DNA of 32,000 nucleotides from Thermoproteus tenax Kra 1 (lineage in GTDB: Archaea; Thermoproteota; Thermoprotei; Thermoproteales; Thermoproteaceae): contig NC_016070.1 of the NCBI RefSeq assembly GCF_000253055.1, positions 1,560,001 to 1,592,000 on the forward strand, given 5' to 3'. Position 1 is the stretch's first letter; each line of letters begins with the position of its first letter. Under the pieces are notes generated by a model, which made no database searches, was not told the DNA's origin, and saw nothing but the letters and a program-made list of their open reading frames with translations. Both the position numbers and the translations under genes were made by a program. Positions 1-32,000 of this stretch are shown piece after piece.

Positions 1-603
1 TTCGCCGCCCTTAGCGCTGCCGCCGAGAGGAACTCCAATATACTGTATATTATGTATGACAACGAGGCCTATATGAACACCGGCATTCAGAGGAGCAGCG
101 AGACGCCGAAGGGCGCCTGGACTACGACGACTCCGGCGGGCAAGAGGGAGTCCAAGAAGGACGTAGCCCTCATACTTATGGCCCACGATGTCCCCTATGT
201 GGCGACCGCCAGCATCGCCTATCCGCAGGACTTCTACAGGAAGATCAAGAGGGCTTCAGAGATAAAGGGCTTTAAGTTCATACATCTCTTCGCGCCGTGT
301 CCCCCCGGCTGGCTCTTCGACCCCTCGCTGACCGTTGAGGTCGCCAGAAAGGCCGTTGAGACCGGCTTCTTCATACTCTGGGAGTACGACCACGGAGAGC
401 TCAAGCTCAATCCGCCGAGCTCGGCGCTTGTCGATAAAAAACGCAGGAGGCCTCTAACGGAATATCTGAAGCTACAGGGCAGATTCGCCAACTTGACTGA
501 GGAGCAGATAGCTGAGCTAGAGCGCGAGGTAGACCGCAGATGGGAGTTCTTGCTCAGGTTTATGGAAGCCAAGAGGAGAGTGGATGGGGCCGCCGGGATT
601 TGA
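1..603 (+). CDS. porB: 2-oxoacid (pyruvate/ketoisovalerate):ferredoxin oxidoreductase beta subunit, C-terminal part (5' end lies outside the window)
   Basis: Frame 1 is open from base 1 ([36 protein letters not shown]...). It carries the TPP-binding beta-subunit signature [14 protein letters not shown] and ...[10 protein letters not shown]. Stop at 601-603. Confidence 0.85.
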
Positions 604-706
604 ACTTCCCCCGGCGTCCGCCGTCCGGGGTCACACGGGCTTGCCCGCGGCTGGGTTCGTTCGGCCGCACCGAGCCGTGCGTCCTACCAGGCTAGACTAC
701 GGCCCC
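585..706 (-). tRNA. tRNA-Pro(CGG) with two predicted introns (about 29 nt in the anticodon loop, about 19 nt in the T stem)
   Basis: The reverse complement reads GGGGCCG-TA-GTCT-AGCCTGGTA-GGAC-G-CACGG-CTCGG[29 nt]GC-CCGTG-TGACC-CCGG[19 nt]G-TTCAAAT-CCCGG-CGGCCCC-A. All four stems pair only after removing the bracketed inserts, giving a 74-nt mature form. A TATA-like gtttttaac (726-734) lies about 20 nt upstream. The 3' end overlaps the porB stop on the other strand. Confidence 0.7.
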
Positions 707-849
707 TAACGCTTAGCGCTTCTCAGTTTTTAACTTTTCTCTCGGGCTAAAAGACTTTCAACTTTCGATGCTTCAGTTCTCCTGCTCGGCCCTCCTCTCC
801 AGCCACTTAGAGAACTGAAGAAAATCCACCCGGCTTTTGTAAGTTGCCC

Positions 850-960
850 TCAGACTTCCTGAGTAATAATGAGCGTTGTTAATCCAAAACGAGGCGCATA
901 CATAGCGGCGGCTAGGCCAGCAGGTCCGCCTCCAACCACCGCAGTATCTAGTACTTTGCC
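850..960 (-). pseudogene. N-terminal FAD-binding fragment of a thioredoxin-reductase-like flavoprotein (truncated remnant)
   Basis: ...KVLDTAVVGGGPAGLAAAMYAPRFGLTTLIITQEV* carries the GxGxxG dinucleotide-binding motif typical of TrxR-family N-termini. It stops after about 35 conserved residues. Only about 130 nt remain before the tRNA-Pro promoter. There is no clean start codon, and the upstream part overlaps the end of the dehydrogenase gene. Confidence 0.4.
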
Positions 961-997
961 TCTCAAAGACTCTAATACTTCATCAGCCGGCGAAATG

Positions 998-2566
998 CTA
1001 ATAGACCACCGTCCTGGCTTGCTCCCGTGCGAAGTTAAGGAGGTAATATACCCCATTTACGCCTCTGCCAGTTGCTCCCGAGGCTTTCCAGCCTGTGAAT
1101 GGCTGAGCGCCGGGCCACGCGCCGGTGGTTGCGCCGCCTCTTCTGTTGGCGTACACCACGCCGAACTCGATATGCTCAAAGAAATACTCCACTTCCTTCG
1201 GGTCCTCGGAGAATATGCCGGCGGTTAAGCCGTATTCCGTGTCGTTTGCCTTCCTCACGGCCTCCTCCAGCGTGTCGAACTTATCGACTAGGAGTATGGG
1301 GAGGAACAGCTCTGTCTTCCAGAGGTAGCTGTCGGGGGCTACGCCTTCTATGATGGCCGGCTCTACGTAGAAGCCTTTTGAGAATTCGCCCTCTTCCAGC
1401 ACCCTCCCGCCGTATCTCAACCTGCCGCCGGCCGCCACGGCGTCGGCCACATAGCGCCTGTAGTTCTCCCGCGCCGACTTGTTAATCACGGGGCCGAGGA
1501 AAACCTCCCGCCTCCGCGGGTCGCCTATCTTTACAATCTCCCTAGTCTTCTCCACAAGCCGCTCCACAAACCTGTCGTAGACCTCCCTCTGCACGTAGAG
1601 CCTGCTCGTCGCGGAGCACTTCTGGCCTCCGAAGCCGAAGGCGGCCCTCACAACGCCCTCAGCCGCCTTCTCTAAATCAGCCTTGGCGGTGACTACGGTG
1701 GGGTTTTTCGAGCCCATCTCCAGCACAATTGGCTTAGGCCAGGGCTGTCTCTGGGTGAAGAGGCGGTACAGCCTCATGCCGACGTCGCGTGACCCGGTGA
1801 AGGCTATGCCGGCGACCCTCGGATCGCCAGTAGCCACCTCCTCGACAGCGTCGCCGGGGCCGGTGACGAAGTTTAAAACCCCAGGCGGCACTCCCGCCTC
1901 CACCGCCAGCTGGTACACCAAGGCGGCTGTGAACGGCGCCTCGCTGGTGGGCTTCCAAACAGCGGTGTTCCCCATCAAGAGGACCCCGGTGAGCATTCCC
2001 TTGGCGAGGGCTATGGGGAAGTTGAATGGCGAAATTACAAACCACGCGCCGTACGGCCTCAACACGCTGAGAGGCCTCTCGTTGGGAATCGGAGACCTCA
2101 TCTGCAGCACGTAGCCATCCATCTTGTGTATAAGCTCTACGTAGTACCGCAAAACGTCAATAGCCTCGTGGATCTCCGCCAAGGCCTCAAACCTGTTCTT
2201 CCCCACCTCATACGTGATAGCCGCGGCCAACTTGAATCTATCCCTCTCTATCAAGTCGGCAAGCTTGGCGAGGATCCGTGCCCTCTCTCTCCAGTCTAGC
2301 CTAGACCACTCGGGAAACGCCTCCACGGCTTTTGAAAGAGCGGCTTTGAACTCCTCGGGAGTTCCCCTCTGGAACGTGCCAATTTTTATAGAGGTGTCAA
2401 AGGGGCTCCTCTTTTCAAACTTGCCGCTGGTATATACCTCCTTTCCGCCGATGTAAATCGGCCACTCCCTTCCCAGAAGCTCCCAGACTTCGGAAAGAGC
2501 CTTCTCATACGCAGGGTGTATAGACTCATCGGCCAACACAGAGACGTAGGTAACTTTGCCAGACAT
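998..2566 (-). CDS. 1-pyrroline-5-carboxylate dehydrogenase-type aldehyde dehydrogenase
   Basis: 522 aa counted from ATG 2566. Aldehyde dehydrogenase family with the catalytic-Cys motif FGFGGQKCSATSR and GSKNP. The ATG at 2566 sits about 25 nt downstream of a TATA box, whereas the ORF-track start 2584 would lie inside the promoter. Confidence 0.85.
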   Translation of the reverse strand: MSGKVTYVSVLADESIHPAYEKALSEVWELLGREWPIYIGGKEVYTSGKFEKRSPFDTSIKIGTFQRGTPEEFKAALSKAVEAFPEWSRLDWRERARILAKLADLIERDRFKLAAAITYEVGKNRFEALAEIHEAIDVLRYYVELIHKMDGYVLQMRSPIPNERPLSVLRPYGAWFVISPFNFPIALAKGMLTGVLLMGNTAVWKPTSEAPFTAALVYQLAVEAGVPPGVLNFVTGPGDAVEEVATGDPRVAGIAFTGSRDVGMRLYRLFTQRQPWPKPIVLEMGSKNPTVVTAKADLEKAAEGVVRAAFGFGGQKCSATSRLYVQREVYDRFVERLVEKTREIVKIGDPRRREVFLGPVINKSARENYRRYVADAVAAGGRLRYGGRVLEEGEFSKGFYVEPAIIEGVAPDSYLWKTELFLPILLVDKFDTLEEAVRKANDTEYGLTAGIFSEDPKEVEYFFEHIEFGVVYANRRGGATTGAWPGAQPFTGWKASGATGRGVNGVYYLLNFAREQARTVVY

Positions 2567-2587
2567 AGATAATCTAATTCCCAAGCC

Positions 2588-2595
2588 TTATAAAA
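2588..2595 (-). promoter_or_regulatory. TATA box of the dehydrogenase gene (leaderless)
   Basis: The minus strand reads ttttataa, followed by 21 nt and then ATG (2566). Confidence 0.5.
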
Positions 2596-2923
2596 CTTCT
2601 TTATATATTTTTCTAAAAATTCTAATATATATATAATGTATATTCATATAGAAAATAATACTAGAATTATATGAAGAAGATGAAGAGAACAGCGTCTCTA
2701 TATTCCAGTCATCATAAAACTTCTTTTCGTTCATCGCTAGCAACGCCAGCCACCTCTATTTCACGCTTGGTGTCTCTATTGATTTACCTTGAGCCGCTAG
2801 GACTTAGAAAACTCCTCCTCATATCCGTCCAGGAGGAGGCCTTATAGTTGAAGAATCAGATTGGCGGTCGATTACTGATCTTTGTTGGAACTCTCTACGT
2901 AGGCATTGATGCCGTAGCCGCTC

Positions 2924-3152
2924 CTAATTTTTATCACTGCGGTGCTCGCTCTGCCTCGGGAGCTTCCTCACCTCCTCAAGCCGCGCCTCTACGTCGGACC
3001 TCCGAAACATGCGGACCAGTCTCCCGTATTTGTTGTAGTACTCGCGCGGGCAAGAGAACCCCGAGCTCAACCGCCGCGTCTATCTGGACCGCCAACAGAC
3101 CATAGAGCTTCGCCGCGGCCGTCTTAGAGAGAAGCTCCTCCACGTTAGACAT
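2924..3152 (-). pseudogene. Small helical protein gene interrupted by a frameshift at a 4-nt homopolymer
   Basis: ATG 3152 gives MSNVEELLSKTAAAKLYGLLAVQIDAAVELG.... The protein-like continuation ...REYYNKYGRLVRMFRRSDVEARLEEVRKLPRQSEHRSDKN* is in another frame (stop 2924-2926). Removing one base of the C4/G4 run at 3059-3062 fuses both parts into a roughly 75-aa ORF. Confidence 0.4.
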
Positions 3153-3162
3153 TGCTCCGCAC

Positions 3163-3688
3163 TTAAAAGGCTTTAACGCGGGGATGGTTGAAACTGCTGT
3201 CGACAAAACGTTGCTCCCAGGGCTTCTCCGGGAGCGGGCCGTGTTTCTCCTCGGCGTCTCTTATGGCGTATAGGCGGCAGTCCTCGCCCTTGGGCACCTT
3301 GGTGCAGAAGTCCCTGTGGAGGTTGGGCAGGTCGTCCCAGACGAGGCGGGACAGCGTGGGCCACAGCCGCCAGGCGTGGGCGAACATCTGCCAACAGATA
3401 TGTCTGATCTCGGCCTGGGCCGCGGCCGAGCACCTCAGTGGGACGAAGTTCAGAAGGAGCTCTCTGGCGTTCATCTGGACGGCGAACTTCACCGCGGTGG
3501 CGTTGGGGAGGACCATCCTGGCGTGCTCCGGCCTCCGCCGTTTTGCAAGTGAAGCGAGAGAGTGGAAAGTGGTACATAGGTCAGCGGGAGATGTTGCGAC
3601 CGAGTGGGTTCAGACAGAGCACAGCAACGGTAGTCGCATCGCCAGCTGGCGTCGGACTAGTTGTTGCGGATACTCTCAGCGTTGGCAT
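3163..3688 (-). pseudogene. thyX: Flavin-dependent thymidylate synthase ThyX, decayed (frameshift, internal deletion, signature motif lost)
   Basis: The C-terminal frame reads ...PEHARMVLPNATAVKFAVQMNARELLLNFVPLRCSAAAQAEIRHICWQM..., which matches the conserved ThyX ARxxLP...NxRxLxxFxxLR...AQxEIR region. An SD-like ggaggtg plus ATG at 3688 opens only a 35-codon ORF (MPTLRVSATTSPTPAGDATTVAVLCLNPLGRNISR*) in a different frame. The total span is about 175 codons, shorter than the ThyX sequences I recall. RRR stands where I expected the RHR signature. Confidence 0.6.
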
Positions 3689-3731
3689 AACCTCTTTTTC
3701 ACCTCCCTGTCAACCGTTCCTACTTTAACAG

Positions 3732-3778
3732 AAAAAAAAGGGTTATTGAAAACCGACCTCCTCTCGCCCTGAAGGGCG
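3732..3778 (-). terminator. Hairpin plus T8 tract downstream of the wHTH gene
   Basis: On the minus strand, a cgccc-ttca-gggcg hairpin (3765-3778) is followed about 25 nt later by tttttttt (3732-3739). Oligo-T tracts are the usual archaeal termination signal. Confidence 0.4.
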
Positions 3779-3802
3779 GGGCTTGTTGTTTGCGTTGTCA
3801 CG

Positions 3803-4078
3803 CTACCTCCTCTTTACATCTCTAGGCTCCTCTCCCGTTAGCTCTTTTATAAGCTGGGCGAGCCTAGCCGCGGCCTCTGCCCCCTTGGGCGTCAGCCTCA
3901 GCTCCTCGTCGCCCGTTACGAACCCCCTCTCTTTTAGATACTCCACGTACTGCTGAAAGCGGCTGTAGCTCACCCCGGACAGCAACGCCGTCTCCCTCTT
4001 GCTGCGTCCATCTGCGAGGAGGAGCAGGATTTTCGTCACTACGTAGAGATCAGGATAGAATCTCCCTCGCCTTTTCAT
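3803..4078 (-). CDS. Small winged-helix DNA-binding protein (putative transcription regulator)
   Basis: 91 aa. ...ILLLLADGRSKRETALLSGVSYSRFQQYVEYLKERGFVTGDEELRLTPKGAE... has the helix-turn-helix plus wing pattern of small archaeal wHTH proteins. ATG start; it overlaps the end of the upstream membrane protein gene by 29 nt. Confidence 0.7.
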   Translation of the reverse strand: MKRRGRFYPDLYVVTKILLLLADGRSKRETALLSGVSYSRFQQYVEYLKERGFVTGDEELRLTPKGAEAAARLAQLIKELTGEEPRDVKRR

Positions 4079-4691
4079 AAAACACCTCGGCCCTCCTAGC
4101 CAGCTCGGCTGACCGCATCACAGGCCTCCACGCCAAGACCAACGCAGCCGCCAAGGCGCTGTAGAAGGAGGCGGCCCACAGAGCCGTGTACAAAACCCAG
4201 CCGGCTGACCCCCAGAACACGTCCCCCTTCATAACCATTATAAACCTCCCTCCCGGGGCCATGCTCCCCATGACCATTACGTGGACCTCTGTTACGTTGC
4301 CGACGGGAAACACCGGAGCTCCCTCAATCACTATCAGAGGGGTTGTGTAGAGATACAGCGAGGTGATTGCGACAAACGCAAGCGCCGCGTAGGACGCGAC
4401 GTACAAAACAGGAGCCGCGACGCAGACGCCCCCGCGTCTGTGGAACAGCTCCAGCAGATCCAGCCCCCCGGCCCCCTTCCTCCCGGGGAGAAGGCCGACA
4501 ACCGCGGCGGCCACCGCCGAGGCGGCCGTGGCCGGAAAGACAAAGCCCCCCACGGCGCCTCCAACATAGAGGAGGAACAAGACAGGCAACAGCCATACGT
4601 GAACCAGGGTTAGGTAGAGGAGGAGAGGGGCCCACCTGCACAGACGGAAAAGTAGAGACATGGAGCGGAGAGGGGCTCTGCTTAATATCAT
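4050..4691 (-). CDS. Hypothetical polytopic membrane protein
   Basis: 213 aa with several long hydrophobic segments (LLLYLTLVHVWLLPVLFLLYVGGAVGGFVF, VLYVASYAALAFVAITSLYLY, WVLYTALWAASFYSALAAALVLAW). Same strand as, and tightly packed with, its neighbours. Confidence 0.6.
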   Translation of the reverse strand: MILSRAPLRSMSLLFRLCRWAPLLLYLTLVHVWLLPVLFLLYVGGAVGGFVFPATAASAVAAAVVGLLPGRKGAGGLDLLELFHRRGGVCVAAPVLYVASYAALAFVAITSLYLYTTPLIVIEGAPVFPVGNVTEVHVMVMGSMAPGGRFIMVMKGDVFWGSAGWVLYTALWAASFYSALAAALVLAWRPVMRSAELARRAEVFYEKAREILS

Positions 4692-4746
4692 TTGCAGGAA
4701 AACAAACCGAGACGTCGAGAGAAAAAGATGGGTTTCTGGAGAGGCA

Positions 4747-5556
4747 TTATTGGTAGTATAGCGTTAGTGTGCCCGAATAAGTTATGGAATAGGAGCTGGG
4801 GTTTATCACCACAGGACTAATGTAGTCAGACGGATTTACAGGGAAGGAGGCGGAGGCGCTCTGGCCGTAGCTACATGTGTAGGTTAAGGTTGTCGTGTTC
4901 CAATCTATATACCCGAGGCAGAGAAAGCCCGTGGAGCTCCACGAGACGTTGAACTCCACGTTGACAAGCCCGGTGTAAGGCCCGTAGCCATCTCCAGCGC
5001 CGGGAGATGGCGTGCCGGAGATAGGTTGTGGCGCTTTGATTATGTCTGGACTCGGCTTCTCACCGGCCTGGCCGGCGCCCTCTGCGCCGACTTCCCTCTC
5101 GATCCTCCCCCTAAACAAGATCTTGCCGCTGTCGTCTATCACCAGAAGTGTGCCGTTGGGCAACAACTTGAACTCGGCTCGCCTGGCCTCACCCCCTCTC
5201 ATGACTATGTAGTTAGTTATGGTAATGACCCTCCCACACACTGGCAATACGATGGAGCCGTTTGGCAACAGCCACGTTCTCATTATTATCATTCTAGCCC
5301 TAAACAAGACCCTGCCGCTGTCGTCTATCCACAGAAGTGTGCAGTTTGGCAACAGCCTTACCTCAGCCTTCTTAACCCCCTCCGTTAGGTTCAGCGCAAC
5401 TGTGTGTACACTGCCCTGGGGATCAACCGTCTTCACAACCCCGTTCTCATGTGTGTACGTCATTTTAAACGCGCCGGCGCTCAGGGCAACGGCCATCACT
5501 GCGGCCGCCAGCGCGGCGAGCGCCGCCAGCTTGACCGTTTGGGATTTCTTTTCCAC
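4747..5556 (-). CDS. Secreted/cell-surface protein with internal LLPNG[TS] repeats and many N-x-S/T sequons
   Basis: A GTG at 5556 lies 20 nt downstream of tttatat and gives (M)EKKSQTVKLAALAALAAAVMAVALSAGA-FK, a signal-peptide-like N-terminus. The ORF-track start 5598 is a TTG inside the promoter. The C-terminal part is Ser/Thr/Tyr-rich and beta-like. Confidence 0.65.
   Translation of the reverse strand: MEKKSQTVKLAALAALAAAVMAVALSAGAFKMTYTHENGVVKTVDPQGSVHTVALNLTEGVKKAEVRLLPNCTLLWIDDSGRVLFRARMIIMRTWLLPNGSIVLPVCGRVITITNYIVMRGGEARRAEFKLLPNGTLLVIDDSGKILFRGRIEREVGAEGAGQAGEKPSPDIIKAPQPISGTPSPGAGDGYGPYTGLVNVEFNVSWSSTGFLCLGYIDWNTTTLTYTCSYGQSASASFPVNPSDYISPVVINPSSYSITYSGTLTLYYQ
5101..5367 (-). repeat. 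Intragenic duplication (two 78-nt units 189 nt apart, plus a weaker third unit between them)
   Basis: AEVRLLPNCTLLWIDDSGRVLFRARM (5290-5367) versus AEFKLLPNGTLLVIDDSGKILFRGRI (5101-5178). The intervening TWLLPNGSIVLPVCGRV repeats the LLPNG[ST] core. Confidence 0.8.
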
Positions 5557-5909
5557 GCCCGCCGCTGTGCCGGGACATATAAACCTTGCATATTCCAAGT
5601 CTACAACAGCGGCGGAGATACAACGTAAAACACGACAAATAGGACGGGGCGGTAGGTGCCACCCCGTCTAGACCCGCGGCGCGGTGCTCTCTCACATTTA
5701 TCCAGCGGCGCCGGCGTCTCAGCCGCAACCGCGGCTCGGCCTGATCGATTCACGACGCCGGCGTCATCCCAGGTGCGTAGCTAGAAGACCTCGGGTCCCC
5801 CCTATCAGCTGGCCCTGGCTCCAGGCTCTTTGGACCCTGGCTGTAGGCGCCGGCGGCTTGGGGCGTAGATACGTCGGACGACGAAATGCTATAGCATTAC
5901 GAAGAAAAC

Positions 5910-5917
5910 TATTTAAT
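5910..5917 (+). promoter_or_regulatory. TATA box of tRNA-Thr(GGT)
   Basis: tatttaat is centred about 25 nt upstream of the tRNA 5' end at 5939. Confidence 0.5.
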
Positions 5918-5938
5918 CAGCTCCTTACTGTCATAAAG

Positions 5939-6030
5939 GCCCCGGTAGCTCAGCCTGGTGGAGCGCCTCACTGGTAATGGTGGTTGACCGCCTAGTGAGG
6001 AGGTCCCGGGTTCGAATCCCGGCCGGGGCT
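5939..6030 (+). tRNA. tRNA-Thr(GGT) with one 18-nt intron in or next to the anticodon loop
   Basis: GCCCCGG-TA-GCTC-AGCCTGGTG-GAGC-G-CCTCA-CTGGTAA[18 nt]-TGAGG-AGGTC-CCGGG-TTCGAAT-CCCGG-CCGGGGC-T. All stems are Watson-Crick. Confidence 0.9.
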
Positions 6031-6859
6031 CTGGCTTTCCCTTTCATCTACGGTGTGTGAAATCGTTTGTGTCTACCCCCTACAGACTTCTTTGAAACGA
6101 TGGGCTTCAGTTCTACTCTGCGGCTATCTCTTTGGCTTGAGCCTCCCGTAGGCTTGTATGCCCATTTTGTTATGGTGGGCTTCCTCGGTGGGACCTCCTC
6201 TACAGCCCCCGCCCTCTTCTTCGGCAAACTCCCAGTTGGCGACGCGGCCCTATGTAGCACATGCCCCGAACCTCCTCGAGTTAGCCAGCGACGCCTAGCC
6301 CCTGCCCAGGCGAAGCTAGAGCTGGCTGGGTGGCGGAATACGTCATAAGATGTAGAAAGAATAAACCTGTCCTTAAGTATGCCCTCGCCTTTATGACTAG
6401 GGCGGCGAGTTTGCGACAGCTTCTCCGGCCTCGGCCAACGCCGCTACTTACCTTTGTCCTCGTGGTCGGGGCCTACGTAGGGCTCCAGGGGTCTATAAGA
6501 TAAATATCGCTTATGGGGAGGCTGAGGCGGGCTCGACGTAGTTTATCCAATATGCGAGGAATCTAAAACGAGCAGCCCAGCGCTTCATCAGCCGCTGAGG
6601 TCATCCCTTGGGCTCCGCCAAGGTGGGTAGACGCCTTCGTCGCGCGGGGGACGGCCGAGAGGGTAACACAGAGGCGCGGAAGCCTCCGTGGAGCTCCGCC
6701 TAGTTGGCCCTGAACAGGCAAAGGGGCGGCGGAGGGCGCGCCTAACGTGCCGAGAGGCGCCGAGGTCCTTAGTTTTATATTTAGAACAAATCCCCTTTAA
6801 TCTAGAGCAATAGATCCACGAGAATAATCCTTTTTAAGTTCGAAATATGAAACTAGGCG

Positions 6860-8359
6860 ATGGAGTACAAACTTGGGAGTAGATTGTCTGAGCTGAGGAA
6901 GAGGAGGGGCCTCAGCCTTTCGCAGTTGGCCAGATTGGCGGGCATCTCGAAATCGACTCTGTGGGAAATAGAAAACGATAGAATAAGCCCCTCCGTTAAC
7001 ACGCTCTGGGCCATTGCCAATGCCCTGGGCGTTCCCTTCGGCGAACTCGTAACCTACGACATTGTCGTTAAAGACGAGGGAGTCGAAGTTCGGTTAATAG
7101 AACGTGTAGAGAATAAGGAGGTCTACCTAATGAAGCTACGCTCCCACGTAATAAAGCGCTCTGAGCCCCACAGAAACTCGCCGATCGAAATAGTACAGGT
7201 CATTAAAGGGGCGATGATCGTCGGGAGCAGAGACAATCTATCCTTAGTCGGCGAGGGGGATTTTGCAAAGTTCTACGGAGGCAGGGAGCACCTCTACATG
7301 GCCGTAGGAGGCGACGCGGAGGCCGTTGTAACATTAATCTATGGCTCAAAAGATGAATCACCAACAATTCACTATAAAAACATTAGAAAAGTAAATATTC
7401 CCAGATATAGAGATTTAATAGATGAAAACGTTGAAAACAATTTTTTAAAAATTCTGATCAACGCAGTAAATAGACTCCGGACAATTGAGGGGTTGGAGGG
7501 GAGTTTAACAGCCGATGTGCTTAATGCAGAAATACTAACGCTTGGGGGGAAGTTGACAATTCCCAAGGCGGTGAGGGAGGGCGCGAGAAAGCTCAGCCAA
7601 AACGCAAGATCGTCTGAGCGCCTATATGAGCTGCTACGCCCAGGCTACGCAGAGCAGGTGATCTACGTCGCATATGAACTAGAGAGAAGGGGTATCAGAG
7701 ACGTTCTGAGCTTAGGCTGCGGCCCGGCGTATCGCGAGAGGATGTTGAAGGAGATATTGAACTTGGGCATAACTTGCGTAGAGGCTCCCAAAAAGGCAAC
7801 CTCCACATTCCCAACGCTGGACGAACTACCGGAGGAGGCGGGCGCAGTCGTCTCATTCGGCTCCTCCCACTACATCGACGTCCTCGAGCTGACCTCCCGG
7901 TTGAGTAGGGGAGGGGTTTTGATAGTGGCCGACGAGTTTATAGATCACTTCGCCAGCGAGAAGGCGAGGAAGTTGAACGTAGTTAAGCACCACTTGGTGT
8001 ATTTGCTCGATATACCGCTGGAGGCTTTTCGAGAGGAACTGCTTTCGGCATACAACGCGGCCGCTGAGGGAAAACTGAGGACTGCACTGAACATCTTATC
8101 TAGGGTTTACGTCGATATTAGCGAGGGGATTAAAGGCGAGGGCGGCACCGACGAGGAGAAAGCCTTCTCGAACTTCTACCGCCTAGAGCTGACGTCGCTG
8201 CTGCTAGGCGTTATCGAGGAGAGGAAGACGTCAGTTGTAAAGTTCGTCTCCGAGGCCGCCGGGCGTGGCCTGAGGCTTGAGTCCCACTACAAGGTCTATT
8301 CAACTGGCGAGGGGAAGTTTGGAGGCGGGGCCCACGTGTTGGCGTTCAGAAGGGTATGA
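6860..8359 (+). CDS. Fusion protein: XRE-family HTH + cupin domain + class I SAM-dependent methyltransferase-like domain
   Basis: 499 aa. N-terminus: LSELRKRRGLSLSQLARLAGISKSTLWEIENDRISPSVNTLWAIANALGV (HTH_3-like), followed by a roughly 100-aa beta-rich cupin-like segment. C-terminal half: Rossmann MTase motifs VLSLGCGPA (motif I), ITCVE, AVVSFGSSHY and GGVLIVADEF. TATA ttttaagt lies about 24 nt upstream of the ATG. Confidence 0.75.
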   Translation: MEYKLGSRLSELRKRRGLSLSQLARLAGISKSTLWEIENDRISPSVNTLWAIANALGVPFGELVTYDIVVKDEGVEVRLIERVENKEVYLMKLRSHVIKRSEPHRNSPIEIVQVIKGAMIVGSRDNLSLVGEGDFAKFYGGREHLYMAVGGDAEAVVTLIYGSKDESPTIHYKNIRKVNIPRYRDLIDENVENNFLKILINAVNRLRTIEGLEGSLTADVLNAEILTLGGKLTIPKAVREGARKLSQNARSSERLYELLRPGYAEQVIYVAYELERRGIRDVLSLGCGPAYRERMLKEILNLGITCVEAPKKATSTFPTLDELPEEAGAVVSFGSSHYIDVLELTSRLSRGGVLIVADEFIDHFASEKARKLNVVKHHLVYLLDIPLEAFREELLSAYNAAAEGKLRTALNILSRVYVDISEGIKGEGGTDEEKAFSNFYRLELTSLLLGVIEERKTSVVKFVSEAAGRGLRLESHYKVYSTGEGKFGGGAHVLAFRRV

Positions 8360-9225
8360 ACAAAAAGGCGGAGGGCATACTCGAAATGGTTGTAACCACA
8401 GCGATCTGGGGTAGCGTATCTATTCTCTCAATATACTCCGGCCTGCCGTCTCCCGTGTTTGTGTTTTTCAGAGTCTTCTTCACAGCCCTCTCTCTGCTCC
8501 TGCTCCTCAGAAACGTCAAGGTCCAGCTGTTGAGGGATAGGCTCATCGCGGCTTCAGGCGTGTTTTTGGCGCTTAACTGGATCTTCCTATTCTACTCCGT
8601 GGCGATGCTCCCAGTTTCTATTGCTGTTATGATCTACTACACGGGGCCCGTCTTCTCCATGTTCGTGATGCACTTCATCGGTGAAAAATTGAGTCGGGTT
8701 AAACTGCTGTCTGCAGCGATCTCGTTCGCCGGCCTTTCCGTCATAATAAATCCGTTTGTGACGATGGGTTCGGAGGGGGCTGGCGCGAGCTTAGGGCTTA
8801 TTTTGGCGATTCTCAGCGGAGTGAGCTACGGCTTGCTAATAGTGTTTAACAAATTATCTGTTGGCAGATTGGCTAATCCGCTGGAGTTGGTGCTTTGCCA
8901 AACTTTGATATCGACCGCCATCACCTTCCCATTTCTGCTAATTCTGCATTTCGAGCTTAACGCCTACAGTATAGCTATTGTGCTAGTTTCAGCTCTAGTA
9001 AATACGCTACTGGCTTTATTCCTATGGTACGACGCCTTGAGGAAGATAAGCGTCCACACAGCCTCGATCCTTAGCTATTTAGACCCCGTATTTGCGACGC
9101 TCTTCGCCTACATCTTCCTGGGGCAGGTCCCGGCTAAGACAACGATGTTGGGGGGCGCGTTGATAATAATTGGCGGAGTAATGGCTATCCTTGAGGAGGT
9201 CGCTAAAGCGAAGAAGGGGGCGTGA
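8356..9225 (+). CDS. EamA/DMT-superfamily transporter (copy 1)
   Basis: 289 aa with about 10 hydrophobic helices in the 5+5 EamA pattern. The ATG overlaps the stop of the upstream fusion gene (gtATGAac). GC content is visibly lower than in the housekeeping genes. Confidence 0.85.
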   Translation: MNKKAEGILEMVVTTAIWGSVSILSIYSGLPSPVFVFFRVFFTALSLLLLLRNVKVQLLRDRLIAASGVFLALNWIFLFYSVAMLPVSIAVMIYYTGPVFSMFVMHFIGEKLSRVKLLSAAISFAGLSVIINPFVTMGSEGAGASLGLILAILSGVSYGLLIVFNKLSVGRLANPLELVLCQTLISTAITFPFLLILHFELNAYSIAIVLVSALVNTLLALFLWYDALRKISVHTASILSYLDPVFATLFAYIFLGQVPAKTTMLGGALIIIGGVMAILEEVAKAKKGA

Positions 9226-9362
9226 GCATATGAGGGGGCTTCTTCTAGAGGTCCGCGCTTTCGGCGCAGACGGAGGGCTTAATACGCGTGTGAGGGGCAG
9301 TGTCCCACGACCGCGCCGACAGGGGACGCGCGCAGGCCGCCGGCCCACGCCCGAGGTATTGT

Positions 9363-9419
9363 GCCGATTGGGGCGCAGATGAGTCCCACGCAACGCCGGC
9401 GTTGCGCCCGAGGACAAAC
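9363..9419 (+). repeat. GC-rich intergenic module, block B copy (contains a perfect 18-bp palindrome at 9389-9406)
   Basis: gccgattggggcgcagatgagtcccacgcaacgccggcgttgcgcccgaggacaaac aligns by eye with 11222-11290 (rc), 20368-20434 (rc) and 21396-21462 (rc). It ends a few nt before the TATA (ctttatatt, 9422-9430) of the downstream gene. Confidence 0.6.
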
Positions 9420-9449
9420 GGCTTTATATTCTAGTGTGGGATTAACTTG

Positions 9450-9956
9450 ATGTCCGAGTTTGTTAAACCCATCTACGCCAGAGCCTTCTTCAATATGGAC
9501 TCCACAGGCTTAGTAACACAGTTTATGGTCTTCTACTATTCAGACCCCAAGGCCTATTACGCAGGCCTCTCCAGAGAGGAGCTAGAGGAGGAGCTCGAGA
9601 CCGCCCGGGAGAATATGCAGGCGTTTTTGGACGAGGAGGTCATCAAAATAAACGGCGAGAGGGTGAGGGCCAGAGTAGTGCGCGTCGATCTGGGGCTCAT
9701 GACTATAAACTTGGCCCACATGACCTTCCTCATAGACTTCAAGGGGAATCTCAAGAGGGGGCTCAACGTCTACGAAGATATCTACGAGGAGGAGGTCGCC
9801 GAATATCCCTACGAGTTCCTCTGGCGCTTTCCGGGGCGCATTGTGAGGGCTACCGTCGCCGGCCGTTTGACGGTCGAAGGCGGAGTTCTCCACGTGAAGG
9901 TGCCCGCTGGGACTAAAGTGGGGGGCAGCGAGAGAGTGGAGTTCCTCTTGGACTAG
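9450..9956 (+). CDS. Hypothetical protein (no family recognised)
   Basis: 168 aa from ATG 9450, which lies about 24 nt after TATA ctttatatt. Balanced composition (MSEFVKPIYARAFFNMDSTGLVTQFMVFYYSDPKAYY...). The 3' end overlaps the aIF2-gamma stop in a convergent arrangement. Confidence 0.6.
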   Translation: MSEFVKPIYARAFFNMDSTGLVTQFMVFYYSDPKAYYAGLSREELEEELETARENMQAFLDEEVIKINGERVRARVVRVDLGLMTINLAHMTFLIDFKGNLKRGLNVYEDIYEEEVAEYPYEFLWRFPGRIVRATVAGRLTVEGGVLHVKVPAGTKVGGSERVEFLLD

Positions 9957-11188
9957 TCTAGGACGGCCTTCCCGCCTTTCAATACGCCGTAGTTGCTCAC
10001 GAGCCACCTGTTCTTGATCTGCCTAGTTATCACCGCCTTGTCGCCCTGCTCGGCGACGACGGCCTTCCTCAGAGCGATAGTTGCAACGTCCTTTCGGACG
10101 GACTGCACTACTCCGAACACCGTCGCTGAGCCTATGGACACTAAAACGGTCTCCCCCTGTTTTAGTGGCTCGGGCCTCTCCCCATGCCTCGGGAGCTCCT
10201 TCACCTCCAGCTCGAGGACTGTCCAGACCGGCGGCAGCGTGCCCGGCTTCCCCGCCACTGAGCCCGCCAGCGCATCGGCCTTAGTCAAGGCGGGGTCCAG
10301 CGTCGTCATCAATCCCACGAGCCCGCCCGGCCTGGCCTCCTCGGCCTTCTCTCCGCCGTACTCTATACCGACGACTTTAGTCAACAGAGGCTGATACGGC
10401 GCATTGGGCTTGTCCACTTTGAGCCCCGGCCTTATCTCTATCTCGTCGCCGAGCCTCACTGCGCCCTGCAACAACGTGCCCCCCAACACGCCTCCCCTCA
10501 GCTTCTCCACGGGAGTCCCAGGCGGATTGACGTTGAAGCTCCTGAGGACGGACATACGCGCCGGCTTGGACAGATCGGCCTCCCTCTTGGGGGTTATCCG
10601 CTCTATATACATGGCCAGGGCGTCTATGTTGACCTTGTGGAGCGCCGAGACTGGGACTACGGGCGACCTCTCGGCCCACGTCCCGCCCAAGAACTTCTTT
10701 ATCTGGCCGTAGTTCTCCAGAGCCTTCTCCTTGGGAACTAAGTCGACCTTGTTCTGCGCCACCACCATGTTTCTGACGCCGATTATGTCCAACACGGCGA
10801 AGTGTTCGGCCGTCTGAGGCTGGGGGACCGACATCGTGGCGTCTATGACCATGAGGGCCGCGTCGACTGCGGCGGCCCCCGACACCATTGTGGCGATCAA
10901 CACCTCGTGGCCTGGCACGTCCAAGATGGAGATCTTTCTGCGCAGCTTGGGCTCCGACCCGTCGGGGCACTTGCCCTTGTCCAACAGCCCGTCAGTGAGG
11001 GGGTACTCCGATCCTGGGCAGTCGTATATGCCGATCTGAGTATAGCCCAACTTTATCGTCATAGCCTTCTTGACCTCATCGCTGTGGCGCGCCACCCAGA
11101 CCCCAGAGAGCGCGTAGACTACGCTGGTCTTGCCCGCGTCAACGTGGCCTGCAGTCGATATTATCCCATCGGGGTAGACGAAGCCCAT
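9953..11188 (-). CDS. eif2g: Translation initiation factor aIF2 gamma subunit
   Basis: 411 aa. GTPase motifs GHVDAGKT (G1), DVPGHE (G3) and NKVD (G4), followed by EF-Tu-like beta-barrel domains II/III. Colinear with the archaeal aIF2-gamma sequences I know. Confidence 0.9.
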   Translation of the reverse strand: MGFVYPDGIISTAGHVDAGKTSVVYALSGVWVARHSDEVKKAMTIKLGYTQIGIYDCPGSEYPLTDGLLDKGKCPDGSEPKLRRKISILDVPGHEVLIATMVSGAAAVDAALMVIDATMSVPQPQTAEHFAVLDIIGVRNMVVAQNKVDLVPKEKALENYGQIKKFLGGTWAERSPVVPVSALHKVNIDALAMYIERITPKREADLSKPARMSVLRSFNVNPPGTPVEKLRGGVLGGTLLQGAVRLGDEIEIRPGLKVDKPNAPYQPLLTKVVGIEYGGEKAEEARPGGLVGLMTTLDPALTKADALAGSVAGKPGTLPPVWTVLELEVKELPRHGERPEPLKQGETVLVSIGSATVFGVVQSVRKDVATIALRKAVVAEQGDKAVITRQIKNRWLVSNYGVLKGGKAVLD

Positions 11189-11221
11189 GATCCCATAAAA
11201 GCAAGAGTATAAAACCCTGCC

Positions 11222-11290
11222 GCCTGTCCTTAGGCGCCCATCGCCGGCGTTGTGTCCAGGGACTTCCCCCTCGCCTGCGCCTCAACCGGC
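11222..11290 (-). repeat. GC-rich intergenic module, block B copy
   Basis: The sense (minus) strand reads gccggttgaggcgcaggcgagggggaagtccctggacacaacgccggcgatgggcgcctaaggacaggc. It shares gaagtccctgg and the acgccggcg core with 20368-20434. It ends a few nt upstream of the aIF2-gamma TATA. Confidence 0.6.
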
Positions 11291-11394
11291 GGAGGCGCAC
11301 GGCGGTTAGACCGCCGGCCTATGCCGGAGAGCCGACGCCCGAGCCCTCGGAGACTCCTCGCCCTCCCGTCCCCCGTCGGGCCCGCGCCGGCGGC

Positions 11395-11462
11395 GCATCT
11401 CTCCGCCGGAGGCTGATCTGTCCACGCCCGCCTCGCTACTATAGGGCGTTAGAGCAACGCCT
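11395..11462 (-). repeat. GC-rich intergenic module, block A copy (weaker)
   Basis: The sense strand reads ...gttgctctaacgcc...cagatcagcctccggcgg.... Compare ...gttgctcacgcc... (20530-20625 rc) and ...cagactacctccggcgcgg... (18638-18712 rc). Confidence 0.45.
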
Positions 11463-11467
11463 CTCGC

Positions 11468-11944
11468 TCACCGCCCGCCCTTGGCCGCAAGCTCAGCCAA
11501 CAGGCGCTGTATCTCCAGAAGGGTCCTCTGGACCTCGTCGATCCTCTTGTTCACTTCGTCGATCCTTTTGCTTAAGTCGTCTGCGCGTCTGTTCATCTCG
11601 TCGATTCTCTTGCCCAAACTCTCGGCCACGGCATCGATCCTCTCATTGGTATCATCTATACGCTTGTTCATATCGTCGATCCTTTTGCTTAAGTCGTCTA
11701 TACGCTTGTTAGTTTCGTCTATCCTCCTCGCCAGAGTCTCGGCCACTGCGTCTATCCTCTTGTTCATATCGTCGACCCTCTGCTCCAGCCGCGCCACCTC
11801 CTGCCTCAAGTCGCGGAGCTCGGCCGTAATAGTGCCCAGATATAACAGGAAGATGTCCTCCGTAGAGAGCTTCTTCCCCTCCTTAAGCTTCTCCACAACT
11901 CTGTCCACGGCCACTCTGAGGGCGTCCTCGACTATCTTGTCCAC
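11468..11944 (-). CDS. Coiled-coil protein with KRIDD heptad repeats
   Basis: 158 aa. GTG start 11944 lies about 23 nt after tttataac. The central region is (x)KRID(D/E)x heptads; no enzymatic motif is seen. Confidence 0.7.
   Translation of the reverse strand: MDKIVEDALRVAVDRVVEKLKEGKKLSTEDIFLLYLGTITAELRDLRQEVARLEQRVDDMNKRIDAVAETLARRIDETNKRIDDLSKRIDDMNKRIDDTNERIDAVAESLGKRIDEMNRRADDLSKRIDEVNKRIDEVQRTLLEIQRLLAELAAKGGR
11534..11767 (-). repeat. Tandem duplication, 2 x 117 nt (39 aa), built from 21-nt heptad units
   Basis: MNKRIDAVAETLARRIDETNKRIDDLSKRIDDMNKRIDD versus TNERIDAVAESLGKRIDEMNRRADDLSKRIDEVNKRIDE. At nucleotide level tcgtcgatccttttgcttaagtcgtct recurs at 11556 and 11673, exactly 117 nt apart. 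Confidence 0.85.
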
Positions 11945-12117
11945 AGCCCAACGGCCGCTCGGGGTTATAAATGTGGCGGATCTGAGGACCGGCGAGTAGC
12001 CGCTGGAGGGACATCGGCTATGGCAGTTTTCCTCTTGACGATCTGAGTTGTTGGCGCAAGCGAGCCGCTTAAATATATATACCCGCCCCAGGCCCCCTCA
12101 AACGTTGCATCTGGCGC

Positions 12118-12165
12118 TCCACTTGGGCAGGCAAGGAGGTCCCAGGGCATAAGTCCAACCGACAT
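12118..12165 (+). repeat. GC-rich intergenic module, block B-like copy (lacks the GCCGGC core)
   Basis: ccacttgggcaggcaaggaggtcccagggcataagtccaaccgac resembles gggagcgggcaaggaggaagtccctgggcgc (20368-20434 rc). It is oriented like the downstream hsp20 gene. Confidence 0.45.
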
Positions 12166-12280
12166 CAACAATGATCGCCTAGGGCAAACAGCAGTTAGAG
12201 GAGGCGAGGGGCTGAGGTGTAGCAAGATTGCCGTTTGAGGCGCTGGGTGAAGGTTTTTAACTGAGACACAGATTGTGTAT

Positions 12281-12673
12281 ATGTCCCAGGACTTAATCGA
12301 GGAAATAAGGAGGACTTTCGACGAGCTGTCCAAGGCGATCCAGAAGACGGTCGAGGATGTTGTGCGGACTACCACAAGCACGGTGAGAAAGATCACAGTG
12401 GAGCAAGGCATCAACATCAAGGAGCAAGGCGACGATGCAATAATAGAGATAGATATGCCCGGCCTAGAGCCAGGCGATATATCCCTCTTTGTCTCAAAAG
12501 AGGGTGACTACGTTAAAGCCGAGGGCGCCAGAGGCGAGAGGAAGTACAGCAAGAAGGTGTTTCTCCCGTTCAAGATAGAGCCATCTACCGTCAAAGCCTC
12601 ATATAAGAACGGCGTACTGACTCTGACCGCGAAGAAGAGCAAGCCCCAGGAGATCCAGATCAAAGTCGAGTGA
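12281..12673 (+). CDS. hsp20: Small heat-shock protein (Hsp20/alpha-crystallin family)
   Basis: ATG 12281 lies about 24 nt after gtttttaac. The alpha-crystallin domain reads ...AIIEIDMPGLEPGDISLFVSKEGDYVKAEG...FKIEPSTVKASYKNGVLTLTAKK. Confidence 0.85.
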   Translation: MSQDLIEEIRRTFDELSKAIQKTVEDVVRTTTSTVRKITVEQGINIKEQGDDAIIEIDMPGLEPGDISLFVSKEGDYVKAEGARGERKYSKKVFLPFKIEPSTVKASYKNGVLTLTAKKSKPQEIQIKVE

Positions 12674-13103
12674 GCTCTTTTTTCAATTTATAGAGTGCCA
12701 CGGCCAACTGCCCCACAGAGCCTATGTCGGCATCCACTGCGTAGGCCAGTTTGGCGCCCTGCGGGAGCTCCCTCGGCGTTATGGGGAGGTCCGTCCCGCT
12801 GACGACCAAGAGGGTTCTGCCCTGCGGCGGCTCGCCCAACGGCTCCACGCCCTTCTCGGGCCTCGTCAAGGCTATGACTACGTCGGGCCTTAGGGCCTCG
12901 TACGCGTCCCTCAAGTCGTTGAAAATGAGCACCTCGCCCCCGACCTTCAGCGCGTATTTGAACAAATCGCCTATCTGCTGTGCGGCCGACCCGAAGACGC
13001 GCGCGCCCACCAGCCGCTTTACGCCGAATCCGTAGGCCACCTTCGCCATCTCCATTAGTCTGGGCAAGCTCGACACGTTGTAGACGGCCACCGCTAGATC
13101 CAC
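12660..13103 (-). CDS. Conserved archaeal protein, SPOUT-fold/DUF531-like (putative methyltransferase)
   Basis: 147 aa. The pattern LAVAVYNVSS...AKVAYGFGVKRLV...LLVVSGTD...IGSVGQLAVALYKL resembles the alpha/beta-knot (SpoU-like) family. The functional call is from memory of that family only. Confidence 0.55.
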   Translation of the reverse strand: MDLAVAVYNVSSLPRLMEMAKVAYGFGVKRLVGARVFGSAAQQIGDLFKYALKVGGEVLIFNDLRDAYEALRPDVVIALTRPEKGVEPLGEPPQGRTLLVVSGTDLPITPRELPQGAKLAYAVDADIGSVGQLAVALYKLKKELTRL

Positions 13104-13131
13104 GCCCCAAAATGTGGGCCTAATTAAAGCG

Positions 13132-13374
13132 TTATGCCCGAGATCTGGCAGCTATACAGATCATTGCGTCGTCGCACTCAACGAGGAACACGCCGTTCTT
13201 GGCCCTTATGACTCCCCTCTTGAAGCGCGGCGGCTCCTCAGACAACTCGTAGGCGCGGCCGCAGAGCTCGAGCCTCCTCCCCTCTATTCTGAAGGTGAGC
13301 ACGTCGCTACACAGCTCCATCTCGGGCGCCGAGATCAAGGCCGCGTCTCTGGCCAATATGAATTTTAAGATCAT
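13132..13374 (-). CDS. Small hypothetical protein (80 aa)
   Basis: MILKFILARDAALISAPEMELCSDVLTFRIEGRRLELCGRAYELSEEPPRFKRGVIRAKNGVFLVECDDAMICIAARSRA. The ATG at 13374 lies 2 nt after the stop of the uridine phosphorylase gene on the same strand. The rest of ORF 13132..13788 is an out-of-frame overlap. Confidence 0.5.
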   Translation of the reverse strand: MILKFILARDAALISAPEMELCSDVLTFRIEGRRLELCGRAYELSEEPPRFKRGVIRAKNGVFLVECDDAMICIAARSRA

Positions 13375-13376
13375 TC

Positions 13377-14147
13377 CTAGGCGGACTGTGCCAGGATCTT
13401 GACAGCCTCGTTGGCCACTTTGATCGCGTCCTCCACGCCCGCCTCGGGTACAAATTCGTCGGTCTCTCTGTTGGCAATGGCCGCATAGACTCCGCCGGCC
13501 TTCGCGCCGTAGATCGACGCAAGTGTGAAGATCGTGGCTGACTCCATCTCGAAGCTTAATACGTTCAGAGAGCGGAGCGTCTCCACAAGCCCTCTGGCCC
13601 ACGGCGGCAGAAATCCGCCGTATCCCGGCCTCTCCTGGCCCACGTAGAAGGAGTCCGTGGACGCCACAATGCCCACGTGGTACCTCACGCCCAACGACTG
13701 GGCCGCCTGCACTAGCGCTGAGACGACAGACCAGTGGGCAACAGCTGGATATTCGGGAGGGGCGTACCATCTGCTTGCCCCGTCCCATCTAACGGCCCCA
13801 GTGGCTATTATCACATCGCCCGGCCTGATCTCCCTCCTTAAGGCGCCCGTTGTCCCCACTCTGATGAACGTGTCGGCGCCGACCGCCAAAAGCTCCTCGA
13901 CCGCAATGGCCGTAGAGCCCGAGCCGATGCCCGTGGAAGTGGCAGCTATGGGGATGCCCTTATATCTGCCGACATATGTGACGAACTCTCTGTTGCGGGC
14001 TATCTCAGTTGACTCATCCCAGTATGAGGCTATCTTGGGCACTCTGCCGGGGTCTCCGGGCAACAACACGTGCCGCGGCACTCGGCCTCGCTCCACCATC
14101 AAGTGGTATACTTTGTCTCCCACGTAAGGCCGCTTTGCTGAGCCCAT
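13377..14147 (-). CDS. udp: Uridine phosphorylase (PNP/UDP family 1 nucleoside phosphorylase)
   Basis: 256 aa. Motifs LLPGDPGRV, STGIGSGSTAIAVEEL, RVGTTGAL and SFEMESATIF are typical of the hexameric PNP/UDP family. TATA gttaaaaac lies about 20 nt upstream of the ATG. Confidence 0.85.
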   Translation of the reverse strand: MGSAKRPYVGDKVYHLMVERGRVPRHVLLPGDPGRVPKIASYWDESTEIARNREFVTYVGRYKGIPIAATSTGIGSGSTAIAVEELLAVGADTFIRVGTTGALRREIRPGDVIIATGAVRWDGASRWYAPPEYPAVAHWSVVSALVQAAQSLGVRYHVGIVASTDSFYVGQERPGYGGFLPPWARGLVETLRSLNVLSFEMESATIFTLASIYGAKAGGVYAAIANRETDEFVPEAGVEDAIKVANEAVKILAQSA

Positions 14148-14192
14148 ATAGAGTCCATCCCCTACGTTTTTAACCCTACCACATAGGACTAC

Positions 14193-14429
14193 TCAGCGTT
14201 TGTGATACAACGCCCTCACGATGTTTGCAAACGATAATGCCGACGATAGGGCGTTGAGCACTGTGAAAATGGGGTCCCTCTCCCAAACTGCATAGATGGT
14301 CAGAGCCGCGCTGCCGAGGAAGTACACTACAGTGAGATCTAACGGCGGAGGCGGAGACCTCCTTATGATCGTGAGAGCCCAGCCTCCGGCTATCAAGACT
14401 AGCCCCAAGATACCAACTATTTCGATCAT
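14193..14429 (-). CDS. Small two-helix membrane protein (78 aa)
   Basis: MIEIVGILGLVLIAGGWALTIIRR...VVYFLGSAALTIYAVWERDPIFTVLNALSSALSFANIV. The ATG overlaps the mevalonate kinase stop (ATGA at 14426-14429). The longer ORF-track version, 14193..14699, is an out-of-frame overlap. Confidence 0.55.
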   Translation of the reverse strand: MIEIVGILGLVLIAGGWALTIIRRSPPPPLDLTVVYFLGSAALTIYAVWERDPIFTVLNALSSALSFANIVRALYHKR

Positions 14430-15370
14430 ACTAGCCTCGCCCCTCCCTCGTCTATCCTCACGTGGTAGTGTTGTATGCCCATCGACTTGAGAGCCTCGGC
14501 AAGCCTCTCGGCGTCTTTGGGCAGAAGAACCACTACCCCCCCGCGCCCAGCTCCGCTTATCTTTCCTCCGTAGATATAGGGCCTCAGGTTGTGTAACAAC
14601 AGAACCACCTCGTGGCCAACGACGCTGAGAGCGCCCAACAGCCAGTTGTTGACCTCCATGAGCTCGCCCAGACACACCAGATCGCCTCTGCTCAGGCACT
14701 CCTCGGCCTCATCGGCGATCTTGCCGATGGCCTCTATTACGGCGTCTATCGATTTGTGCCTAGATTTAAGCCCTCTGACCTCCGCCACTATCTCCTTTGT
14801 CGTCCCTCTCCTCGGCAGCACGGCCAAAACCAGCTCCCGGATAGGCGTAGCCAACCTCCGGTATCTGAAGGGGCTTGTCTCTATCCTCAACACGCCGCCC
14901 AAGGCTGAGACCGCCGTATCCATAGGGGACGCGGCCCCCTGCACCTCCAACTCGACCTTGTGAGCTAGGCGGGCCAGCTCCTCCCCACTAACATCTACGC
15001 CGAGACACGCCGAGTATGCCTTCAAGATTGCGACGGAGACCGAGGCGGAAGTTGCGGCCCCCACGCTGGGCGGAAAGTCGTTCTTGACCTCGAACGAGGC
15101 CTTAAGAGGGCCGAAGGACTCCCCAGCCTTCCTCAAAGCTGTCTTGACATAAGACAAAAAGGGTTCGTGTCCTCTGGCCCACGCCACATCTCCGTCTAGG
15201 TCGTACTCGATCTGCGCCTGCGCAGGCCCCGCCCTTATCACAGTCCTCTCCCCCCGCTCGCAGAGGACCCAGGCTCCCCTATCCACTGCTGTAGCTATGG
15301 CAGGCTGGCCATAGACGACCGCGTGTTCCCCAAATAGTTTAATGACTCCAGGAGCGAAGACTCTGATCAC
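14426..15370 (-). CDS. mvk: Mevalonate kinase (GHMP kinase family)
   Basis: 314 aa, GTG start. N-terminal APGVIKLFGEHAVVYGQPAIA and GHMP motif PPSVGAATSASVSVA. Confidence 0.85.
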   Translation of the reverse strand: MIRVFAPGVIKLFGEHAVVYGQPAIATAVDRGAWVLCERGERTVIRAGPAQAQIEYDLDGDVAWARGHEPFLSYVKTALRKAGESFGPLKASFEVKNDFPPSVGAATSASVSVAILKAYSACLGVDVSGEELARLAHKVELEVQGAASPMDTAVSALGGVLRIETSPFRYRRLATPIRELVLAVLPRRGTTKEIVAEVRGLKSRHKSIDAVIEAIGKIADEAEECLSRGDLVCLGELMEVNNWLLGALSVVGHEVVLLLHNLRPYIYGGKISGAGRGGVVVLLPKDAERLAEALKSMGIQHYHVRIDEGGARLV

Positions 15371-15371
15371 A

Positions 15372-16412
15372 CTAGAAGAGCGACGCCAGGCCGCTGGCTA
15401 TGTCCTCCTCGCTGGGCCCCTTCTCGCCCTCCTCGGCCTTCTCCTCCTTCTTTTCTCCCTCGGCTTTCTGTTCCGCTTGTTGTACTTGGCTCTGTTGCGC
15501 CACTTGTATGCCTAAGTCGGGAACCTTAGGCGCTATAACTGCGGCTAGCGCCGCCGCCTCGGCCGACGCCCTAGCCAAGAGCGCCGGCAACGTCTCCTTG
15601 GAGACTATGCCCAACTTTACCGCTAGAGCAACGGCGCGCATGTGAGCCGCCGGTATTACCGCCGAGAGTACCTCGGGCGTTGGGTACACCACATTTAGCG
15701 CGAGGTTGCGCGCGGCGGCCGCGGCCTGTTGCACCATCTCCGTATACTTCTTTACGTCAATGGACACCTCCTCTATACTGACGAACCTGCTGCCTCTCCA
15801 GATGATCCCCAATAGTCTCAGCTTCTCGTAGATGGGCTCTACTCCCAAAACCCTCAGAATATCGGCTATCTCGTCGGTGATCTGCTGCCCGGCTTTAACA
15901 ACTGGGCTGTCCTTAGCTATCCAGATCTTGCCCTCTTGCACCCTCGTGGGTATCTTCAGTTTGCCGAACTTGCTCAATATGGGACCCGGCGAGAGGTTGG
16001 TGGGACCAGCGGGGGCGATTATGTCGTAAGGAGCTACGTCGCCGCCCCGGGCCTTCCTCCTGACTGCGTTGGCCTCAACTATTCTGACGAAGAGGGCGGG
16101 GTTCTCGTTAGTAAAGATGTAGGCCCTCTCTCCAAACAGCTCCTTGTCCACCTCAGGCGGCACCTCGCCGTAGACCCTCCTCAAAGCCAGCCTCATGAGG
16201 TTGTGCTTGGCGACCTTTATCACAGCGCGGCCCCTCAGCCTGTATCTGTACTCGTGCAATATCCTCGACGAGAGCTCGTGGAGATCGAAGAGGAATATAT
16301 AGTTGTAGTGTTTAACTAGCTCCTCGAGCTCCGACAATATCCTTGTCTTGTTCTGCGGATAGGGCCTCGTCCTCGAGTAAGCTCTCTTGGCCGCTTGTTG
16401 GACAGACGACAT
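15372..16412 (-). CDS. rplP0: Ribosomal stalk protein P0 (uL10)
   Basis: 346 aa. L10 domain followed by an Ala-rich hinge and the acidic tail ...EKKEEKAEEGEKGPSEEDIASGLASLF, which is characteristic of archaeal P0. TATA aaattttaaaaagg lies upstream. Confidence 0.9.
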   Translation of the reverse strand: MSSVQQAAKRAYSRTRPYPQNKTRILSELEELVKHYNYIFLFDLHELSSRILHEYRYRLRGRAVIKVAKHNLMRLALRRVYGEVPPEVDKELFGERAYIFTNENPALFVRIVEANAVRRKARGGDVAPYDIIAPAGPTNLSPGPILSKFGKLKIPTRVQEGKIWIAKDSPVVKAGQQITDEIADILRVLGVEPIYEKLRLLGIIWRGSRFVSIEEVSIDVKKYTEMVQQAAAAARNLALNVVYPTPEVLSAVIPAAHMRAVALAVKLGIVSKETLPALLARASAEAAALAAVIAPKVPDLGIQVAQQSQVQQAEQKAEGEKKEEKAEEGEKGPSEEDIASGLASLF

Positions 16413-16461
16413 CGCCCCACACAGCGGGTGCCTTTTTAAAATTTGCTACAATAATGGCGCC

Positions 16462-17133
16462 CTACTTTGCGGCAAAAAGCTCCTTAAGCGCCACGGGCGG
16501 ACCCATAGTCTTCTTTATGTAGATGCGCGCCAAGTGTTGTCTCAAGGGGAACTTCGCGTTGACCTCCTCCAGTATTGTTAGCACGTTGGCTAACACCTCC
16601 TCAGGCCTCTGGGCCTCGGACCCCACTCTGACCTTGATCACGGGCTCGTTCCTCAACCTTACTCTCGCACTTCTCTTGAGCCTGTCTACTACCGATTTGA
16701 CGTCGGCGTTCGGAGGCACAACCTCAGGCATTTTGCCCCTAGGTCCGAATATGGATCCGAGGACGCGGCCTATCAAGGGCATTAAATCCGGGGGGGCTAT
16801 GAAGTAGTCGTACCTCTTGGCCAACTTCCTAATCTCCCTCTTCTTTCCCGCAAGAGCCTCGATCTGGTCTCTGCCTATCACGGCGTCAACGCCCGCGTTC
16901 CTCGCCGCAGTCTCGAAGGCGCCTGAGACGAACGCCGCCACCTTATTGGCCTTGGGAGGGTGCGGCAGAGGCACGTTCAGGCTTATGCGGTTCTCCGGCT
17001 TGTTCAAGTCAATGTCCCTCAGCACTAGAATTAGGTCGATGCTCTGGACGAACTTCTTTCTGCGCCCCCTGGCGAGGGCCTCCCTAATTCCGTCGATTAG
17101 AGTCTCCTGTTTTATCTGCGTCGCAACGCTCAT
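16462..17133 (-). CDS. rpl1: Ribosomal protein uL1
   Basis: 223 aa. Position after L11 with an ATGA overlap (17130-17133). L1-type sequence ...[23 protein letters not shown].... Confidence 0.9.
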
Positions 17134-17636
17134 CGCCTAAGCTGATCCTCCGCCTTTTTGAGTATTTCGTCGTAGGAGCCGGCTTCGACCGCCTTGATCA
17201 CTTCGGCCGCCGGTTTGCCGTCAACTGTTATGCCCATGGCCTTGCATGTGCTGAGGATCTGCTTCACGGCTGATTTGAGACTCTTGGACTTGAGCTCAGG
17301 GAATTTGAGTACGGCTATCTGTACTATCTTGTCGAAGGGCAAGTTGCCTATAGTCTCCTTGCCTGCGTCGTGGGCCCCCGTGTCTTTCCCCAGAAGCTTA
17401 AGCAAGAGGTCTCCAATAGGCGGCAACTTAACCAACACCGAGTACTCCTTGGTGGATTCCTCAATCTCTAGCTCAACCTTAGAGATCGGATAGCCGGCAT
17501 ACTTTTTCAATTCCTCCTGTACCCTCTGGGCTACACCGTTGGGGTCGAGGCCTATGCTCTTGACCGAGTCTTGAAACTGTGGATTGGGCGCGAACTTGCC
17601 TCCTTGAAGCGGCACGTTGATTATGCGCTTCGCCAC
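17130..17636 (-). CDS. rpl11: Ribosomal protein uL11
   Basis: 168 aa, GTG start about 20 nt after ctttaattatag. ...[13 protein letters not shown]...LGVNxxxF-like L11 N-domain. Conserved spt5-L11-L1-P0 order. Confidence 0.9.
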
Positions 17637-17679
17637 GCGCCGGACTCCGTGCTATAATTAAAGTTTGCTCTACTTTCTA

Positions 17680-18168
17680 TTATCCAGTCTCTGCGGCGCC
17701 TGCTCCGCCGCGCCCGGCCTTCTTCACGACCTTCACTTCGCTTGCCCTTAAGTCGAGGGGCATGGGAAACGGCGTATCCAACAGCTCCACTCTCACGGTC
17801 CCCCTCTCTCTGTCTACCGACACGACGCGCCCTCTGCTTCCCTTTAGGACGTCCGCCAAAATCTCGACCTCGTCGTTCACCTCTATATCTATCGCCGGTT
17901 TCTTCGGCTCTATGTACTTGATTATCTCCTCAATGTTCGTCTTCCCCCTTAATACTCCCTTGACGTGCTTCACTCCGTAGGTCACCCTCTGGACCACCGC
18001 CAGGGACTCGGCCTCCATAAATATAACTCCGAAGGGCTCCTTAGGTACTAGGATAGAGTAAACTGGCTGTTTCCCCGACTCGCTTCTGAGCTTGAGCAAC
18101 ATAGTGACATTGTACTCCTGTCTTCCTACTACGCTCACTGAATAGATGGAGCAAAGCTGCGACGACAT
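17680..18168 (-). CDS. spt5: Transcription elongation factor Spt5 (NusG)
   Basis: 162 aa. NGN domain (IYSVSVVGRQEYNV...) plus a C-terminal KOW motif (VEILADVLKGSRGRVVSVDRERGTVRVEL). Sits between secE and rpl11 as in most archaea. Confidence 0.85.
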   Translation of the reverse strand: MSSQLCSIYSVSVVGRQEYNVTMLLKLRSESGKQPVYSILVPKEPFGVIFMEAESLAVVQRVTYGVKHVKGVLRGKTNIEEIIKYIEPKKPAIDIEVNDEVEILADVLKGSRGRVVSVDRERGTVRVELLDTPFPMPLDLRASEVKVVKKAGRGGAGAAETG

Positions 18169-18169
18169 A

Positions 18170-18466
18170 CTATCCGAACTTTATCATGATGTATATCAAT
18201 ACGGCGAATATGGCGCCTAGGCTGGACGCTACCGCCACGGCCTCTTGAGTCGGCGATAGGGCGTAGGTCGTAGTCGGCCCCAACAGATACTCCGTCATAT
18301 AGACGTTTGCTATATAGAATATAAACTGTATTACGCCGGCGGCAAAGACGAGGAACAACAAAAACTTTACTACTGTGTTGAACTCCTTCGGGCTTGGCTT
18401 CTCCGACGTCGATATGACCCATCTGACGTCCCGCAGAAACTCCTCTATCTTCTTCTCGAGGGGCAC
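18170..18466 (-). CDS. secE: Preprotein translocase subunit SecE (Sec61 gamma), with an extra C-terminal helix
   Basis: 98 aa, GTG start 20 nt after aataatttttaac. ...VRWVISTSEKPSPKEFNTVVKFLLFLVFAAGVIQFIFYI matches the SecE amphipathic-plus-TM pattern. Conserved position upstream of spt5. Confidence 0.7.
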   Translation of the reverse strand: MPLEKKIEEFLRDVRWVISTSEKPSPKEFNTVVKFLLFLVFAAGVIQFIFYIANVYMTEYLLGPTTTYALSPTQEAVAVASSLGAIFAVLIYIMIKFG

Positions 18467-18637
18467 ATACGGCGATGAGACCTACGTTAAAAATTATTGT
18501 CCCTGATATGACAGCATCAACAGCAAACCTCGCCTTAGGGCAGGGGGTCGTCGCAGATGCAGGCGGAAGGCCCAATATGCGCACACGCCTCATCAAATGA
18601 GGGGCTCTGCCCCGAGGAGGGCCGAGCGCCGCCCGGC

Positions 18638-18712
18638 CCCATGCCCGATGAGTCCGCGCCGGAGGTAGTCTGGCTACCGATGAAGGCGTGGGCGAGGAGA
18701 AACCCAGCCCTT
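18638..18712 (-). repeat. GC-rich intergenic module, block A copy
   Basis: The plus strand reads ccatgcccgatgagtccgcgccggaggtagtctggctaccgatgaaggcgtgggcgaggagaaacccag. At 21573-21650 it reads ccatgtccgatgaccctggcccgagacggctggctgccggtgaaggcgcgagctaggaggaagacctag. The core ctggct[a/g]ccg[a/g]tgaaggcg matches at 17 of 20 positions by eye. Confidence 0.6.
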
Positions 18713-18742
18713 TAGGGCGGGGAGGCGGCGTGGATCATCTGG

Positions 18743-19663
18743 CTAGATGCCTACGAGCTGGGCCACGTACTCCTCCTTCTTGAACTTTACGAGGTCTTCG
18801 TACCTCTGCCCCACGCCTAAATAATATATCGGCCTCCTGAAGACATGGAGAAAGGTCAAGATGGAGCCGCCCTTAGGGTACGAGTCCACCTTAGTCGCTA
18901 TCATGCCGTCGATACTTACGTATCTGCTGTAGTACCTCGCTATCTCTAACGCCTCGTTGCCCAACTGTGAGTCAAAAACAAAGATGGAGAAATGCGGCTG
19001 CGCCACACGCTGTATTTTAGAAAGCTCCTCCATCAGGTTTTTGTCTGTGTGCATGCGGCCTGCCGTGTCGATGAGAACTAGGGGCACCCCTCTAGATGCC
19101 GCATGTTGTATCGCATCGTAGGCAACAGAGGCCGGATCTGCGCCGTATTTTCCTCCGATGACTCTGAGGCCCAGCCTCTTCCCGTGTTCCTCTAGCTGCT
19201 CTCTGGCGCCCGCTCTGAAGGTATCCGCCGCAGCTAAGACGCTCTGGAGCCCCCTCGCCCTAAAGAGATAGGCCATTTTCGCCAACGTGGTCGTCTTCCC
19301 GTAGCCGTTGGGCCCCAGAAACATCACAACGACAGGCCTAGTTTTATCAAGAAGCGCTACGGCCTCCTTCTCGAAGTCGACGTCAGGTATGTCGCCTATC
19401 ACCGAGAGTAGAGCCTCGTAGACGGCCCTCTTAACCGTGGCCTCTCTATCGCCGAACCTGGGCACCTTGACGCCGACTAGTCTCACGCGAAGAGACTCCG
19501 ATATGGCGTCAGCCACTTCCACGGCCACGTCGTTCTCCACAAGGCTCATGTAGAGGTCCTCGACCAACTGACCCACCTCCTTCTCGCCCAGGGCGTCTTC
19601 CTTTACTGCAGAGACTAGAGAGTCTACGAATCTAGAGAAAGTTTTTCGTAGCCTTTCGAACAT
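18743..19663 (-). CDS. ftsY: Signal recognition particle receptor FtsY
   Basis: 306 aa. SRP-GTPase NG domain with GPNGYGKTTTLAKMA (G1), DTAGR (G3) and TKVD (G4). Confidence 0.9.
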   Translation of the reverse strand: MFERLRKTFSRFVDSLVSAVKEDALGEKEVGQLVEDLYMSLVENDVAVEVADAISESLRVRLVGVKVPRFGDREATVKRAVYEALLSVIGDIPDVDFEKEAVALLDKTRPVVVMFLGPNGYGKTTTLAKMAYLFRARGLQSVLAAADTFRAGAREQLEEHGKRLGLRVIGGKYGADPASVAYDAIQHAASRGVPLVLIDTAGRMHTDKNLMEELSKIQRVAQPHFSIFVFDSQLGNEALEIARYYSRYVSIDGMIATKVDSYPKGGSILTFLHVFRRPIYYLGVGQRYEDLVKFKKEEYVAQLVGI

Positions 19664-20073
19664 CAGCCGATTACGCCCAACTGCTCCAATACTTGCCTTA
19701 TCTGTAGAGCCCTCTCGCTCAACTTGGCTAGGTTCCCCTCCAGGTTAGTTTTGATGCTGTTCATCTCGTTTATTCTATCGCTTAGGATCCTCTGGGCGTT
19801 CTCTACGTCTATAAAGGCGTAATAATTAGCCCCCAGCGGAGTCAGAACCTCGCCCCGATCCACTGAGGCCTTGAGGTACACCCCGGCGCCTATATGGACG
19901 TACCTCTCTGCGTCCTGCGAGAGCGACTTCAAGCCGTCAAGGGCGAGTTTTAGGTCTTCAAGGGTTTCGTTCACAAGGGAGAGCTGGGCTTGAAGGCCGG
20001 CTATTAGCTCGGAGAGGGTTTGATATTCGTCTATCAGTCTCGCTATATCCTCCCTAGTTATAGTCCGCGCCAT
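19663..20073 (-). CDS. pfdA: Prefoldin alpha subunit
   Basis: 136 aa. Coiled coil, two beta hairpins (VHIGAGVYLKASV...VLTPLGANYYAFIDV), then coiled coil. Stop/start overlaps with both neighbours. Confidence 0.8.
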   Translation of the reverse strand: MARTITREDIARLIDEYQTLSELIAGLQAQLSLVNETLEDLKLALDGLKSLSQDAERYVHIGAGVYLKASVDRGEVLTPLGANYYAFIDVENAQRILSDRINEMNSIKTNLEGNLAKLSERALQIRQVLEQLGVIG

Positions 20074-20324
20074 TAGTACGCAATTATTCTGTCTATATAA
20101 ACAAGGGCCTTGATCTCGTCAGGCGCCTCATCGATGGGCGCCTCCTCCACTCTGTCTATCCTTATCTGGCCCCTCTTCACTTTGTGATTGCTCCCTATGA
20201 GCTCGAAGACCTTCTGCACCGCTTCGTAGGGCTTAGTCGCTGTTACATATTTCTTGAACTTCACAGTCTCCCCGTTCTTCAGCTTAAATGAGCCCGATAC
20301 TAAATACAATCTCGGCGCGGCCAC
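20073..20324 (-). CDS. rplX: Ribosomal protein LX (eL20/L18Ae)
   Basis: 83 aa, GTG start about 22 nt after acttaaaac. ...YEAVQKVFELIGSNHKVKRGQIRI... matches the LX GSxHKVKR signature. Conserved LX-pfdA-ftsY order. Confidence 0.75.
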   Translation of the reverse strand: MAAPRLYLVSGSFKLKNGETVKFKKYVTATKPYEAVQKVFELIGSNHKVKRGQIRIDRVEEAPIDEAPDEIKALVYIDRIIAY

Positions 20325-20367
20325 GGCCGGGTGAGGTCAGAGTGTTTTAAGTTTTTCGGGCGTCCAT

Positions 20368-20434
20368 CCGTCCCCATGCGATTACTGCCGGCGTAGCGCC
20401 CAGGGACTTCCTCCTTGCCCGCTCCCTAATCGGC
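20368..20434 (-). repeat. GC-rich intergenic module, block B copy
   Basis: The sense strand reads gccgattagggagcgggcaaggaggaagtccctgggcgctacgccggcagtaatcgcatggggacgg. It is the closest relative of 11222-11290. Confidence 0.6.
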
Positions 20435-20529
20435 GTCCATTACCCCAGCGCCGCTCTGACCCCCTCGCCGAGTATACCTCGTCCTTCACCGATCTGGGCA
20501 AGCAGCCCCTCTTGTTCGGAGTTCCACTC

Positions 20530-20625
20530 TCGGCGGAGGCCGGCACTTCAACTGGCGGTGAACCCGCTGCTGGTATCGGCACGAGCTACGGCGGAGGAGC
20601 CGTGGTATATGGCGTGAGCAACCGA
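20530..20625 (-). repeat. GC-rich intergenic module, block A copy
   Basis: The plus strand reads ...ggtatcggcacgagctacggcggaggagccgtggtatatggcgtgagcaaccgatggg. Compare ...ggtgaaggcgcgagctaggaggaagacctaggcgtgagttcgataatg (21610-21660). Confidence 0.5.
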
Positions 20626-20644
20626 TGGGCCAACTGGGCGTCTC

Positions 20645-21310
20645 TCACTTGAACAAGGTGGACAATATGCGCATGATCTCGGCTCCCGTAGTCTCCCAGC
20701 CCACCAGGGCGCCTCTGTCGTTAGCTACCAAGCCGCCTCTGACGAAGGATCTGCCTCTGTTCACAGTGCCCACATCCGCGTGAACCCCCAAATAGTTCTC
20801 TAGCTTCTTCAGATCTGCGTCAGTCGCCTCGGGCGCCACTAGTACGCCTCTGGAGTTGGCCACGGCCACTGATCCTACCAGAGGTGTGCCTGCTATAGTG
20901 TCGACGAACACCTCCACGCCCAACACATCTTTCACGATCTTGTGATTGTCTGGCTCTAAGATCGGCGAAACCACCGCGGCCTTGTTGTTGGCCAGTATTA
21001 AGTTGGCCAACGCCGTATATTTAGTCTGGATAACGCCTATGTTTAAACCGAGGGCCTTCAACGAATTTATCTCTTCGTCCAACGCGATATTGGGCACCAG
21101 AATGCCGTTGTCATTCATGACAAGGAAAATGCCCAGCAGAGGAGACTTGGCCACAGATGCCCTCACCACAGTGTCGCCTAACACCTCCCTGATGTTTTCA
21201 TCGATTTTCTCTGGAACATCGAATGGTACTAGCGCCATCTTGTTGTTGACGGCTATGTAGACCCCTATTGATGACGAACCGAACACTTTAACAGGGACTA
21301 CATCTGCCAT
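20645..21310 (-). CDS. eif6: Translation initiation factor aIF6
   Basis: 221 aa. The pentein-fold repeats (...GSSSIGVYIAVNNKMALVP..., ...SPLLGIFLVMNDNGILVP..., ...ALANLILANNKAAVVSP..., ...VGSVAVANSRGVLVAP..., ...VRGGLVANDRGALVG...) are diagnostic of eIF6. Confidence 0.9.
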   Translation of the reverse strand: MADVVPVKVFGSSSIGVYIAVNNKMALVPFDVPEKIDENIREVLGDTVVRASVAKSPLLGIFLVMNDNGILVPNIALDEEINSLKALGLNIGVIQTKYTALANLILANNKAAVVSPILEPDNHKIVKDVLGVEVFVDTIAGTPLVGSVAVANSRGVLVAPEATDADLKKLENYLGVHADVGTVNRGRSFVRGGLVANDRGALVGWETTGAEIMRILSTLFK

Positions 21311-21395
21311 ATCACTGTGTGTTCACTGACTTAAAAGCATTGGGCGCGCTCTATGCCCCCTCTGCAACGTCCCGGCGGGCCAGAGGGCTTGCCCC

Positions 21396-21462
21396 GCGAT
21401 CCTTTAGGGGCGCCTCCGCTGGCGGGCGTTGCCCAAGGGTAGTTTTCTTCCTCGCAATTGAG
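21396..21462 (-). repeat. GC-rich intergenic module, block B copy (degenerate)
   Basis: The sense strand reads ctcaattgcgaggaagaaaactacccttgggcaacgcccgccagcggaggcgcccctaaaggatcgc. It is colinear with the other block B copies, but the GCCGGC core is degraded to gcccgcc. Confidence 0.45.
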
Positions 21463-21572
21463 GAAAGCGTGTTTCTCTGTGCAAATAGGGCGCTTAAGCA
21501 CATGCCCGCAGTAAAGGAGCAGTGCCCCCACGACCCCCGGCCGGGGCCTGTCCCTGGAGGGGGCCTTTGCCT

Positions 21573-21650
21573 CCATGTCCGATGACCCTGGCCCGAGACG
21601 GCTGGCTGCCGGTGAAGGCGCGAGCTAGGAGGAAGACCTAGGCGTGAGTT
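21573..21650 (-). repeat. GC-rich intergenic module, block A copy
   Basis: See 18638-18712; this is the best-matching pair of the family. Confidence 0.6.
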
Positions 21651-22044
21651 CGATAATGAACGACTAGGGACAAACGGCTCCCGGGAGCTGACGGAGGAAT
21701 ATATTAATAGGATCAGTTCTGGGCCATCTATGAGCGACTGGATTATAGTGTCCGTGATCTTCCTTTTAGTCTTTGGCTTAACCTTGTTAGCTATCTATTT
21801 GATATATCTTTTGGCGCCTCAAGCGCCCACCGAGGCCAAGAGGAGGAGGTATGAGGCGGGCAATCCCCCGCACGGAGAGCCAAAATCAAGGTTGGCCATG
21901 CAGTATTTCGGTTACGTCCTCATGTTGGTGACATTGGGAGCCCTCATAGCAGTGCCCCTAATCTATTTCGCCTTGAGCCCCACATCTTATCTGTCGGCAT
22001 TTACTTCCTCGTCATAGTGGCCCTAGTGGTGTTAGCTGCCCTCT

Positions 22045-24549
<2,505 letters not shown>

Positions 24550-24755
24550 TCAGCGCCCGCCATGCGCGAGGCCTCGTCACAGATAGGCGTGGGTTCAACT
24601 CCTCATCTTAAAGTCGAGCTGGGCCTTGCCTTATATATTTGCTCGTCCGCCTAACGCTCAGCTCGGAGATCCCCCAGATCGGCACGGTTGAATCCCTAGC
24701 TAACCTAGTCTATGCTTAAGCCGGAGGCGCAGGAACCGGCGCAGTCGTATAACGC

Positions 24756-24806
24756 TCAGCTCTTAAAGGACTCTTCATTGGGTCGAGCGAGGTGAAGCGT
24801 CATCAC
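24756..24806 (-). ncRNA. Candidate C/D box sRNA (51 nt)
   Basis: The minus strand reads GTGATGA(C)-cgcttcacctcg(12)-CTCG(D'-like)-accca-ATGAAGA(C'-like)-gtcctttaagag(12)-CTGA(D). The box order and the two 12-nt spacers fit the archaeal C/D architecture. TATA-like ttttaaca lies about 17 nt upstream of the C box. The D' box is poor and no target was searched. Confidence 0.35.
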
Positions 24807-24846
24807 GTCGTACTGGTGGTCTCTGTTAAAATGCCTATTCGGAAAA

Positions 24847-24856
24847 CTTTAAAAAC
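24847..24856 (+). promoter_or_regulatory. TATA box of rps14
   Basis: ctttaaaaac is centred about 24 nt upstream of ATG 24876. Confidence 0.5.
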
Positions 24857-24875
24857 GGCCGCCATTAGGTGCGCG

Positions 24876-25040
24876 ATGGGCAAAGTAAGGCCGCCGAAGG
24901 ATAGAAAGTATGGGCGCGGGACTATGAGGTGTATAAGGTGCGGCACACGCGAGGCCATAATAAGGAAGTATGGGCTTATGCTCTGCCGTCGTTGTTTTAG
25001 AGAGGTAGCCGAGGAGCTCGGATTCCGCCGGTACTACTGA
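24876..25040 (+). CDS. rps14: Ribosomal protein uS14 (zinc-binding type)
   Basis: [54 protein letters not shown] (54 aa, CxxC...CxxC). The 28-codon N-terminal extension in the ORF track starts upstream of the TATA box. Confidence 0.85.
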
Positions 25041-25095
25041 TCTATCGGGCTTTCGGCGAGACATTTTATTTATAAACTCCTCGTTCAAGGGGGCT

Positions 25096-25488
25096 ATGCC
25101 AATGCTCGATGTACTCTCGAATGCGCTGATCACCATAAAGAACGCCGAGATGGCCGGGAGGGGGCAAGTGACCGTGTGGCCGGCCAGCAAGTTGGTCTAC
25201 TACACACTCAGAGTTTTGCAGAGACACGGCTACGTGGGCGAGGTGGAGTATATAGACGATGGCAGAGGCGGCAAATATATCGTCAAGCTATTGGGCAAAA
25301 TAAACGATATAGGCCCTATAAAGCCCAGATACGCCGTGAAGTGGAGGGAAATCCCCGAGTGGGAACAGAAGTATTTGCCGGCGAGACAGATAGGCATACT
25401 TATCCTCTCAACGCCTCACGGAGTTATGTCGCACGTGGAGGCAAAGGAGAAGAGAACTGGCGGCGTTCTGTTGGCCTACGTCTATTAG
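25096..25488 (+). CDS. rps8: Ribosomal protein uS8
   Basis: 130 aa. [20 protein letters not shown]...[22 protein letters not shown] is typical of S8. It follows S14 as in the conserved archaeal cluster. Confidence 0.9.
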
Positions 25489-25982
25489 CACGGCGGCCTC
25501 AACGGCAACACGAAGGGGCCTATCGCCTTGTAATCGCCCTTGAGATAGGCCAACGCTGTGAGCGCAGCTGTCACGGCATCTAGGTGGTCTTTAGTCGGAG
25601 GGTGGTATCTCTGCGCTAGATATTCTGGGGCGAGACCCATTGCCCTCATGGACGTAGTCGGATGTACCTCGATCACATTGCCCAACAACTGGGCCAGTCT
25701 GATTCCCTTCTCAGTCAATCTCGCCATAGGGCCTAATAGGGGTGGAAGAAGTTTGTAGCCCATCCTCCTAAGCTCCCTCTCCACGTCTCTCATAGCGCCG
25801 CGCTCAGGTAGAGACAGAGGGGCATCTACGGCGATGATTCTCGGCTTGTATGGAGCCAGCGCAGCCGCTATCTCCTCGACCTCCATGGCTGAGAGGTAGG
25901 CCACCAAGTCGCAGCCGTCCAATACGGCTATAGCGCTCGGCCTAACAACTGCTAGATCCACTCCGGCTACTCGGGCGCACAC
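25485..25982 (-). CDS. Hypothetical protein, RNase H-fold/DUF429-like (predicted nuclease)
   Basis: 165 aa. [19 protein letters not shown]...[35 protein letters not shown] resembles the DUF429/COG2410 pattern as I remember it. The 3' end is convergent with rps8 and overlaps it by 4 nt. Confidence 0.45.
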
Positions 25983-26132
25983 TGAGATAAAATCAAGTGA
26001 CCATTAATGTTAGCCTTCCTAAAACGACGCAAGCCCTCCCGTAGGCCAGGAGATGGCCCCCTCCCCTGCCCTAAAGGGCGAGCCTTCGGTTGTAATATCG
26101 CACACAAGATAAATTGGCTGCGATGTATCTAC

Positions 26133-26894
26133 GTGATACCTGCGATCGCGTATATCCGCGTCTCAACGGAGGAACAAGATCCAGAGAATCAACGGGAGTA
26201 TCTGGAGAAATGGGCGCCGGCCCACGGCCTCGCCATTATAAAATACTATGTAGACGTGGGCGTATCGGGGGCTATAGAGCCGTGGGAGAGGCCCGCCTTC
26301 AAGAGACTGATGGAGGAGGTGCCCCAGATGAGCCCCAAGCCCAAGGTGCTCCTCGTCTACGAGGTCTCCAGGCTGGTTCGCTCCTTCCAAGAGCTCTTCA
26401 AGCTACTCGACGTAGTGGAGGAGAAGCTGGGCCTAGTCGTCGTCTCGGCGTCCGAGAGAGAGCAAGCCCTCCAGACGGTGGACGGCATGTATCGCCAGTT
26501 TCTGAGAGCCGTGTTGGCCTTCGTGGCAGCTATGGAGAGAGAGTTCATACGCCAGAGGACCAAGGCGGCCTTGGTCAGAGCCAAGGCAGCGGGCAAGATA
26601 ACTAATGTGGCAGAGAGGGTCTCCCCGGAGATAGCGATGAAGATTGTTGAGATGAGACGGGCTGGGGCCTCTCTTAGAGAGATCGGAAGAGCCTTCGGGC
26701 TCTCCACCTACGAGGTCAGGAGGATCCTCTCAGCAGCAGGCGAGTATAGGCCCGACGAGACGACGTGTCCCCGTTGTTTCTCGAAGATGAGGGTGGCTGA
26801 GCGCTCTGCAAAGATAGCCGACGGGCTCTACAAGGTCGTAGAGCGCCTATATTGCCCCAACTGCGGCTACGAGGAGGTGGTCGAAAGGGCCTAG
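26133..26894 (+). CDS. Serine recombinase (resolvase/invertase family) with a C-terminal HTH and zinc ribbon
   Basis: Catalytic N-terminus IAYIRVSTEEQDPENQ (nucleophilic Ser) and VYEVSRLVRS. HTH: GASLREIGRAFGLSTYEVRRIL. Then CPRC...CPNC. The frame is open from 26007, but the GTG at 26133, about 20 nt after ataaatt, gives the canonical resolvase N-terminus. Confidence 0.8.
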   Translation: MIPAIAYIRVSTEEQDPENQREYLEKWAPAHGLAIIKYYVDVGVSGAIEPWERPAFKRLMEEVPQMSPKPKVLLVYEVSRLVRSFQELFKLLDVVEEKLGLVVVSASEREQALQTVDGMYRQFLRAVLAFVAAMEREFIRQRTKAALVRAKAAGKITNVAERVSPEIAMKIVEMRRAGASLREIGRAFGLSTYEVRRILSAAGEYRPDETTCPRCFSKMRVAERSAKIADGLYKVVERLYCPNCGYEEVVERA

Positions 26895-27433
26895 CAAATT
26901 CTCTCTATATATTTAGTGATATCGTAGCCTCTCTTTCTGAACTCTCTCAGATCCTCCCATCGGCTCCACGGATACGATATCCAGACCCACTCCTCGACTC
27001 TCTCCACATAATAATCCGGAGTGAACTTGCTGGTGGACTTAAAGTGGAGCACCGCCGTCTTGGCCTCCGAGACTCCCATGACATTTAGCAAGTCGACCAT
27101 GAGCTTGAGGGTGGCGCCCGTGTCGGCCACTTCGTCGACTATTAACACGCGCCTTCCGCCGACTACGCCCGGCTCCACTCCGTGGTACAGAATGGGCCTC
27201 TCCGAGCGGCGCTCCGCGAGAGCCCAATATTTAACGGCGCTCGCCACTATGTTATCTACGTCCAATACATCGCTTATTATGCGAGCCGGCACAAGGCCGC
27301 CTCTCGATACGGCCAGTATAACGTCCGGTTTAAACCCGCTGTCCATTATCATTTTAGCCAGCCTCTCGGACATCTCTATCGCCTCAGGCCAAGTTATGAA
27401 GCGGACTTTCACTCCTCCGACCTCAACGTCCAT
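26891..27433 (-). CDS. Type I phosphoribosyltransferase (purine/HGPRT-like)
   Basis: 180 aa. PRPP-binding loop VLIVDEVADTGATL and AVSRGGLVPARI. Convergent with the recombinase gene, with a 4-nt overlap. Confidence 0.8.
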   Translation of the reverse strand: MDVEVGGVKVRFITWPEAIEMSERLAKMIMDSGFKPDVILAVSRGGLVPARIISDVLDVDNIVASAVKYWALAERRSERPILYHGVEPGVVGGRRVLIVDEVADTGATLKLMVDLLNVMGVSEAKTAVLHFKSTSKFTPDYYVERVEEWVWISYPWSRWEDLREFRKRGYDITKYIERIC

Positions 27434-27666
27434 ATGGCCTTGATTCTGGGTAATTTAAAGAGTTCAGCTCAGCAGAGGTGCGCCGAGAGCAATATTTGGA
27501 CAGATTTGGCTCTATACGCCAGACTTGGCGGCCTCCGTTGCGCTCGGTCTCCCCGGAGGGCCGCCCGGAGCTGAGGCCTTGTTGAGGATCCACGTCTGAT
27601 CCAAGCCGGCAGTCCCGCGGTCAAGTCCTACGAACATAATTTAAAAATAGGCCCTCGTGAGGGGGC

Positions 27667-28155
27667 GTGGCTAGGCCTAGGAGGGAGTTGCCCAAGGAGG
27701 TGGACGCCTTGCTAAAGTTGAGAATAAAGATGGAGAGGAGAATGCCGGAGTTCGTGAGAGTGGATCAACACCGCTATATCAGAATAGAGGACTCTGGATG
27801 GAGGAGGCCGAGGGGGCTGGACAACAAGATAAGGCAACAGAGGAAGGGGTATCCTCCAAAGGTCAAGGCCGGCTACAGAAAGCCTGCGGCCGTCAGAGGG
27901 CTTCACCCCAGCGGCTTTGTTGAGACGCTCGTCAGAAGGCCCGAGGATCTCGAGGGGCTCGATCCGAAGATACACGCGGTAAGAATAGCGGCAGGCGTCG
28001 GCGTTAGAAAGAGGGTCGAGATATTGAAGAGGGCCCAGGAGAGGGGCTTCTACGTGCTGAACCCGGGCAAGAAGGCGTTGGAGATGCTCCAGAAACAGAG
28101 CGCCCAACAGCCCTCGACACAGGAGGGCGAAAAGGTTAAAACGACAGGGCAATAG
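27667..28155 (+). CDS. rpl32e: Ribosomal protein eL32
   Basis: 162 aa, GTG start about 22 nt after aatttaaaaat. ...FVRVDQHRYIRIEDSGWRRPRGLDNKIRQQRKGYPPKVKAGYRKP... is an L32e signature. Confidence 0.9.
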   Translation: MARPRRELPKEVDALLKLRIKMERRMPEFVRVDQHRYIRIEDSGWRRPRGLDNKIRQQRKGYPPKVKAGYRKPAAVRGLHPSGFVETLVRRPEDLEGLDPKIHAVRIAAGVGVRKRVEILKRAQERGFYVLNPGKKALEMLQKQSAQQPSTQEGEKVKTTGQ

Positions 28156-28163
28156 GGGCTGAT

Positions 28164-28607
28164 ATGGTTGACGTAAAGAGACTTGCCGCCGAGATCTTAG
28201 GCGTCGGCGAGAACAGAGTCAAAATATCGCCTGAGGCCCAAGAGAGAGCTAGCGAAGTCGTCACCAGAGAGGAGGTGAGGGCGCTGATCGAGGAGGGCGT
28301 TATATGGGCAGAACATAAGAAGGGCGTGAGCAGAGTCAGATGGCGCGTTCTCCATGAGAAAAAGAAGAGGGGCAGAAGGAGGGGACGCGGCAGCAGGAAG
28401 GGGCCGAGGCTCGATGAGGAGGCCGCCTGGAAGAACAAGATAAGGACGCTGAGGAGGTACCTCAATGCCCTGAAGAGGAGGGGCTTGATAACGCCGGCCA
28501 CCTGGCGTATGTTGTACAGAATGGCTAAGGGGAACTACTTCCGCGATCTCCGCCACCTCAAGACGTATATAAACGAACACAACCTAGCAAAGGAGAAGGT
28601 TAGATAA
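28164..28607 (+). CDS. rpl19e: Ribosomal protein eL19
   Basis: 147 aa. [25 protein letters not shown]...[11 protein letters not shown]...[14 protein letters not shown] is typical of L19e. Confidence 0.9.
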
Positions 28608-28608
28608 T

Positions 28609-29220
28609 ATGGCGAAGACAGGCAGATACAAGGTTCCGTTCAGAAGGCGCGCCGAGGGTGTGACGAACTATAGAAAGCGGAGGAAGCTGATTAAGGGCAA
28701 GCTCCCGCGTCTGGTGGTCAGAAAAACCAATAGGCACATTATAGTCCAGATTGTATTGACGAGGCCTCAAGGCGATGAGACTGTGGTTGGCTTAGACTCC
28801 AGATATTTGGCTAAGTTCGGCTGGAAAGGCGATGAGAACAACACGACGGCCGCATATCTACTGGGACTCGCCGTGGGCTACAAGGCGTTGTCCAAGGGCA
28901 TCGAGAGGGCGGTTCTCGACATCGGCCTTCACAGGCCCGTGCGAGGATCTAGAGTTTTCGCCGTGCTGAAGGGAGCGTTGGACGCCGGCCTAGAGATTCC
29001 CCACGACGAATCTGTATTGCCTGAGGAGGACAGAATATCGGGCAAACATATTGCCGAATACGCCGAGAGGCTCAAGTCGGAGAACGAGGAGGAGTATAAA
29101 CGTCGTTTTGCCAGGTATTTGCAACGCGGCATACAACCAGAACATATTCCAGAACATTTCGAGGAAGTTAAGAAAAAGATCCAAGAGACTCTCTCAAAGC
29201 TACAAAAGGCTACTGCTTAG
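28609..29220 (+). CDS. rpl18: Ribosomal protein uL18
   Basis: 203 aa. ...[22 protein letters not shown]...[17 protein letters not shown]... is the archaeal L18/L5e pattern. The L32e-L19e-L18 order is conserved. Confidence 0.9.
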
Positions 29221-29290
29221 ATACATTTTTAATTAAAAATAGAATTAAATACGTATATTAATGCTTAAATAGGAGGATCCGCATAGATTC

Positions 29291-30460
29291 ATGCCCAAAA
29301 AAATAGTGGTGCTTGGGGGCGGCGTCGGCGGCGTCGTCGCTGCCAAGCGGCTCGCCGAGAGATTGCGCGGGCGCGTCGATGTAGAGATCACGTTGATAAG
29401 CGACACGGACTACTATTTGCTCCCGCCGCTGTTGGTGAACATAGCACTCGGCGATATATCTCCGCAACAGGCTACGCTCCCTCTGTCAAGATTCGCTTAC
29501 AGAAACGTGAAGGTAGTAAAGGCTACGGTCAAAAAGGTTGATCCGGACAACCGAGCTGTTGAGACCGACCAGGGTAAGTTCCAGTACGACTACCTCATAG
29601 CCAGCCTGGGCACTGAGTTCGACTTCAGCTCATATAACTTGGCGGCAGGAAACCACAATTACACGATAGACGGCGCTCTAAAAATGAGGGAGGCCCTTAT
29701 AAACTTTAGAGGGGGCAGCGTCGTCATCTACACGCCCGAGCCCGTGTACAGATGCGGCGTGTACCCCTATGAGATAGCCGGCCAGTTGGACGCCATATTC
29801 AGAAAGAGGGGGATCAGAGACAAGGTTGACATCACGCTTATCCACCCGCTCCCGAAGCCTCTACAGATGTTGGGCCCTGAGGCCGTCAAGATAGTCGAGG
29901 AGCTCTACGCCGCCCAGGGCATTAAATATGTCGGCGGAATAACGCAACCAGGTCCCGTCGATGATAAGGCCAAGACCGTCACAGTGGGCAGCGAAAAGTT
30001 CAAGTACGACCTGCTGATAGTGGTGCCGCCCGCCCGTCTGCCGAAGCCGTTCCACGACACTCCGCTCGTCTCCAAGTTCCCGAACGGAGTATGGACTGCG
30101 ATCAACGTAATGACTGGAAGAAGCGTGAAGTACGACGACGTGTATCTACCGGGCGAACACTCAATGCCTGCCATAGGCCTGCCGGTTGCAGGCGTCCCCG
30201 TCCACTTCACAGCCATGGCGAGCGCGAACATGGTGGCTGGGGAGCTCTTGGGAGAGCCCGTCGATCCTGCGCAGATAAACTCGATGGTATGCGCAATGGA
30301 CATGGGCAACTTCGGTACAGTGTTCATCTGCGACGTAAAGATCGATTTGGCCAACAACAAGGCCGCGTGGATGGGCAACTGCTACAACATCCTTAAGTCG
30401 CCTGTAGGCAAGTTAATAAAGGACTTGTTCTACAAGACATGGTTGGCGACTACGATATGA
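29291..30460 (+). CDS. sqr: Sulfide:quinone oxidoreductase / type II NADH dehydrogenase-family flavoprotein
   Basis: 389 aa. N-terminal KKIVVLGGGVGGVVAA FAD-binding fold and a second Rossmann segment. Cys residues at YRCGVYPYE and SMVCAMD. Followed by a DUF1641 partner, as is common for this family. Confidence 0.75.
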   Translation: MPKKIVVLGGGVGGVVAAKRLAERLRGRVDVEITLISDTDYYLLPPLLVNIALGDISPQQATLPLSRFAYRNVKVVKATVKKVDPDNRAVETDQGKFQYDYLIASLGTEFDFSSYNLAAGNHNYTIDGALKMREALINFRGGSVVIYTPEPVYRCGVYPYEIAGQLDAIFRKRGIRDKVDITLIHPLPKPLQMLGPEAVKIVEELYAAQGIKYVGGITQPGPVDDKAKTVTVGSEKFKYDLLIVVPPARLPKPFHDTPLVSKFPNGVWTAINVMTGRSVKYDDVYLPGEHSMPAIGLPVAGVPVHFTAMASANMVAGELLGEPVDPAQINSMVCAMDMGNFGTVFICDVKIDLANNKAAWMGNCYNILKSPVGKLIKDLFYKTWLATTI

Positions 30461-30906
30461 GCGCGCAACAGAACGTCGATCAGAAGGTGGCAGAGTTGCT
30501 CAAGACGCTCGCAGAACACGCAGATGAGCTCCAGGCCCTTGTGGAGCAGCTGATCGAGCTCAAGAGGACTGGCGTACTTGACGCCTTGATGATCGTAGTC
30601 AATAGATTCGAAGAACTTATACACTACGTGTTCCAGGATCCCGCCATAATGAGGCTGGCGTCTCTGGGGGTCGATGGAACGCTGGGGGGTCTCTCAAAGC
30701 TTGAGACGCAAGATGTTATCAATATGAAGGCGTCGCTCCAAGAGCTTATAGTTCGGCTCGGGAAGGGCCTCACGCCTGATGCGTTGATCAATCCTAAGCC
30801 CGTCAAGGGAATCTGGGGCCTCTTGAGCGCCCTAAATGATCCAGACGTGCAGAGGGGATTGGGAGTCGCCTTCGCACTGTTGAAGGCCCTAGGGAAAACT
30901 CAGTAG
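30457..30906 (+). CDS. DUF1641-family protein
   Basis: The ATG overlaps the SQR-like stop (ATGA 30457-30460). Helical; the C-terminal ...LLSALNDPDVQRGLGVAFALLKALG matches my memory of DUF1641. An alternative ATG lies at 30439. Confidence 0.65.
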   Translation: MSAQQNVDQKVAELLKTLAEHADELQALVEQLIELKRTGVLDALMIVVNRFEELIHYVFQDPAIMRLASLGVDGTLGGLSKLETQDVINMKASLQELIVRLGKGLTPDALINPKPVKGIWGLLSALNDPDVQRGLGVAFALLKALGKTQ

Positions 30907-30972
30907 TTTTTTCGTCCGACGTTTGACCGCGTAAACGACTCCTCCTCACTCCAAGGGGCGAGGAGGAGTCGT
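30907..30972 (+). terminator. T6 tract directly after the stop codon, followed by a perfect 13-bp hairpin
   Basis: tag-tttttt (30907-30912). acgactcctcctc (30935-30947) pairs perfectly with gaggaggagtcgt (30960-30972) across a 12-nt loop. Confidence 0.5.
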
Positions 30973-31109
30973 CTCCTTCTCCCAGCGCCTATCTCGGCTG
31001 CGTCGATCGTCCCAGCCTCCCTCTCAACGCCATAGGAGCGCCTAGCGGCGGCGTCCGTGTTAAGGTCGTTTGGAATCCCACGAGTTGAGTTTGAATGAGG
31101 CCTTGTTAG

Positions 31110-31222
31110 AGCCCCGGCCGGGATTCGAACCCGGGACCTCCCGCTCTCTTGGTGCTATGGCTTACGAGGCTCACGCGGAGCTAAGCTCCTGGGCGCTCCG
31201 GACCGGGCTGAGCTACCGGGGC
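31110..31222 (-). tRNA. tRNA-Thr(CGT) with two predicted introns (about 20 nt inside the anticodon stem at 29/30, about 17 nt at or next to 37/38)
   Basis: The reverse complement reads GCCCCGG-TA-GCTC-AGCCCGGTCCG-GAGC-G-CCC[20 nt]GC-CTCGTAA-[17 nt]-GCGGG-AGGTC-CCGGG-TTCGAAT-CCCGG-CCGGGGC-T. The acceptor and T arms are identical to tRNA-Thr(GGT). TATA aaatttttaagg lies about 25 nt upstream. Confidence 0.8.
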
Positions 31223-31435
31223 GGTGGAAAACATGGCAAGACCTTAAAAATTTTGTCTCTCCCGCCTCTGCGGCCAGCCAAGCGCCCCCTTCCGACAACG
31301 GGCTGAGTTGGCTTCAGCATAAATTTTTTATTTTAATAGAGCACAGATATACATATCTTAATCACTATAATCGTCGAGATATTTGTATTTTTTACAATTT
31401 TTCAGTCCTCTCTATTAATCTTTTACTATGATTGC

Positions 31436-31445
31436 TTTTTTATAT
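31436..31445 (+). promoter_or_regulatory. TATA box of the PEP carboxylase gene
   Basis: tttttatat is centred about 22 nt upstream of ATG 31463, inside a very A/T-rich spacer (31310-31460). Confidence 0.5.
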
Positions 31446-31462
31446 CGTATGGATTTCAGCCA

Positions 31463-32000
31463 ATGTCCATTCCGCGTCTTATGTGTACACAACACCCCGA
31501 CTCAACGATCAAGGTATCGGTGGAGGAGGAAGTCGAGGAGGCAGTATCGGCGTATTCCATATACGGGTGCGATGAAGTTATGTCGGACTTTGAGGGCAAG
31601 GGAACTCCCTATATTCAGCCCAGAGATATTGTCGTAAGGGCCCTTAAGGCCGGCATCCCGCTTGGGGAGAGCTTCTTTATAACTCCGAGGATACCGAACC
31701 CCAGCCTCGAGGACTTCGAAAGGAGCGTGCTGGCTATGGAGGCCGCAGTTCTCGCAGACTTAAGGGCGCACAGAGAGGCGGGGGTTCACGCCGTGAGGTG
31801 GATTATACTGCCCATGTCGGAGAGCCCTGAGGACGTGAGATTTGCGGCCGAGCTCTTGCTCAAGAAGATCTCTGCGTATTCTGGCGGAGCCGACATACAG
31901 CTTGTGCCCCTTGTTGAGAACGCCGGCAAGCACTTGAGGATACTGGATTTCGTGAGAGTTATAATCGACGAATATCTCAGAAAGGGCATCTTTCTAGACA
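31463..32000 (+). CDS. ppcA: Archaeal-type phosphoenolpyruvate carboxylase, N-terminal part (runs off the window; absent from the ORF track)
   Basis: My own translation gives MSIPRLMCTQHPDSTIKVSVEEEVEEAVSAYSIYGCDEVMSDFEGKGTPYIQPRDIVVRALKAGIPLGESFFITPRIPNPSLEDFER.... The IPRxM(S/C)TQHPD N-terminus is the hallmark of archaeal PepcA. There is no stop before base 32000. Confidence 0.8.
   Translation, partial: MSIPRLMCTQHPDSTIKVSVEEEVEEAVSAYSIYGCDEVMSDFEGKGTPYIQPRDIVVRALKAGIPLGESFFITPRIPNPSLEDFERSVLAMEAAVLADLRAHREAGVHAVRWIILPMSESPEDVRFAAELLLKKISAYSGGADIQLVPLVENAGKHLRILDFVRVIIDEYLRKGIFLD

Follow-up and report, generated by a model that had tools for sequence, protein, structure and literature searches.

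A truncated right end of a TnpB-type insertion sequence in the GC-rich spacer upstream of aIF2-gamma of Thermoproteus tenax

The aIF2-gamma/hsp20 locus

The analysis covered a 32-kb window of the single-contig genome of Thermoproteus tenax Kra 1 (1,841,542 bp), corresponding to genome positions 1560001-1592000; window positions are counted from its first nucleotide. The spacer at 11189-11467 is flanked by two minus-strand genes, encoding the translation factor aIF2-gamma and a coiled-coil protein. The features of the locus are as follows.

9953-11188, minus strand: aIF2-gamma, 411 aa (Pfam GTP_EFTU, eIF2_C and GTP_EFTU_D2)
11208-11216, minus strand: TATA-like box TTTTATAC, read from the sequence, about 25 nt upstream of the aIF2-gamma ATG (11188)
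11219-11298, minus strand: fragment A, a truncated and diverged right end of a TnpB-type IS (iterated nhmmer profile 11219-11291, E = 3.3e-10)
11226-11263, minus strand: family hairpin P1 within fragment A, GTCCTTAGGCG ... TGTCCAGGGAC, with the CGCCGGCG palindrome (11242-11249) in its loop
11276-11299, minus strand: remnant of family helix P2, with the inner helix P3 replaced by an 8-nt loop
11299-11467, no strand assigned: GC-rich remainder of 169 nt, containing block A, the hairpins at 11300-11316 and 11445-11461, and a second CGCCGGCG
11468-11944, minus strand: KRIDD-repeat coiled-coil gene, 158 aa
12020-12190, plus strand (TnpB orientation): family copy B, internally deleted (nhmmer 12127-12185, E = 0.0017)
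12275-12673, plus strand: hsp20, 132 aa (Pfam HSP20, E = 2.2e-11), syntenic in congeners

Orthologs of aIF2-gamma are found in 27 of the 29 genomes of the taxonomic family. Its true divergent neighbor is hsp20, a conserved gene that is transcribed away from aIF2-gamma in every congener. The overlapping ORF at 11965-12420 (minus strand, 151 aa) was rejected as a spurious antisense frame of the plus-strand hsp20, since synteny in the congeners supports hsp20. The gap between aIF2-gamma and hsp20 is 74 nt in one congener (G019), 272 nt in a second (G020) and approximately 460 nt in a third (G023), while four others have an ABC-permease-like gene between the two. In T. tenax it measures 1,086 nt, and this whole block is specific to T. 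tenax. Reading away from aIF2-gamma, it is composed of fragment A, 169 nt of GC-rich DNA without a match, the coiled-coil gene, and copy B, which is inverted relative to the fragment at 11219-11298. The right end of fragment A thus points toward the TATA box of aIF2-gamma, and that of copy B, at about 12190, toward hsp20. The TATA-like box at 11208-11216, a putative promoter element of aIF2-gamma, lies outside the repeat fragment and directly touches its right end. For annotation, this makes the T. tenax DNA between aIF2-gamma and hsp20 a lineage-specific mosaic, and the ORF at 11965-12420 should be regarded as spurious.

The coiled-coil gene does not occur at the aIF2-gamma/hsp20 locus in congeners. 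It has three paralogs in T. tenax (318933-319502, 1210901-1211542 and 1173229-1173618), with identities of 52-61%, and copies of the repeat family described below lie within approximately 500 nt of two of the three paralogs as well as of the copy in the window at 11468-11944. By contrast, none of the 41 metagenome loci encoding relatives of the coiled-coil protein carries a copy of the repeat, and no close T. tenax relative is among them; the association between the coiled-coil gene and the repeat therefore stops at T. tenax.

Motifs and folding of the spacer

The spacer had been described in an earlier note, made from the sequence alone, as the second full-length copy of a GC-rich module packed with short hairpins. 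We find that one copy of a multi-copy, GC-rich module is indeed in the spacer, and that its hairpins are real. The copy is not of full length: the match to the repeat family is confined to block B (11219-11291/11298). Block A (11395-11462), which had been counted as part of the module, lies within the stretch 11299-11467, which has no match elsewhere in the genome (best nhmmer E = 45) and gives no TnpB-like translated match. This unique sequence makes up 60% of the spacer. For block B, single-sequence searches gave hits with E of 5e-4 to 3e-3. The assignment of fragment A rests on DNA profile similarity of approximately 70-80% over about 75 nt, and no translated TnpB match was obtained for a fragment so short and diverged.

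Both CGCCGGCG octamers are present as described, at 11242-11249 and 11385-11392, and represent an enrichment, with two observed against 0.08 expected in shuffled sequences. The three perfect hairpins also exist. The first, gcgcctc/gaggcgc at 11277-11298, extends to 8 bp (11276-11299) around its 8-nt loop; in family terms these are the arms of P2, the only part left after deletion of P3. The second, cggcggt/accgccg at 11300-11316, has a 3-nt loop. The third, ggcgtt/aacgcc, lies at 11445-11461, one nucleotide away from the position originally given (11446-11462), and sits 7 nt beyond the stop codon of the coiled-coil gene. Three perfect hairpins (stem of at least 6, loop of 3-8) compare with 0.65 expected from 2000 dinucleotide shuffles, which is a modest excess (P(>=3) = 0.028). 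The proposed long-range pairing of ccggcggag (11286-11294) with ctccgccgg (11401-11409) is correct as far as complementarity goes, but is at chance level, because a complementary pair of at least 9 nt occurs in 57% of shuffles. The folding energy of the spacer as a whole is ordinary, with z = -0.91 for the plus and -0.96 for the minus strand relative to dinucleotide shuffles.

A family of GC-rich repeats

Iterated nhmmer searches identified 46 copies or fragments of the repeat family in the 1.84-Mb T. tenax genome. Six of these are in the window, at 9250-9424, 11219-11291, 12127-12185 (extending over 12020-12190), 18550-18704, 20369-20442 and 21470-21679. Full-length units are approximately 280-290 nt long and modular, with three modules.

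Module 1: hairpin P1, GTCCCTAGGCG...CGCCTAGGGAC
Module 2: the core, with nested helices P2 and P3
Module 3: ending in ...TTTAAGCC...GAATTTTTC...GTATGAAACAGCC

The full-length T. tenax copies have a median pairwise identity of 66%, and the best pair reaches 92%. The copies show no orientation bias relative to neighboring genes, with about 12 abutting gene stops and about 9 abutting gene starts. In one right-end subfamily of T. tenax and the sister-genus genome G005, the place of P1 is taken by a short hairpin, CCCCGCCC-TAAA-GGGCGGGG (locus L200, about 1775-1800; T. tenax copies at 853339, 752735, 687013, 1530688 and 704409), and a similar hairpin is found beside one insertion site in G005 and in a second sister-genus genome, G006.

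The family is present in only three of the 120 genomes of the class, namely T. tenax and G005 and G006, both of which are complete 1.8-Mb genomes from a sister genus. There are no copies in the eight congeners, nor in any of the 117 other genomes of the class. In a tree of the core, which is short and of low resolution, T. tenax copies seem to interleave with those of G005 and G006, with genome-specific bursts. T. tenax has its subfamilies in common with the two sister-genus genomes, where the IS is still intact. The T. tenax genome paper (PMC3189178) does not mention the family, and Rfam contains no match to the repeat, even at E <= 10.

Two other identities for the family were considered and rejected. 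The 3' part of the 280-nt element, consisting of TTTAAG, approximately 25 nt and ...GTATGAAAC, resembles a CRISPR repeat and could be taken for a leader or solo repeat, but the CRISPR repeats of the genome are different and there is no adjacent array. A virus or plasmid vector was also rejected: there is no match to the family in phage records, and nine pattern matches in viral contigs are all due to chance. A scan of contigs with a degenerate pattern returned only random GC-rich bacterial matches, the pattern being too degenerate.

The family is the 3' end of a TnpB-type IS

Read on the opposite strand, the family corresponds to the 3' end of a TnpB-type IS, and the matching TnpB subfamily is found in G005. 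The TnpB genes that T. tenax itself retains are not adjacent to family copies, and their tails give no tblastn match. With the TnpB Zn ribbon there are 57 matches in G005, 10 in G006 and, in T. tenax, 14, of which 7 exceed the cut-off. The IS load is thus very uneven between G005 and G006, which are otherwise similar genomes of 1.8 Mb. In both, the best-scoring Zn-ribbon matches directly adjoin family copies on their upstream side, always on the strand opposite to the family orientation, as in the following pairs.

G005: Zn ribbon 961769-961966, minus strand; family copy 961609-961730, plus strand
G005: Zn ribbon 126826-127023, plus strand; family copy 127062-127139, minus strand
G006: Zn ribbon 1321305-1321493, minus strand; family copy 1321180-1321257, plus strand

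The tnpB ORFs of G005, which encode proteins of 418-466 aa with a TnpB Zn ribbon, terminate within the family core. Their C-terminus reads ...PMPNDPTPEVSWIPMTAWARRKSLGAIA (...CPRCGGRLVRGPAPRLLLCPHCGWEGGRDVAAVINIERRALEEGRVPPGPMPNDPTPEVSWIPMTAWARRKSLGAIA) before the stop, and the family core, read on the opposite strand, is the DNA that encodes ...PMPNDPTPEVSWIPMTAWARRKSLG.... The TAG that stops tnpB in intact IS copies falls within the CCTAGGG arm of P1, and the family stretch overlaps approximately the last 45 codons of tnpB before continuing to the right end, ...CCTAGGGACAAACGG. Similarity among IS copies ends after ...CCTAGGGACAGCGCGG, and the terminus ...CCTAGGGACAAACGG is conserved in IS copies, in the deletion derivatives and in all the copies in the window.

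A tblastn search of T. tenax with G005 TnpB reached 14 of the 46 copies of the family; every one of these matches lies on the opposite strand and covers approximately residues 370-405. The search also identified longer, decayed remnants of the IS.

1657098-1657841: residues 151-405, E = 3e-69, ending in a family copy
703996-704409: decayed remnant
752739-753203, minus strand: residues 133-369 internally deleted, so that residues 2-132 are joined directly to 370-399
909797-909981: decayed remnant

The remnant at 752739-753203 is an internal-deletion derivative midway between the full IS and a miniature element. Only such decayed remnants are left in T. tenax, where no intact tnpB of this subfamily was found. 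The left part of the 280-nt derivatives, approximately 90 nt running from TTTAAG to GTATGAAACAGCC, has no significant similarity to the region upstream of tnpB in three IS copies of G005.

All six copies in the window, including that on the minus strand at 11300-11205, are colinear with the 3' end of tnpB and have a common terminus. Fragment A ends on the minus strand in ...GCGCCTAAGGACAGGCGG at approximately 11219, and in the alignment it is colinear with the 3' end of the intact G005 tnpB ORFs and with the other copies in the window. It represents the last 80 nt or so before the right end of the IS, where intact elements encode the 3' part of the omega/reRNA scaffold.

Structure of the family core

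In characterized TnpB elements, a segment at the 3' end of tnpB encodes a structured omega/reRNA scaffold that precedes the guide. The family core extends from the 3' end of tnpB to the right end of the IS, and P1 and P2/P3 therefore correspond to the helices of a guide-RNA scaffold that overlap the protein tail. Pairing in P2/P3 was assessed with 45 core sequences from the three genomes. Paired cells amount to 88.9%, against 83.0 +/- 0.7 in shuffles, and none of 500 shuffles reaches the observed value, while slid controls give 32-56% paired. Double changes occur in 61 cells, against 34 +/- 4.8 in shuffles (again 0 of 500), and involve 7 of the 14 pairs; these covariation counts are inflated by the relatedness of the copies and confounded by the overlapping coding constraint. 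The strand in family orientation has 57 A.C and 34 G.U cells, so that wobble pairing is more frequent on the TnpB strand. The helices were defined module by module, as RNAalifold on gappy alignments of the whole element gave almost nothing.

The intact module probably functions as an omega-RNA scaffold and would be expressed as such, on the analogy of the omega-RNA/reRNA modules of IS200/IS605 and IS607 elements (for example, those of ISDra2 and of Sulfolobus TnpB). Both are structured and GC-rich and overlap the end of tnpB up to the right end of the IS; in both, orphan copies outlast the decay of tnpB, with hairpins kept by compensatory changes. The T. tenax module differs in that it lacks an intact tnpB and is known here from its sequence, and fragment A retains only the last 80 nt or so. 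The suggestion that RNA structure lies behind the hairpins of the spacer thus holds for the family core, a scaffold-coding region in which P2/P3 pairing is kept through double changes. It does not extend to the hairpins at 11300-11316 and 11445-11461 or to the long-range pairing, which involve unique sequence with no family or comparative support. On inspection, we also rejected a C/D-box or K-turn small RNA: what could be taken for its boxes falls within the covarying P3 and is not conserved, and tandem G.A pairs are absent.

Mobility and decay

The deletion derivatives of approximately 280 nt are mobile, as seen from filled and empty sites in the sister genomes. In the first case, G005 carries a copy at 679024-679334 that the orthologous site in G006 lacks; the flanks are contiguous there and 82-85% identical. 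The empty site lies inside a gene for a 458-aa PLP-dependent enzyme (PALP, PF00291). This gene is intact in G006 (L269, 917033-921586) and a pseudogene in G005 (L199, 677524-680834), which carries an insertion of 277-282 nt. The G005 homolog is in four pieces; removal of the element rejoins residues 194-369 in one frame, and two frameshifts remain. At the protein level the pieces retain 90-96% identity, which indicates that the inactivation was recent.

The junctions in this first case, with slashes marking the boundaries, are CTTCC/GTTTGTCCC...GAACTGCC/CCACC (that is, CTTCC/GTTTG...CTGCC/CCACC) when filled and CTTCC/CCACC when empty. In the second case, filled in G006 and empty in G005, they are TAAACC/GTTTGCCCC...GAACTACC/CTAAA (TAAACC/GTTTG...CTACC/CTAAA) and TAAACC/CTAGG. 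In both of the cases examined, CC (equivalent to GG on the other strand) is found at each junction and again in the empty site, and the element is therefore a discrete insertion. There is no target duplication beyond this common dinucleotide at the junctions of the two cases, and no terminal inverted repeat was found, one end compared with the reverse complement of the other scoring no better than shuffles. At a third filled/empty site the flanks are too diverged for the junctions to be read.

The derivatives are comparable to prokaryotic MITEs, such as the SM elements of Sulfolobus and the MITE-like C/D-box sRNA element of Pyrobaculum calidifontis (PMC6009581), being likewise short, non-coding, multi-copy, non-autonomous, patchy in distribution and mostly intergenic. 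They differ from these in having no terminal inverted repeats, no target duplication and no C/D boxes.

Individual copies decay quickly. The copy at an orthologous position in G005 and G006 is only 53-67% identical, with many gaps, far below its flanks, at 91-97%. At another pair of sites (L201/L204; G006:450027-450257 and G005:1353171-1353352) the flanks of an orthologous copy are rearranged, with one breakpoint at the element, which suggests recombination between copies of the repeat.

These comparisons bear on whether the spacer could be an independent structured small RNA of 200-280 nt, belonging to a set of paralogous sRNA genes with their own promoters. A TATA-like box is indeed found near one end of many copies, there is the modest excess of perfect hairpins, and P2/P3 in the core covaries. 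Yet the TATA boxes are at variable distances and belong to the neighboring genes, and there is none at the copy that lies inside a coding gene. The sequence has no Rfam match at E <= 10 and a folding z of about -0.9; 60% of the spacer is unique, and the core is the 3' end of tnpB. The spacer is missing from the orthologous position in all eight congeners, and an orthologous family copy decays faster than its flanks. This lack of conservation, which the earlier note had named among the findings that would refute its proposal, argues against a locus-specific structured RNA or protein-binding site. We therefore consider an sRNA gene very unlikely.

The mobilizing enzyme

The absence of inverted repeats and of target duplication, together with GG at the termini and in the target, is the signature of the IS607 family (PMC6188088). 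Like IS607 elements (PMC6188088; PMC4058570), the family has no terminal inverted repeats, no target-site duplication, a tnpB gene, and GG at termini and target: CC/C in both empty sites corresponds to GGG or GGGG on the TnpB strand. Unlike them, it has no IS607-type TnpA, none having been found encoded by the element. Since the GG signature is present but the IS607-type TnpA is absent, we describe the element as working like a member of the IS607 family without classing it as one.

Genes with PF00239 are found once each in T. tenax, G005 and G006, and at least once in 27 of the 29 genomes of the taxonomic family, six of which have two to four. The only such gene in T. tenax lies in the window.

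26007-26894, plus strand: small serine recombinase of resolvase type, 295 aa

This protein has the domain order of a resolvase, and scores 27.2 bits against the IS607 transposase model NF033518, for which the cut-off is 110 bits. The gene is syntenic with aIF2-gamma, being approximately 14-15 kb away in the five congeners checked, and also occurs in genomes of the taxonomic family that lack the repeat. It has the appearance of a conserved gene of the chromosome, not of a component of an IS.

A different mechanism would be that of REP/REPIN- or PATE-like elements, which depend on a Y1 (HUH) transposase that works on hairpins in single-stranded DNA. Subterminal hairpins and the lack of inverted repeats and target duplication would be expected of such elements, and IS200/IS605 elements also carry TnpB. 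There are further similarities to REP/REPIN sequences with their RAYT, which are also dispersed extragenic hairpin repeats; the T. tenax family differs from these in its far longer units, in their derivation from the 3' end of tnpB, and in the absence of a Y1/RAYT gene from every genome of the taxonomic family. PF01797 was found in none of the 29 genomes at E <= 1e-5, in a search that detected it in six control genomes. Moreover, exchange by a serine recombinase accounts better for a dinucleotide that the two junctions and the target have in common. Movement by a Y1 transposase is accordingly extremely unlikely in our view, and the class of enzyme that moves the elements may be that of the serine recombinases. 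The exact boundaries and the IS607-like signature, in genomes with neither an IS607 nor a Y1 transposase, make this a small but concrete example bearing on how TnpA-less TnpB elements move in archaea.

Origin and significance of the spacer

We consider it very likely that the spacer is mobile-element debris, composed of a solo, truncated right end of a TnpB-type IS and GC-rich DNA without a match, rather than a new RNA gene. Full copies of the IS and their deletion derivatives of approximately 280 nt would have spread by cut-and-paste or by integration at GG (CC) dinucleotides. They have neither inverted repeats nor a target duplication. Once inserted, copies decay quickly, and in T. tenax the IS is extinct, with nothing but decayed tnpB remnants left. 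Fragment A would have arrived within the 1,086-nt T. tenax-specific block, between the divergent promoters of aIF2-gamma and hsp20. It most likely has no present function, any earlier function presumably having been lost.

The fragment could alternatively have been co-opted as cis-regulatory DNA or RNA for aIF2-gamma, either through a protein-binding palindrome (CGCCGGCG or CCTAGG) or through structure in a transcript reading through from the co-oriented coiled-coil gene. Its right end touches the TATA box of aIF2-gamma, the spacer is enriched in CGCCGGCG (two against 0.08 expected), and the coiled-coil gene and aIF2-gamma follow one another on the minus strand, where no T-run separates them before the TATA region, all of which would be consistent with such a role. 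Set against this, aIF2-gamma in congeners has a spacer of 74 to 480 nt without the element, the copies have no orientation bias toward neighboring genes (about 12 stops and 9 starts), and a compact genome is enough to account for copies beside promoters. We regard co-option as very unlikely.

There is also a slim chance of a more active role for the relics, in two separate respects. Orphan right ends might still give rise to transcripts resembling guide RNAs, with the neighboring host DNA (here the promoter of aIF2-gamma) supplying the guide, which could act with TnpB in trans or as regulators; and the chromosomal resolvase-type recombinase might be what moves the TnpB-only IS and its 280-nt derivatives. 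If true, the latter would constitute a host-encoded route of mobilization for TnpA-less TnpB elements.

On the reading that we prefer, in which the spacer is mobile-element debris, the recurring GC-rich modules of T. tenax would be relics of tnpB ends and deletion derivatives of one IS family, and not new RNA genes or regulatory sites.

A further repeat in the window is a perfect inverted repeat of 34 nt, between 5999-6032 and 31108-31141. One arm is the 3' half of tRNA-Thr(GGT). At the arm at approximately 31108-31141 (minus strand) neither ARAGORN nor Rfam detects a tRNA, and this arm may be a missed intron-containing tRNA or the remnant of an integration site.

Follow-up and report, generated by a model that had tools for sequence, protein, structure and literature searches.

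A degenerate intergenic repeat in a putative lineage-specific insertion upstream of the LX gene of Thermoproteus tenax

The aIF6-LX spacer and its counterparts in relatives

We analysed a 32-kb window of the Thermoproteus tenax Kra1 genome (genome positions 1,560,001-1,592,000; coordinates below are those of the window unless stated otherwise). On the minus strand of this window, the aIF6 gene (20645-21310) is followed by the genes for ribosomal protein LX/L18Ae (20073-20324), prefoldin alpha (pfdA, 19663-20073) and FtsY (18743-19663). Between aIF6 on its 5′ side and LX on its 3′ side lies a spacer of 320 nt (20325-20644; genome 1,580,325-1,580,644). As the initial annotation had stated, this spacer is GC-rich (63.4% G+C versus 55.8% for the window) and non-coding. 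Its longest ORF, of 66 aa, is rich in Arg, Gly, Pro and Ala. No Pfam match was obtained for this ORF or for the other spacer translations (E up to 10), and no gene was called in the spacer in two independent assemblies of a sister strain (L017 and L018). A tblastx comparison among spacers returned low-complexity noise only.

The spacer had also been said to split a conserved gene cluster, and comparison with relatives agreed with this. The distance between aIF6 and LX is 28-97 nt in six other Thermoproteus genomes (28-97 nt in four Thermoproteus genomes of the genome collection; 34 nt in two assemblies with the closest other aIF6, 85% identical) and 44 nt in a Pyrobaculum contig, and the cluster is unsplit there. 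In these relatives the aIF6 stop codon is followed by the BRE/TATA sequence CGAAAAAyTTAATA, then by ~25 nt and the GTG start codon of LX. In the window the LX promoter is kept and ~284 nt are added between it and the aIF6 stop codon. By-eye alignment with L001-L003 placed the BRE/TATA of the LX-pfdA-ftsY operon (CGAAAAACTTAAAAC) at 20340-20358 and the added block at 20359-20642, both on the minus strand, and the boundaries of the insertion could be read directly from this comparison. Judged from these alignments, the block appears to be a lineage-specific insertion, present in T. tenax only. The 7-nt direct repeat GACGCCC, read from the sequence, flanks it on either side. The sister strain (Logan contigs L017 and L018), which is 99.1% identical to the window over 2.76 kb, carries the same inserted block.

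A degenerate repeat in the expanded spacers

We found that part of the inserted block is a nucleotide-level repeat common to other spacers of the window, as had been proposed for a stretch called Block B. Positions 11226-11291 and 20370-20435 are 73% identical over 66 nt (blastn E 2.6e-9 among spacers), and a 26-nt degenerate pattern had four hits in the window versus none in 100 shuffles. A profile search of the window recovered five copies. The copy in the aIF6-LX spacer, c1, has its core at 20365-20448 on the minus strand (nhmmer E 7e-19; leave-one-out E 1.6e-9). The others are c2 (11215-11300, minus; leave-one-out nhmmer E 1.4e-11), c3 (21598-21682, plus; leave-one-out E 3.2e-6), c4 (18659-18750, plus; 0.022) and c5 (9349-9428, plus; 0.013). 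A weaker copy proposed at 12118-12165 proved marginal: the corresponding c6 (12119-12196, plus) scored E 2.4e-7 as a model member but 0.1 in leave-one-out, and its pairwise alignment with c3 contains the hallmark blocks. Another weaker copy, proposed at 21396-21462 and here called c8 (21391-21469, minus), was recovered as a model member (E 1.2e-6) but was absent in leave-one-out, and we regard it as doubtful. The six copies studied, all from this one 32-kb window, were graded as three solid, two moderate and one marginal. They lie inside 12 kb, on both strands, with pairwise identities of ~65-80%.

The repeat begins with a short 5′ block (GCCGRTKRRGGCG) and a purine run (GGCRAGGAGGAAG). Its 3′ half is an imperfect palindrome of ~40 bp, TCCCTGG...ACGCCGGCG...CCTARGGACAAACGG, also written TCCCTGG...ACGCCGGCG...CCTARGGAC; the palindrome is nested and centred on ACGCCGGCGT. 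In c4 the family likeness is confined to the 5′ half of the core, and the 3′ half holds an HgcC-like hairpin, GCCC-UUUA-GGGC.

Other parts of the initial description did not hold up. Block A (20530-20625) resembles none of the partners listed for it, and the partner at 11395-11462 found no support. The pairing of 18638 with 21573 is real (18639-18702 against 21573-21634, 75% identity; this is c4 against c3, 75% over 64 nt), but it is not a second block: it is the Block B family on the other strand, plus a 5′ extension. The possible remnants at 5750, 6715 and 31033 were likewise unsupported. Two published T. tenax C/D box sRNAs match the window exactly on the minus strand, TtesR145 at 24535-24610 and TtesR146 at 24745-24811, and the remnant proposed at 24715-24775 overlaps the latter. 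Because Block A and the listed remnants are unsupported, only 84 of the 320 nt are repeated. To call the spacer a 320-nt module and the prototype of an element was therefore an overstatement, since only those 84 nt, the core, belong to the family, Block A is no repeat and the blocks are not independent; the splitting of the conserved cluster stands.

The remainder of the c1 block (20449-20642, minus), which includes Block A, has no detectable relatives, either within the window or among related loci. For c1, c2 and c6, the 5′ portions of the blocks aligned neither with each other nor with anything else. Residual faint similarity in this region is limited to c3, c4 and c5, which have in common a TTAATA-like box that precedes the core by 60-150 nt. 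A 5′ module shared by all copies (GAGGGGCAGTGYCCC after TTAATA) was considered and rejected, as a model built from c3-c5 missed c1 and c2. Either the mobile unit was only ~80 nt long, or the 5′ parts of the blocks decayed faster.

The core was present in all four expanded spacers that could be compared with relatives. Besides the aIF6-LX spacer (320 nt here versus ~30 nt in relatives; c1), these are the spacer between ftsY and the next gene (~245 nt versus 29-57 nt; c4), the divergent spacer between aIF6 and a membrane-protein gene (419 nt versus 73 nt in the closest other species; c3) and the spacer upstream of aIF2-gamma, compared with the promoter region of the relatives (c2). In the relatives themselves no family copy was found by nhmmer in ~95 kb from five related Thermoproteus genomes, and copies were absent from the syntenic sites of Thermoproteus and Pyrobaculum relatives. 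Viral contigs contained no copy, phage and plasmid records gave no match to the copies, and a scan of metagenomes gave 12 hits that agreed with the search pattern only.

Comparison with the sister strain revealed rapid change in the core. On small counts, three substitutions only, the c1 core differs at 3 of 84 nt (20370, 20411 and 20428) versus 22 of 2675 nt elsewhere (Fisher p 0.04). One of the three converts the conserved GGAGG to GGAUG. Thus, on these small counts, the c1 core shows no sign of purifying selection and changes at least as fast as its surroundings.

Coding capacity, RNA structure and position relative to promoters

The copies have no ORF in common, as each reading frame is stopped in at least one copy. 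One of three hypotheses raised initially was a structured RNA, and neither the Rfam searches nor the folding analyses supported it. In Rfam searches of the spacers no family reached its threshold, and c1 and c3 gave no hit of note even at E 10. The 320 nt folded no better than shuffles (z +1.0 and +1.5), and the single cores gave z between +0.7 and -2.2, which is not significant. RNAalifold on the six copies returned essentially no consensus structure (-0.27 kcal/mol, four pairs) and no covariation. In c1, c3 and c5 the 3′ half of the core can form a hairpin on either strand, with z of only -0.7 to -2.3. Its folding is about the same on the two strands, which is what a DNA palindrome or inverted repeat would show.

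We also compared the copies with known RNA classes. A tRNA, C/D or H/ACA RNA was rejected, there being no Rfam or ARAGORN match and the copies being absent from the T. tenax C/D list. None of the 52 listed T. tenax C/D sRNAs is one of the copies, none lies between genome positions 1,515,458 and 1,584,610, and no arrangement of C, D′, C′ and D boxes was seen by eye in the copies. Guide sRNAs of the Pyrobaculum H/ACA-like type are single hairpins with a K-turn and a guide pocket, conserved across the genus; the copies gave no consensus hairpin and are absent at syntenic Thermoproteus and Pyrobaculum sites. The copies resemble these atypical H/ACA-like sRNAs of Pyrobaculum, and C/D box sRNAs, in being GC-rich, small and located in Thermoproteales spacers, often beside promoters or 3′ ends, and in the K-turn-like motif of c4. 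Unlike those RNAs, which are conserved genus-wide and have defined boxes or hairpins, they are species-specific, lack a consensus fold and do not appear on the published C/D list. The permuted SRP RNA would have the right size and G+C and a fitting place beside ftsY. It was rejected because the published permuted SRP RNA of Thermoproteus, which is 309 nt long and has SRP54-binding and GNAR motifs, maps between ppdK and ppa (PMC4731332), and because no Archaea_SRP hit was obtained even at E 10.

These comparisons make it unlikely that the copies are small non-coding RNA genes or co-transcribed RNA elements, for example L7Ae/K-turn-binding sRNAs. Such an identity would suit their G+C of 63-70% in a 55% genome, which is typical of stable RNAs in hyperthermophiles, and the TTAATA-like box 60-150 nt upstream of the core in c3, c4 and c5. 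It would also suit c4, which can be drawn, from its letters, as a canonical K-turn hairpin (GCGCCG-GA-GGUAG-loop-CUACC-GAU-GA-AGGCGU). However, the GA dinucleotides of this K-turn are lost in c1, c2 and c5, and neither consensus structure nor covariation nor a significant folding z-score was found. Guide and housekeeping sRNAs are conserved, yet the copies are absent from the syntenic sites of all relatives, their core changes quickly between strains, and none is among the 52 listed C/D sRNAs.

The position of the cores is more regular than their structure. Each core lies at the 3′ edge of a lineage-specific block of 200-350 nt; in five copies the 3′ offset is 0-13 nt. For this placement a Fisher combined p of ~1e-5 was obtained, a figure that is optimistic because some block boundaries were set knowing the core. 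The element had been described as pointing the same way as the downstream gene. This was found for five of six copies, in which a BRE/TATA begins 0-55 nt past the core; the exception, c4, is convergent with the ftsY stop codon. The orientation bias alone is not significant (roughly p 0.1). The genes downstream of the five co-oriented cores encode LX, aIF2-gamma, a 95-aa membrane protein, a 169-aa protein and a probable HSP20, a functionally mixed set without common function. c2 ends ~5 nt before the TATA box of the aIF2-gamma gene (9953-11188; identified by Pfam), c3 ends ~15-20 nt before that of the 95-aa membrane protein gene (21730-22017), c5 runs right up to the TATA box (CTTTATATT) of the gene for the 169-aa protein (9447-9956), and ~55 nt separate c6 from the TATA box downstream of it, that of the probable HSP20 gene (12275-12673). 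Overall, the core-to-TATA spacings are 0, 5, 7, ~18 and ~55 nt.

This arrangement bears on a second initial hypothesis, that of an operator. The core could be a promoter-upstream DNA module, such as an operator, an activator site or a 'mobile promoter-upstream element', for a dimeric factor, and it would then tune translation genes (LX, aIF2-gamma and possibly aIF6) or the stress response (HSP20). The orientation and promoter proximity of five of the six copies, with BRE/TATA 0-55 nt downstream, are suggestive, as is the nested palindrome centred on ACGCCGGCGT in the 3′ half. We nevertheless consider this quite improbable. The distance to the TATA box varies from 0 to ~55 nt instead of being fixed, c4 faces a stop codon, and a typical operator is far smaller than an 80-nt element with indels. 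Furthermore, no function is common to the genes downstream, the LX promoter of all relatives works with no such module beside it, and the conserved blocks mutate between strains. The copies are also like putative mobile promoters in placing the same sequence, co-oriented in five of six cases, upstream of non-homologous genes. They differ in that the LX BRE/TATA (20340-20358) is ancestral; because it is orthologous to the promoter of the relatives and lies outside the repeat core, the repeat does not bring the promoter.

A bolder reading, which we think very unlikely, is that the cores are an orientation-locked, promoter-abutting module spread through T. tenax, as a guide-RNA scaffold or a binding platform for a lineage-specific factor. 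By analogy with nuclease-dead TnpB-like repressors, the scaffold would be orphan and transposon-derived, with a read-through 3′ end in which the adjacent BRE/TATA would serve as the guide. If true, this would mean newly wired control of translation-apparatus and stress genes (LX-pfdA-ftsY, aIF2-gamma and HSP20).

Origin of the copies

The family resembles no described family that we found, in keeping with the initial statement that it matched no named family; in kind it belongs with small REP-, MITE- and PATE-like repeats. Of the three hypotheses first offered, that of a decayed repeat fits best with the lineage-specific insertions and the fast change between strains, although the terminal inverted repeats of a MITE are absent. 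We give about an even chance to the view that a small dispersed repeat, mobile or recombinational in origin, is decaying in the spacer insertion as a neutral passenger. According to this explanation, the spacer would be a T. tenax insertion whose promoter-proximal 84 nt represent one degenerate copy of a dispersed intergenic repeat, and the copies would be relics of a non-autonomous mobile or recombination-spread element. Such an element may have colonised the only permissive sites of a compact genome, namely the stretches that separate a stop codon from the BRE/TATA that follows. Its copies would now be decaying as neutral passengers, with the downstream LX promoter untouched and presumably unaffected. 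The palindrome may once have served as the recognition hairpin of a single-strand transposase (Y1-type, IS200/IS605- or REP-like). Both the mobility of the family and this role of the palindrome are what we infer from the features of the copies.

Several observations favour such a relic. The leave-one-out E values for five copies range from 1e-11 to 0.02, and the position of the core at the 3′ edge of every 200-350-nt block is an element-like geometry. The same reading is favoured by the absence of copies from relatives, by the presence of a core in all four testable expanded spacers, and by the lack of coding, RNA-structure and constraint signals. On the other side, c1, c2 and c6 have blocks whose 5′ parts are unalignable, and the promoter-directed orientation of five of six copies is not predicted by pure neutrality. 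Indeed, neutrality leaves this orientation unexplained together with the 3′-edge placement of the cores. The window ORFs that were examined include no transposase or autonomous partner.

We then considered the ends of the six blocks, where no terminal inverted repeats were present. Gapped alignment of the left 45 nt with the reverse-complemented right 45 nt gave p values between 0.17 and 0.92 relative to 1000 shuffles, and an ungapped scan yielded only one 20-nt pair of 70% identity, in c3. Terminal inverted repeats seen by eye in c1, c2 and c3 were not significant and were discarded. GACGCCC is a candidate target duplication, at c1 only; at the other copies the block ends are too blurred for such a comparison. 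The copies are like MITEs in being small, non-coding, multi-copy, lineage-specific intergenic insertions. They differ from them in lacking terminal inverted repeats, in having a possible 7-nt target duplication at one copy and in the non-homologous 5′ parts of their blocks.

The bacterial REP/REPIN sequences, associated with RAYT Y1 transposases, offer another comparison. Like them, the copies are short, GC-rich, intergenic, non-coding imperfect palindromes, dispersed on both strands without terminal inverted repeats and, the candidate at c1 apart, without observed target duplications. REPs, however, are 20-40 nt long and number in the hundreds, with near-identical copies that often form inverted doublets, whereas the T. 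tenax unit is ~80 nt long, was seen in six degenerate copies, has no known RAYT gene and resides in an archaeal host. The sole candidate for a REP-like inverted doublet, c8-c3, failed in leave-one-out.

A specific version of the mobile-relic reading is that the copies are remnants of the right end, or of the guide RNA (omega-RNA, HgcC-type), of IS200/IS605-IS1341 elements, as PATE-like orphans. The conserved 3′ edge would then be the transposon right end and the palindrome its subterminal hairpin. IS200/IS605 elements have no terminal inverted repeats and no target duplications, and the absent inverted repeats of the T. tenax blocks fit this, as do the cores at the 3′ edge of the blocks. The only Rfam match among the copies was that of c4 to HgcC (RF00062), over the full 130-position model and on the assigned strand. 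About 24 of 26 bases around GCCC-UUUA-GGGC-GGGGAGG agree with the HgcC consensus, as counted from the alignment. A second, very weak match, to sot0042, fell on the same hairpin.

In Thermococcus, HgcC RNAs derive from the 3′ part of transposase (tnpB-type) genes or are orphans (PMC4247193), and HgcC has a right-end-like tetraloop in common with the sense-overlapping transcripts of IS1341 (sotRNAs) and with PATE RNAs (PMC4615843). T. tenax has five transposase ORFs or fragments (PMC3189178). The copies are like IS200/IS605-IS1341 right ends, PATEs, HgcC, sotRNAs and omega-RNAs in their conserved 3′ terminus, subterminal hairpin and lack of inverted repeats, in occurring as orphans away from transposase genes, and in the weak HgcC match of c4. 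They are unlike them in that this match is far below the Rfam threshold and concerns one atypical copy, c4, only, and in that no tnpB adjoins the copies and no TnpB remnant was detected.

Such an origin nevertheless has a low probability in our judgement. The HgcC score of c4 is 18.6 bits, whereas the gathering score is 50, and its E value of 0.027 in 281 nt becomes 1.3 in 13 kb, which is chance level. No HgcC hit was obtained on c1 or c3. Moreover, the part of the core that c4 carries is the 5′ half alone, which makes its HgcC-like hairpin distinct from the family palindrome. The copies lie on both strands, and the spacer translations contained no TnpB remnant detectable by Pfam. A candidate for a TnpB C-terminal remnant upstream of c4 (DMTASTANLALG, compared with D.NAS.NIA) had no Pfam support and was rejected. 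We therefore treat the HgcC match of c4 as a lead and not as a result.

The repeats reported in the T. tenax genome paper were limited to those above 300 bp in length and above 95% in identity, and the paper described mobile elements as rare. The family described here consists of small, degenerate, previously undetected repeats and is found in every testable large lineage-specific spacer expansion of the region, where one copy interrupts a ribosomal/SRP gene cluster that elsewhere in Thermoproteus and Pyrobaculum is unbroken. As it stands, it is an ordinary decaying repeat. Should it extend across the genome, it would be a useful marker of how a very compact hyperthermophile genome has changed recently, and a test case for the spread of small repeats in Crenarchaeota. 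If the promoter-directed orientation also holds genome-wide, the family would be a candidate for repeat-borne rewiring of archaeal promoters.

Small RNA genes and a probable local inversion

Two published C/D box sRNAs, TtesR145 (24535-24610) and TtesR146 (24745-24811), are encoded on the minus strand, and Rfam returned no match at either position. When the two were compared with a related Thermoproteus locus (L003, 6844-6974), we found 87-89% identity, whereas coding DNA reached only about 72%. In L003 their counterparts are inverted relative to the neighbouring genes, which implies a small local inversion.

A 115-nt stretch of the minus strand (31108-31222), reported by neither ARAGORN nor Rfam, is probably a tRNA gene. 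It shows similarity to the tRNA-Thr(GGU) gene at 5939-6031: the first 21 nt agree save for one mismatch, and the last 34 nt are identical. The middle part is longer than that of tRNA-Thr(GGU) and unlike it, suggesting a Thr isoacceptor with at least one non-canonical intron. Some 30 nt upstream of this gene, TTTTTAAG resembles a TATA box.

Palindromes and possible hairpins

On the plus strand, a long hairpin with imperfect pairing can be drawn (18641-18745) over c4, the copy of the dispersed intergenic repeat that is convergent with the ftsY stop codon; GCCCGAUGAGUCCGCGCCG and GGCGGCGUGGAUCAUCUGGC close this hairpin. The region lies opposite the 3' end of ftsY, in antisense orientation. Within the long hairpin, a canonical-looking K-turn hairpin (GCGCCG-GA-GGUAG-UCUGG-CUACC-GAU-GA-AGGCGU) was drawn, together with an HgcC-like hairpin (GCCC-UUUA-GGGC). 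One of two independent Logan contigs from the sister strain, L017 and L018, terminates within c4 (window position 18707). The two contigs begin at one and the same position, corresponding to 21465, within the palindrome TTCCTCGCAATTGAGGAA (21448-21465). Palindromes or repeats may be behind these assembly breaks at 21465 and 18707.

Another palindrome, near-perfect and 38 nt long (GACTCCTCCTC...GAGGAGGAGTC, 30935-30972), may be a terminator-like hairpin. The upstream gene ends at 30906, about 30 nt before it. In addition, a possible repeat half-copy on the plus strand (12229-12256, GCCGTTTGAGGCGCTGGGTGAAGG) directly abuts the TATA box of a probable HSP20 gene; it is similar to the 5' half of c2, the copy upstream of the aIF2-gamma TATA box, but as a half-copy it is without statistical support.

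Protein-coding genes compared with the closest other species

The minus-strand gene at 11468-11944 contains internal tandem repeats (11526-11784) with a unit of 117 nt, itself built of 21-nt sub-repeats. Its product is a coiled-coil protein that matched dozens of coiled-coil Pfam families. The closest other species lacks this gene at that position and carries an ABC permease gene instead.

An Oxidored_q4-like membrane protein is encoded on the plus strand at 21730-22017. Its length is 95 aa in the window, whereas the protein of the closest other species has 119 aa; both begin with the same N-terminal sequence (MSDW...) and differ at the C-terminus beyond about residue 85. This divergence, together with the shorter length, suggests a frameshift or early stop in the T. 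tenax gene.
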